DNA of 64,000 nt. It comes from Columba livia. Lineage: Eukaryota. The stretch is from positions 391,066 to 455,065 of the forward strand of contig NC_088636.1 of the NCBI RefSeq assembly GCF_036013475.1. The letters are read 5' to 3'. Shown here one piece after another: positions 1 through 64,000 of the stretch. The notes below the pieces were generated by a model. The model was not told the DNA's origin. It ran no database searches and worked only from the letters and a program-made list of their open reading frames with translations. The stretch's first letter is position 1. Each line of letters opens with the position of its first letter. The position numbers and the translations under genes are program-made.

Positions 1-1270
1 CAAATAACCCAATTTTGGGGTCAAATGTCCTGTATTTGGGGTCAAATAACCCATTTTTAGGGTCAAATAGCCCATTTTTAGGGTCACCGAGTCCATTTTT
101 GGGGTCAAATAACCCATTTTTGGGGGTCAAATAACCCATTTTTGGGGCCAAATAACCCATTTTTGGGGTCAAACAACCCAATTTTGGGGTCAAGCAAGCC
201 ATTTCTGGGGGTCAAACAAGCCATTTTTGGGGTCAAATAGCCCATTTTTGGGGTCAAACAGCCCATTTTTGGGGTCACCGAGTCCATTTTTGGGGCCAAA
301 TAACCCATTTTTAGGGTCAAATATCCCCTTTTTGGGGTCAAACAAGCCATTTTTGGGCTCAAATAGTCCATTTTTGGGGCTCAAATAGCCCATTTTTGGG
401 GTCAAATAACCCATTTTTGGGGTCAAACAAGCCATTTTTGGGGTGGCCGAGGCCGTTTCTGGGGTCACTGCGGCTGTTTTTGGGGTCAAATAACCCATTT
501 TTGGGGTTGAATAACCCATTTTTAGGGTCACTGAAGCCATTTTTGGGGTCAAACAACCCATTTTTGGGGTCAAAGAACCCATTTTTGGGGTCAAATAACC
601 CGTTTTTGGGGTCAAATAACCCGTTTTTGGGGTCAAACAAGCCGTTTTTGGGGTCAAATAACCCACTTTTAGGGCCAAATAACCCACTTTTAGGGGTCAA
701 ACAACCCATTTTGGGGTCAAATAACCCAGTTTTGGGGTGGCCGAGGCCGTTTTTGGGGTCAAACAAGCCATTTTTGGGGTCAAATAACGCATTTTTGGGG
801 GTCAAAGAATCCATTTTTGGGGCCAAATAACCCATTTTTGGGGTCAAATAACCCAATTTTGGGGTCAAACAAGCCGTTTTTGGGGGTCAAAGAATCCATT
901 TTTGGGGCCAAATAACCCATTTCTGGGGTCAAATGTCCTGTTTTTGGGGTCAAATGTCCTGTTTTTGGGGTCAAATAACCCGTTTTTGGGGTCGCCGAAG
1001 CAATTTTTGGGGTCAAATAACCACTTTTAGGGTCAAACAACCCAATTTTGGGGTCAAACAACCCAATTTTGGGGTCAAATAACCCAATTTTGGGGTCAAA
1101 CAAGCCATTTTTGGGGTTGAAAAAGCCATTTTGGCATCGAATAACCCATTTTTGGGGTCAAATAACCCATTTCTGGGGTCAAATAACCCATTTTTGGGGT
1201 CAAACAAGCCGTTTTTGGGGTCAAACAAGCCGTTTTTGGGGTCACCGGTGCCGTTTTTGGGGCGGAATAC
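1..1270. repeat. Tandem satellite, about 21-22-bp unit (GGGGTCAAATAACCCATTTTT and variants)
   Basis: Visible head-to-tail periodicity across the whole segment. The ORFs on both strands are repeat artefacts. Confidence 0.9.
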
Positions 1271-1280
1271 CCGTTTTTGG

Positions 1281-1417
1281 TCAGGTGGTGCGCGCGCGGG
1301 CGCCGGGCGGGAAGAGGTCGAGGCCGGTGCGCAGGATCTGCTGCTCCAGCGCCTGGTGCCGCTTCATGTCCCACAGCACCTTGTCCAGCGCCGCGCGCCG
1401 CGCCACGCGGCCGGCCC
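1281..1417 (-). CDS. PAGR1: PAGR1 terminal coding exon (stop at 1281-1283)
   Basis: The acceptor is tttcggcag at 1418-1419 on the minus strand. The translation is [45 protein letters not shown], compared with human [30 protein letters not shown]. Confidence 0.8.
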
Positions 1418-1426
1418 CTGCCGAAA

Positions 1427-2770
1427 CACCCCAAATCAGACCAAATCCACCCAAATCAGCCCAAATCTGCACCTTGTCCAGCGCCGCGCGCCGCGCCACG
1501 CGGCCGGCCCCTGCCGAAAACACACCAAATCAGACCAAATCCACCCAAATCCACCCAAATCTGCACCTTGTCCAGCGCCGCGCGCCGCGCCACGCGACCG
1601 GCCCCTGCCGAAAACACACCAAATCAGACCAAATCCACCCAAATCCACCCAAATCTGCACCTTGTCCAGCGCCGCGCGCCGCGCCACGCGGCCGGCCCCT
1701 GCCGAAACACCCCAAATCAGACCAAATCCACCCAAATCCACCCAAATCTGCACCTTGTCCAGCGCCGCGCGCCGCGCCACGCGACCGCCCCCTGCCCAAA
1801 TACCCCAAATCAGACCAAATCTGCCCATATCTGACCAAATCTGCCCAAATCCGCCCAAATCTGCACCTTGTCCAGCGCCGCGCGCCGCGCCACGCGACCG
1901 GCCCCTGCAAATACACCAAATCAGACCAAATCTGCCCAAATCAGCCCAAATCTGCACCTTGTCCAGCGCCGCGCGCCGCGCCACGCGACCGGCCCCTGCC
2001 GAAATACACCAAATCAGACCAAATCAGACCAAATCTGCACCGCGCCACGCGACCAACCCCTGCCGAAACACCCCAAATCAGCCCAAATCTGCCCAAATCT
2101 GCCCAAATCAGCCCAAATCAGCCCAAATCTGCCCAAATCTGCCCAAATCAGACCAAATCTGCCCAAATCTGCACCCTGTCCAGCGCCGCGCGCCGCGCCA
2201 CGCGACCGCCCCCTGCCCAAATACCCCAAATCAGACCAAATCTGACCAAATCAGCTCAAATCCGCCCAAATCAGCCCAAATCCGCCCCAAATCAGCCCAA
2301 ATCGGCCCAAATCAGCTCAAATCCGCCCCAAATCCGCCCCAAATCCACCCCGCGCCACGCGACCGCCCCCTGCAAATACACCAAATCAGACCAAGTCAGC
2401 CCAAATCTGCACCGCGCCACGCGACCGGCCCCTGCCGAAAACAGCACAAATCAGCCCAAATCTGCCCAAATCCACCCCAAATCCGCCCCAAATCCGCCCC
2501 GCGCCACGCGACCGCCCCCTGCCCAAAATACACCAAATCAGCCCAAATCAGCCCAAATCTGCACCGCGCCACGCGACCCGCCCCTGCCAAAAATACACCA
2601 AATCAGCCCAAATCTGCCCAAATCCACCCCAAATCCACAAAAATCAGCCCAAATCAGCCCAAATCCGCCCCAAATCCACCCAAAATCCGCCCCAAATCCG
2701 CCCCAAATCAGCCCAAATCTGCACCGCGCCACGCGCCCGCTCCCTGCCAAAAACAGCCCCTTTCAGCCCA
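1427..2770. repeat. Tandem array of about 120-bp units (plus truncated roughly 60-bp units) that copies the PAGR1 exon-3 acceptor and its first 45 nt
   Basis: Each unit contains caccttgtccagcgccgcgcgccgcgccacgcgRccgScccctgccgaaa, which is the reverse complement of the PAGR1 acceptor plus exon 3 start, followed by (accaaatcNNcccaaatc)n. Confidence 0.85.
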
Positions 2771-3010
2771 AATCTGCACCATGGGGGGGGTTGGGGGGGG
2801 GTTGGGGGGGTTTGGAGGGATTGAGGGGGGGTTGAGGGGGGGTTTGGGGGGGTTGGGGGGGGGTTGAGGGGGGGTTGGGGGGGATTGAGGGGGGTTGGGG
2901 GGGGTTTGAGGGGGGGTTTGGGGGGGGTTGGGGGGGTTTGGAGGGATTTAGGGGGGGTTTGGGGGGTTTGGGGGGGGTTTTTGGGGGGTTTTTTAGGGAG
3001 TTTTGGGGGG
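2771..3010. repeat. G-rich tract (G5-9 T/A)n
   Basis: Runs of gggggggg separated by tt or a. It has G-quadruplex potential on the plus strand. Confidence 0.8.
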
Positions 3011-3039
3011 AAAGGCGTTGGGGTCAATGGGTGATGTGT

Positions 3040-4262
3040 GGGGGGTAATTAAGGGGTTAACTAAGGGGTTAACTAAGGGACTAACGAGGGCAGTAGCGGT
3101 AATTAGGGGCTAACGAGGGCAGTGAAGCGGTAATTAGGGGCTAACGAGGGCAGTGAAGGGGTAATTAGGGGCTAACGAGGGCAGTGAAGCGGTAATTAGG
3201 GGCTAACGAGGGCAGTGAAGCGGTAATTAGGGGCTAACGAGGGCAGTGGAGCGGTAATTAGGAGCTAACGAGGGCAGTGAAGGGGTAATTAGGGGCTAAC
3301 GAGGGCAGTGGGGGTAATTAGGGGCTAACGAGGGCAGTGGGGTAATTAGGGGCTAACGAGGGCAGTAGCGGTAATTAGGGGCTAACGAGGGCAGTGGGGG
3401 TAATTAGGGGCTAACGAGGGCAGTAGCGGTAATTAGGGGCTAACGAGGGCAGTAGCGGTAATTAGGGGCTAACGAGGGCAGTGAAGGGGTAATTAGGGGC
3501 TAACGAGGGCAGTGAAGGGGTAATTAGGGGCTAACGAGGGCAGTGGGGGTAATTAGGGGCTAACGAGGGCAGTGGGGGTAATTAGGGGCTAACGAGGGCA
3601 GTGGGGGTAATTAGGGGCTAACGAGGGCAGTGGGGGTAATTAGGGGCTAACGAGGGCAGTGGGGGTAATTAGGGGCTAACGAGGGCAGTGGGGGTAATTA
3701 GGGGCTAACGAGGGCAGTGGGGGTAATTAGGGGCTAACGAGGGCAGTGGGGGTAATTAGGGGCTAACGAGGGCAGTGGAGCAGTAATTAGGGGCTAACGA
3801 GGGCAGTGAAGGGGTAATTAGGGGCTAACGAGGGCAGTGGAGCGGTAATTAGGGGCTAACGAGGGCAGTAGAGCGGTAATTAGGGGCTAACGAGGGCAGT
3901 GGAGCAGTAATTAGGGGCTAACGAGGGCAGTGAAGGGGTAATTAGGGGCTAACGAGGGCAGTGGAGTGGTAATTAGGGGCTAACGAGGGCAGTGAAGGGG
4001 TAATTAGGGGCTAACGAGGGCAGTGGAGCAGTAATTAGGGGCTAACGAGGGCAGTGAAGGGGTAATTAGGGGCTACCGAGGGCAGTAGAGCGGTAATTAG
4101 GGGCTAACGAGGGCAGTGGAGTGGTAATTAGGGGCTAACGAGGGCAGTGGAGTGGTAATTAGGGGCTAACGAGGGCAGTGAAGCGGTAATTAGGGGCTAA
4201 CGAGGGCAGTGGGGGTAATTAGGGGCTAACGAGGGCAGTGGAGTGGTAATTAGGGGCTAACG
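3040..4262. repeat. Tandem satellite, about 31-bp unit (GGTAATTAGGGGCTAACGAGGGCAGTGAAGC)
   Basis: About 38 near-identical copies, with variants containing gtagcg and gtggag. Confidence 0.9.
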
Positions 4263-4270
4263 AGGCTCAC

Positions 4271-4353
4271 CGTGTGCGCGGCGCCGGTCGATCAGCGGCC
4301 GCTGCGGCGCCACCGGCTCGTCCTCAAACTCGAACTGCGGCACCACCGGGGGC
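4271..4353 (-). CDS. PAGR1: PAGR1 coding exon 2
   Basis: The acceptor is cccgcag and the donor is GTGAGC on the minus strand. The translation is KPPVVPQFEFEDEPVAPQRPLIDRRRAH, compared with human [24 protein letters not shown]. Phases link exon 1 (2 nt) and exon 3 (1 nt over). Confidence 0.8.
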
Positions 4354-4374
4354 CTGCGGGACAACGGCCGCTCA

Positions 4375-5600
4375 CCGGGGGCGGGGCCTGGGGGGGGCGG
4401 GGCCAGGGGGGCGGGGTCCATGGGGGCACACGGTCCAATGGGGGGGCAGCGTCCAAGTTGGAGGGGGGCGGGGTCCAAGGTGGAGGGGGCAGGGTCCAAG
4501 GTGGAGGGGGTGGGGCCCATGGAGGGGGCGGGGCCCAAGGTGGAGGGGGGCGGGGTCCAAGGTAGATGGGGGCGGGGCCCAAGGTGGAGGGGGCGGGGTC
4601 CAAGGTAGAGGGGGGCGGGGCCATGGAGGGGGGCGGGGTCCAAGGTGGATGGGGCGGGGCCCATGGAGGGGGGCGGGGTCCAAAGTGGATGGGGCAGGGC
4701 CCATGGAGGGGGGCGGGGTCCAAAGTGGATGGGTCGGGGCCAATGGAGGGGGGCGGGGTCCAAGGTGGAGGGGGGGCGGGGTCCAAGTGGATGGGGCGGG
4801 GCCCATGGAGGGGGCGGGGCCTAAGGTGGAGGGGGCGGGGTCCAAAGTGGATGGGGCGGGGCCCATGGAGGGGGGCGGGGTCCAAGGTGGAGGGGGGGCG
4901 GGGTCCAAAGTGGATGGGGCGGGGCCCATGGAGGGGGGCGGGGTCCAAGGTGGCGGGGGGACGGGGTCCAAAGTGGATGGGGCGGGGCCCAAGGTGGAGG
5001 GGGGCGGGGCCCCAGGTGGAGGGGGCGGGGCACATGGAGGGGGGGCGGGGTCCAAGGTGGAGAGGGGCAGGGTCCAACGTAGAGGGGGCGGGGCCCATGG
5101 AGGGGGGGCAGGGTCCAATGTGGCGGGGGGCGGGGTCCAAGGTGGAGGGGGTGGGGCCCATGGAGGGGGCGGGGTCCAAGGTGGAGGGGCGGGGTCCAAA
5201 GTGGATGGGGCGGGGCCTATGGAGGGGGGCGGGGTCCAAGGTGGAGGGGGGGCGGGGTCCAAAGTGGATGGGGCGGGGCCTATGGAGGGGGGAGGGGTCC
5301 AAGGTGGAGGGGGGGCGGGGTCCAAGGTGGATGGGGCGGGGCCCATGGAGGGGGGAGGGGTCCAAGGTGGAGGGGGGGCGGGGTCCAAAGTGGATGGGGA
5401 TGGGCCCATGGAGGGGGGCAGGGTCCAAGGTGGAGGGGGGGCGGGGCCCCAGGTGGAGGGGGGCGGGGCCCATGGAGGGGGGCGGGGTCCAAAGTGGATG
5501 GGGGTGGGCCCATGGAGGGGGGCGGGGTCCAAGGTGGAGGGGGGGCGGGGTCCAAGGTGGATGGGGCGGGGCCCCAGGTGGAGGGGGGCGGGGCCCATGG
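4375..5600. repeat. Tandem satellite, about 39-bp unit (GGGGCGGGGTCCAAGGTGGAG + GGGGCGGGGCCCATGGAG)
   Basis: A regular alternation of TCCAAGGTGGA and CCCATGGAG sub-units sits within PAGR1 intron 1. The long ORFs here are artefacts. Confidence 0.9.
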
Positions 5601-5960
5601 AGGGGCCAGGAGTTCTGAGGGACCCAAATAGGGGACCCAGGAGTTCTGAGGGACCCAGGCGTCCGGGAGAGGGCCCAAATAGGGGACCCAGGAGTTCTGA
5701 GGGACCCAAGTAGGGGACCCAGGCGTTCGGGAGGGACCCAAGTAAGGGACCCAGGCATTCGCGAGGGACCCAAGTAGGTGACCCAGGCGTTCGGGAGGGA
5801 CCCAAATAGGGGACCCAGGCGTTCGGGAGGGACCCAAGTAAGGGACCCAGGCGTTCGGGAGGGACCCAAGTAGGGGACCCAGGCGTTCGGGAGGGACCCA
5901 AGTAGGGGACCCAGGCGCTCGGGAGGGACCCAAGTAGGGGACCCAGGCGCTCGGGAGGGA
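5600..5960. repeat. Tandem satellite, about 33-bp unit (GGGACCCAAGTAGGGGACCCAGGCGTTCGGGAG)
   Basis: About 10 copies. It belongs to the GGGACCCAGG family. Confidence 0.85.
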
Positions 5961-5977
5961 CCCAGCCCCGCCCTCAC

Positions 5978-6282
5978 TTGTCCGGCCTCTCCTGCGGCGG
6001 CTCCTCGCTGCTCTCGCAGGCGGGCGCCGCCTCCCGCAGGGGGGTGGGCGGTCTCCGCGGCCTGGCCGGCCGCCGCAGCTCCAGCGTGCCGCGCTGCGCG
6101 ATCAGCTCCAGCAGCCGCCGGATCTCGGGGGGCGCGGGCGCCCACCCCCCGCCTTCCTCCTCCTCCTCCTCCTCATCGCTGCGCGGCACGCACCAATCAG
6201 CGTCGTCCGTGGCCCAATTGGCGGCGGCGGCGGACCAATGGGCGTCCGAGGGGGCGGGGCCGGGGGCGGGGTCGGCGTCCAT
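5978..6282 (-). CDS. PAGR1: PAXIP1-associated glutamate-rich protein 1 (PA1), coding exon 1 including the start codon
   Basis: Minus-strand ATG at 6282-6280. The translation is [101 protein letters not shown]. It matches the conserved PA1 core DWCVPCSDEE...[20 protein letters not shown]...PRRPPTPE. The exon ends at a GTGAGG donor; the apparent TGA stop belongs to that donor. It is phase 2, which is consistent with exon 2. Confidence 0.8.
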
Positions 6283-6389
6283 CGTGGCGGGCGCGGGGGG
6301 GGGGCGGGGAATTGGCGGGAAGGGCGGGCTCGGCCGCCATGGCTGCGGAGCGGGAAACGGCCTGCGGAAACGGGGCTGAGTCAAAAAAT

Positions 6390-7250
6390 GGGGATTTATG
6401 TAAAAAATCGGGGGGTTGCCTCAAAAAATGGGGGGTTTACCTCAGTAAATGGGGGGTTTGCCTCAAAAAATGGGGGGTTTACGTCAAAAAATGGGGGATT
6501 TACCTCAATAAATGGGGGATCTACGTCAAAAAATGAGGGGTTTGCCTCAAAAAATGGTGATTTACCTCAAAAAATGAGGATTTACCTCAAAATATGGGGG
6601 GTTTGCCTCAAAAAATGGTGATTTACCTCAAAAAATGGGGATTTACCTCAATAAATGGGGATTTACCTCAATAAATGGGGATTTACGTCAAAAAATGGGG
6701 ATTTACCTCAATAAATGGGGGATTTACCTCAAAAAATGGTGATTTACCTCAAAAAATGAGGGATTTACCTCAATAAATGGGGATTTACCTGAAAAAATGA
6801 GGGATTTACCTCAAAAAATGAGGATTTACCTCAAAAAATGAGGGATTTACCTCAAAAAATGAGGATTTACCTCAAAAAATGAGGGATTTACCTCAAAAAA
6901 TGGGCATTTACCTCAAAAAATGGTGATTTACCTCAAAAAATTGGGATTTACCTCAATAAATGGGGATTTACCTCAAAAAATGGGGATTTACCTCAATAAA
7001 TGGGGGATTTACCTCAATAAATGGGGGATTTACCTCAAAAAATGAGGATTTACCTCAAAAAAATGAGGGATTTACCTCAAAAAAGGGATTTACCTCAAAA
7101 AATGGGGATTTATGGCAAAAAATGGAGATTTATGTTCAAAAAATGGGGGGTTTGCCTCAAAAACGGGGATATTTACCCCAAAAATGGGTCATTTACCTCA
7201 CAAATTCAATTATTTGCCTGAAAAATGGGTTATTTGCCCCAAAAAATCAA
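6390..7250. repeat. Tandem satellite, about 30-33-bp unit (TCAAAAAATGGGGATTTACCTCAATAAATGGGG)
   Basis: Regular periodicity. It is AT-richer than the surrounding sequence. Confidence 0.9.
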
Positions 7251-7279
7251 ACTGGTCTGTACTGGGGTCACTGGTCTAT

Positions 7280-7620
7280 ATTGGGAATGGGGGTCACTGG
7301 CTCCTACCGGCTCCGGCGTCTCCTCAATGGCGGCGGCGTCGGCGATGGGGGGGGCGCGTCCCCTCTCTCCCCGCCCACCCCTTCATCCGCCCAATCACCG
7401 CGCTCTCCCTTCCCCACATCGCCCTCTCATTGGCCGCCCCACTTTAACCCCGCCCCCTTCCTGGCACGCCCGCTTCCTTTCACTTCACCTCCCTCCCCGC
7501 GCATGCGCGCCCCGTCCTCCGGCGGGTTCCACTTCCGGTTGGCCGCCAGCGCCATCTTGGATCCGGGGCGGCGGGAAAAGCGGCGGCACCGGGGGGTCCC
7601 CCCCCCCCCCAGGGTGATTT
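7280..7620. promoter_or_regulatory. CpG-island promoter, probably bidirectional (PAGR1 on the minus strand, a TAOK2 5' non-coding exon on the plus strand)
   Basis: A unique GC-rich block lies between satellites. It contains a CCAAT box at 7391-7395 and an inverted one at 7428-7433, an NRF1 site GCGCATGCGC at 7499-7508, an ETS/GABP site CACTTCCGG at 7530-7538 and a YY1 core GCCATCTTGG at 7551-7560. Downstream on the plus strand are tandem GAGAACGGT repeats with GGTGAG donors (7757-7790) that could end a 5' UTR exon. Confidence 0.45.
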
Positions 7621-7779
7621 TGGGGTGAAATCGGCGCTTTTTGGGGCTCCCCGGAGCGGGGGGGGCGGCCGGACCCCCCCCCCGGAGCTGCAGCCGCCGG
7701 GGGGGGGAAACCTATGGGGCCGGGCGGGACCCACAAGCGGAGACAGCGGAGAGAACGGTGAGAACGGTGAGAACGGTGA

Positions 7780-8640
7780 GCGGCTGGGGGCGCTTGTGGG
7801 GCAGAACCGGGTCCTCTGGGCACTTGTGGGGCAGAACCGGGCACTTGTGGGGCAGAATGGGGTCACTGAGTCACTTATGGGGCGGAACCGGGCACTTATG
7901 GGGCAGAACCGGGCACTTGTGGGGCAGAACCGGGCACTTGTGGGGCAGAACTGGGCACTTGTGGGGCAGAACTGGGCACTTGTGGGGCAGAATGGGGTCA
8001 CTGAGTCACTTATGGGGCAGAACCGGGCACTTGTGGGGCAGAACCGGGCACTTGTGGGGCAGAACCGGGCACTTGTGGGGCAGAACCGGGCACTTGTGGG
8101 GCAGAACTGGGCACTTATGGGGCAGAATGGGGTCACTGATTCACTTGTGGGGCAGAACCGGCACTTGTGGGGCAGAATGGGGTCACTGAGTCACTTATGG
8201 GGCGGAACGGGCACTTATGGGGCAGAACTGGGCACTTATGGGGCAGAACTGGGCACTTATGGGGGCAGAATGGGGTCACTGAGTCACTTGTGGGGCAGAA
8301 CCGGGCACTTGTGGGGCAGAACCGGGCACTTGTGGGGCAGAATGGGGTCACTGATTCACTTGTGGGGCAGAACTGGGCACTTATGGGGCAGAATGGGGTC
8401 ACTGATTCACTTGTGGGGCAGAACTGGGCACTTGTGGGGCAGAATGGGGTCACTGAGTCACTTATGGGGCAGAAACTGGGCACTTATGGGGCAGAACTGG
8501 GCACTTATGGGGCAGAATGGGGTCACTGAGTCACTTGTGGGGCAGAACTGGGTGCTCTGGGCACTTATGGGGCAGAACTGGGCACTTGTGGGGCAGAGTT
8601 GGGTCCTCTGGGCACTTGTGGGGCAGAACCGGGCACTTGT
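7780..8640. repeat. Tandem satellite, 21-bp unit (CACTTGTGGGGCAGAACCGGG) with the variant GGGGTCACTGAGTCACTTATGG
   Basis: Head-to-tail copies within a TAOK2 5' intron. Confidence 0.9.
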
Positions 8641-9740
8641 GGGCAGAACCCCAGTCACTTATGGGTCAGGATTTGGCCCCCTGGGTCACTTATGGGTCAG
8701 GATTTGGCCCCCTGGGTCACTTATGGGTCAGGATTTGGACCCTGGGTCACTTATGGGGCAGAACCCCAGTCACTTATGGGTCAGGATTTGGCCCCCTGGG
8801 TCACTTATGGGTCAGGATTTGGTCCCCTGGGTCACTTATGGGTCAGGATTTGGCCCCCTGGGTCACTTATGGGGCAGGATTTGGACCCCTGGGTCACTTA
8901 TGGGTCAGGATTTGGCCCCCTGGGTCACTTATGGGTCAGGATTTGGTCCCCTGGGTCACTTATGGGTCAGGATTTGGCCCCCTGGGTCACTTATGGGTCA
9001 GGATTTGGCCCCCTGGGTCACTTATGGGGCAGGATTTGGCCCCCTGGGTCACTTATGGGGCAGGATTTGGCCCCCTGGGTCACTTATGGGTCAGGATTTG
9101 GCCCCCTGGGTCACTTATGGGTCAGGATTTGGCCACCTGGGTCACTTATGGGGCAGAACCCCAGTCACTTATGGGTCAGGATTTGGCCCCCTGGGTCACT
9201 TATGGGTCAGGATTTGGCCCCCTGGGTCACTTATGGGGCAGGATTTGGCCCCCTGGGTCACTTATGGGTCAGGATTTGGCCCCCTGGGTCACTTATGGGT
9301 CAGGATTTGGCCCCCTGGGTCACTTATGGGGCAGAACCCGAGTCACTTATGGGTCAGGATTTGGCCCCCTGGGTCACTTATGGGTCAGGATTTGGTCCCC
9401 TGGGTCACTTATGGGTCAGGATTTGCCCCCCTGGGTCACTTATGGGTCAGGATTTGCCCCCCTGGGTCACTTATGGGGCAGGATTTGGTCCCCTGGGTCA
9501 CTTATGGGGCAGGATTTGGCCCCCTGGGTCACTTATGGGGCAGAACCCGAGTCACTTATGGGGTCAGGATTTGGCCCCCTGGGTCACTTATGGGGCAGGA
9601 TTTGGCCCCCTGGGTCACTTATGGGTCAGGATTTGGCCCCCTGGGTCACTTATGGGTCAGGATTTGGACCCCTGGGTCACTTATGGGGCAGGATTTGGCC
9701 CCCTGGGTCACTTATGGGGCAGAACCGCAGTCACTTATGG
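8640..9740. repeat. Tandem satellite, about 31-bp unit (GGGTCACTTATGGGTCAGGATTTGGCCCCCT)
   Basis: About 35 copies. Confidence 0.9.
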
Positions 9741-9892
9741 GGCAGCACGTCTCTCCTCCTGCAGGCCGCCTCCCGCCCCGTCCCGTGGGGCGCAACGTGG
9801 ACCTCTGCTGAGCCGTGGGGCCGCCCCATAGATTCCGTGGGGCCGCCCCATAGATTCCGTGGGGCCGCCCCATAGATTCCGTGGGTCGCGCC

Positions 9893-10002
9893 ATGCCGTC
9901 GCTCAGCCCACGGATCCCGGGCTGTTCCGCCCCGAAGATCCCGAGAGCCTGTTTGGTGACCTGCGCGAGATCGGCCACGGCAGCTTCGGCGCCGTCTACT
10001 GC
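9893..10002 (+). CDS. TAOK2: TAO kinase 2, first coding exon (putative ATG at 9893; both boundaries uncertain)
   Basis: The kinase frame 9913-9999 encodes [29 protein letters not shown], matching the TAOK1/2 N-terminus and the start of the GxGxxG loop. ATG CCG TCG (MPS, as in TAOK1 MPS...) is 1 nt out of frame with it. The only GT donors (10003 and 10008) do not give the phase-1 junction that exon 2 requires. Confidence 0.6.
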
Positions 10003-10009
10003 GTTGAGT

Positions 10010-11170
10010 GCCGCCCCATAGCGCCCCATAGCGCCCCATAGCTGCCCCATAGCGCCCCACAGCGCCCCATAGCGCCCCATAGCGCCCCATAGCGCCCCAT
10101 AGCTGCCCCATAGCTGCCCCATAGCGCCCCATAGCTGCCCATAACTGCCCCATAGCGGCCCCATAGCGGCCCCATAGCGCCCCATAGCCGCCCCATAGCG
10201 CCCCATAGCCGCCCCATAGCGCCCCATAGCCGCCCCATAGCGCCCCATAGCCACCCCATAACTGCCCCATACGCCGCCCCATAACTGCCCCATAGCGGCC
10301 CCATAGCGGCCCCATAGCGCCCCATAGCTGCCCCATAGCCGCCCCATAGGCCGCCCCATAGCCACCCCATAGCCGCCCCACAGCGCCCCATAGCGCCCCA
10401 CAGCCGCCCCATAGCGCCCCATAGCCGCCCCATAGCTGCCCCATAGCGCCCCATAGCTGCCCCATAACTGCCCCATAGCGGCCCCATAGCGGCCCCATAG
10501 CGCCCCATAGCGCCCCATAGCGCCCCATAGCGCCCCATAGCTGCCCCATAGCGCCCCATAGCTGCCCCATAACTGCCCCATACGGCCCCATAGCGGCCCC
10601 ATAGCGGCCCCATAGCGCCCCATAGCGCCCCATAGCTGCCCCATAGCCGCCCCATAGCCACCCCCATAGCCGCCCCCACCAGCGCCCCATAGCGCCCCAC
10701 AGCCGCCCCATAGCGTCCCCATAGCTGCCCCATAGCTGCCCCATAGCTGCCCCATAGCGCCCCATAGCGCCCCATAGCCGCCCCATAGCGCCCCATAGCG
10801 CCCCATAGCTGCCCCATAGCGCCCCATAGCTGCCCCATAGCGGCCCCATAGCGCCCCATAGCGCCCCATAGCTGCCCCATAGCCCGCCCCATAGCCACCC
10901 CATAGCCGCCCCACAGCGCCCCATAGCGCCCCACAGCCGCCCCATAGCGTCCCCATAGCTGCCCCATAGCGCCCCATAGTGCTCCATAGCACCCCATAGC
11001 TGCCCCATAGTGGCCCCATAGCAGCCCCATAGCTGCCCCATATCACCCCATAGCTGCCCCATAGCCGCCCCATAGCGCCCCATATCGCCCCATAGCGCCC
11101 CATAGCCGCCCCATAGCGCCCCATAGCGCCCCATAGCGCCCCATAGCTGCCCCATAGCGCCCCATATTGC
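10010..11170. repeat. Tandem satellite, 10-11-bp unit (GCCCCATAGCG/GCCCCATAGCT)
   Basis: The array starts immediately after the TAOK2 exon 1 donor and ends at the exon 2 acceptor. Confidence 0.9.
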
Positions 11171-11187
11171 CCCACAACCGCCCCCAG

Positions 11188-11258
11188 GCCGGGACCTTCG
11201 CACCAACGAACTCGTCGCAATTAAGAAAATGTCGTATGGCGGGAAACGATCTGACGAG
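11188..11258 (+). CDS. TAOK2: TAOK2 coding exon 2
   Basis: The acceptor is cgcccccag and the donor is GTAACT. The translation is (x)RDLRTNELVAIKKMSYGGKRSDE, compared with human ARDVRNSEVVAIKKMSYSGKQSNE (the VAIK lysine). Confidence 0.85.
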
Positions 11259-11269
11259 GTAACTGAGAC

Positions 11270-12475
11270 CCACACGGGGACCCAGGCGTCCGGGGGACCC
11301 AGGAGTTCTGGGGGAGGGACCCAGGAGTTCTGGAGGAGGGACCCAGGAGTTCTGGGAGGGACCCAGGAGTTCTGGGAGGGACCCAGGAGTTCGGGAGGGA
11401 CCCAGGAGTTCTGGGAGGGACCCAGGAGTTCGGGGGGGACCCAGGAGTTCGGGAGGGACCCAGGAGTTCTGGGGGAGGGACCCAGGAGTTCTGGGAGGGA
11501 CCCAGGAGTTCTGGAGCAGGGACCCAGGAGTTCGGGATGGACCCAGGAGTTCTGGAGCAGGGACCCAGGAGTTCTGGGGGGACCCAGGAGTTCTGGAGGA
11601 GGGACCCAGGAGTTCTGGAGGAGGGACCCAGGAGTTCTGGGAGGGGACCCAGGAGTTCGGGAGGGACCCAGGAGTTCTGGGGGAGGGACCCAGGAGTTCT
11701 GGGGGAGGGACCCAGGAGTTCTGGGGGAGGGACCCAGGAGTTCTGGGGGAGGGACCCAGGAGTTCTGGGGGAGGGACCCAGGAGTTCTGGGGGAGGGACC
11801 CAGGAGTTCTGGGAGGGACCCAGGAGTTCTGGGGAGGGGGCCCGGGCGTTCGGGGGAGGACCCAGGAGTGCCCCAGGGACCCAGGCGTCCGGGAGGGACC
11901 CAGGAGTTCTGGAGGGACCCAGGAGTTCTGGGAGGGACCCAGGAGTTCTGGGGGAGGGACCCAGGCGTTCGGGGGAGGACCCAGGAGTGCCCCAGGGACC
12001 CAGGTGTTCAGGGAGGGACCCAGGAGTTCTGGGGAGGGACCCAGGAGTTCTGGGGAGGGACCCAGGCGTTCGGGGGAGGACCCAGGAGTGCCCCAGGGAC
12101 CCAGGTGTTCAGGGAGGGACCCAGGCGTCCGGGAGGGACCCAGGCGTCCGGGAGGGACCCAGGCGTTCTGGGGGACCCAGGAGTTTGGGGAGGGACCCAG
12201 GAGTTCGGGAGGGACCCAGGAGTTCTGGGGGAGGGACCCAGGCGTTCGGGGGAGGACCCAGGAGTGCCCCAGGGACCCAGGTGTTCAGGGAGGGACCCAG
12301 GCGTCCGGGAGGGACCCAGGCGTCCGGGAGGGACCCAGGCGTTCTGGGGGACCCAGGAGTTTGGGGAGGGACCCAGGAGTTCGGGAGGGACCCAGGCATC
12401 CGTGGGGGGACCCAGGCGTCCGGGAGGGACCCAGGCGTCCGGGAGGGACCCAGGCGTCCGGGCCCCCACGGCCCC
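11270..12475. repeat. Tandem satellite, about 21-bp unit (GGGACCCAGGAGTTCTGGGAG family)
   Basis: Regular copies with GCGTCC and GTGCCC variants. Confidence 0.9.
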
Positions 12476-12493
12476 GTGGGTCTGTGCCCACAG

Positions 12494-12596
12494 AAGTGGC
12501 GCGACATCGTGCGCGAGGTGTCGCTGCTGCAGCGGCTGCGCCACCCGAACACCGTGGGCTTCCGGGGCTGCTACCTGCGCGGGCACACGGGCCTGG
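12494..12596 (+). CDS. TAOK2: TAOK2 coding exon 3
   Basis: The acceptor is tctgtgcccacag. The translation is KWRDIVREVSLLQRLRHPNTVGFRGCYLRGHTGL, compared with [34 protein letters not shown]. The donor GTGAGC at 12597 leaves a phase mismatch of 1 nt with exon 4; a ctgGGTgag G-run is the suspected cause. Confidence 0.8.
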
Positions 12597-12599
12597 GTG

Positions 12600-15500
12600 A
12601 GCGACCCCCAAGTGTGGGGCGGACCCACAAGTGTGGGGCGGGACCCATAAGTGTGGGGCAGGACCCCCAAGTGTGGGGCGGGGGAGGGGGGGGGTTGAAA
12701 ATGGGGGTCTTAGGGGTTTTTTAGGCTCAGAAATGGGGTTTTGGGGGGTGGGTTTGGGACCCCCAAGTGTGGGGCTGGACCCACAAGTGTGGGGCGGGGG
12801 AGGGGCAGGTTGAAAATGGGGGTCTTCGGGTTTTTTTAGGCTCAGAAATGGGGTTTTGGGGGGGGGGTTGGGACCCATAAGTGTGGGGCAGGACCCATAA
12901 GTGTGGGGCGGGACCCACAAGTGTGGGGCGGGGGGTTTGGATGCTGGGAATGGGAGTTATTGGGTTGGATTTGGGCTCAGAAATCAGGGTTGGGGGGCAT
13001 TGGGACCCAAAAGTGTGGGGCTGGACCCATAAGTGTGGGGCTGGACCCACAAGTGTGGGGGCGGGACCCACAAGTGTGGGGCGGGACCCCCAAGTGTGGG
13101 GCGGGGGAGGGGCAGGTTGAAAATGGGGGTCTTAGGGGTTTTTTAGCTCAGAAATGGGGTTTTGGGGGTGGGTTTGGGACCCCCAAGTGTGGGGCGGGAC
13201 CCCCAAGTGTGGGGCGGGACCCACAAGTGTGGGGCTGGACCCCCAAGTGTGGGGCGGGGGAGGGGGGGGTTGAAAATGGGGGTCTTTGGGGTTTTTTAGG
13301 CTCAGAAATGGGGGTTTTGGGGGGGGGTTTGGGACCCCCAAGTGTGGGGCTGGACCCCCCAAGTGTGGGGCGGGGGAGGGGGGTGTTGAAAATGGGGGTC
13401 TTTGGGGTTTTTTTAGGCTCAGAAATGGGGTTTTGGGGGGGGGGTTGGGACCCATAAGTGTGGGGCAGGACCCATAAGTGTGGGGCGGGACCCACAAGTG
13501 TGGGGCGGGGGGTTTGGATGCTGGGAATGGGAGTTATAGGGTTGGATTTGGGCTCAGGAATCAGGGTTGGGGGGCATTGGGACCCACAAGTGTGGGGCGG
13601 ACCCCCAAGTGTGGGGCAGACCCACAAGTGTGGGGCAGGACCCATAAGTGTGGGGCGGGGGAGGGGGGGTTGAAAATGGGGGTCTTCGGGGTTTTTTAGG
13701 CTCAGAAATGGGGTTTTGGGGGTGGGTTTGGGACCCCCAAGTGTGGGGCTGGACCCATAAGTGTGGGGCTGGACCCATAAGTGTGGGGGCGGGGGAGGGG
13801 GGGGTTGAAAATGGGGGTCTTTGGGGTTTTTTAGGCTCAGAAATGGGGTTTCGGGGGTGGGTTTGGGACCCCCAAGTGTGGGGCAGGACCCCCAAGTGTG
13901 GGGCGGGACCCACAAGTGTGGGGCGGGACCCCCAAGTGTGGGGCGGGGGGTTTGGATGCTGGGAATGGGAGTTATAGGGTTGGATTTGGGCTCAGGAATC
14001 AGGGTTGGGGGATATTGGGACCCACAAGTGTGGGGCGGGACCCACAAGTGTGGGGCGGGGGGAGGGGGGTGTTGAAAATGGGGGTCTTCGGGGTTTTTTA
14101 GGCTCAGAAATGGGGTTTTGGGGGGGGGTTGGGACCCATAAGTGTGGGGCAGGACCCATAAGTGTGGGACAGGACCCATAAGTGTGGGGCGGGACCCACA
14201 AGGTGTGGGGCGGGGGGTTTGGGTGCTGGGAATGGGAGTTATTGGGTTGGATTTGGGCTCAGAAATCAGGGTTGGGGGGCATTGGACCCAAAAGTGTGGG
14301 GCTGGACCCATAAGTGTGGGGCTGGACCCACAAGTGTGGGGCGGGACCCACAAGTGTGGGGCGGGACCCCCAAGTGTGGGGCGGGGGAGGGGCAGGTTGA
14401 AAATGGGGGTCTTAGGGGTTTTTTAGGCTCAGAAATGGGGTTTTGGGGGTGGGTTTGGGACCCCCAAGTGTGGGGCTGGACCCATAAGTGTGGGGCGGGG
14501 GAGGGGGGGGTTGAAAATGGGGGTCTTTGGGGTTTTTTAGGCTCAGAAATGGGGTTTTGGGGGTGGGTTTGGGACCCCCAAGTGTGGGGCTGGACCCATA
14601 AGTGTGGGGCGGGGGAGGGGGGTGTTGAAAATGGGGGTCTTCGGGGTTTTTTAGGCTCAGAAATGGGGTTTTGGGGGGGGGTTGGGACCCATAAGTGTGG
14701 GGCAGGACCCATAAGTGTGGGACAGGACCCATAAGTGTGGGGCGGGGGGTTTGGGTGCTGGGAATGGGAGTTATTGGGTTGGATTTGGGCTCAGAAATCA
14801 GGGTTGGGGGGCATTGGGACCCACAAGTGTGGGGCTGGACCCACAAGTGTGGGGCTGGACCCACAAGTGTGGGGCGGGACCCACAAGTGTGGGGCGGGAC
14901 CCACAAGTGTGGGGCGGGACCCCAAGTGTGGGGCGGGGGAGGGTGGGGTTGAAAATGGGGGTCTTCGGGGTTTTTTAGGCTCAGAAATGGGGTTTTTGGG
15001 GGTGGGTTTGGGACCCATAAGTGTGGGGCGGGACCCATAAGTGTGGGGCGGGACCCACAAGTGTGGGGCGGGGGGTTTGGGTGCTGGGAATGGGTGTTAT
15101 TGGGTTGGATTTGGGCTCAGAAATCAGGGTTGGGGGGCATTGGGACCCCCAAGTGTGGGGCGGGACCCCCAAGTGTGGGGCGGACCCACAAGTGTGGGGC
15201 AGGACCCATAAAGTGTGGGGCGGGGGAGGGGGGGTTGAAAATGGGGGTCTTCGGGGTTTTTTAGGCTCAGAAATGGGGTTTTGGGGGTGGGTTTGGACCC
15301 CCAAGTGTGGGGCGGGACCCATAAGTGTGGGGCGGGGGTTTGGGTGCTGGGAATGGGAGTTATTGGGTTGGATTTGGGCTCAGAAATCAGGTTGGGGGGC
15401 ATTGGGACCCATAAGTGTGGGGCAGGACCCCCAAGTGTGGGGCAGGACCCCCAAGTGTGGGGCGGGACCCCCCAAGTGTGGGGCGGGGGGAGGGGGAGGT

Positions 15501-15900
15501 TGAAAATGGGTGTCTTTGGGGTTTTTTAGGCTCAGAAATGGGGTTTTGGGGGTGGGCTTGGGCCCCATAAGTGTGGGGCGGGACCCATAGATGTGGGGCA
15601 GGGGGTGTCAGGCCCCATAGGTGTGGGGCAGGACCCATAGATGTGGGGCTGGGGGAGGGTTTGGGGCCCAGAAATGGATTGCGGGGACATTGGGACCCAT
15701 AGATGTGGGGCAGGGGGTGTCTGGCCCCATAAGTGTGGGGCTGACCCATAAGTGTGGGGCAGGACCCATAAGTGTGGGGCAGGGGGTGTTGGGCCTCATA
15801 ATTGTTGGGGAAGGACTTGGGCCCCAGGAATGGGGGGTTGGGGACACTGGGACCCACAGATGTGGGGCAGGGGTTGTCCGGCCCCATAAGTGTGGGGCGG
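12600..15900. repeat. Composite satellite: a 20-bp unit (GGGACCCACAAGTGTGGGGC) with interspersed units of about 75 and about 80 bp, forming an irregular higher-order structure
   Basis: The marker blocks GTTGAAAATGGGGGTCTT...GGCTCAGAAATGGGG and GATGCTGGGAATGGGAGTTATTGGGTTGGATTTGGGCTCAG recur 14 and 7 times. Confidence 0.85.
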
Positions 15901-15947
15901 AGGGTCCGTCCGGCCCCACATCCATGGGGCAGGGCCGCTCTCCTCAG

Positions 15948-15993
15948 CTGGCCATGGAGCGCTGCCTGGGCTCGGCCGCCGACCTGCTGGAGG
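15948..15993 (+). CDS. TAOK2: TAOK2 coding exon 4
   Basis: The acceptor is ctctcctcag and the donor is GTGAGT. The translation is LAMERCLGSAADLLE, compared with LVMEYCLGSASDLLE. Confidence 0.85.
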
Positions 15994-16068
15994 GTGAGTG
16001 CTGTGGGGCGGCGCTATGGGGCAGCCCCATAGATCCCGGGGCTCACCCCCCAACCTCTGCCCCACAAG

Positions 16069-16166
16069 TGCACAAGAAGCCGCTGCGGGAGGCGGAGATC
16101 GCGGCCATCAGCCAGGGGGGCGCTGCGCGGGCTGGCCTACCTGCACCGCCTGGGGGTCATCCACAG
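16069..16166 (+). CDS. TAOK2: TAOK2 coding exon 5 (contains an apparent +1 G frameshift in the run at 16115-16120)
   Basis: The translation is VHKKPLREAEIAAISQG, then after a 1-nt shift ALRGLAYLHRLGVIHR, compared with [33 protein letters not shown]. The donor is GTCAGA at 16167. With one G removed, the phases fit exons 4 and 6 exactly. Confidence 0.8.
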
Positions 16167-16169
16167 GTC

Positions 16170-17980
16170 AGACCCATAGATTGACCCATAGATTGACCCA
16201 TAGATTGACCCATAGATTGACCCATAGGTCCTGACCCATAGCGCGACCATCGGCTTGCGTTGTGTTGGGCTTTCTGGTTCTTTTCTTGCTTGTGTTTGTG
16301 CTGCCCACAGATCCTGCCCCACAGATCCTGCCCCACAGATCCTGCCCCACAGATCCTGCCCCACAGATCCTGCCCCATAGATTTTGCCCCATAGATCTCC
16401 GCCATAGATCTGCCCTATAGATTGTGACCCATAGCGAGACCCATAGCAGGACCCACAGCCCCTGTTGTGGTGGTTTTTCTAGGTGTCCTCTTGCTTTTGT
16501 CCTGCCCCATAGATCCTGCCCCATAGATCCTGCCCTATAGATGTCCTGCCCCATAGATCCTGCCCCATAGATCCTGCCCTATAGATCCTGCCCCATAGTG
16601 AGACCCATAGATCCTGCTCTATAGATCCTGCCCCATAGCAGGACCCACAGCCCGTGTTGTGTTGGTTTCTCTGGGTCTTTTCTTGCTTGTGTTTATTGTT
16701 CCCGCCCCATAGATCCCGCCCCATAGATCCTGCCCCATAGCGGGACCCACAGATCCTGCCCCATAGATCCTGCCCCATATATCCTGGCCCTTAACCTGCC
16801 CTATAGATCCTGCCCCACAGATCCTGCCCATAGCAGGACCCACAGCCCCCGTTGTGGTGGTTTTTCTAGGTGTCCTCTTGCTTTTGTCCTGCCCCATAGA
16901 TCCTGCCCCATAGATCCTGCCCCATAGATCCTGACCCATAGATCCTGACCCATAGATCCTGACCCATAGCAGGACCCACAGCCCCCGTTGTGGTTGTTTC
17001 TCTGGGTCTTTTCTTGCTTGTGTTTATTGTTCCCACCCCATAGATCCTGCTCCATAGATCCTGCCCCATAGATCCTGCCCCATATATCCTGGCCCTTAAC
17101 CTGCCCTATAGATCCTGCCCCACAGATCCTGCCCCATAGCAGGACCCACAGCCCCCGTTGTGGTGGTTTTTCTAGGTGTCCTCTTGCTTTTGTCCTGCCC
17201 CATAGATCCTGCCCCATAGATCCTGCCCCATAGCGAGACCCGTAGATCCTGCCCCATAGATCCTGCCTCATAGCGAGACCCATAGATCATGCCCCATAGA
17301 TCCTGCCCCATAGCAGGACACACAGCCCCTGTTGTGTTGGTTTCTCTGGGTCTTTTCTTGCTTGTGTTTGTTGTTCCTGCCCCACAGATCCTGCCCCATA
17401 ACCTGCCCCATAGATCCTGCCCCATAGCGGGACCCATAGATGCTGCCCTATAGATGCTGCCGTATAGGTGCTGCCCCATAGCGGGACCCATAGATCCTGC
17501 CCCATAGATCCTGCCCCATAGATCCTGCCCCGTAGCAGGAGCCATAGATCCTGCCCCATAGATTCTGACCCATAGATCCTGCCCCATAGCAGGACCCACA
17601 GCCCATGTTGTGGCGGTTTTTCTGGGTCTTTTCTTGCTTGTGTTTGTTGTTCCTGCCCCACAGATCCTGCCCCATAACCTGCCCCATAGATCCTGCCCCA
17701 TAACCTGCCCCGTAGATCCTGCCCCATAGATTCCGCCCCATAGATCCTGCCCCATAGCGGGACCCACAGATCCTGCCCCACAGATCCTGCCCCATAGATC
17801 CTGTGCCATAGCGGGACCCATAGATCCTGCCCCACAGATCCTGACCCATAGATCCTGCCCCATAGCGGGACACACAGATCCTGCCCCATAGATCCTGCCC
17901 CACAGATCCTGAGCCATAGATCCTGCCCCATAGCAGGACCCATAGATCCTGCCCCACAGATCCTGACCCATAGATCCTGC
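16170..17980. repeat. Tandem satellite, about 15-bp unit (CATAGATCCTGCCCC) with a roughly 300-bp higher-order unit
   Basis: The block GCAGGACCCACAGCCCCCGTTGTGGTGGTTTTTCTAGGTGTCCTCTTGCTTTTGTCCTGCC recurs about every 300 bp. Confidence 0.85.
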
Positions 17981-18650
17981 CCTACGGCTCCAGCCCCACA
18001 GCTCCAGCCCCACTGATTCCGCCCCACTGATTCCGCCCCACTGATCCTGTCCCACTGCTCCCGCCCCACTGATCCCGCCCACTGATCCTGTCCCACTGAT
18101 CCGACCCCACTGCTCCCGCCCCACAGCTCCCGCCCCACTGATCCAGCCCCACTGATCCGGCCCCACTGCTCCCGCCCCACAGCTCCCGCCCCACTGATCC
18201 AGCCCCACAGCTCCCGCCCCACAGCTCCCGCCCCACAGCTCCCGCCCCACTGATCCAGCCCCACTGATCCGGCCCACTGATCCCGCCCCACTGATCCGAC
18301 CCCACTGCTCCCGCCCCACTGATCCGGCCCCACTGATCCGGCCCCACTGATCCTGCCCCACTGATCCGGCCCCACTGATCCAGCCCCACTGATCCGGCCC
18401 CACTGCTCCCGCCCCACTGATCCCGCCCCACTGATCCCGCCCCACTGACCCGGCCCCACTGATCCCGCCCCACGGCTCCTGCCCCACTGATCCAGCCCCA
18501 CTGACCCGGCCCCACTGATCCCGCCCCACTGATCCTGCCCCACTGACCCTGCCCCACTGACCCTGCCCCACTGACCCTGCCCCACTGACCCTGCCCCACT
18601 GATCCGGCCCCACTGATCCCGCCCCACTGACCCGGCCCCACGGCTCCCGC
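17980..18650. repeat. Tandem satellite, 15-bp unit (CACTGATCCGGCCCC/CACTGCTCCCGCCCC)
   Basis: Regular copies ending at the TAOK2 exon 6 acceptor. Confidence 0.9.
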
Positions 18651-18656
18651 CCGCAG

Positions 18657-18770
18657 GGACGTGAAGGCCGGGAACATCCTGCTGAGCGCCGTGGGGCAGG
18701 TCAAGTTGGGCGACTTCGGCTCCGCCGCCACGGCCGCCCCCAGCGGAGCCTTCGTGGGGACGCCCTACTG
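18657..18770 (+). CDS. TAOK2: TAOK2 coding exon 6 (catalytic loop and DFG)
   Basis: The acceptor is cccgcag and the donor is GTGAGC. The translation is (R)[38 protein letters not shown], compared with [39 protein letters not shown]. Confidence 0.9.
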
Positions 18771-18774
18771 GTGA

Positions 18775-19835
18775 GCGCCCCCCACGTGTGGGGCGGGACC
18801 CCCGGGTGTGGGGCTGGGACCCCCATGTGTGGGGCGGGACCCCCGAGTGTGGGGCTGGGACCCCCATGTGTGGGGCTGGGATTGGTGGTTGTGACCCCCG
18901 AGTGTGGGGCTGGACCCCCAAGTGTGGGGCTGGGATTGGTGGTTGTGACCCCCGAGTGTGGGGCTGGGACCCCCAAGTGTGGGGCTGGGACCCCCAAGTG
19001 TGGGGCTGGGATTGGTGGTTGTGACCCCCAAGTGTGGGGCTGGGACCCCCAAGTGTGGGGCTGGGACCCCCAAGTGTGGGGCTGGGATTGGTGGTTGTGA
19101 CCCCCAAGTGTGGGGCTGGGACCCCCACGTGTGGGGCAGGACCCCCAAGTGTGGGGCTGGGATTGGTGGTTGTGACCCCCAAGTGTGGGGCTGGGACCCC
19201 CACGTGTGGGGCAGGACCCCCAAGTGTGGGGCTGGGATTGGTGGTTGTGACCCCCAAGTGTGGGTCTGGGACCCCCAAGTGTGGGGCTGGGATTGGTGGC
19301 TGTGACCCCCAAGTGTGGGTCTGGGACCCCCAAGTGTGGGGCTGGGACCCATAGCGGGGCTGGGATTGGTGGTTGTGACCCCCAAGTGTGGGTCTGGGAC
19401 CCCCAAGTGTGGGGCTGGGATTGGTGGCTGTGACCCCCAAGTGTGGGTCTGGGACCCCCAAGTGTGGGGCTGGGACCCCCGAGTGTGGGGCTGGGATTGG
19501 TGGCTGTGACCCCCAAGTGTGGGGTGGGACCCCCGAGTGTGGGGCTGGACCCCCAAGTGTGGGGCTGGGACCCACAGCGGGGCTGGGATTGGTGGCTGGG
19601 ACCCCCAAGTGTGGGGCTGGGATTGGTGGTTGTGATCCCCGAGTGTGGGTCTGGGACCCCCAAGTGTGGGTCTGGGACCCCCAAGTGTGGGGCTGGGATT
19701 GGTGGTTGTGATCCCCGAGTGTGGGTCTGGGACCCCCAAGTGTGGGGCTGGGATTGGTGGTTGTGACCCCCAAGTGTGGGGCTGGACCCCCAAGTGTGGG
19801 GCTGGGATTGGTGGCTGTGACCCCCAAGTGTGGGC
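18775..19835. repeat. Tandem satellite, about 21-bp (GGGACCCCCAAGTGTGGGGCT) and about 33-bp (GGGATTGGTGGTTGTGACCCCCAAGTGTGGGGCT) units
   Basis: Alternating sub-units related to the 12600-15900 family. Confidence 0.85.
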
Positions 19836-19859
19836 TGAGTTCAGAGAGGGGGGACCCGG

Positions 19860-22650
19860 GAGTTTGGTCCTAATGCTCCCGCCCCACACATCCCGCCCCA
19901 CACATCCCGCCCCACACATCCTGCCCCACATCTGCCCCACACCCCCGCCCCATGTCTGCCCCACACACTGCCCCTCACCCGCCCCACACCCCCCCACACA
20001 TCCTGCCCCACACCTGTGCTGCACACCCTGCCCCACATCTGCCCCACATCTGCCCCACATCTGCCCCACATCCGCCCCACTCCTGACCTCCACCTCTTGC
20101 CCCACCCCACATCCCACCCCACACATCCGCGCCCCACACATCCGCGCCCCACACGTCTGTGCCCCACACATCCCACCGCACACATCTGTGCCCCACACAT
20201 CGCGCCCCACACATCCCACCCCACACCTCCTGCCCCACACATCCCTCCCCACCTCTGCCCCTCATCCACCCCACACCCCCCCACACCTCTGCCCCCCACA
20301 TCCTGCCCCACATCCTGCCCCACACCCCCGCCCCACACGCTGCCCCCCACATCCTGCCCCCCACATCCTGCCCCCCACATCCTGCCCCCCACCTCCCGCC
20401 CCCCACCTCCCGCCCCACACCTCCCGCCCCACACCTCCCGCCCCACACCTCCCGCCCCACACCTCCTGCCCCACACCTCCCGCCCCACACCTCCCGCCCC
20501 ACACATCCCGCCCCACACCTCCCGCCCCACACATCCCGCCCCACACCCGCCCCACACCCGCCCCACATGTGCCCCCAGGATGGCCCCCGAGGTGATCGTG
20601 GCCGTGGACGAGGGGCCGTACGACGGCCGAGCCGACGTCTGGTCCTTGGGCATCACCTGCATCGAGCTGGGTGAGCGCGGGGGCTGCCCCACATCGCCCC
20701 ACATCACCCCACATCTGCCCCATATCTGCCCCACATCTGCCCCACATCTGCCCCACATCTGCCCACATCCCCGCCCCACATCTGCCCCACATCTGCCCCA
20801 CATCTGCCCACATCCCGCCCCACATCCCGCCCCACATCCTGCCCCACATCCCGCCCCACATCTGCCCCACATCTGCCCCACATCCCGCCCCAAATCCCGC
20901 CCCACATCCCGCCCCACATCCCGCCCCACATCCGCCCCACATCCGCCCCACATCCCGCCCCACATCCCGCCCCACATCCCGCCCACATCCTGATCCACAT
21001 CCTGCCCCACATCCCGCCCCACATCTGCCCCACATCCTGCCCCACATCCTGCCCCACATCTGCCCCACGTCCTGCCCCACGTCCTGCCCCACATCCCGCC
21101 CCACATCCCGCCCCATATCTGACCCACATCCCGCCCCACATCCTGCCCCACATCCTGCCCCACATCCTGCCCCACATCTGCCCCACATCCTGCCCCACAT
21201 CTGCCCCACGTCCTGCCCCACATCCTGCCCCACATCTGCCCCACATCCCGCCCCACATCCCGCCCCACGTCCCGCCCACGTCCCGCCCCACGTCCTGCCC
21301 CACATCTGCCCCACATCTGCCCCACATCTGCCCCACATCCCGCCCCATATCTGCCCCACATTGCCCCACATCCCGCCCCACATCCCGCCCCACATCCCGC
21401 CTCACATCCCGCCCCACGTCTGCCCCACATCGCCCCACATCCCGCCCCATATCTGCCCCACATCCCGCCCCACATCCCGCCCCACATCTGCCCCACATCT
21501 GCCCCACATCGCCCCACATCCCGCCCCATATCTGCCCCACATCTCCCCACATCTGCCCCACATCCCGCCCCACATCCCGCCCCACATCCCGCCCCACATC
21601 CCGCCCCACATCCCGCCCCACATCTGCCCCCACATCTGCCCCCACATCCCGCCCCACATCCCGCCCCACATCCCGCCCCACATCCCGCCCCACATCCCGC
21701 CCCACATCCTGCCCCACATCTGCCCCACATCCCGCCCCACATCCCGCCCCACATCTGCCCCACATCCTGCCCCACATCCTGCCCCACATCTGCCCCACGT
21801 CCTGCCCCACGTCCTGCCCACGTCCTGCCCCACGTCCTGCCCCACATCCTGCCCCACATCCCTGCCCCACATCCCTGCCCCACATCCCGCCCCACATCCC
21901 CCCCACGTCCCGCCCCACGTCCCGCCCCACGTCCCGCCCCACGTCCTGCCCCACATCTGCCCCACATCTGCCCCACATCTGCCCCACATCCCGCCCCATA
22001 TCTGCCCCACATTGCCCCACATCTGCCCCATGTCCTGCCCCACGTCCTGCCCCACATCCTGCCCCACATCTGCCCCACATCTGCCCCACATCCCGCCCCA
22101 TATCTGCCCCACATTGCCCCACATTGCCCCACATCTGCCCCACATCCTGCCCCACATCTGCCCCACATCTGCCCCACATCTGCCCCACATCCCGCCCCAT
22201 ATCTGCCCCACATTGCCCCACATCCTGCCCCACATCCTGCCCCACATCCTGCCCCACATCTGCCCCACATCCCGCCCCACATCGCCCCACATCCCGCCCC
22301 ACATCCCGCCCCACATCCCGCCCCACATCCCGCCCCACGTCTGCCCCACATCGCCCCACATCCCGCCCCACATCTGCCCCACATCTGCCCCACATCGCCC
22401 CACATCCCGCCCCATATCTGCCCCACATCTCCCCACATCTGCCCCACATCCTGCCCCACATCCTGCCCCACATCCCGCCCCACATCCCGCCCCACATCTG
22501 CCCCACATCTGCCCCCACATCCCGCCCCACATCCCGCCCCACATCCTGCCCCACATCCCGCCCCACGTCTGCCCCACATCGCCCCACATCTGCCCCACAT
22601 CTCCCCACATCCTGCCCCACATCCCCTCATCTCTGCCCCCCATCTCCCCC
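19860..22650. repeat. C-rich tandem satellite, about 13-14-bp unit (CCCCACATCCCGCC/CCCCACATCTGCC), interrupted only by TAOK2 exon 7 (20579-20670)
   Basis: The same unit is present on both sides of exon 7, with no stop codons in several frames. The ORFs of 300-740 aa are artefacts. Confidence 0.9.
20579..20670 (+). CDS. TAOK2: TAOK2 coding exon 7 (APE motif)
   Basis: The acceptor is gcccccag and the donor is GTGAGC. The translation is (W)[30 protein letters not shown], compared with [30 protein letters not shown]. The exon sits as an island inside a continuous (CCCCACATCCCG)n array. Confidence 0.9.
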
Positions 22651-22679
22651 CATCTCCCCCCATGTCCCCGTGTCCCCAG

Positions 22680-22773
22680 CGGAGCGGAAGCCGCCGCTGT
22701 TCCACCTGAACGCCATGAGCGCGCTGTTCCACATCGCCCAGAGCGACCCCCCCCGCCTGCCCCCCGCCCCGTG
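22680..22773 (+). CDS. TAOK2: TAOK2 coding exon 8
   Basis: The acceptor is tgtccccag and the donor is GTGAGC. The translation is [31 protein letters not shown](W), compared with [32 protein letters not shown]. Confidence 0.9.
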
Positions 22774-22789
22774 GTGAGCCGCACGCCTG

Positions 22790-23285
22790 GGTCCCCCCCG
22801 GACGCCTGGGTCCCTCAGAACACCTGGGTCCCCTCCCGAACTCCTGGGTCCCTCCTGCACTCCTGGGTCCCCCCGAACGCCTGGGTCCCTCCCTGAACAC
22901 CTGGGTCCCTGGGGCACTCCTGGGTCTCCCCCCGGACGCCTGGGTCCCCCAAAACGCCTGGGTCCCCTCCCGGACGCCTGGGTCCCTCCCCAACCTCCTG
23001 GGTCCTCTCCCTAAACTCCTGGGTCCCTCAGAACTCCTGGGTCCCTCTCTGACCTCCTGGGTCCCCCCCGGACGCCTGGGTCCCCCTTCCGAACTCCTGG
23101 GTCCCCCCCCCCCGGACGCCTGGGTCCCTCCCCGGACGCCTGGGTCCCTCAGAACTCCTGGGTCCCTCCCCCCCGAACGCCTGGGTCCCTCCCCCCCAAA
23201 CGCCTGGGTCCCTCCCCGGACGCCTGGGTCCCTCAGAACTCCTGGGTCCCCCCCGGACGCCTGGGTCCCCCGGACGCCGGGGTCC
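22790..23285. repeat. Tandem satellite, about 20-bp unit (GACGCCTGGGTCCCTCCCCG), the reverse orientation of the GGGACCCAGG family
   Basis: It starts directly after the exon 8 donor and ends at the exon 9 acceptor. Confidence 0.9.
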
Positions 23286-23299
23286 CTGTCGGGTCGCAG

Positions 23300-23381
23300 G
23301 TCGCCGTGTTTCCGGGGGTTCGTGGGTTCGTGTCTCCAGAAGCAGCCGCAGGATCGACCCACGGCCGACGAGCTGCTGCAG
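23300..23381 (+). CDS. TAOK2: TAOK2 coding exon 9
   Basis: The acceptor is gggtcgcag and the donor is GTTAAT. The translation is (W)SPCFRGFVGSCLQKQPQDRPTADELLQ, compared with [27 protein letters not shown]. Confidence 0.85.
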
Positions 23382-23394
23382 GTTAATTACCGCT

Positions 23395-24200
23395 CATTAC
23401 CGCTAATTACCCCCTAATTACCCCTTAGTTACCCCCCATGACCTCAATGACCCCTCAATGACCCCTTAATGACCCCTAATGACCCCTTAATTACCCCCAT
23501 GACCCCTTAATGACCCCTTAATGACCCCCCATGACCCCTCGATACCTCTCATTACCTCTCATTACCCCTTAATTACCCCCTAATTACCCCCCATGACCCC
23601 TCATTACCCCTAATTACTCCTTAATTACCCCTTAATTATGCTTTAATTACCCGGTCGTTACCCCTTAATCACCCCCATTGCCTCCTTAATGACCCCATTG
23701 ACCCCTTACCCCATTAATTACCCCCTTACCCCATTAATTATCCCTTTACCCCATTAATTATCCCTTTACCCCATTAATTACCCCCTTATCCCATTAATTA
23801 CCCCATTATCCCATTAATTACCCCCTTACCCCATTAATTACCCCCTTACCCCATTAATTATCCCTTTACCCCATTAATTACCCCCTTATCCCATTAATTA
23901 CTCCCTTACCCCATTAATTATCTCCTTATCCCATTAATTACCCCCTTATCCCATTGTCCCATTAATGATCTCATTATCCTATTAATTATCCCATTGCTCT
24001 ATTATCCTTATTATCCCATTAACTATCCCATTAATTACCCCCGTTGATCCCATTATCTCCTTAATTACTCCCATTAATTATCCCCATTATCCCATTAATT
24101 ATCTCTGTTATCGCATTAATTATCCCACTCATTACCCAATTACCTCATTGATCCCATTATCCATTAATTACCCCCATTATCCATTAATTACCCCCGTTAT
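23395..24200. repeat. Tandem satellite, about 25-bp unit (CCATTAATTACCCCCTTACC and variants)
   Basis: Degenerate head-to-tail copies. Confidence 0.8.
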
Positions 24201-24335
24201 CCATTGATTCCCCCATTGATCCCATTCATTCATTCATTCATTCATTCATTCATTCATCCATGTGTCCCCCATTCATCCCCTCGTCCCCTCACCCCATTGG
24301 CTCATTCTCCCCTTTGGCCCCGCCCCTTTCTCCAG

Positions 24336-24497
24336 CACCACTTCCTGCAGAGGCCCCGCCCCCCGCGCGTGCTCCTCGCTCTGATTGGCCGAGCCCAGGC
24401 GGCCGCCCGGGCCCTGGACCAGCTGCACCTGCGGCCAATCAGGAAGCTGCTGCTCCCGGATGGCCCCGCCCCCGGCCCCGCCCACCGGGACCCCCAG
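24336..24497 (+). CDS. TAOK2: TAOK2 coding exon 10 (end of kinase domain)
   Basis: The acceptor is cctttctccag and the donor is GTTTGG. The translation is HHFLQRPRPPRVLLALIGRAQAAARALDQLHLRPIRKLLLPDGPAPGPAHRDPQ, compared with [51 protein letters not shown]. Confidence 0.85.
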
Positions 24498-24539
24498 GTT
24501 TGGGGGGGGGGGGGAGGGAATTGGGGACATTTTGGTCAC

Positions 24540-25865
24540 TTTTTCGGACCCATTGTCCCCCATTGTCCCCCCATTGTCCCCCATTGACCCCCATTGACCC
24601 CCATTGTCCCCCATTGACCCCCATTGACCCCCATTGTCCCCCATTGTCCCCCATTGACCCCCCATGGTCCCCATTGACCTCAAGGTCCCATTGGGGTCCC
24701 CATTGTCCCCTTGGTCCCCATTGACCCCCCAGGTGTCCCCATTGTCCCCACAAGGTCCCATTGACCCCCACGTCCCCATTGTCACCTCCTGAGCTCCCAT
24801 TGGCCCCATGGGACATCACCATTGACCCCCATGTCCCCATTGACCCCACTGGGGTCCCCATTGTCCCCTTGGGCTCCATTGACCCCATGGGACGTCCCAT
24901 TGTCCCCCATTGTCCCCCATTGTCCCCCATGTCCCCATTGACCCCATTGGGGTCCCCATTGACCCCCATGTCCCCCATTGTCCCCATTGACCCCATTGGG
25001 GTTCCCATTGTCCCCTTGGGCTCCATTGACTCCATGGGACGTCCCATTGTCCCCCATTGTCCCCCATTGTCCCCCATTGTCCCCCATTGTCCCCATTGTC
25101 CCCATTGTCCCCATTGACCCCCATATGTCTCCGTGGTCCCAATGGGGTCCCCATTGTCCCCTTGGGCTCCATTGACCCCATGGAATGTCCCCAAGATCCC
25201 ATTGTCCCCATTGACCCCATTGGGGTCCCCATTGTCTCCTTGGGCTCCATTGACCCCATGGGACATCCCATTGTCCCCCATTGTCCCCATTGACCCCATT
25301 GACCCCATTGGGGTCCCCATTGTCCCCCATTGACCCCATTGTCCCCCTTGTCCCCCATTGTCCCCATTGTCCCCATTGACCCCATTGGGGTCCCCATTGT
25401 CCCCCATTGTCCCCCATTGACCCCTTTGGGGTCCCCATTGACCCCATGGGACATCCCATTGTCCCCCATTGACCCCATTGTCGCCATTGTCCCCATTGAC
25501 CCCCATTGTCCCCATTGACCCCCATGTCCCCATTGTCCCCATTGTCCCATTGTCCCCATTGTCCCATTGTCCCCCATTGTCCCCATTGACCCCCATTGTC
25601 CCCATTGACCCCCATGTCCCCATTGACCCCCATGTCCCCATTGTCCCCATTGTCCCATTGATCCCCATTGTCCCCATTGACCCCCATTGACCCCCATTGT
25701 CCCCATTGACCCCCATGTCCCCATTGACCCCCATTGTCCCCATTGTCCCCATTGACCCCCATGTCCCCATTGACCCCCATTGTCCCCATTGTCCCCATTG
25801 TCCCCATTGTCCCCATTGACCCCCATTGACCCCCATTGTCCCCATTGTCCCCAATGTCCCCATTG
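24540..25865. repeat. Tandem satellite, 9-10-bp unit (CCCCATTGTC/CCCCATTGAC) with GGGGTCCCCATTGTCCCCTTGGGCTCCATTGAC higher-order markers
   Basis: Part of the CCCATTGNCC family. Confidence 0.9.
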
Positions 25866-25881
25866 TCCCCATCACCCCCAG

Positions 25882-26097
25882 GGGGCGGAGCCCGCCTGCA
25901 GCCCCGAGCGCAGCCATTGGCCGCCCAGCGCGTCCGTCAGCGAATCCAGCGGCAGCAGCGGCGCCAGCGCGGCCAATGACGACGACGATGACGACGGTGA
26001 CGGTGACGACGGTGACGACGGTGACGGTGACGACGGTGACGGTGACGACGAGGACGAGGACGAGGAAGGTCCCCCATTGGCCGCCCAACACCCGCCC
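25882..26097 (+). CDS. TAOK2: TAOK2 coding exon 11 (Ser-rich and acidic linker)
   Basis: The acceptor is atcacccccag and the donor is GTGAGT. The translation is GAEPACSPERSHWPPSASVSESSGSSGASAANDDDDDDGDGDDGDDGDGDDGDGDDEDEDEEGPPLAAQHPP, compared with GAEAPEEE...[30 protein letters not shown]...EGPE. Confidence 0.8.
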
Positions 26098-26199
26098 GTG
26101 AGTCCGCGAGGGTCCCGAACCCCCAAAAACGCCCTAAAATGGGTTAAACGCCCCAAAATGCGGTTGAGACCCCAAAGAACCGTCAGGGCGACGATTAAA

Positions 26200-26790
26200 G
26201 GGTCAGGGGCTCTTTAAGAAACAAGTGGGCGGGGCTTGGGGGGGTGGAGTTCGGGCTTGCAGCCAATCAGCTGCTGAGGAGGCCTTGGGGGCTCTTTAAG
26301 AAACAGGTGGGCGGGGCTTAGGGAGTGGAGTTTTGCTTGCGGCCAATCAGCTGCTGAGGAGGCCTTGGGGGCTCTTTTAGGACAAGGGGGCGGGGCTGAG
26401 GGGGGTGGAGTTCGGGCTTGCGGCCAATCAGCTGCTGAGAAGGCCTTGGGGGCTCTTTAAGTAACAGGTGGGCGGGGCTTAGGGGGTGGAGTTTGGGCTT
26501 GCGGCCAATCAGCCGCTGAGGAGGCCTTGGGGGCTCTTTAAGGAGAAGGGGGCGGGGCTTAGGGGGTGGAGTTTGGGCATGTGGCCAATCAGATGCTTAG
26601 GAGGCCCTGGGGGGCTCTTTAAGGACAAGTGGGTGGGGCTTGAGGGATGGGTTGGGCCTTAGGGGGCGGAGTTTGGGCTTGTGGCCAATCAGCTGCTGAG
26701 GAGGCCCTGGGGGCTCATTAAGGACAAGGGGGTGGGGATTGAGGTGGTGGGCGGGGCCTGAGGGGGCGGAGTTTGGGGGCTCGGGGTGTC
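26200..26790. repeat. Tandem satellite, about 87-bp unit (GGGCTCTTTAAGAAACAAGTGGGCGGGGCTT...GCCAATCAGCTGCTGAGGAGGCCTTGG)
   Basis: About 7 copies, each with a CCAAT-containing GCCAATCAG motif. Confidence 0.85.
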
Positions 26791-27499
26791 TCATTGGTTG
26801 GGAGGGTTTGGGGAAGCTGATGGGGGGGGGGGTCTGGGCATCTCATTGGTCAGGAGGCCCCGTGGGCTCCTTATAAGGGGGTGGGCGGGGCCTGGGAGGG
26901 GATTGGACGAGACAAACGGGGCGGAGTTTAAAGGGGGCGGAGCTAAAGAGGTTGTAGTGTTACCCTATGGGGGGGGGGGGGGGAGCATTTGGCGCCCCCA
27001 AATACCCCCCAAATGACCCCAAATTTGACCCCAAAACCCACGGGGGGGGTTGGAAACAGCCCAAAATACCCAAAAAGCGCTAAAAACGTGTCGTTATTTG
27101 TGCATTTTGGGGTGTCGGAGCCCCAAAACCGTGCGGTTTGACCCCGATTTCAGGCTGAGGATGAGGACGAGGTTCCTGGCGGCGCTAACGAGGCGGCGCA
27201 GCAATTAGAGACTGGGTTAACGAACCAGCGCCGCCAGTTCGGCCCCGGAGGTGACGCGGGGACACGGGGACCCCGAGACCCAAATTCCCGCCGGTTGGCC
27301 CCAAATTCCCCCCTTTCCCGCCCCAATTCCCTCGGGTTTCACCCCAATTTCTGCCCCACTTCCCCCCCCATTGATCGCCCCATTGATCCCCCCAGTTCCC
27401 CCATGAACCCCCCCAGTTTGACCCCCAGTTTCCCCCCCAATTCCCCCATTAATCCCCCCCATTTGACCCCCAGTTCCCCCATTGATCCCCCCAATTGCA

Positions 27500-27930
27500 C
27501 CCCCACTTTCTCCCCTATTGATCCCATTGGTCCCATTGGCCCCATTGACCCCATTCATCCCATTGGCTCCATTGATGCCATTGACCCCATTGATCCCATT
27601 GGCCCCATTGATCCCATTCATCCCATTGGCCCCATTGATCCCATTCATCCCATTGGCTCCATTCATCCTGTTGACCCCATTGATCCCATTGGCCCCATTG
27701 ACCCCATTCATCCCATTGGCTCCATTCATCACACTGATCCCATTGATCACATTGGCCCCATTGACCCCATTGATCCCATTGGTTCCATTCATCCCATTGA
27801 TCCCATTGGCTCCATTGACCCCATTCACCCCATTGATCCCATTGGCCCCACAGACCCCATTCACCCCACTGACCCCGTTCACCCCATTGACCCCATTGGC
27901 CCCATTGACCCCATTGCCCCCATTGCCCCC
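27500..27930. repeat. 9-bp tandem repeat (CCCATTGAT/CCCATTGGC), frame-preserving and possibly partly coding within the TAOK2 terminal exon
   Basis: The strict 9/18-bp period is open in all three plus frames. Frame 2 gives ([11 protein letters not shown])n, continuous with the TAOK2 TM-tail ORF. Confidence 0.85.
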
Positions 27931-28738
27931 ATCCACCCCCCCCCTTTCCCCCCCCTCCCCCCCTCCCCGCCCCGCCTCCCTCCCCCCCGCCCTCCCATTG
28001 GCCGCCGCCCTCCTGGCCGCCCTTTACCTCCGCCCCTCCCTCCCCCTCCTCCTCCTCCTCCTCCTCCTCTGGCTCCTCCCCCGCGCAGGGCGTGGCCACG
28101 CAGGGGGCGGGGCCGTGGGCGTGGCTTTAGCCCTGACCCTCCCAGACCCCTATTGGCGCTTTGGCCTCTTGACCTTGACCCTGACGGCGGGAATTTGGCC
28201 GTTTTTGGGTTTTTCCCCCAAAAACTACCGGGCGTACGCCCCCGTTTGCCTCCTGGCCGCCCAGTTCCTGCTGTTCCCGTGGCTCTTCCTGGCCTGTTAC
28301 CTGCTGGGCGTGGGGGGGCGGGGCTTCCTGGGGGGGCGGGGCTTTGGGGGGGTGCAGCGCTGGCTGTTCCGGGGGGTGCTGCGCTTGCCCCCCCCCGTTT
28401 TCCGCCTCCTTTCCCGTTTGGGTTTCGTATCCGAGCGCCGACTTTACCAATTTTACCCCAAAACGAGACCCGCCTGGCACTTCCGCTCCCGCCTGCCCAT
28501 CCCCCGGCGCGGCCCCGCCCCGCCCCCCCCGCCCCTCCCCCAGCGCCTCTGGCTCCGCCTCCGCCGCGCCTGCCGCAACGGGTGGGGGAGGGGGAGGGGG
28601 GCGGAGCCTCCGAGCCGCATCCCCCGCCCCTCCCCCCGCCCGCCCAAAGCGCCCCAAGGGCACGGGGGAGGGGCTAAAGCGGCGGGGGGGGCGGGGCGGG
28701 GAGCGGTGGCCCCGCCCCCGAGGAGACCGTGGAGGTGA
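27854..28738 (+). CDS. TAOK2: TAOK2 long-isoform terminal exon: Pro-rich and poly-Leu transmembrane tail (5' boundary tentative; stop at 28736-28738)
   Basis: In frame 2 the translation reads ...[13 protein letters not shown]...[20 protein letters not shown]...[19 protein letters not shown]...[27 protein letters not shown]...APPPRRPWR*. This matches the TM tail specific to human TAOK2 isoform 1: ...[13 protein letters not shown]...LWLRVLLRLSPMAF...LYPKTNKDGFRSRLPVPGPRRRNP...ALPPWR*. A candidate acceptor ccccacag at 27852-27853 lies in frame 2. Confidence 0.75.
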
Positions 28739-28829
28739 TGGCGGAGCCAATGGGGGGAGGGGGGGAGGGGCGGTTTGGGGCCAAAAGGGGAAGAAACGGT
28801 TCAAAGTTGGGGAACTTTAAAGAAAAAAC

Positions 28830-29900
28830 GGGAAATTTGGACATTTTCAAAGTTTCGAACGTTTGAAAGTCGAAATTTTTCAAATTCTCCAACTTTTCGA
28901 AATTTTCAAATCCCAATTTTCAAATTTCCAAAGTTTCCAACATTTTAAAATTCTGATTTTTCAGGTTTGAAAATTAAAAAATGGGGATTTAAAACTTGAA
29001 AAGTTTGAAAATTTAAGAATTGGGATTGGAAAATTTTGAAAAGTTTGGAAATTTGAAAATTGGAATTTAAAAATTTTGAAAATTTTTTAGAGTTTGAAAA
29101 TTGAAAAATTGGGATTTGGAAATTTTGAGACGTTTGAAAATTTAAAAATTGGGATTTAAAAATCTTGAAAGTTTAAAAATTTATAGCTTAGAATTTTAAA
29201 AAGTTTGGAATTTTAAGAATTAGGATTTGAAAATTTGGAAAAGTTTGAAAATTTAAAAGTTGGGGTTTAATAATTTTGAAAAGTTTGGAAATTTGAAAAT
29301 TACAATTTTAAAATTTTGAAAAGTTTGAAAATTTAGAAGTTGGGATTTAAAAATTTTGAAAAGTCGGAATTTAAAAAATGAAAAGTTTGGAAATTTAAGA
29401 AGGAATTTTAAATTTTTGAGAAGTTTGGGAATTTGAGAATTGGAATTTAAAATTTTGGAAAAGTTTGAACATTTCAAAATTGGGATTTGAAAATTTAGTA
29501 AATTTGGAAAGTTTGGAAATTTGGAAATTTAAAAATTTTGGAAAGTTTGGGAATTTGAAAATTGGAATTTTGAAAAAATAAGAAGTTTGGAAAGTTTGAC
29601 AATTGAAAAGTTTAGAAATTTAAAAATAGGGATTTAAAAATTTGGAAAAGTTGGAGAATTTTAAAATTGGGATTTTAGGATTTTGAGAAGTTTGAAAATT
29701 TCAAGTTTGGGCTTGAAAAATTTGGAAAAGTTTGAAAACTGGAAATTTAAAAATGAAAAAGACAATTTGGTGGTTTTAAAACTTAAAAAATGTGGAAAAT
29801 TAAGAATTTCAGTGAAAATTTGAAACGTTTTGGAAATTTGGAAAATGCCCAAATTTAAATGTGAAAATTTTCAAAGTTTTGAAAACGTTGGGAGTTTGAA
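28830..29900. repeat. AT-rich tandem satellite, about 30-40-bp unit (TTGAAAATTTAAAAATTGGGATTTGAAAATTT)
   Basis: An abrupt drop in GC content directly 3' of TAOK2. Confidence 0.85.
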
Positions 29901-30640
29901 ATTTGAAGATTTTGGGAAAAGTTTCAAATTTACAAATTTTTGAATTTTGAACCGTTTTTCAAATTCAAAAATTTTCAAAAAGTTGAAAAATTTGAGATTT
30001 TTTCCAAAAACGCAGAAATGGGAACAAGAATTTGGGGCAAAAACGGGCGATTTGGGCGTTAAAACAATTGGAGGCGAAAGGGGGAATTTTGGGGATAAAA
30101 GGTCGAATTTTGGGGCCCCAAAATCCACAATTTGGGGCAAAATCCCCAATTTTGGGGCAAAAGGAAAGAATTGGGCCTTGAAAACTCACATTTTGGGGCT
30201 AAAAACTCTAATTTTGGGGGCAAAAAGGCTGAATTTGGGGACTTGAACCCCCCGAATTTTGGGGCGGGAAACCCCCGATTATTTTGGGGCCAAAAATCCC
30301 TGATTTGGGGGCGAAAAAAAAACCCCAAATTTGGGGCCCAAAATCCCGAAATTTTGGGGCAGAAAACTCTAATTTTGGGACCTGAAAACTCCCAATTTTG
30401 GGGCCGGAAAGCCCAATTTTGGGGGCACAAAACTCTAATTTTAGGGGCGAAACGCCCCAAATTTTGGGGCAGAAACGCTCGATTTTGGGGCAGAAATGGG
30501 TCATTTTGGGGCCGGAAATCGACGCATTTGGGACCCAAAACCCCCCAATTTGGGGCCAAAAACCCCAAATTTGGGGTCAGGGACCCCTCCCCCCCCAAAA
30601 AATTTGGGGCAGTTTCTCCCTTTTCCATCATTTTGTGTCA
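29900..30640. repeat. Tandem satellite, about 20-bp unit (CAAAATTTTGGGGCAGAAAAC family)
   Basis: Regular copies. Confidence 0.8.
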
Positions 30641-30779
30641 TTTTTTTTGTTCATTTTCCCCGATTTATTTTATTTTCTTTTGTGTTCAATAGAATTATTT
30701 AAACTTCCCCAAATTCATCATTTTTAGTTGTTTTTTGGGGGGAGGGGCACCCGGGGGGGGGGAGGGGCGGGGGCATAGT

Positions 30780-32820
30780 GATGTCATCAATGGGGGCAGC
30801 CAATGGGGACCCAACGATCGCCCAACAGGGAGCCAGCGATGACCAACAGCCAATGGGGAGCGAGGAGTGGGTGAGGGAGCCACCGATCAGCCAATGGGGA
30901 GCAAGAGGTGGGTGAAGGAGCCAATGGGGAGCCAGCGATGAGCCAACGGCCAATGGGGACCCAGCGGGGTCTTGGTGGGGACACGGGGAACCAATGGGGA
31001 CCCAGCGATGACCCAATGGGGATGAAATGGCCAATGGGGAGCAAGAGGTGGGTGAGAGAACCAATGGGGACCCAGCGATGACCCAACGGCCAATGGGGAG
31101 CAAGAGGTGGGTGAAGGAGCCAATGGGGACCCACCGATGACCCAATGGGGATGAAATGGCCAATGGGGAGCCAGCGATGAGCCAACGGCCAATGGGGACC
31201 CGACGGGGTCTTGGTGGGGACACGGGGAACCAATGGGGAGCAAGAGGTGGGTGAGGGAGCCAATGGGGAGCCAGCAATGACCCAACGGCCAATGGGGACC
31301 CAGTGGGGACCCAACAGCCAATGGGGACCCAACGATGACCCCAATGGGGTCTTGGGAACCAATGAGGACCCAAAGTTGACCCAATGAGGTCTTGAGAACC
31401 CATTGATGACCAACATTGAGCCAATGAGGACCCAACAATGACCCAATGGGGTCTTGGGGACCCAACGATGACCCCAATGGGGTCTTGGGGACCAATGAGG
31501 ACCCAACATTGACCCAACGGGACCCAATGGCCAATGGGGACCCAACGATGATCCAATGGGACCCAATGGGGACCCAATAATGACCCCAATGGGGTCTTGG
31601 GAACCAATGAGGACCCAACGATGACCCAATGGGGTCTTGGGAACCAATGAGGACCCAAAGTTGACCCAATGGGGTCTTGGGGACCCATTGATGACCAACA
31701 TTGAGCCAATGAGGAACCAACAATGACCCAATGGGGTCTTGGGGACCCAACGATGACCCCAATGGGGTCTTGGGGACCAATGAGGATCCAACATTGACCC
31801 AACGGGACCCAACGGCCAATGGGGACCCAACAATGATCCAATGGGACCCAATGGGGACCCAACGATGACTCAATGGGACCCAATGGGGACCCAATGATGA
31901 CCCCAATGGGGTCTTGGGAACCAATGAGGACCCAAAGTTGACCCAATGGGGTCTTGGGGACCCATTGATGACCAACATTGAGCCAATGAGGACCCAAAGT
32001 TGACCCAATGGGGTCTTGGGGACCCATTGATGACCAACATTGAGCCAATGAGGAACCAATGATGACCCAATGGGGTCTTGGGGACCCAACGATGACCCCA
32101 ATGGGGTCTTGGGGACCAATGAGGACCCAACATTGACCCCATGGGACCCAATGGGGACCCGATGGGGTCTTGGGGACCCATTGATGACCCAGCATTGACC
32201 CCAATGGCGTCTCGGGGACCCATTGATGACCCCGTGATGACCCAATGGGACCCAATGGGAACCCAACATTGACCCAACGGCCAATGGGGACCCAACGATG
32301 ACCCAACATTGACCCAATGGGACCCAATGGGGTCTTGACAAGGTCTTGGGGACCAATGGGACCCAGTGATGACCCAACGATGACCCCAATGACCCCATCG
32401 ATGACCCAACATTGACCCCAAAGGGACCCATGGGCACCCATTGATGACCCAATGGGGTCTTGGGGACCCATTGATGACCCCAATGACCCCATCGATGACC
32501 CCACATTGACCCCAATGGCCCATTGATGACCCAACAATGACCTCAATGACCCATTGATGACCCCACATTGACCCCAATGACCCCATTGATGACCCCACAT
32601 TGACCCCAATGACCCCATTGATGACCCCACATTGACCCCACATTGACCCCACTGATGACCCAACAATGACCCCGTTGATGACCCCACATTGACCCCAATG
32701 ACCCCACACTGACCCCAATGGCCCCACATTGACCCCAATGGCCCATTGATGACCCCACATTGACCCCAATGATGACCCAGAAATGACCCCATTGCTGACC
32801 CCACATTGACCCCAATGTGT
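30780..32820. repeat. Tandem satellite, about 20-40-bp units (CCAATGGGGACCCAACGATGAC / CCAATGGGGTCTTGGGGA)
   Basis: About 2 kb of regular copies. The minus-strand ORFs of 330-715 aa are artefacts. Confidence 0.9.
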
Positions 32821-32879
32821 GGGGCGGGGGGTCCCCCACCCCCCATTTGTCCTCAGGGCCCCTCCCCCCACCCCCCCAG

Positions 32880-33354
32880 CGCATTTTTAACCAATTTAAT
32901 TAAAACCTTAATTAAAAAACCGACCATTTTTGAAGCCACGCCCACTTCATGACGCGCCCGAACGCCTGGGTCCACCCGGAAGTGTGTGTGGGGGGGTAAT
33001 TAAGGGTCTAATTAACGACCTGGGCGGGTGGGGGGGCGCGGGGGGGTTGGGGAGGCTGGGGGGAGGGGTTAATTAGGCGATTCATTAATTACTCACGCGT
33101 TAATTAGCGCTTTTTCGCCGCGTCGCCATGGAAACGGCGGGCGGACCGGAAGAGGCCGCGGCGCCGCGCGCGGGGGATGCCGGGAGGTACCGCCCCTAAG
33201 CGGAGGGGGGGAGCCGGGGGGGGGTGAGCGCGGCGCTGATTGGTCGCGGTGAGGGGGGAGCGAGGCGCCGGTTGGCTGTGCGGCGGGGAGGGCGTGGCGT
33301 GGCGCGGTCACGTGGGGAAGCCGGCGTTAAAGGGGCCGCGGGGGAGCCGGGGCG
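32880..33354 (+). promoter_or_regulatory. CDIPT: CDIPT promoter / 5' UTR
   Basis: A unique segment lies immediately upstream of the CDIPT ATG. It contains CCAAT at about 32890, an ETS site CCCGGAAGTG at about 32976-32985, an inverted CCAAT (gctgattgg) at about 33236 and an E-box GTCACGTGG at 33308-33316. A 23-codon upstream ORF starts at the ATG at 33127. Confidence 0.5.
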
Positions 33355-33400
33355 ATGGGCGGCGGGGAGAACGTGCTGCTCTTCCTGCCCAACGTCATCG
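33355..33400 (+). CDS. CDIPT: CDP-diacylglycerol--inositol 3-phosphatidyltransferase (PI synthase), exon 1 including the ATG
   Basis: ATG at 33355. The translation is MGGGENVLLFLPNVIG, compared with human MPDENIFLFVPNLIG. The donor is GTACGG. Confidence 0.9.
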
Positions 33401-35360
33401 GTACGGGAGCTGGGTGTACTGGTTATACTGGGTATACTGGGATATACTGGGGTGTACTGGGGTGTACTGGGATATACTGGGTCATACTGGGGTGTACTGG
33501 GATGTACTGGGGTGTACTGGGATATACTGGGAGTACTGGGGTGTACTGGGGTGTACTGGGGTGTACTGGGGTGTACTGGGATATACTGGGAGTACTGGGG
33601 TGTACTGGGGTGTACTGGGGTGTACTGGGAGTACTGGGTGTACTGGGGTGTACTGGGATATACTGGGATATACTGGGGTGTACTGGGTGTACTGGGGTGT
33701 ACTGGGATATACTGGGTTATACTGGGTCATACTGGGGTGTACTGGGGTGTACTGGGGTGTACTGGGGTGTACTGGGTTATACTGGGATGTACTGGGTTAT
33801 ACTGGGTTATACTGGGTTATACTGGGGTGTACTGGGGTGTACTGGGGTGTACTGGGTTATACTGGGATATACTGGGATATACTGGGATGTACTGGGTTAT
33901 ACTGGGATATACTGGGTTATACTGGGTTATACTGGGGTGTACTGGGGTGTACTGGGTTATACTGGGATATACTGGGTTATACTGGGATATACTGGGGTGT
34001 ACTGGGATATACTGGGATATACTGGGTATACTGGGTTATACTGGGATATACTGGGATATACTGGGATACACTGGGTTATACTGGGTCATACTGGGATATA
34101 CTGGGGTGTACTGGGGTGTACTGGGGTGTACTGGGTCATACTGGGATGTACTGGGATGTACTGGGGTGTACTGGGGTGTACTGGGTCATACTGGGATGTA
34201 CTGGGATGTACTGGGGTGTACTGGGGTGTACTGGGATATACTGGGATATACTGGGGTGTACTGGGATATACTGGGTCATACTGGGGTGTACTGGGATATA
34301 CTGGGATATACTGAGATATACTGGGATGTACTGGGATATACTGGGATATACTGGGGTGTACTGGGATATACTGGGTCATACTGGGGTGTACTGGGATATA
34401 CTGGGATATACTGAGATATACTGGGATGTACTGGGATATACTGGGGTGTACTGGGTGATACTGGGGACACTGGGATATATTGGGAGGCACTGGGAAGGGA
34501 TTTGGGGTGACTGGGAGGGACTGAGAAGGGGCTGGGGGTGACTGGGTCGTACTGGGTTGTACTGGGTTGTACTGGGTTATACTGGGTTGTACTGGGGATA
34601 CTGGGGGGGCTGGGGGGACTGGGATATATTGGGAGGGACTGGGAGGGACTGAGAAGGGACTGGGGGGAACTGGGGTGGATTGGGGGTGACTGGGTTGTAC
34701 TGGGTTGTACTGGGATGTACTGGGTTGTACTGGGTTGTACTGGGTTGTACTGGGTTGTACTGGGTTATACTGGGTTATACTGGGGAGAATGTGCTGCTGT
34801 TCCTGCCCAACGTCATCAGTATGTGGGGGTACTGGGGATACTGGGATATACTGGGACGGACTGGGGGGGCACTGGGGTATATTGGGATGGACTGGGGGGG
34901 CACTGGGATGGACTGGGGGGGCACTGGGGTATATTGGGATGGACTGGGGGGCACTGGGATGGACTGGGGGGGCACTTGGGTATATTGGGATGGACTGGGG
35001 GGGCACTGGGGTATATTGGGATGGACTGGGGGGGCACTGGGGTATATTGGGATGGACTGGGGGGGCACTGGGATATACTGGGATGAACTGGGGGGGCACT
35101 GGGGTATATTGGGATGGACTGGGGGGGCACTGGGGTATATTGGGATGAACTGGGGGGGCACTGGGGTATACTGGGATGAACTGGGGGGGCACTGGGGTAT
35201 ATTAGGATGGACTGGGGGGGCACTGGGGTATATTGGGATGGACTGGGGGGCACTGGGGTATATTGGGATGGACTGGGGGGCACTGGGATGGACTGGGGGG
35301 CACTGGGGTATATTGGGATGGACTGGGGGGCACTGGGGTGTATTGGGATGGACTGGGGGG
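33400..35360. repeat. Tandem satellite, 10-bp unit (GGGGTGTACT/GGGATATACT), switching to about 32-bp units (GGACTGGGGGGGCACTGGGGTATATTGGGATG); it contains a degenerate copy of CDIPT exon 1 at 34783-34825
   Basis: The array fills CDIPT intron 1. Confidence 0.9.
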
Positions 35361-35387
35361 GCACTGGGGTCTGACCCCCCCCCCCAG

Positions 35388-35522
35388 GCTACGCCCGCCT
35401 GGCGCTGGCGGCCGCCGCCGTCTGGCTGATGCCCACGCGCCCGGCTCCCGCGGCCGCGCTCTACGGGGCCAGCGCCGCCCTGGACGCCCTGGACGGCGCC
35501 GTGGCCCGCAGGCTCAACCAGG
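35388..35522 (+). CDS. CDIPT: CDIPT exon 2
   Basis: The acceptor is ccccccccag. The translation is (G)YARLALAAAAVWLMPTRPAPAAALYGASAALDALDGAVARRLNQ, compared with YARIVFAIISFYFMPCCPLTASSFYLLSGLLDAFDGHAARALNQ. The donor is GTGGGC. Confidence 0.9.
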
Positions 35523-36790
35523 GTGGGCGGGGCTAAGGGGGGCGGGGCTGAGGGGGGCGGGGCTGAGGGGGGCGGGGCTGAGGGGGGCGGGGCCTCGGGG
35601 GGCGGGGCTGAGGGGGTGGGGGAGTGGTAGCTGCGATGTATGGGGCGGGAAGGGGCCGTAGGGAGGTGGGAGGGGGGCGTGGTTTGGGGGAGGGGTGTGG
35701 TTTGGGGTGGGCCGTGGTTTGGGGGAGGGGCCGTGGTTTGGGGGAGGGGCCGTGGTTTTGGGGGGCATGGTTTGGGGATGGGGCGTGGTTTGGGGGAGGG
35801 GGTGTGGTTTGGGGTGGGGTGTGGTTTGGGGAGGGGCCTGGTTGGGGTGGGGCGTGGTTTTGGGGAGGGGCGTGGTTTGGGGAGGGGGCGTGTTTTGGGG
35901 GAGGGGGCGTGGCTTGGGGAGGGGGCGTGGTTTGGGGAGGGGGCGTGGTTTGGGGAGGGGGCGTGGTTTGGGGAGGGGGTGTGGTTTGGGGAGGGGTCGT
36001 GGTTTGGGGAGGGGCCTGGTTGGGGTGGGGCGTGGTTTTGGGGAGGGGCGTGTTTTGGGGGAGGGGGCGTGTTTTGGGGGAGGGGGCGTGGCTTGGGGAG
36101 GGGGGCGTGGTTTGGGGAGGGGGCGTGTTTTGGGGAGGGTGCATGGTTTAGGGCAGGGGGCGTGGTTTGTGGGAGGTGGGTGTATAGGTGGGTGTATAGG
36201 GATGAGAATGGCCATAGGGAGGTGGGAGGGGGCGTGGTTTAGGTGGGAAGAGGCGTGGCTTGGAGTGGGAGTGGCCTGAGGGGGGCGTGGCCCTGAGGGG
36301 GTGGAGCATGGAGGGGTAACTGAGACATATAGGGGTGGGAATGGGCCATAGGGAGGTGGGAGGGGGCGTGGTTTAGGTGGGAGGAGGCGTGGTTTAGGTG
36401 GGAGGGGTGTGGTCTGAGTGGGTGGGGCCTCGAGGGGGCGGAGCTTAGGGGTGTGGGAGGGGGAAGTTGGGTGTATAGGGGTGGGAATGGGCCGTAGGGA
36501 GGTGGATAGGGGGGCGTGGTTAAGGTGGGAGGAGGCGTGGCTTATATGGGGCGTGGCTTGGAGTGGGAGTGGCCTTAGGGGGCGTGTCCCAGAGGGGGTG
36601 GAGCTTGGAGGGGTAACTGAGATGTATAGGGGTGGGAAGGGATGTAGGGAGGTGGGTGGGGGCGTGGTTTAGGTGGAGGAGGTGTGGCTTATATGGGGGC
36701 GTGGCTTGGAGTGGGCGTGGCCTGAGGGGGCGGGGACTCATGGGGGCGGAGCCTGGAGGGGTAACTGGGGTGAATGGGGTGGGAAACAAT
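35520..36790. repeat. Tandem satellite, about 18-bp unit (GGGCGTGGTTTGGGGAGG) with longer composite units
   Basis: It fills CDIPT intron 2. Confidence 0.85.
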
Positions 36791-37058
36791 CCCTATGGGT
36801 CCATACTGGTTTGTACTGGTTTATACTGGAAAAGGCATTATGGGGGTTATTTTGGGCAGGGGGGGTCAGGGGGTCCCCCAGGACCCTTGGGGAGGTGAGA
36901 TGACCCATACTGGTCTGTACTGGTCTGTACTGGTCTGTACTGGTCTATACTGGTCTGTACTGGTTTATACCGGTTTAAAGGCCCTTAGGGGGTGTATCTC
37001 GGGGGGGCGGTTCCGGGGGTCACCCGGGGGTCCCCCCGCTGTCCCCCCCCCCCCCCAG

Positions 37059-37212
37059 GGACCCGTTTTGGCGCCATGTTGGACATGCTGACGGACCGGC
37101 TCAGCTCCATGTGCCTATTGGTCAACCTGGCGCTGCTCTACCCGGCAACCGCCGCCCTGTTCCAGCTCAGCATGGCGCTGGACGTGGCCAGCCATTGGCT
37201 GCACATGCACTG
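37059..37212 (+). CDS. CDIPT: CDIPT exon 3 (CDP-alcohol phosphotransferase motif)
   Basis: The acceptor is ccccccag. The translation is GTRFGAMLDMLTDRLSSMCLLVNLALLYPATAALFQLSMALDVASHWLHMH, compared with GTRFGAMLDMLTDRCSTMCLLVNLALLYPGATLFFQISMSLDVASHWLHLH. The donor is GT at 37213. Confidence 0.9.
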
Positions 37213-37219
37213 GTGGGCG

Positions 37220-37860
37220 GGGCTAAGGGGGGCGGGGCCTGCGAGAGGGGTGGGGCTAGAGGGGGTGGGAATAAAGGGGGTGGGAATAAAGGGGGTGGAG
37301 CTAAAGAGGTGGGAATAATAGAGGGTGGAGTGAAAAGGGGGCGGACTGAAAAGGGGGCGGAGCTAAAGGGGGTGGGGGTAAAGGGGGAGGAGCTAAAGGG
37401 GGCAGGGATTGAAGTGGTGGGGTTAAAGGGGGCGGGGCTAAAGAAGTGGGGATAAGCGGAGCTAAAGGGGGTGGGGAGAAAGGAGGCGGAGCTAAAGGGG
37501 GTGAGGAGAGAGGGGTGGAGCTAAAGGGGTGGGAATAAAAGGGGTGGAGCTAAAGGGGTGGGGATTAGAGGGGCGGAGCTAAAGGGGGTGAGGAGAGAGG
37601 GGGCGGAGCTTCAGGGGTGGAGAGAGGGGGCGGAGCTAAAGGGGTGGGAATAAAAGGCGTGGAGGTAAAGGGGGTGGGGATGAAGGGGATGGAGCTAGGG
37701 GTAAAGGGGGCGGGGCTAAAGGGGCAGTGCTAAAGAGGGTGGGGATAAAGGGGTGGAGCTAAAGGGGATGGGTTAAAGGGGGTGGAGCTAAAGGGGGTGG
37801 GGATGAAGGGAATGGGGATAAATGGGGCGGAGCTAAGGGGGCGGGAAAAAGGGGGTGTGG
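37220..37860. repeat. Tandem satellite, about 22-bp unit (AAAGGGGGTGGAGCTAAAGGGG)
   Basis: It fills CDIPT intron 3. Confidence 0.85.
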
Positions 37861-37929
37861 TTGGGTTGGGTGAAGAGGTGTGGCTGGTGGGCGTGTCCCC
37901 CCGACCCTGCCCCCTTTCCCCTCCCCCAG

Positions 37930-38011
37930 CACCACCCTGGAGGGCGGAGCCTCCCACAAGGACGTGGGGGGGGAGGGGCACCCGCTGCTGCGCCTCTACT
38001 ACACAAACAAG
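37930..38011 (+). CDS. CDIPT: CDIPT exon 4
   Basis: The acceptor is ctcccccag. The translation is (C)TTLEGGASHKDVGGEGHPLLRLYYTNK, compared with SSVVRGSESHKMIDLSGNPVLRIYYTSR. The donor is GTAAGG. Confidence 0.85.
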
Positions 38012-38019
38012 GTAAGGGG

Positions 38020-38700
38020 GCGGGGCCAAGGGGGAGGGGCCAATGGGGCTGGAGGAGGGACCAGGAGTGGGGGAGGGGTGAGAGGGAGGGGGAGGGGTCA
38101 TGGGGCTGGAGAGGGGGAGGGGCCTTAGGGTGGGGGAGGGAGTCAGAGGGGGAGGGGCCAGGGGTTGGGGGGTGTGGTCAGTGGGGTGGGGGAGGGACAA
38201 AGGGGGGGATCAGGGAGTGGGGGAGGAGCTGGGGGGATGTGCTCTGGGGGTTGGGGTGGGGTAAGAGGGCGGGGCTATGGGGTTGGGGGTGGGGCCATGG
38301 GGTTGGGGGCAGGGTCAGTGATTTGGGGGTGGGGTCAGTGATTTGGGGGTGGGGTCAGTGATTTGGGGGCGGGGTCAGGGCGTTGGGGTGGGTTGGGGGT
38401 GTGGCCATGGGGTTGGGGGTGTGGCCATGGGGTTGGGGGTGTGGCCATGGGGTTGGGGGTGTGGCCATGGGGTTGGGGGCGGGGTCATGGTTTTGGGGGC
38501 GGGGTCATGGTGTTGGGGTGGGTTGGGGGCCGGGCCATGGGGTTGGGGGCGGAGTCGGTGGGCGTGGCCATGTGCTTGGGGGCGGCATCATGGGGTTGGG
38601 GTGAGGTCAGGGGCCGTGGTCACGAGTTGGGGGCGGGGTCTGCGGTTTGGGGGCGGGGTCAGGGCTGGCTGGGGGCGGGGTCGGCGGAGGGGGCGTGTCC
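38020..38700. repeat. Tandem satellite, about 20-bp unit (GGGTTGGGGGTGTGGCCATGG)
   Basis: It fills CDIPT intron 4. Confidence 0.85.
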
Positions 38701-38719
38701 ATGTTGGCCCCGCCCCCAG

Positions 38720-38801
38720 CCGCTGCTGTTCGCGCTTTGCGCCGGGAACGAAGCGTTTTACTGCGGCCTCTACCTGGTGAAGTTCAGCGACGGGCCCCGC
38801 G
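38720..38801 (+). CDS. CDIPT: CDIPT exon 5
   Basis: The acceptor is cgcccccag. The translation is PLLFALCAGNEAFYCGLYLVKFSDGPR, compared with PALFTLCAGNELFYCLLYLFHFSEGPL. The donor is GTCAGT. Confidence 0.85.
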
Positions 38802-38809
38802 GTCAGTGG

Positions 38810-40570
38810 GACGCGCTGGGTGAACTGGGCAGACTGGGCAGACTGGGGGGAGACTGGGGAGAGACTGGTCAGACTGGTTATACTGGTCACAGACTGGGGA
38901 GAGGCTGGTTATACTGGTTATACTGGGGGGAGACTGGGGAGAGACTGGTTATACTGGTTATACTGGGGGGAGACTGGTTATACTGGTCAGACTGGTCACA
39001 CTGGGGAGAGACTGGTTAGACTGGTTAGACTGGTCACAGACTGGGGAGAGACTGGTTATACTGGTCACACTGGTCAGACTGGGGGGAGACTGGGGAGAGG
39101 CTGGTTAGACTGGTCACAGACTGGTTATACTGGGGAGAGACTGGTTATACTGGTCAGACTGGTCAGACTGGGGAGAGGCTGGTTAGACTGGTTAGACTGG
39201 TCAGACTGGTCAGACTGGGGAGAGACTGGTCAGACTGGTCAGACTGGTCAGACTGGTCACAGACTGGTTATACTGGTCAGACTGGTCACACTGGGGGGAG
39301 ACTGGGGAGAGACTGGTTATACTGGTCAGACTGGGGGGAGACTGGTTAGACTGGTCAGACTGGTCACAGACTGGTTATACTGGGGAGAGACTGGTCAGAC
39401 TGGTTATACTGGGGGGAGACTAGGGAGAGGCTGGTCAGACTGGTTATACTGGTCACAGACTGGTTATACTGGGGAGAGACTGGTTATACTGGTCAGACTG
39501 GTCAGACTGAGGGGAGACTGGGGAGAGGCTGGTTAGACTGGTTATACTGGTCACAGACTGGGGAGAGGCTGGTTATACTGGTTATACTGGTCACAGACTG
39601 GTTATACTGGTCAGACTGGTCAGACTGGGGAGAGACTGGTCAGACTGGTCAGACTGGGGGGAGACTGGGGAGAGGCTGGTTATACTGGTCAGGCTGGGGA
39701 CAGACTGGGGGGAGACTGGTTATACTGGTTATACTGGTCAGAGACTGGTTATACTGGGGGGAGACTGGTTATACTGGTTATACTGGTCACAGACTGGGGA
39801 GAGGCTGGTTAGACTGGTTAGACTGGGGGGAGATTGGTTATACCGGTTATACTGGTCACAGACTGGGGAGAGACTGGTTAGACTGGTCAGACTGGGGAGA
39901 GACTGGTTATACTGGTTATACTGGTTATGAGACTGGGGAGAAACTGGTTAGAGAGACTAGGGAGACTGGTTATACTGGTTGACTGGGGGGAACTGGTTTA
40001 TACTGGAGGGACTGGGAGGGAACTGGGATGGACTGGTTTGGACTGGGATGAACTGGGATGCACTGGAATGAACTGGGAGGGACTGGGAGGGACTGGGAGG
40101 GACTGGGATGGGACTGGGAGGGACTGGGATGGACTGGGATGAACTGGGATGAACTGGGATGGACTGGGGGTTCACTGGGATGGACTGGTCCATACTGGTC
40201 CATACTGGTCTGAACTGGGATGGACTGGGGAGGTCACTGGGATGGACTGGGATGGACTGGGGGGTTCACTGGGATGAACTGGGGGTTTCACTGGTCCGTA
40301 CTGGTCCGTACTGGTCCATACTGGTCTGAACCGGTCTGTACTGGTCTGAACCAGTCCATACTGGTCCATACTGGTCTGAACTGGTCCATACTGGTCCATA
40401 CTGGTCCATACTGGTCCGTACTGGTCTGAACTGGTCCGTACTGGTCCATACTGGTCTGAACTGGTCCGTACTGGTCTGAACTGGTCCGTACTGGTCCGTA
40501 CTGGTCCATACTGGTCTGAACTGGTCCGTACTGGTCCGTACTGGTCCGTACTGGTCTGAACTGGTCCGTA
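38810..40570. repeat. Tandem satellite, 9-10-bp unit (CTGGTCAGA/CTGGTTATA, then CTGGTCCGTA/CTGGTCTGAA)
   Basis: It fills CDIPT intron 5. The same ACTGGT family occurs at 33400-34500 and 51990-52320. Confidence 0.9.
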
Positions 40571-40581
40571 CTGGTGCCCAG

Positions 40582-40754
40582 TGCTCCCGGGGGCCCCCGG
40601 GCTGTTCCGGCTCCTCCTCTGGGTCGCGACCCCCATGGCCGCCCTCAAGTTCCTGCTGAACCTGCTGCAGCTGGGCGGAGCCGCCGCGCGATTGGCCGCC
40701 CTGGACGCCGCCGCCAGGCGATTGGACGAGGCGCCCAGACCCAAAACCCAGTGA
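40582..40754 (+). CDS. CDIPT: CDIPT terminal exon (stop at 40752-40754)
   Basis: The acceptor is ctggtgcccag. The translation is (V)LPGAPGLFRLLLWVATPMAALKFLLNLLQLGGAAARLAALDAAARRLDEAPRPKTQ*, compared with VGSVGLFRMGLWVTAPIALLKSLISVIHLITAARNMAALDAADRAKKK*. Confidence 0.85.
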
Positions 40755-40859
40755 ATCCGCCCCAAAACCAACCCGGGACCCCCGCAAAGTGTCCCCAAAA
40801 TACCCCCATAAATGGAGCAACCGCCGACCATGGAGGTGTTTCCTCTCCATTGACTCGTT

Positions 40860-43800
40860 AACACCTTGGCCAATCAACGGGGGGTTAATTAGGGGTTAAT
40901 TAAGAGTGGGGAGGGGTCACATGACCTTCTAGACCCCATAACTACCAACCCCAACCCATAAAGACTCAATGACCATCAACCCTATGGAGGTGTTTCCTCA
41001 CCATTGACTCATTAAGCCCTTGGCCAATCAAAAGGTTAATTAGTTATGGACTAATTAAGAGTGGGGAGGGGTCACCTGACCTTCTAGACCCCATAACCAC
41101 CAACCCCAACCCATAAAGACCCAATGACCACCAACCCTATGGAGGTGTTTCCTCACCATTGACTCATTAAGCCCTTGGCCAATCAATGGGAGGTTAATTA
41201 GGGCTTAATTAAGAGTGGGGGAGGAGTCACCTGACCTTCTAGACCCCATAACCACCAATCCCAACCCATAAAGACTCAATGACCATCAACCCTATGGAGA
41301 TGCAACCACCAACCCCTTGAGATGTTTCTCCACCATCGACTCATTAAGCCCTTGGCCAATCAAAAGGTCAATTAATAAGGGGTTAATTAAGAGTGGGGAG
41401 GGGTCACCTGACCTTCTAGACCCCATAACCACCAACCCCATGTAGACACCATGACCATGGACCCATTGAGACCCAAGAACCGTCAAGCCCATGGAGATGT
41501 TTCTCCACCATCGACTCATTAAGCCCTTGGCCAATCAAAAGGTTAATTAGTTATGGACTAATTAAGAGTGGGGAGGGGTCAGCTGACCTTCTAGACCCCA
41601 TAACCACCAACCCCAACCCATAAAGACCCAATGACCACCAACCCCATGGAGATGCAACCACCAACCCCTTGAGATGTTTCTCCACCATCGACTCATTAAG
41701 CCCTTGGCCAATCAAAATATTAATTAATAAGGGGTTAATTAAGAGTGGGGAGGGCTCAGCTGACCTTCTAGACCCCATAACCACCAACCCCATGTAGACA
41801 CCATGACCATGGACCCATTGAGACCCAAGAGCCACCAACCCCATGGAGATGTTTCTCCATCATTGACTCATTAAACCCTTGGCCAATCAACGGGGGGTTA
41901 ATTAGGGCTTAATTAAGAGTGGGGGAGGAGCCACCTGACCTTCTAGACCCCATAACCACCAACCCCATTGAGATACAATGAATGACCTTGAACCCCATGG
42001 AGATGCAACCACCAACCCCTTGAGATGTTTCTCCACCATCGACTCATTAAGCCTTTGGCCAATCAAAAGGTTAATTAGTTATGGACTAATTAAGAGTGGG
42101 GAGGGGTCAGCTGACCTTCTAGACCCCATAACCACCAACCCCATGTGGATACAATGACCATGGACCCATTGAGACCCAATGACCATCAACCCCATTGAGA
42201 TGTTTCTCCACCATTGACTCATTAAGCCCTTGGCCAATCAACGGGGGGTTAATTAGGGCTTAATTAAGAGTGGGGGAGGAGCCACCTGACCTTCTAGACC
42301 CCATAACCACCAACCCCATTGAGATACAATGAATGACCTTGAACCCCATGGAGATGCAACCACCAACCCCTTGAGATGTTTCTCCACCATTGACTCATTA
42401 AGCCCTTGGCCAATCAAAATGTTAATTAGTTATGGACTAATTAAGAGTGGGGAGGGGTCAGCTGACCTTCTAGACCCCATAACCACCAACCCCATGTAGA
42501 CACCATGACCATGGACCCATTGAGACCCAAGAACCATCAACCCCATGGAGATGTTTCTCCACCATTGACTCATTAAGCCCTTGGCCAATCAAAATGTTAA
42601 TTAATAAGGGGTTAATTAAGAGTGGGGAGGGGTCAGCTGACCTTCTAGACCCCATAACCACCAACCCCAACCCATAAAGACCCAATGACCACCAACCCCA
42701 TGGAGATGCAACCACCAACCCCTTGAGATGTTTCTCCACCATCGACTCATTAAGCCCTTGGCCAATCAAAATATTAATTAATAAGGGGTTAATTAAGAGT
42801 GGGGAGGGGTCAGCTGACCTTCTAGACCCCATAACCACCAACCCCATGTGGATACAATGACCATGGACCCATTGAGACCCAAGAACCGTCAACCCCATGG
42901 AGATGTTTCTCCACCATTGACTCATTAAACCCTTGGCCAATCAACGGGGGGTTAATTAGGGCTTAATTAAGAGTGGGGGAGGAGCCACCTGACCTTCTAG
43001 ACCCCATAACCACCAACCCCATTGAGATACAATGAATGACCTTGAACCCCATGGAGATGCAACCACCAACCCCTTGAGATGTTTCTCCACCATCGACTCA
43101 TTAAGCCCTTGGCCAATCAAAAGGTTAATTAGTTATGGACTAATTAAGAGTGGGGAGGGGTCACATGACCTTCTAGACCCCATAACCACCAACCCCATGT
43201 AGACACCATGACCATGGACCCATTGAGACCCAAGAACCACCAACCCCATGGAGATGTTTCCTCACCATTGACTCATTAAGCCCTTGGCCAATCAATGGGA
43301 GGTTAATTAGGGCTTAATTAAGAGTGGGGGAGGAGTCACCTGACCTTCTAGACCCCATAACCACCAATCCCAACCCATAAAGACTCAATGACCATCAACC
43401 CCATGGAGATGTTTCTCCACCATCGACTCATTAAGCCCTTGGCCAATCAAAATATTAATTAATAAGGGGTTAATTAAGAGTGGGGAGGGGTCAGCTGACC
43501 TTCTAGACCCCATAACCACCAACCCCATGTGGATACAATGACCATGGACCCATTGAGACCCAATGACCATCAACCCCATTGAGATGTTTCTCCACCATTG
43601 ACTCATTAAGCCCTTGGCCAATCAATGGGAGGTTAATTAGGGCTTAATTAAGACTGGGGGAGGAGTCACCTGACCTTCTAGACCCCATAACTACCAACCC
43701 CAACCCATAAAGACTCAATGACCATCAACCCCATGGAGATGCAACCACCAACCCCTTGAGATGTTTCTCCACCATCGACTCATTAAGCCCTTGGCCAATC

Positions 43801-45200
43801 AAAATGTTAATTAATAAGGGGTTAATTAAGAGTGGGGAGGGGTCAGCTGACCTTCTAGACCCCATAACCACCAACCCCATGTGGATACAATGACCATGGA
43901 CCCATTGAGACCCAAGAACCGTCAAGCCCATGGAGATGTTTCTCCACCATCGACTCATTAAGCCCTTGGCCAATCAAAAGGTTAATTAGTTATGGACTAA
44001 TTAAGAGTGGGGAGGGGTCAGCTGACCTTCTAGACCCCATAACCACCAACCCCATGTGGATACAATGACCATGGACCCATTGAGACCCAAGAACCATCAA
44101 CCCCATGGAGATGTTTCTCCACCATTGACTCATTAAGCCCTTGGCCAATCAAAATGTTAATTAATAAGGGGTTAATTAAGAGTGGGGAGGGGTCACCTGA
44201 CCTTCTAGACCCCATAACCACCAACCCCATGTAGACACCATGACCATGGACCCATTGAGACCCAATGACCATCAACCTCATGGAGATGTTTCCTCACCAT
44301 TGACTCATTAAGCCCTTGGCCAATCAAAAGGTTAATTAGTTATGGACTAATTAAGAGTGGGGAGGGGTCAGCTGACCTTCTAGACCCCATAACCACCAAC
44401 CCCAACCCATTGAGACCCAATGACCACCAACCCCATGGAGATGCAACCACCAACCCCTTGAGATGTTTCTCCACCACTGACTCATTAAGCCCTTGGCCAA
44501 TCAAAAGGTTAATTAGTTATGGACTAATTAAGAGTGGGGAGGGGTCAGCTGACCTTCTAGACCCCATAACCACCAACCCCATGTAGACACCATGACCATG
44601 GACCCATTGAGACCCAAGAACCGTCAACCCCATGGAGATGTTTCCTCACCATTGACTCATTAAACCCTTGGCCAATCAACGGGGGGTTAATTAGGGCTTA
44701 ATTAAGAGTGGGGGAGGAGCCACCTGACCTTCTAGACCCCATAACCACCAACCCCATTGAGATACAATGAATGACCTTGAACCCCATGGAGATGCAACCA
44801 CCAACCCCTTGAGATGTTTCTCCACCATCGACTCATTAAGCCCTTGGCCAATCAAAAGGTTAATTAGTTATGGACTAATTAAGAGTGGGGAGGGCTCAGC
44901 TGACCTTCTAGACCCCATAACCACCAACCCCATGTGGATACAATGACCATGGACCCATTGAGACCCAAGAACCATCAACCCCATGGAGATGTTTCTCCAC
45001 CATTGACTCCTTAAGCCCTTGGCCAATCAACGGGGGGTTAATTAGGGCTTAATTAGGACTGGGTGAGGAGCCACCTGACCTTCTAGACCCCATAACCACC
45101 AACCCCATTGAGATACAATGAATGACCTTGAACCCCATGGAGATGCAACCACCAACCCCATGGAGATGTTTCTCCACCATCGACTCATTAGCCCTTGGCC
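40860..45200. repeat. Satellite with about 175-bp monomers (about 25 copies, at least 3 alternating subtypes), each containing GGCCAATCA and TTAATTAAGAGTGGGG motifs
   Basis: The anchor CCTTGGCCAATCA recurs at 40863, 41018, 41175, 41349, 41524, 41701, 41876, 42053, 42226, 42403, 42577, 42755, 42931 and onward, with spacing of about 155-178 bp. Confidence 0.9.
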
Positions 45201-45266
45201 AATCAACGAAGGGGTTTAATTGCAGCCATGGGGAGGGCGGGGGCGGGGCGGGGAGGGGGCGGGGCC

Positions 45267-45514
45267 TCAGAGGCGCCGGATCTTCATCTCGCTCTTGCGC
45301 AGCGAGTAGTAGAAGCCCTTCCACTGGGCCCAGTTGATGCCGTTGGCGTAGGAGAGGTGGGCGCCCCCCAGGTAGAAGCCGTTGAGGTTGGAGAAGTGGC
45401 AGCTGCGGAACCACCAGGCGCCCGAGGAGAGCGCGGCGCAGTTCTGCACGTACAGGTCCTGGTCGCGGTCGAACGTCGAGAACTTCTGCCCGTTGTGGTA
45501 GCTCAGCGAGTCGC
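45267..45514 (-). CDS. MFAP4: MFAP4 terminal exon (stop at 45267-45269)
   Basis: The acceptor is (c)n-ag at 45516-45515. The translation is (G)[81 protein letters not shown], compared with MFAP4 [81 protein letters not shown]. Confidence 0.9.
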
Positions 45515-45589
45515 CTGGGGGGGGGGGGAGGGGAGGGGGGGAGGGGGGGGGAGGGGGCGTCATGGGGTGGCGGCGTTGGTCTGGGGACC

Positions 45590-48500
45590 CCACCCCATGA
45601 TCTCCCTCCCATTGACCCGCATTGATCCCCATTGACCCCCATTGACTCCCATTGACCCCCATTGACTCCCATTGACTCCCATTGACCCCCATTGACCCCC
45701 ATTGACTCCCATTGACCCCATTGACTCCCATTGACTCCCATTGACTCCCATTGACCCCCATTGACTCCCATTGATCCCCATTCACCCCCATTGACCCCCA
45801 ATGACTCCTGTTGACCCCCATTGACTCCCATTGATCCCATTGATCCCATTGACCCCCATTGACCCCCATTGACCAACGTTGACTTGATGTCCCTCCCATT
45901 GACCCCCATTGACCCCCACTGACTCCCATTGACCCCCACTGACTCCCATTGACCCCCATTGCCCCCCATTGCCCCCCATTGACCCCCATTGACCCCCATT
46001 GACTCCCATTGACTCCCATTGACTCCCATTGATCCCCATTGACCCCCATTGCCCCCCATTGACCCCCATTGACCCCCATTGCCCCCCATTGCCCCCCATT
46101 GCCCCCCATTGACCCCCATTGACTCCCATTGACTCCCATTGACTCCCATTGATCCCCATTGACTCCCATTGACCCCCATTGCCCCCCATTGCCCCCCATT
46201 GACCCCCATTGACCCCCACTGACTCCCATTGAACCCCATTGAACCCCATTGACCCCCATTGACTCCCATTGACTCCCATTGACTCCCATTGACCCCCATT
46301 GACCTCCATTGACCCCCATTGACCCCCATTGACCCCCATTGACTCCCATTGACTCCCATTGACCCCCATTGACTCCCATTGACTCCCATTGACCCCCATT
46401 GACCCCCATTGACTCCCATTGACCCCCATTGACTCCCATTGACTCCTGTTGACCCCCATTGACCCCCATTGATCCCCATTGATCCCCATTGACCCCCATT
46501 GACCCCCATTGACCCCCATTGACTCCCATTGATCCCCATTCACCCCCATTGACCCCCATTGACTCCTGTTGACCCCCATTGACTCCCATTGATCCCATTG
46601 ATCCCATTGACCCCCATTGACCCCCATTGACCCCCATTGACCCCCATTGACCAATGTTGACTTGATGTCCCTCCCATTGACCCCCATTGACCCCCATTGA
46701 CCCCCATTGACTCCCATTGACTCCCATTGACTCCCATTGATCCACATTGCCCCCCATTGCCCCCCATTGACCCCCATTGACCCCCATTGACCCCCATTGA
46801 CTCCCATTGACCCCCACTGACTCCCATTGACTCCCATTGACCCCCATTGACCCCCATTGCCCTCCATTGACCCCCATTGACCCCCATTGACTCCCATTGA
46901 CTCCCATTGATCCCCATTGCCCCCCATTGACTCCCATTGCCCCCCATTGACTCCCATTGACCCCCATTGACCCCCATTGACTCCCATTGACCCCCATTGA
47001 TCCCCATTGACTCCCATTGACTCCCATTGACTCCCATTGACCACCATTGACTCCCATTGACTCCCATTGACCCCCATTGACCCCCATTGACCCCCATTGA
47101 TCCCCATTGACTCCCATTGACCCCCATTGACTCCCATTGACCACCATTGACTCCCATTGACTCCCATTGACCCCCATTGACCCCCATTGACTCCCATTGA
47201 CCCCCATTGACTCCCATTGACTCCTGTTGACCCCCATTGACCCCCATTGATCCCCATTGACCCCCATTGACCCCCATTGACCCCCATTGACCCCCATTGA
47301 CTCCCATTGATCCCCATTCACCCCCATTGACCCCCAATGACTCCTGTTGACCCCCATTGACTCCCATTGATCCCATTGACCCCCATTGACCCCCTTTGAC
47401 CCCCATTGACTCCCATTGACCCCCATTGACCCCCATTGACCAACGTTGACTTGATGTCCCTCCCATTGACCCCCATTGACTCCCATTGACTCCCATTGAC
47501 TCCCATTGATCCCCATTGACTCCCATTGCCCCCCATTGACCCCCATTGACCCCCATTGACCCCCATTGACTCCCATTGACTCCCATTGACCCCCACTGAC
47601 TCCCATTGACCCCCATTGACCCCCATTGCCCCCCATTGACCCCCATTGACTCCCATTGACTCCCATTGACTCCCATTGACCCCCATTGACCCCCATTGAC
47701 CTCCATTGACCCCCATTGACTCCCATTGACTCCCATTGACTCCCATTGACCCCCATTGACCCCCATTGATCCCCATTGACTCCCATTGACCTCCATTGAC
47801 TCCCATTGACCAACGTTGACTTGATCTCCCTCCCATTGACCCCCATTGACCCCCATTGACCCCGATTGACCCCCATTGACTCCCATTGTTTCTCATTGAC
47901 CCCCATTGATCAACGCTGACTCCCGTTGACCCCCGTTGACCCCCATTGACCCCCATTGACTCCCATTGACCCCCCATGGCCAACGTTGACTTGATCTCCC
48001 TCCCATTGACCCCCGTTGACCCCCATTGACCCCCATTGACTCCCATTGCCCCCCATTGACTCTCATTGACCCCCATTGCACCCCATTGCCCCCCATTGCC
48101 CCCCATTGACCCCCATTGACCCCCATTGACCCCCATTGACCCCCATTGACTCCCATTGACCCCCACTGACTCCCATTGACCCCCATTGCCCCCCATTGCC
48201 CCCCATTGACCCCCATTGACTCCCATTGACTCCCATTGACTCCCATTGACTCCCATTGACTCCCATTGACCCCCATTGACCTCCATTGACCCCCACTGAC
48301 CCCCACTGACTCCCATTGACTCCCATTGACCTCCATTGACCCCCATTGACCCCCATTGACCCCCATTGACTCCCATTGACTCCCATTGACTCCCATTGAC
48401 CCCCATTGACCCCCATTGATCCCCATTGACTCCCATTGACCTCCATTGACTCCCATTGACCCCCATTGACCAACGTTGACTTGATCTCCCTCCCATTGAC

Positions 48501-50260
48501 CCCCATTGACCCCCATTGACCCCGATTGACCCCCATTGACTCCCATTGTTTCTCATTGACCCCCATTGACCAACGCTGACCCCCGTTGACCCCCGTTGAC
48601 CCCCATTGACCCCCATTGACTCCCATTGACCCCCCATGGCCAACGTTGACTTGATCTCCCTCCCATTGACCCCCGTTGACCCCCATTGACCCCCATTGAC
48701 TCCCATTGACTCCCATTGACCTCCCATGGCCAACGTTGACTTGATCTCCCTCCCATTGACCCCCGTTGACCCCCATTGACCCCCATTGACCCCCATTGAC
48801 TCCCATTGACCTCCCATGGCCAACGTTGACTTGATCTCCCTCCCACTGACCCCCGTTGACCCCCATTGACTCCCATTGACCCCCATTGACCCCCATTGCC
48901 CCCCATTGACTCCCATTGACCTCCATTGACCCCCATTGCCCCCCATTGACTCCCATTGCCCCCCATTGACTCCCATTGACCCCCACTGACTCCCATTGCC
49001 CCCCATTGCCCCCCATTGCCCCACTGCCCCCCCGTGGGGTCCCTCACCGGCGCCGCCGTCCACGAAGCCGCCCACGTGCAGGGTGTAGCCGTCCTCCTCC
49101 CCATGGCCCCATTGACCCATTGACCCCCATTGACCCCCATTGACCCCCATTGACCCCCATTGACTCCCATTGACTCCCATTGACCCCCATTGACTCCCAT
49201 TGACCCCCACTGACTCCCATTGCCCCCCATTGCCCCCCATTGCCCCACTGCCCACCCGTGGGGTCCCTCACCGGCGCCGCCGTCCACGAAGCCGCCCACG
49301 TGCAGGGTGTAGCCGTCCTCCTCCCCATGGCCCCATTGACCCACTGACCCCCACTGACCCCCATTGACCCCCATTGACCCCCATTGACCCCCATTGACTC
49401 TCATTGACTCCCATTGACCCCCATTGACCCCCATTGACTCCCATTGATCCCCATTGACCCCCATTGACTCCCATTGACCCCCATTTACCCCCATTGACTC
49501 CCATTGATCCCCATTGACTCCCATTGACCTCCATTGACTCCCATTGACCTCCATTGATTCCCATTGACCCCCATTGACTCCCATTGATCCCCATTGACTC
49601 CCATTGACCCCCATTGACCCCCATTGACCCCCATTGACTCCCATTGACCAATGCTGACTCCCGTTGACCCCCATTGACTCCCATTGACCCCCCATGGCCA
49701 ACGTTGACTTGATCTCCCTCCCATTGACCCCCATTGACCCCCATTGACCCCCATTGACTCCCATTGACTCCCATTGACTCTCATTGACTCTCATTGAGCC
49801 CCATTGACCCCCATTGACCCCCATTGACCCCCATTGACTCCCATTGACCCCCATTGACCCCGATTGACCCCCGTTGACTCCCATTGATGCCCATTGGCCC
49901 CCATTGGCCCTCATTGACCCCCATTGAACCCCCATTGACCCCCGTTGGCCCCCATTGACCAACGTTGACTTGATATCCCTCCCATTGATCCCCATTGACT
50001 CTCATTGACTCCCATTGCCCCCCATTGCCCCCCATTGACTCCCATTGCCCCCCATTGCCCCCCATTGCCCCCCATTGACTCCCATTGCCCCCCATTGACT
50101 CCCATTGCCCCCCATTGACTCCCATTGACTCCTATTGACCAACGTTGACTTGATGTCCCTCCCACTGACTCCCATTGCCCCCCATTGCCCCCCATTGCCC
50201 CCCATTGATCCCCATTGACCCCCACTGACTCCCATTGCCCCCCATTGCCCCACTGCCCCC
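45590..50260. repeat. Tandem satellite, 10-bp unit (CCCATTGACC/CCCATTGACT/CCCATTGCCC) with the recurring marker CCAACGTTGACTTGATGTCCCTCCCATTGAC; it embeds two partial copies of the MFAP4 exon-4 3' end and donor (49040-49100, 49260-49330)
   Basis: It fills MFAP4 intron 4. The minus-strand ORFs of 450-880 aa ([10 protein letters not shown]...) are artefacts. Confidence 0.9.
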
Positions 50261-50276
50261 CCGTGGGGTCCCTCAC

Positions 50277-50459
50277 CGGCGCCGCCGTCCACGAAGCCGC
50301 CCACGTGCAGGGTGTAGCCGTCCTCCTCGGCGCTCACGGCGTGGGGCGACAGCGCGAAGCTGCCGTAGGTGGCGGCCGCCGTGTTGTTCTCGAAGTCCTC
50401 GAGCTCCACGCGCAGCTCGTAGCGGCCCTGCAGCGTCAGCAGGTGCAGCGCCTGCAGCC
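50277..50459 (-). CDS. MFAP4: MFAP4 exon 4
   Basis: The acceptor is cccacacgcag and the donor is GTGAGG. The translation is (G)LQALHLLTLQGRYELRVELEDFENNTAAATYGSFALSPHAVSAEEDGYTLHVGGFVDGGA(G), compared with LQNMHLLTLKQKYELRVDLEDFENNTAYAKYADFSISPNAVSAEEDGYTLFVAGFEDGGAG. Confidence 0.9.
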
Positions 50460-50464
50460 CTGCG

Positions 50465-51990
50465 TGTGGGGCACATGTGGGGTGAGATTGGGGGTACAAA
50501 TGGGGCACAGTGGGGCGGGATATTGGGCAGGATCTGGGCAGGATGTGGGGTGGATGTGGGGCAGAAGATGGGGCACAGTGGGGTGGGATGTGGGCAGGAT
50601 GTGGGGTGGATGTGGGGCAGGATGTGGGGCAGCTCGTAGCGGCCCTGCAGCGTCAGCAGGTGCAGCGCCTGCAGCCCTGCGTGTGGGGCAGATGTGGGGT
50701 GAGATTTGGGGTACAAATGGGGCACAGTGGGGCGGGATATGGGGCAGGATCTGGGCAGGATGTGGGTGGGATATTGGGCAGGACATGGGTGGGATGTGGG
50801 GCCGATGTGGGGCAGAAGATGGGGCACAGTGGGGCGGGATATTGAGCAGGATCTGGGCAGGATGTGGGGTGGATGTGGGGCAGGATGTGGGTGGGATGTG
50901 GGGCAGAAGATGGGGCACAGTGGGGCGGGATATTGGGCAGGATGTGGGGTGGATGTGGGGCAGGATGTGGGGCAGGATGTGGGTGGGATGTGGGGCAGAA
51001 GATGGGGCACAGTGGGGCGGGATATTGAGCAGGATCTGGGGCAGGATGTGGGGCAGGATGTGGGGCGGGATGTGGGGCCGATGTGGGGCAGAAGATGGGG
51101 CACAGTGGGGCGGGATATTGGGCAGGATGTGGGGTGGATGTGGGGCAGGATGTGGGGCAGGATGTGGGTGGGATGTGGGGCAGAAGATGGGGCACAGTGG
51201 GGCGGGATATTGAGCAGGATGTGGGGTGGATGTGGGGCAGGATGTGGGGCAGCTCGTAGCGGCCCTGCAGCGTCAGCAGGTGCAGCGCCTGCAGCCCTGC
51301 GTGTGGGGCACATGTGGGGTGAGATTGGGGGTACAAATGGGGCACAGTGGGGCGGGATATTGGGCAGGATCTGGGCAGGATGTGGGGTGGATGTGGGGCG
51401 GGATGTGGGTGGGATGTGGGGCAGAAGATGGGGCACAGTGGGGCGGGATATTGGGCAGGATGTGGGGTGGATGTGGGGCAGGATGTGGGGCAGCTCGTAG
51501 CGGCCCTGCAGCGTCAGCAGGTGCAGCACCTGCAGCCCTGCGTGTGGGGCACATGTGGGGTGAGATTTGGGGTACAAATGGGGCACAGTGGGGCGGGATA
51601 TGGGGCAGGATCTGGGCAGGATGTGGGTGGGATGTGGGGTGGATGTGGGGCAGAAGATGGGGCGGGATGTGAGGTACAAATGGGGCATAGGGGGGTGGGA
51701 TATGGGGCAGGATGTGGGTGGGATGTGGGGCACAACATGGGCGGGATGTGGGGCAGAACATGGGGCGGGATGTGGGGCAGGATATGGGCAGGATGTGGGT
51801 GGGATGTGGGGCAGATGTGGGGCAGGATATAGGGCAGGATGTGGGGCAGGAGTGGGGCAGATGTGGGGCAGATGTGGGGCAGGAGTGGGGCAGATGTGGG
51901 GCAGGATGTGGGGCAGGATGTGGGGCAGAAGATGGGGCGGGATGTGGGACAGATATGGGGTGGGATGTGGGGCAGGATGTGGGGTATACT
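50465..51990. repeat. Tandem satellite, about 13-16-bp unit (GGATGTGGGGCAG and variants), with 3 embedded copies of the MFAP4 exon-4 5' end and acceptor (50628-50750, 51250-51360, 51488-51600)
   Basis: It fills MFAP4 intron 3. Confidence 0.85.
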
Positions 51991-52320
51991 GGTTTATACT
52001 GGTCTATACTGGTTCATACTGCTCTATACTGGTCTATACTGGTTTACACTGGTCCATACTGGTCCATACTGGTCTATACTGGTCCATACTGGTTTACACT
52101 GGTCCATACTGGTCTATACTGGTCTACACTGGTCTATACTGGTCCATACTGGTCTATACTGGTTTACACTGGTCTATACTGGTCTATACTGGTCCATACT
52201 GGTTTACACTGGTCCATACTGGTCTATACTGCTCTATACTGGTCCATACTGGTTTACACTGGTCCATACTGGTCCATACTGGTCTATACTGGTTCACACT
52301 GGTCCATACTGGTCCAAACT
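51990..52320. repeat. Tandem satellite, 10-bp unit (CTGGTCCATA/CTGGTCTATA)
   Basis: It abuts the MFAP4 exon 3 donor. Confidence 0.9.
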
Positions 52321-52328
52321 GGACTCAC

Positions 52329-52425
52329 CCAGCCAGTACTCGCCGTCGGCGCGTCCAAACCCCTGCTTGTAGTCGTTCCAGCCCCGGAAAAAACTGACGG
52401 ATCCGTTAAATCGCTTCTGAAAAAC
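52329..52425 (-). CDS. MFAP4: MFAP4 exon 3
   Basis: The acceptor is cgtaattcag and the donor is GTGAGT. The translation is [32 protein letters not shown](G), compared with MFAP4 [33 protein letters not shown]. Confidence 0.9.
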
Positions 52426-52429
52426 CTGA

Positions 52430-53500
52430 ATTACGGGAGGGGGTTGGGGGGCCACCCGGACGCCTGGGTCCCTCCCCGAACGCCTGGGTCCCTCTCGGAC
52501 GCCTGGGTCCCCTCCCTCACTCCTGGGTCCCCCCCGCACTCCTGGGTCCCTCCCGAACACCTGCATCTCCCCTATATGAGATGGGTCCCTTAGGGAGACC
52601 AGATCTACCGATCTGGTGCTCAGGAGCACCAGGTCTACCACAATTCGGTCTCCCCACCCGGCACTCCTGGGTCCCCTCCCGAACTCCTGGGTCCCTCCCG
52701 AACTCCTGGGTCCCCCTGTACTCCTGGGTCCCTCCCGCGCTCCTGGGTCCCCTCTTAGACTTCTGGGTCGTCCCCCCCGCACTCCTGGGTCCCCTCCCAA
52801 ACTCCTGGCTATCTCCCGCACTCCTGGGTTCCCCCCGTACTCCTGGGTTCCCCCCCGCACTCCTGGGTCCCTCCTGCACTCCTGGGTCCCCCCCGCCCTC
52901 CTGGTTCGCCCCCCACACGCCTGTATCCCACATTAATTACATGGGTCACTCAGGGAGACCAGGTCTATCCAGGACCCACCCAGGGCCATCAGGTCTACCC
53001 CGAACATGATCCCTCGGAACTCCTGGGTTCCCTCCCGCATTCCTGGGTCCCTCCCGCACTCCTGGGTCCCTCCCGCACTCCTGGGTCCTCCGCGCCCTCC
53101 TGGTTCCCCCCCCAATGCCTGTATTCCGCATTAATTATATGGGTCACTCAAGGAGACCAGGTCTACCCAGGACCCACCCGGGGCCATCAGGTCTACCCTG
53201 AACATGATCCCTGGGTTCCCTCCCGAACTCCTGGGTTCCCTCCCGAACTCCTGGGTTGCCCCCCGCACTCCTGGGTCCCCTTGCACTCCTGGGTCCCTCC
53301 TGCACTCCTGGCCCCCCCCCCCCCACGCCTGCATCCCACATTATTTGGGTCACTCAGGGAGACCAGGTCTACCCAGGACCCACCCGGGGCCACCAGGTCT
53401 ACCCCAAAGTTGTTCCCTGGGAACTCCTGGGTTCCCTCCTGAACTCCTGGGTTCCCCCCCGAACTCCTGGGTCCCCCCGCACTCCCGGGTCCCCCCCGCA
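52430..53500. repeat. Tandem satellite, about 20-bp unit (CGCACTCCTGGGTCCCTCCC) with a roughly 190-210-bp higher-order marker (CATTAATTACATGGGTCACTCAGGGAGACCAGGTCTACCCAGGACCCACCC)
   Basis: The marker recurs at about 52920, 53110 and 53330. This is the reverse orientation of the GGGACCCAGG family. It fills MFAP4 intron 2. Confidence 0.85.
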
Positions 53501-53518
53501 CTCCTGGGTCCCCGGTAC

Positions 53519-53679
53519 CGTCCAGACGTGTCCCTGGGTGCTCATGTCGCAGAAGACGGGCAGGGGGGGCGCCCCGCTGCCCCCCGGGTACACCAGGTAG
53601 ACGCCGTCGTCGCGTTCCCCCCCCGCGTGGATGTCGTGACAGTCGCGGGGGGGCGGGGGCACCTCGCAGGGGGGAGGGG
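53519..53679 (-). CDS. MFAP4: MFAP4 exon 2 (start of the fibrinogen-related domain)
   Basis: The acceptor is tgtcgctgtcgcag and the donor is GTACCG on the minus strand. The translation is (A)PPPCEVPPPPRDCHDIHAGGERDDGVYLVYPGGSGAPPLPVFCDMSTQGHVWT, compared with MFAP4 LDCDDIYAQGYQSDGVYLIYPSGPSVPVPVFCDMTTEGGKWT. Confidence 0.85.
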
Positions 53680-53699
53680 CTGCGACAGCGACACGGGGG

Positions 53700-56600
53700 G
53701 GAGGGGCGGTTGGGGGGGTGGTCCCATCGCCCCCATTGTCCCCATTGTCCCATTGTCCCCATTGTCCCATTGTCCCCATTGTCCCATTGTCCCATTGTCC
53801 CCATTGTCCCCATTGTCCCCATTGTCCCATTGTCCCATTGTCCCCATTGTCCCATTGTCCCCATTGTCCCCATTGTCCCCAATGTCCCCATTGTCCCATT
53901 GTCCCATTGTCCCATTGTCCCCATTGTCCCATTGTCCCCATTGTCCCCATTGTCCCCATTGTCCCCATTGTCCCCATTGTCCCATTGTCCCCATTGTCCC
54001 CATTGTCCCATTGTCCCATTGTCCCATTGTCCCCATTGTCCCATTGTCCCCATTGTCCCCATTGTCCCCAATGTCCCCATTGTCCCATTGTCCCCATTGT
54101 CCCCATTGTCCCATTGTCCCCATTGTCCCCATTGTCCCCATTGTCCCATTGTCCCCATTGTCCCATTGTCCCCATTGTCCCCATTGTCCCCATTGTCCCC
54201 ATTGTCCCATTGTCCCCATTGTCCCATTGTCCCCAATGTCCCATTGTCCCATTGTCCCATTGTCCCATTGTCCCATTGTCCCCATTGTCCCATTGTCCCA
54301 TTGTCCCCATTGTCCCATTGTCCCCATTGTCCCATTGTCCCATTGTCCCCTTGTCCCCTTGTCCCATTGTCCCATTGTCCCATTGTCCCCATTGTCCCAT
54401 TGTCCCCTTGTCCCATTGTCCCATTGTCCCCTTGTCCCATTGTCCCATTGTCCCCATTGTCCCATTGTCCCATTGTCCCATTGTCCCCATTGTCCCATTG
54501 TCCCCATTGTCCCCATTGTCCCCAATGTCCCCATTGTCCCCATTGTCCCATTGTCCCCATTGTCCCATTGTCCCCATTGTCCCCATTGTCCCATTGTCCC
54601 ATTGTCCCATTGTCCCCATTGTCCCATTGTCCCCAATGTCCCATTGTCCCATTGTCCCATTGTCCCCATTGTCCCATTGTCCCCATTGTCCCCTTGTCCC
54701 CACTGTCCCCATTGTCCCCAATGTCCCATTGTCCCATTGTCCCCATTGTCCCCATTGTCCCATTGTCCCCATTGTCCCCATTGTCCCATTGTCCCCATTG
54801 TCCCCACTGTCCCATTGTCCCATTGTCCCATTGTCTGTCCCATTGTCCCCATTGTCCCATTGTCCCATTGTCCCCATTGTCCCATTGTCCCATTGTCCCA
54901 TTGTCCCCATTGTCCCCATTGTCCCCATTGTCCCCTTGTCCCCATTGTCCCATTGTCCCCATTGTCCCATTGTCCCCATTGTCCCCATTGTCCCCATTGT
55001 CCCCATTGTCCCATTGTCCCATTGTCCCCATTGTCCCATTGTCCCCATTGTCCCCATTGTCCCCAATGTCCCCATTGTCCCCATTGTCCCATTGTCCCCA
55101 TTGTCCCATTGTCCCCATTGTCCCCATTGTCCCATTGTCCCATTGTCCCATTGTCCCCATTGTCCCATTGTCCCATTGTCTGTCCCATTGTCCCCATTGT
55201 CCCATTGTCCCATTGTCCCATTGTCCCATTGTCCCATTGTCTGTCCCATTGTCCCCATTGTCCCCTTGTCCCCACTGTCCCCATTGTCCCCAATGTCCCA
55301 TTGTCCCATTGTCCCATTGTCCCCATTGTCCCCATTGTCCCATTGTCCCATTGTCCCCATTGTCCCCACTGTCCCATTGTCCCCATTGTCCCATTGTCCC
55401 ATTGTCCCATTGTCTGTCCCATTGTCCCCATTGTCCCATTGTCCCATTGTCCCCATTGTCCCATTGTCCCCATTGTCCCATTGTCCCCATTGTCCCATTG
55501 TCCCATTGTCCCCATTGTCCCATTGTCCCCATTGTCCCCTTGTCCCATTGTCCCATTGTCCCCATTGTCCCATTGTCCCATTGTCCCATTGTCCCATTGT
55601 CCCCATTGTCCCCTTGTCCCCATTGTCCCATTGTCCCCATTGTCCCATTGTCCCCATTGTCCCCATTGTCCCCATTGTCCCCATTGTCCCATTGTCCCAT
55701 TGTCCCCATTGTCCCATTGTCCCCATTGTCCCCTTGTCCCATTGTCCCATTGTCCCCATTGTCCCCATTGTCCCATTGTCCCCATTGTCCCCATTGTCCC
55801 CATTGTCCCATTGTCCCCATTGTCCCCATTGTCCCCATTGTCCCCATTGTCCCCATTGTCCCCATTGTCCCATTGTCCCCATTGTCCCATTGTCTGTCCC
55901 ATTGTCCCATTGTCCCCATTGTCCCATTGTCCCATTGTCCCCATTGTCCCCATTGTCCCCAATGTCCCCATTGTCCCATTGTCCCATTGTCCCATTGTCC
56001 CCATTGTCCCATTGTCCCCATTGTCCCATTGTCCCATTGTCCCCATTGTCCCCATTGTCCCCATTGTCCCATTGTCCCCATTGTCCCCATTGTCCCATTG
56101 TCCCATTGTCCCATTGTCCCCATTGTCCCCATTGTCCCCATTGTCCCCTTGTCCCCATTGTCCCATTGTCCCCATTGTCCCATTGTCCCCATTGTCCCCA
56201 TTGTCCCATTGTCCCCATTGTCCCCATTGTCCCATTGTCCCCATTGTCCCATTGTCCCATTGTCCCCATTGTCCCATTGTCCCCATTGTCCCCTTGTCCC
56301 ATTGTCCCATTGTCCCCATTGTCCCCATTGTCCCATTGTCCCCATTGTCCCCATTGTCCCATTGTCCCATTGTCTGTCCCATTGTCCCATTGTCCCCATT
56401 GTCCCATTGTCCCATTGTCCCCATTGTCCCATTGTCCCATTGTCCCATTGTCCCCATTGTCCCATTGTCCCATTGTCCCATTGTCCCCATTGTCCCATTG
56501 TCCCATTGTCCCCATTGTCCCCATTGTCCCCATTGTCCCCATTGTCCCATTGTCCCCATTGTCCCATTGTCCCCATTGTCCCATTGTCCCCAATGTCCCC

Positions 56601-58190
56601 ATTGTCCCCATTGTCCCATTGTCCCCATTGTCCCATTGTCCCCATTGTCCCACTGTCCCCATTGTCCCATTGTCCCATTGTCCCATTGTCCCCACTGTCC
56701 CCATTGTCCCATTGTCCCATTGTCCCCATTGTCCCATTGTCCCCATTGTCCCACTGTCCCCATTGTCCCATTGTCCCCATTGTCCCCATTGTCCCCTTGT
56801 CCCATTGTCCCATTGTCCCATTGTCCCCATTGTCCCCATTGTCCCATTGTCCCATTGTCCCATTGTCCCATTGTCCCCATTGTCCCATTGTTCCATTGTC
56901 CCCATTGTCCCATTGTTCCATTGTCCCCATTGTCCCATTGTCCCATTGTCCCATTGTCCCATTGTCCCATTGTCCCCATGTCCCCATGTCCCCATTGTCC
57001 CATTGTCCCATTGTCCCCATTGTCCCCATTGTCCCATTGTCCCCATTGTCCCATTGTCCCCATTGTCCCCATTGTCCCATTGTCCCCATTGTCCCCTTGT
57101 CCCCATTGTCCCATTGTCCCCATTGTCCCCATTGTCCCCATTGTCCCCATTGTCCCATTGTCCCCATTGTCCCATTGTCCCATTGTCCCATTGTCCCCAT
57201 TGTCCCATTGTCCCATTGTCCCAATGTCCCCATTGTCCCCATTGTCCCATTGTCCCCATTGTCCCATTGTCCCCATTGTCCCACTGTCCCCATTGTCCCA
57301 TTGTCCCATTGTCCCATTGTCCCCATTGTCCCCATTGTCCCATTGTCCCCATTGTCCCCTTGTCCCCATTGTCCCATTGTCCCCATTGTCCCCATTGTCC
57401 CCATTGTCCCCATTGTCCCATTGTCCCCATTGTCCCATTGTCCCATTGTCCCATTGTCCCATTGTCCCATTGTCCCCATTGTCCCATTGTCCCCAATGTC
57501 CCCATTGTCCCATTGTCCCCATTGTCCCATTGTCCCATTGTCCCCAATGTCCCATTGTCCCATTGTCCCATTGTCCCATTGTCCCCATTGTCCCCATTGT
57601 CCCATTGTCCCCATTGTCCCCATTGTCCCATTGTCCCCATTGTCCCCATTGTCCCATTGTCCCATTGTCCCATTGTCCCATTGTCCCCATTGTCCCATTG
57701 TCCCATTGTCCCATTGTCCCCATTGTCCCATTGTCCCATTGTCCCATTGTCCCCATTGTCCCCATTGTCCCATTGTCCCCATTGTCCCATTGTCCCATTG
57801 TCCCATTGTCCCCATTGTCCCATTGTCCCCAATGTCCCCATTGTCCCATTGTCCCATTGTCCCATTGTCCCATTGTCCCCATTGTCCCATTGTCCCCATT
57901 GTCCCCATTGTCCCATTGTCCCCAATGTCCCCATTGTCCCATTGTCCCATTGTCCCATTGTCCCATTGTCCCCATTGTCCCATTGTCCCCATTGTCCCCA
58001 TTGTCCCATTGTCCCCAATGTCCCCATTGTCCCATTGTCCCCATTGTCCCCATTGTCCCATTGTCCCCATTGTCCCCATTGTCCCATTGTCCCATTGTCC
58101 CATTGTCCCATTGTCCCATTGTCCCATTGTCCCCATTGTCCCATTGTCCCATTGTCCCATTGTCCCCCTGTCCGTCCCGTGTCCGTCCGT
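53700..58190. repeat. Tandem satellite, 8/9-bp unit (CCCATTGT/CCCCATTGT), 4.5 kb, stop-free in all six frames
   Basis: It fills MFAP4 intron 1. It produces six ORFs of 1500-1700 aa (GQWDNGTMG... and PIVPLSHCP...) that are artefacts. Confidence 0.9.
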
Positions 58191-58195
58191 CTCAC

Positions 58196-58295
58196 CCCGG
58201 GGGCTGATGGGTTGTCCCCCTCCCAGCGCCACCAGTGTCACCAGTGCCAGCAGCAGCACCTGCAGTGGGGACGTATGGGGACCTATAGGATCCAT
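58196..58295 (-). CDS. MFAP4: Microfibril-associated glycoprotein 4, exon 1 (start codon and signal peptide)
   Basis: Minus-strand ATG at 58295-58293. The translation is MDPIGPHTSPLQVLLLALVTLVALGGGQPISPR, which has an n-region, a hydrophobic core and a GGG cleavage region. The exon ends at a GTGAGA donor in phase 1, matching the 2-nt start of the next exon. Confidence 0.65.
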
Positions 58296-60060
58296 GGGGG
58301 GGTCGGGGGGTCCCTATAGGATCCATAGGGGTGTCTGGGGGTTCCTATAGGATCCATGGGGGGGTCGGGGGGTCCCTATAGGATCCATAAGGGGTCCATA
58401 TAAGATCCATAGGGGGATCTGGGGGTTCCTATAGGATCCATAGGGGGGTCGGGGGGTCCCTATAGGATCCATGGGGGGGTCTGGGGGTCCCAATAGGATC
58501 TACAGGAGGTCCCTATAGGATCCATAGGGGGTCAGTTTGATCACTATAGGATCCATAGAGGGTCCCTATAGGATCCATAGGGGGTCCCTATAGGATTCAT
58601 AGGGACGTCTGCGGGTCCCCATGGGATCCATAGGGGGATCCCTATAGGATCTATGGGGGACAGGATTTTGATCCTTATAGGACCCATAGGGGGCTCTGGG
58701 GCTCCCTGTAAGATCCGTAGTGGGGGGGGTTGATCCCTATAGGATCCATAGGGGGATCTGGTGGTCCCTATAGTATCTATAGGGGGGTCTGGGGGTCCCT
58801 ATAGGATCCATACGGGGGTCAGGGGGTCCCTATAGAATCCATAAGGGGGTCTGGGGGTCCCTATAGGATCCATAGGGGGGTCTGGGGTCCCTATAGGATC
58901 CATAGGAGGTCCCTATAGGATCCATAGGGGGTCCATATAAGATCCATGGGGGTGTCTGGGGGTCCCTATAGAATTCATAGGGGGTCCACATAGGATCCAT
59001 GGGGGGGTCTGCGGGTCCCTATAGAATCCATAGAGGGGTCTGGGGTCCCTAGAGGATCCATAGGGGGTCAGGGGGTCCCTATAGGATCCATAGGGGGGTC
59101 AGGGGGTCCCTATAGAATCCATAGGGGGTCCATATAAGATCCATAGGGCGTTGGGGGGTCCCTATAGAATCCATAGGGGGGTTTGGGGGTCCCTATAGGA
59201 TCCATAGGGGGTCCCTATAAGATCCATAGGGGGTTGGGGGTCCCTATAGAATCCATAGGGGGGTCTGGGGGTCCCTATAGAATCCATAAGGGGGTCTGGG
59301 GGTCCCTATAGGATCCATAGGGGGTCCCTATAAGATCCATAGGGGGTTGGGGGTCCCTATAGGATCCGTAAGGGGGTCTGGGGGTCCCTATAGGATGCAT
59401 AGGGGGGTCTGGGGGTCCCTATAGGATGCATAGGGGGTCCCTATAGGATCCATGGGGGGTCCATATAAGATCCATAGGGAGGTCTGGGGTCCCTATAGGA
59501 TCCATAGGGGGGTCGGGGGGTCCCTATAGAATCCATACAGGGGTCTGGGGTCCCTATAAGATCCATAGGGGGTCCTTATAATATCCATAGGGGGGTCGGG
59601 AGGTCCCTATAGAATCCATACGGGGGTCTGGGGGTCCCTATAGGATCCATGGGGGGCCATATAAGATCCATGGGGGGGTCAGGGGGTCCCTATAGAATCC
59701 ATAGGGGGGTTTGGGGATCCCTATACGATCCATAGGGAGTCTGGGGTCCGTATAGGATCCATAGGGGGTCCCTATAAGATCCATAGGGGGTTGGGGGTCC
59801 CTATAGAATCCATAAGGGGGTCTGGGGGTCCCTATAGGATGCATAGGGGGTTCCTATAAGATCCATAGGGGGTCGGGGGTTCCCTATAGGATGCATAGGG
59901 GGGTTTGGGGGTCCCTATAGGATCCATGGGGGGTCCATATAAGATCCATGGGGGGGTCTGGGGGTCCCTATAGGATCCGTAAGGGGGGTCTGGGGTCCCT
60001 ATAGGATGCATAGGGGGGTCTGGGGGTCCCTATAGGATGCGTAGGGTCCCCATAGGATCC
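58270..60060. repeat. Tandem satellite, about 30-bp unit (CCCTATAGGATCCATAGGGGGGTCTGGGGGT)
   Basis: About 60 copies, immediately upstream of the MFAP4 ATG, followed by a degenerate tail at 60300-60880. Confidence 0.9.
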
Positions 60061-60889
60061 CGGGTGTCCGTCCGTCCCGCCCGTACCTCCGTCCGTCCGT
60101 CCATGGCGCCGCAGCCGCTTCCCCCCCCGCCCCCATCGGGGCCCCTCCCCGGACGCCTGGGTCCCCTCCCGGACGCCTGGGTCCATTCCCGGACGCCTGG
60201 GTCCCTTCCCGGACGCCTGGGTCCCCCCAGCCCAGGGAGGCCCCGATGGGGGAAACGGCCCCAAACGGGCCATTTTGAGGCGGATTTGATGGTTTGAGAG
60301 GGGAAAAAAAGCCACTTTACAGCCACTTTTCTATAGGGGAAACGCCCACATTACACATTCTATACATTCTATACATTTTGCAGGGAAAACCTCCCTAAAA
60401 TCGCCATTTTTATAGGCAAACCCCCCCAATCGTGCCACTCTATAACAAATACACCTTTAAATCCGCTTAATCTATAGGTGACGCGCCCTTAAACGCGTTT
60501 ACATTCAGCCTATATACATTAAACTTTAAGTGCCGTTGCTCTATAGGGGAAACCCCCTAAATCTGCCCCAAAATGCGAAATACGCCTTAAATCCCGCCCT
60601 ATTTACACAACGTATGCATTAATTGTGTTTTCTGCGCGCGATACGCCCCTAATTCCCCTTTTCTATACGTTATATACCCCATAACTTATCTTTCTATAGG
60701 GGAAACGCCCTTAGGTTGGTCCCTGAAGGGGCCGTGGGCAAAACTTGGCTCCCTATAGCAAATATACCTTTAAATTTGCCCGGCTATAGGTCCAGGGCTT
60801 AGCTCCGCCCCCTATATATGTATTTCTATACGTACATAGTTTAATACTTACGTAATGTTTTATATATATATAAAAGTTTTGCCCCCCCC

Positions 60890-61150
60890 CCCCGGCCTCC
60901 TCACAAGATGGCGGCGCCGCGCGGGGCACGCTGGGAGTTGTAGTCCCGCCCCCTCGCCCCTCAGTGTTCCTCAAGCCTGGGCGGACTACAACTCCCAGCG
61001 TGCACCGCGCCGGGCAGCCGCGGCGGCCGCCACAAGATGGCGGGCGGCGCGCGGTGCACGCTGGGAGTTGTAGTCCGCCTAGCCGTTAAGACTATAGGGT
61101 GGGCGGGGCTTGAGGACTACATTTCCCGGCGTGCCCCGCGCTTCCGCGCT
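60890..61150 (+). promoter_or_regulatory. CpG-island promoter with a duplicated YY1 + ZNF143(SBS) module
   Basis: A YY1 core CACAAGATGGCGG occurs at 60903-60915 and 61031-61043. ZNF143/Staf-type motifs ACTACAACTCCCAGCGTGC occur at 60926-60946 (reverse), 60983-61005 (forward), 61054-61076 (reverse) and 61115-61136 (forward, ACTACATTTCCCGGCGTGC). The region is GC- and CpG-rich. Confidence 0.55.
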
Positions 61151-61321
61151 GACTTCCGGCGCTCGGCCTGGACCGGAAGAGAAGGCGGGGGCGCGCGCGT
61201 GGCGTCGCCTCTTCGCGTCTCCTCGGGTTTATTTTGGTTTTAATTCGTTTTTTGGCTTCGAAAGCACAAAAAAGGACCAAAAAAAGGGTGAAAAACCCTC
61301 AAATCGGCGGCAGCGGAGCCG
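61150..61321 (+). other. Putative non-coding first exon of an unidentified plus-strand gene, with a GTGAGG donor at 61322
   Basis: A unique, ATG-free segment follows the promoter and ends in ...GGCGGCAGCGGAGCCG|GTGAGG. The rest of the window downstream is satellite. Confidence 0.35.
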
Positions 61322-61329
61322 GTGAGGAC

Positions 61330-64000
61330 CCGGGGGGGGGTTTTTGGGGGGTTTTGGGGCCGTTGGCGGCGGTTGGTTGGGGGGGGAAAATGGCGGTTTG
61401 AGGGGAAAAAGGGTTAAAAAAGGGGGTTTTGTGAGGAAAAATGGCGATTTTGAGGGAAAAATGGGCGTTTTGTGAGGAAAAATGGGGGTTTATGAGGAAA
61501 AGTGGGGGGTTTTGGGGGGAAAAATGGGGTTTTAGGGGGAAAAATGGGGGGTGGGGGGGGCGGGGAAATGGCGCGCGGAAAAGGGGCTTTTTTGGGGGGA
61601 AAAAACGGGGTTTTTGGGGCTTTGTGAGGGGGAAAGGGGGGGACGGGGGATTTGGGGTGAAAAAGGGTGATTTTGGGGGCGATTTGAGGTGAAAAAGGGG
61701 CATTTTGAGGTGAAAAAGGGGCATTTTGAGGGGGGAAAGGGGCATTTTTTGGGGGGGAAATGGCGGTTTGGGGGGAGATTTGAGGAGAAAATTGGGGTTT
61801 TTGAGGGAAAAAGTGGAATTTTTGGAGGGGAAAAGTGGGAAGTTTGGCGGGAAAAGGGGATTTTGAGGGGAAAAAGGGAGTTTTGGGGTTTATGGGGGAA
61901 AACGTGAGGAGAAAAGGGGATTTTGGGGGGGAAAAGGGCGATTTTGGGGGCGGGTTTGAGGCGGGAAAATGAGGGAAAATTGGAGGGTTTTAGGCCAAAA
62001 AAAAATGAGGTTTTTAGGTAAAAAAATGAGGGTTTTGGGCAAAAAGATCTTTGGGGCAAAAAAAGGGAGTTTGGGGACAAAAATTTGAGATTTGGGGGTA
62101 AAAAAAGTGAGAGTTTTAGGCAAAAATTGGAGATTTGGGGGCGAAAAATGCGAATTTGGGGCAAAAAAATTGAGGTTTTGAGGCGAAAAAATTCGAGGTT
62201 TTGGGTCAAAAGGAATTTGAGGTTTTTGGGCCAAAAAAAGGAGGTTTTGGGGTGCAAAAAATTGAGTTTTTTTGGGGGAAAAAGTGAGATTTTTAGGTAA
62301 AAAATAAGAGATTTTTAGGCAAAAAAGTTTGAGGTTTTTAGGCAAAAAAACTTGAGATTTTTAAGGCAAAGAAGTTGAGATTTTGGGGCAAAAAAGAGAG
62401 ATTTGGGGGCAACGAAAAAAGGGATTTTTGGCAATAAAAAAGTGAGATTTTTGAGTGAAAAAATTGAGATTTTTAGGCAAAAGAAATCGAGATTTTTGGG
62501 GAAAAAATTGATTTTTTGAGGCAAAAGAAAATCGAGATTTTGGGGCAAAAAAGTTGAGATTTGGGGGTAAAAAAATAAGGTTTTTGGGCAAAAAAAACCA
62601 GTTTTAGGTGAAAAAAATTTGGGGTTTTGAGCAAAAAAAAAAAAAAAGGAGATTTTGGGTGAAAAAATTGAAGTTTTTAGGCAAAGTAAATGGAGATTTT
62701 TGGGCAAAAATGATATTTTTAAGGCATAAAAGTGGGGTTTTTAGGGGAAAAATGGGAGGTTTTTGGCCAAAAAAAAGAGGTTTTTGGGACAAAAAAAGTG
62801 AGGTTTTTAGGTGAAAAAAATGAGGTTTTTAGGGCAAAAAATTGAGGGTTTTGGGTTAAAAATTGAGGTTTTTGGGTGAAAAAATTGAGGTTTTTAGGTT
62901 AAAAAATTGATGTTTTTAGATTAAAAATTGAGGTTTTTGGGGCAAAAAATTGAGGTTTTTGGGGCAAAAAAGTGAGATTTTTAGGTTAAAATTGAGGCTT
63001 TTAGGTGAAAAATTGAGGTTTTTAGGTTAAAAATTGAGTTTTTTGGGGCAAAAAAGTGAGATTTTTAGGTTAAAAAATTGAGGTTTTTAGGGCAAAAAAT
63101 TGAGATTTTTGGGTTAAAAAATTGAGGTTTTTGGGTTAAAAAATTGAGGTTTTTAGGTTAAAAATTGAGGTTTTTAGGTTAAAAAATTGAGGTTTTTAGG
63201 TTAAAAATTGAGGTTTTTAGGTTAAAAATTGAGGTTTTTAGGTTAAAAATTGAGGTTTTTAGGTTAAAAAATTGAGGTTTTTGGGGCAAAAAATTGAGAT
63301 TTTTGGGTTAAAAAATTGAGGTTTTTAGGTTAAAAAAATGAGGTTTTTGGGGCAAAAAATTGAGATTTTTGGGGCAAACAAGTGAGGTTTTTAGGCCAAA
63401 AAATGAGATTTTGGGGGGCAAAAAATGTTGAGATTTTGGGGTTAAAAAATGGAGATTTTTAGGTAAAAATAATTGAGGGTTTTGGGCCAAAAAAATGAGG
63501 TTTTTTGGGCAAAAAAGTGGGATTTTGGGGCCAAAAAAAGTAGGATTTTTTGGGTGAAAAAATAGTGGGATTTTTGGGGGCAAAAAAGTGAGATTTTGGG
63601 GCCAAAACGTGGGGTTTTTAGTTCAAAAAGAGAGACTTTTTGGGTCAAAAAAGTGAGGTTTTGGGGCTGAAAATGTGAGGGTTTTGGGCCAAAGAATTGG
63701 GGTACGGGGGGGAATGGGGAGAAATGGGGGGGGGAATTGGGGGTGCAGGGAGGAACCACGGGGTGAAATGGGGGGGGAATTGGGGTGCAGGGAGGAACCA
63801 TGGGGTGAAATGGGGGGGGAATTGGGGTGCAGGGAGGAACCACGGGGTGAAATGGGGGGGGAATTGGGGGTGCAGGGAGGAACCATGGGGTGAAATGGGG
63901 GGGGAATTGGGGGTGCAGGGAGGAACCATGGGGTGAAATGGGGGGGGAATTGGGGGTGCAGGAGGAACCATGGGGTGAAATGGGGGGGGAATTGGGGGTG
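61330..64000. repeat. A/G-rich tandem satellite, about 20-bp units (GAAAAATGGGGGTTTTGAGG / AAAAATTGAGGTTTTTAGGTT)
   Basis: It starts directly after the putative exon-1 donor at 61322 and continues to the end of the window. Confidence 0.85.

Follow-up and report, generated by a model that had tools for sequence, protein, structure and literature searches.

Duplicated ZNF143/YY1 motif module at the probable promoter of pigeon SRRM2, conserved across five birds

We analysed a 64-kb stretch of Columba livia microchromosome DNA (the window), in which tandem repeats take up 85% of the sequence; an MFAP4 match at 100% identity marks the DNA as Columba livia. The genes in the window are ordered TAOK-like (+), CDIPT (+) and MFAP4 (-), followed by a probable promoter island, and this agrees with the order SRRM2, MFAP4, CDIPT, TAOK in cuckoo and parrot. 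MFAP4 is separated from the island by a degenerate AT-rich repeat (60227-60890) that does not contain a CpG island. Scanning the whole 64-kb window for non-coding RNAs returned no tRNA and no Rfam family at gathering score. The repeat arrays of the window show strong GC skew of either sign regardless of gene orientation, and GC skew is therefore uninformative here for the direction of transcription.

The island holds four full 25-nt SBS2-type ZNF143/THAP11 motifs and two YY1 cores, which are organised as a repeated unit with a period of 129-131 bp (Table 1). Using the SBS pattern ACTACANNTCCCRGCRNGC with at most one mismatch, we searched the whole 64 kb and obtained exactly four matches, all within this module, at 60926-60944 (-), 60985-61003 (+), 61056-61074 (-) and 61116-61134 (+), whereas 100 dinucleotide shuffles averaged 0.00 matches (maximum 0). 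Likewise, the YY1 pattern CACAAGATGGCGG occurs exactly twice in the window, at 60902 and 61031, where 0.14 occurrences are expected. The YY1 motif is given in the literature and in JASPAR as AAGATGGCGGC, which is matched at 11/11 positions at 60905-60915 and at 10/11 at 61034-61044, with both cores in sense orientation to SRRM2 and upstream of its likeliest presumed transcription start site (TSS). A motif scan of the promoter for CTCF, NRF1, CCAAT, CRE and E-box motifs found none, and a CTCF-like string with one mismatch proved to be merely the YY1-B core. All four SBS matches extend to the 25-nt SBS2 form, with ACTACAN directly 5′ of the 18-bp SBS1 (TTCCCA...TGCA..GCG); 19-21 of the 25 positions are identical, in register, to the published probe ACTACAATTCCCATTATGCACCGCG (PMC3627581), and the RRACTACAN prefix, as in PMC3082894, is present in every one of them.

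The SBS2 sites alternate strictly in orientation at a spacing of 59/71/60 bp, and in both copies of the unit the YY1 core lies 4-5 nt from the tail of the reverse site. A preliminary description, made from the letters of this DNA, had proposed a module of roughly 128 bp present twice (60903-61005 and 61031-61136), each copy with a YY1 core, a reverse SBS and a forward SBS. Both the duplication and this composition hold, while the offsets between copies (129, 130 and 131 bp for three element pairs) revise the period to about 130 bp and the units to about 60902-61010 and 61031-61141. The two copies align at 81% identity, mostly contributed by the motifs. The SBS sites fit the published SBS2 and not the 20-nt consensus quoted in the description, ACTACAAYTCCCAGCARTGC, which has an extra base between TCCCAG and TGC.

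Table 1. Positions in the window of the promoter module, the putative first exon of SRRM2 and the neighbouring MFAP4 mini-exon. Identities are to pigeon across the other birds compared.
Feature	Position	Strand	Remarks
MFAP4 annotated first coding mini-exon (MDGRTE, donor GTACGG), head-to-head neighbour	60087..60104	-	pigeon protein P0001 starts MDGRTEVLLLALV
YY1 core A, CAAGATGGCGGC	60904..60915	+	exact match; 96% identity across four other birds
SBS2 site revA, minus-strand reading ACTACAACTCCCAGCGTGCCCCGCG	60920..60944	-	20/25 vs published probe; cross-bird identity 83%
Spacer A, GC boxes 60946-60951 (-) and 60979-60984 (+)	60945..60984	.	conserved only 39%
SBS2 site fwdA, ACTACAACTCCCAGCGTGCACCGCG	60985..61009	+	21/25 vs probe; cross-bird identity 81%
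YY1 core B, CAAGATGGCGGG	61033..61044	+	cross-bird identity 81%
SBS2 site revB, own-strand 25-mer identical to that of fwdA	61050..61074	-	cross-bird identity 91%
Spacer B, GC box GGGCGGGG at 61101-61108	61075..61115	.	conserved 46%
SBS2 site fwdB, ACTACATTTCCCGGCGTGCCCCGCG	61116..61140	+	cross-bird identity 75%; decayed in finch
ETS/GABPA-type cluster: CGGAAG 61141-61146 (-), CCGGAAGT 61152-61159 (-), CCGGAAG 61173-61179 (+)	61141..61180	.	
Putative non-coding exon 1 of SRRM2	61150..61321	+	no ATG, conserved donor, SRRM2 next gene in three birds
Near-invariant block CGCGCGTGGCGTCGCCT	61194..61210	+	88% identity across birds vs flanks 24-54%
Splice donor GTGAGG	61322..61327	+	GGAGCCGGTGAG common to cuckoo and parrot
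Start of putative intron 1	61330..64000	+	full of G-rich ~21 bp tandem repeats; continues past window end

We compared the pigeon, as reference, with cuckoo, goose, parrot and finch, together representing five orders. The module occupies the orthologous position in all four of the other birds, and its four-site form is present there in cuckoo, goose and parrot, with a spacing of 59/69-71/58-60 bp in cuckoo and parrot and of 60/70 bp among the three matched sites in goose. The gap between YY1-A and its SBS2 is constant in four of the five birds, being 1 nt shorter in goose, and that between YY1-B and its SBS2 is constant in the four non-pigeon birds, with the pigeon gap 1 nt longer. In the five-bird footprint, identity to pigeon is 75-96% for the motifs and 34-54% for the spacers; for the SBS2 sites compared with spacers A and B the values are 75-91% vs 39-46%, placing motif conservation above that of the flanks. 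Besides the motifs, the block GCGTGGCGTCGCC, an ETS site and the donor GGAGCCG/GTGAG have been kept. In the alignment, all five birds have a CGGAAG 9-22 nt 5′ of the conserved block, and the block itself is likely a TSS-proximal or 5′UTR element. The 130-bp unit of YY1, reverse SBS2 and forward SBS2 was duplicated before the Neoaves/Galloanserae split, with selection afterwards on the motifs and not on the spacers. The locus is a clean natural case of an ancient promoter duplication in which only the motifs were conserved, four SBS2 and two YY1 sites having been kept while the spacers drift, and it could serve as a test bed for adjacent-site sharing by ZNF143, THAP11 and YY1. A candidate TATA element, (TA)n/TATAAAAG at 60859-60876, ~30 bp 5′ of YY1 core A, lacks conservation in the other birds, and we treated it as repeat-derived.

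The SBS2 sites lie 180-400 bp upstream of the conserved donor of the putative exon 1, for which the start at 61150 is a guess placed just downstream of fwdB. The GT of the donor occupies 61322-61323, which makes 61321 the last base of the putative exon. The stretch 61137-61322 is free of ATGs, and within 60890-61322 they are confined to the two YY1 cores; both the donor and the ATG-less exon had been named in the preliminary description. The CpG richness that it ascribed to the exon is seen in 60900-61230 (GC 0.70-0.73, CpG observed/expected 1.0-1.35) but does not extend to the 3′ half, which is A/T-rich like the downstream repeats, is conserved at 24% and looks repeat-derived. The donor is 83-94% conserved in cuckoo and parrot, compared with just 24% for the remaining exon. 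Of the putative intron 1, the window covers the first 2.7 kb, and a tblastn search of the pigeon window for the SRRM2 ATG exon gave only noise, with E-values of at least 3. From the other birds, this exon, with ATGTACAATGGGATAGG (MYNGIG) behind an acceptor, is predicted on the + strand of the pigeon scaffold at about 65-66 kb.

SRRM2, identified by its cwf21 N-terminus, is the gene that follows on the same strand in cuckoo, goose and parrot, where its ATG exon lies 4-4.5 kb downstream. Homologues of the peptide at the start of this gene carry PF08312 (cwf21) and are named SRRM2, and the matches in this protein search were short cwf21 fragments, with no full-length chicken, human or pigeon protein among them. 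In cuckoo the acceptor of exon 2 lies 24 nt ahead of the SRRM2 ATG. SRRM2 encodes the nuclear-speckle/spliceosome protein SRm300. The conserved module, the position of SRRM2 as next gene in three birds, the conserved donor and the lack of an SRRM2 ATG exon in the window support the earlier suggestion that a housekeeping-type gene starts here and has its body outside the window. As judged from sequence features, the region is probably a TATA-less CpG-island promoter together with the untranslated first exon of pigeon SRRM2, and it is most likely an ordinary housekeeping promoter, notable for a twice-repeated ZNF143/YY1 motif block kept in five birds. A promoter and a gene identity can with this be placed on an almost unreadable microchromosome stretch, where the comparison of birds told a functional promoter island apart from the repeats.

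ZNF143 stimulates initiation from binding sites located upstream of TSSs (PMC11754675), and SBS2 is common to ZNF143 and THAP11/HCF-1 (PMC3627581). At the putative SRRM2 promoter, ZNF143 would bind the four SBS2 elements and stimulate initiation, with THAP11/HCFC1 also expected to bind their ACTACA part. In the predicted layout, YY1 would sit beside the tail of each reverse SBS2, with GC boxes between the paired sites and an ETS (GABPA-type) cluster directly following fwdB, the last SBS2. Pol II would most likely start within the ~80 bp that follow fwdB, close to the ETS sites and the GCGTGGCGTCGCC block, and the transcript would reach the donor at 61322, from where exon 1 would be spliced across a ~4 kb repeat-filled intron to the ATG exon outside the window. 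Since YY1 motifs in this orientation usually lie just downstream of a TSS (PMC11754675), there may be additional or alternative start sites 5′ of each YY1 core, giving a longer exon and two short uORFs. The putative promoter resembles SBS2-type ZNF143/THAP11/HCFC1 promoters (M4 motif ACTAYRNNNCCCR; Ngondo-Mbongo et al. 2013, PMC3627581; PMC5006282) in the 25-nt ACTACAN plus 18-bp SBS1 and in being the CpG promoter of a ubiquitously needed gene, and the published model permits multiple sites per promoter. The pigeon region differs in that its four alternating putative sites are arranged within a tandem duplication, and in that every reverse site has its own YY1 core at a fixed spacing, an arrangement kept in birds. 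A literature search for a connection between ZNF143 and SRRM2 found no relevant paper.

Besides SRRM2, the reverse SBS2 sites and the YY1 cores could also drive the minus-strand MFAP4 or an upstream antisense RNA like SRRM2-AS1, which would make the promoter truly bidirectional, a possibility that the preliminary description had also raised. Such a role adds to the SRRM2-promoter explanation and is not exclusive of it, and while bidirectional use of the module is plausible, we consider it less likely than not. Head-to-head bidirectional promoters are defined by divergent TSSs less than 1 kb apart. In pigeon, the annotated MFAP4 ATG at 60104 (-) is separated from YY1-A by about 800 bp and from the presumed SRRM2 TSS by ~1.05-1.1 kb, and the distance from ATG to module is about 740 bp in cuckoo and about 460 bp in parrot. 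However, the MDGRTE mini-exon is missing from the MFAP4 models of other birds and may be a prediction artefact, in which case the pigeon distance grows to about 2.6 kb. Furthermore, the AT-rich degenerate repeat between the module and MFAP4, rather than a CpG island, argues against divergent use, no conserved minus-strand exon or donor was seen beside the module, and MFAP4, as an extracellular-matrix gene, is no obvious co-regulated partner for a housekeeping gene. In favour of divergent use, a single SBS suffices for bidirectional activity (PMC3082894), two Pol II peaks flank SBS2 loci (PMC3627581), and human SRRM2-AS1 shares a complementary stretch of 160 nt with the SRRM2 5′UTR (PMC12953307). 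Bidirectional promoters are enriched for ACTACANNTCCC, YY1, GABPA, NRF1 and NFY motifs (Anno et al. 2011, PMC3082894), of which the pigeon region has three of five (SBS/ACTACA, YY1 and ETS/GABPA), along with a head-to-head neighbour at an ATG-to-module distance of 0.46-0.8 kb in pigeon, cuckoo and parrot. Unlike those promoters, the SRRM2 module has no NRF1 or CCAAT motif, and its partner would be a tissue-type matrix gene.

A more speculative reading, which we consider unlikely, takes the conserved duplicated arrangement, in which a YY1 core is followed after 4-5 nt by a reverse SBS2 and, beyond some 40 bp that include a GC box, by a forward SBS2, as a dedicated switch and not a pile-up of activators. 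ZNF143/THAP11 on the reverse SBS2 would occlude or expose YY1 and so choose among two or three start sites, or adjust the ratio of SRRM2 to divergent MFAP4 or antisense transcription. ZNF143 sites that occlude an adjacent YY1 have been described at LYSMD1, GMPR2 and ZNF583 (PMC11754675), and in pigeon the YY1 core likewise adjoins a ZNF143 site in both copies, a likeness read from the motifs; the difference is that the composite is duplicated in the SRRM2 promoter. If such a switch exists, its function would depend on the strict alternation of the sites and on their 60-70 bp phasing, and Rfam 'miRNAs' such as mir-5408 and mir-1805 would have arisen elsewhere as by-products of this kind of palindromic promoter architecture.

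The inverted SBS2 pairs might instead have been kept for hairpins, as a TSS-proximal hairpin RNA, a miRNA-like precursor or a DNA cruciform, and not for protein binding. The pigeon hairpins are indeed very stable (-68, -95.9 and -63 kcal/mol; z-scores -8, -12 and -6), and there are sub-threshold Rfam matches to mir-5408, mir-1805 and mir-1990. The consensus sequences of mir-5408 (RF04264) and mir-1805 (RF03779) hold inverted ACTACA...TCCCA-like arms, resembling the pigeon revA/fwdA and fwdA/revB pairs. However, the scores are 41 bits against a gathering threshold of 90 for mir-5408 and 30.7 against 64 for mir-1805, below half in each case, and the pigeon sequence is not a member of either family. 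The cuckoo hairpins are far weaker (z-scores -6.5, -1.3 and -3.3), and in cuckoo, goose and parrot the arms mismatch each other at 5-10 of 25 positions without compensation. Covariation beyond column composition is absent in the birds, with 85.8% paired cells vs 83.9% in shuffles (28/500 as high) and six double changes vs 4.0 expected. On these low scores, weak cuckoo hairpins and missing covariation we rejected a hairpin or miRNA as a most improbable account; the hairpins are a by-product of the inverted motifs.

Equally hard to credit is an origin of the module from a dispersed repeat or retroelement that carried SBS2, leaving a remnant with no promoter role, even though mammalian MLT1J retroelements contain SBS2 motifs (PMC3627581) and the island is surrounded by repeat-saturated DNA, since the module is unique within the 64 kb, occupies one syntenic position in all five birds, with conservation specific to the motifs, and adjoins a conserved donor and the SRRM2 ATG exon. 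Although Staf/ZNF143 was originally defined on snRNA and Pol III type-3 genes, a distal sequence element of such a gene (U6, 7SK, tRNA-Sec, RNase P RNA or Y RNA, the classical targets) is effectively refuted, as the entire window has no Rfam family at gathering score and no tRNA, snRNA-type families do not appear around the site even at E<=1, and these genes have a single SBS1 without ACTACA where pigeon has four SBS2 (PMC3627581).

Outside birds, in a mammalian SRRM2 promoter (Logan contig L003, SRR15041666), a YY1-like site and three SBS2-like sites in forward orientation precede the ATG exon by about 3.3-3.8 kb. The mammalian promoter is comparable to the probable pigeon promoter in belonging to the same gene, in having a non-coding exon 1 and an intron 1 of about 3-4 kb, and in the placement of its YY1-like AAAATGGCGGC upstream of several ACTACA-type SBS sites. 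Unlike in pigeon, the three sites all point forward at irregular spacing (2240, 2456 and 2507), without the 130-bp duplication and without inverted pairs. At the cobra locus, SBS-like pairs are found ~1.8-2.2 kb upstream of the SRRM2 ATG exon.

Direct reading of positions 60500-62000 confirmed the observation made in the preliminary description, as all of the elements it listed are present. The ACTACA-type ZNF143 pattern ACTACANNTCCCRGCRNGC, with up to one mismatch, has four matches in the 64-kb window, every one within the duplicated module, and had none in 100 dinucleotide-preserving shuffles. Exactly two copies of the YY1 string CACAAGATGGCGG are present (60902 and 61031), compared with 0.14 expected. 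Using a repeat finder we detected three element pairs offset by 129, 130 and 131 bp, and inverted repeats with arms of 28-43 nt formed by adjacent sites, while pairwise alignment showed the two units to be 81% identical, mostly within motifs. In both copies the YY1 core lies 4-5 nt from the tail of the reverse site.

Two forms of ZNF143 site have been described, the 18-bp SBS1 and the 25-bp SBS2, the latter composed of ACTACAN followed by SBS1 (Ngondo-Mbongo et al., PMC3627581), with its ACTACANNTCCCA part being the THAP11/HCF-1 site (PMC3627581). When taken at 25 nt, the four pigeon sites agree in register with the published SBS2 probe ACTACAATTCCCATTATGCACCGCG at 19-21 positions, including the 3' TGCACCGCG, and the RRACTACAN prefix (PMC3082894) is found in all four. 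The 20-nt consensus originally proposed carried one surplus base between TCCCAG and TGC, a slip in the consensus that leaves the observation unaffected. Three of the four pigeon sites are mutually identical at 24-25 of 25 positions (21/25 for fwdB, the forward site of the second unit), and those of cuckoo, goose and parrot differ mutually at 5-10 of 25 positions; the likeness in pigeon suggests that, in this lineage, the sites were either homogenised recently (gene conversion) or optimised convergently.

Features of the window and of orthologous loci (identities are to pigeon, as means over the four other birds in the five-bird alignment)
Feature	Position	Strand	Basis	Identity
TAO-type (TAOK-like) kinase exons	~9.9-18.8 kb	+	six-frame reading of small unique islands	
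CDIPT exons	35.4-37.2 kb	+	six-frame reading of small unique islands	
MFAP4 exons	45.3-58.3 kb (to 60.1 kb with mini-exon)	-	six-frame reading of small unique islands	
ZNF143 pattern match	60926-60944	-	ACTACANNTCCCRGCRNGC, up to one mismatch	
ZNF143 pattern match	60985-61003	+	ACTACANNTCCCRGCRNGC, up to one mismatch	
ZNF143 pattern match	61056-61074	-	ACTACANNTCCCRGCRNGC, up to one mismatch	
ZNF143 pattern match	61116-61134	+	ACTACANNTCCCRGCRNGC, up to one mismatch	
YY1-A	60904-60915		five-bird alignment	96%
YY1-B	61033-61044		five-bird alignment	81%
Four SBS2 sites			five-bird alignment	75-91%
Two intra-pair spacers			five-bird alignment	39-46%
Upstream flank			five-bird alignment	34%
Block CGCGCGTGGCGTCGCCT	61194-61210		five-bird alignment	88%
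Rest of exon			five-bird alignment	24%
Cuckoo sites (locus coordinates)	9036, 9095, 9164, 9224	-, +, -, + (alternating)	pattern match	
Parrot sites (locus coordinates)	9332, 9392, 9463, 9521	-, +, -, + (alternating)	pattern match	
Goose sites			three matched	
Darwin's finch sites			two matched; remaining two recognisable in alignment	

We assigned the gene by means of the MFAP4 loci of other birds (cuckoo, goose and parrot). In cuckoo a divergent 2211-aa gene is followed by MFAP4, CDIPT and the kinase, which is the order of the window, and the first coding exon of the divergent gene starts alike in cuckoo, goose and parrot. Homologues of its N-terminal peptide match Pfam PF08312 (cwf21) and are named serine/arginine repetitive matrix protein 2 by their sources. 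The distance from the module to the ATG exon is 4-4.5 kb in all three birds, and in cuckoo an acceptor (cccccgcag|G) is found 24 nt 5' of the ATG, as a non-coding exon 1 would need. The 64-kb pigeon window lacks the SRRM2 ATG exon, consistent with the mere 2.7 kb of intron visible there. The earlier interpretation, that of a housekeeping-gene promoter whose gene body lies beyond the window, is supported, and by conserved synteny SRRM2 is the gene that the module would serve. In Darwin's finch (Camarhynchus parvulus, contig L005, 20961-28223) the gene after MFAP4 has a PAXIP1_C domain (PAGR1-like) and is not CDIPT. This difference from pigeon, cuckoo and parrot reflects either a local rearrangement or a gap in assembly or annotation.

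The four-site module was found at the orthologous place in cuckoo, parrot, goose and Darwin's finch, with sites spaced by 59/69-71/58-60 bp in pigeon, cuckoo and parrot, and by 60/70 bp among the three matched in goose. Among the five birds, goose alone departs from the common YY1-A to SBS2 spacing, being 1 nt shorter, and pigeon alone from that of YY1-B to SBS2, being 1 nt longer; the other four agree in each case. The donor region is 94% (cuckoo) and 83% (parrot) identical to that of pigeon, and a CGGAAG (ETS) can be read from the alignment 9-22 nt 5' of block CGCGCGTGGCGTCGCCT in all five birds. That the module is kept across birds places the duplication before the Neoaves/Galloanserae split, and it has been maintained since at the level of binding motifs. 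The element is a well conserved further example of a well-known promoter type, and its sole unusual feature is that, in an ancient tandem duplication, the motifs have been preserved and the sites alternate in orientation. Block CGCGCGTGGCGTCGCCT itself is near-invariant across the five birds, and no transcription-factor motif was matched to 61194-61210; a loosely similar GGCGTCGG follows a GAGGAAG at ~2633-2655 of the mammalian contig L003.

Evidence beyond birds is looser, and comes from one mammalian contig and one cobra locus. The mammalian contig contains the SRRM2 ATG exon and, ~3.3-3.8 kb 5' of it, a CpG-rich region in which AAAATGGCGGC is followed by three forward ACTACA-type sites and then a donor. 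In the cobra locus, SBS-like pairs, weaker here, and a YY1-like site precede the ATG exon by 1.8-2.2 kb. Multi-SBS2 control of SRRM2 therefore looks to be amniote-wide, although the regular duplicated inverted layout is clear only in birds.

The module is most likely a TATA-less promoter, for which we infer both occupancy and TSS position. Motifs of the ACTACANNTCCC, YY1 and GABPA types are typical of bidirectional and housekeeping promoters (PMC3082894), ZNF143 stimulates initiation, typically from a binding site 5' of the TSS (PMC11754675), and SBS2 sites are used jointly by ZNF143 and THAP11/HCF-1, the latter modulating output (PMC3627581). The four SBS2 sites, GC boxes and ETS cluster would recruit the machinery, with initiation in the ~80 bp 3' of the last SBS2, and transcription may alternatively start a short way 5' of each YY1 core. 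Positions immediately 3' of TSSs are enriched in YY1 motifs, which a neighbouring ZNF143 can occlude (PMC11754675); since the 4-5 nt YY1-SBS2 spacing is near-fixed across birds in both copies, an interaction between YY1 and ZNF143 is likely, either cooperative or by occlusion. The CpG island spans ~60900-61230 (GC 0.70-0.73, CpG observed/expected at least 1.0). As previously described, the putative exon 1 is ATG-less, with none from 61137 to the donor GT at 61322, and ATGs in 60890-61322 are confined to the two YY1 cores.

It is plausible that the promoter is bidirectional, as one SBS suffices to drive transcription both ways (PMC3082894), MFAP4 lies head to head with the module, and human SRRM2-AS1 overlaps the SRRM2 5'UTR (PMC12953307). 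The joined MFAP4 exons are 100% identical to the Columba livia 'microfibril-associated glycoprotein 4-like', and the pigeon protein starts with MDGRTE, a 6-codon mini-exon at 60087-60104 (-) followed by the donor GTACGG, which places the annotated start codon ~800 bp from YY1-A. Tandem CCTATAGGATCCATAGGGGG-type repeats make up the 1.8-kb intron (58282-60060) between the mini-exon and the signal-peptide exon. MFAP4 models of other birds begin within the signal-peptide exon (ME...), and the mini-exon may therefore be either confined to pigeon or an artefact of prediction.

It is unlikely that the inverted SBS2 pairs instead encode a hairpin or miRNA. The pigeon hairpins are very stable (z-scores -6 to -12), and a permissive Rfam search returned sub-threshold hits within 60923-61082, on both strands, to mir-5408, mir-1805, mir-1990, MIR1151 and mir-324. 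However, mir-5408 (41 bits against a gathering score of 90) and mir-1805 (31 against 64) reach less than half of their thresholds, the cuckoo hairpins are much weaker, and pair counts across the five birds showed no covariation beyond column composition. Moreover, sites in cuckoo, goose and parrot differ at 5-10 positions without compensation, which, set against the high identity in pigeon, suggests pigeon-specific homogenisation and not selection for structure. The mir-5408 and mir-1805 consensus sequences themselves have inverted ACTACA...TCCCA-like arms, formed by GGACUACAACUCCCAUAAUGC with an inverted copy of the same and by an inverted GGAGUUGUAGUC/CACUACAGCUCC pair, respectively, so that palindromic ZNF143/THAP11 promoter sites may account for some of the catalogued miRNA hairpins. 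A small-RNA gene was rejected, with no Rfam family at gathering score and no tRNA in the window, and snRNA-type genes use single SBS1 sites (PMC3627581).

Tandem repeats form 85% of the window by TRF masking; their many different units range from 9 to 330 bp, GC skew is strong and may be positive or negative, and the module lies within the largest unmasked island (60227-61415). Unique islands are short and many are exons, and satellite arrays fill the introns, a pattern expected of GC-rich microchromosomes in birds. The AT-rich spacer (60227-60890, GC 0.41-0.46) that separates the module from MFAP4 exon 1 is made up of degenerate 'TCTATAGGGGAAACNCCC...TAAAT' units, and has the look of a decayed satellite, not of unique sequence. 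A (TA)n run that terminates in TATAAAAG (60859-60876) lies ~30 bp 5' of YY1-A, a TATA-to-initiator-like distance, within AT-rich degenerate repeat, and is not kept in the other birds of the alignment. In its 3' half (61211-61309) the putative exon 1 is A/T-rich and unconserved (24% identity), and short strings such as AAAAAGGGTGAAAAA recur in the 21-bp repeat of the intron, as though the repeat had invaded the exon but spared the donor. Finally, 29001-30000 has a GC of 0.22 and a GC skew of +0.75 amid 55-70% GC, with low-complexity (K/F/N-rich) ORF translations, and is probably an AT-rich satellite.
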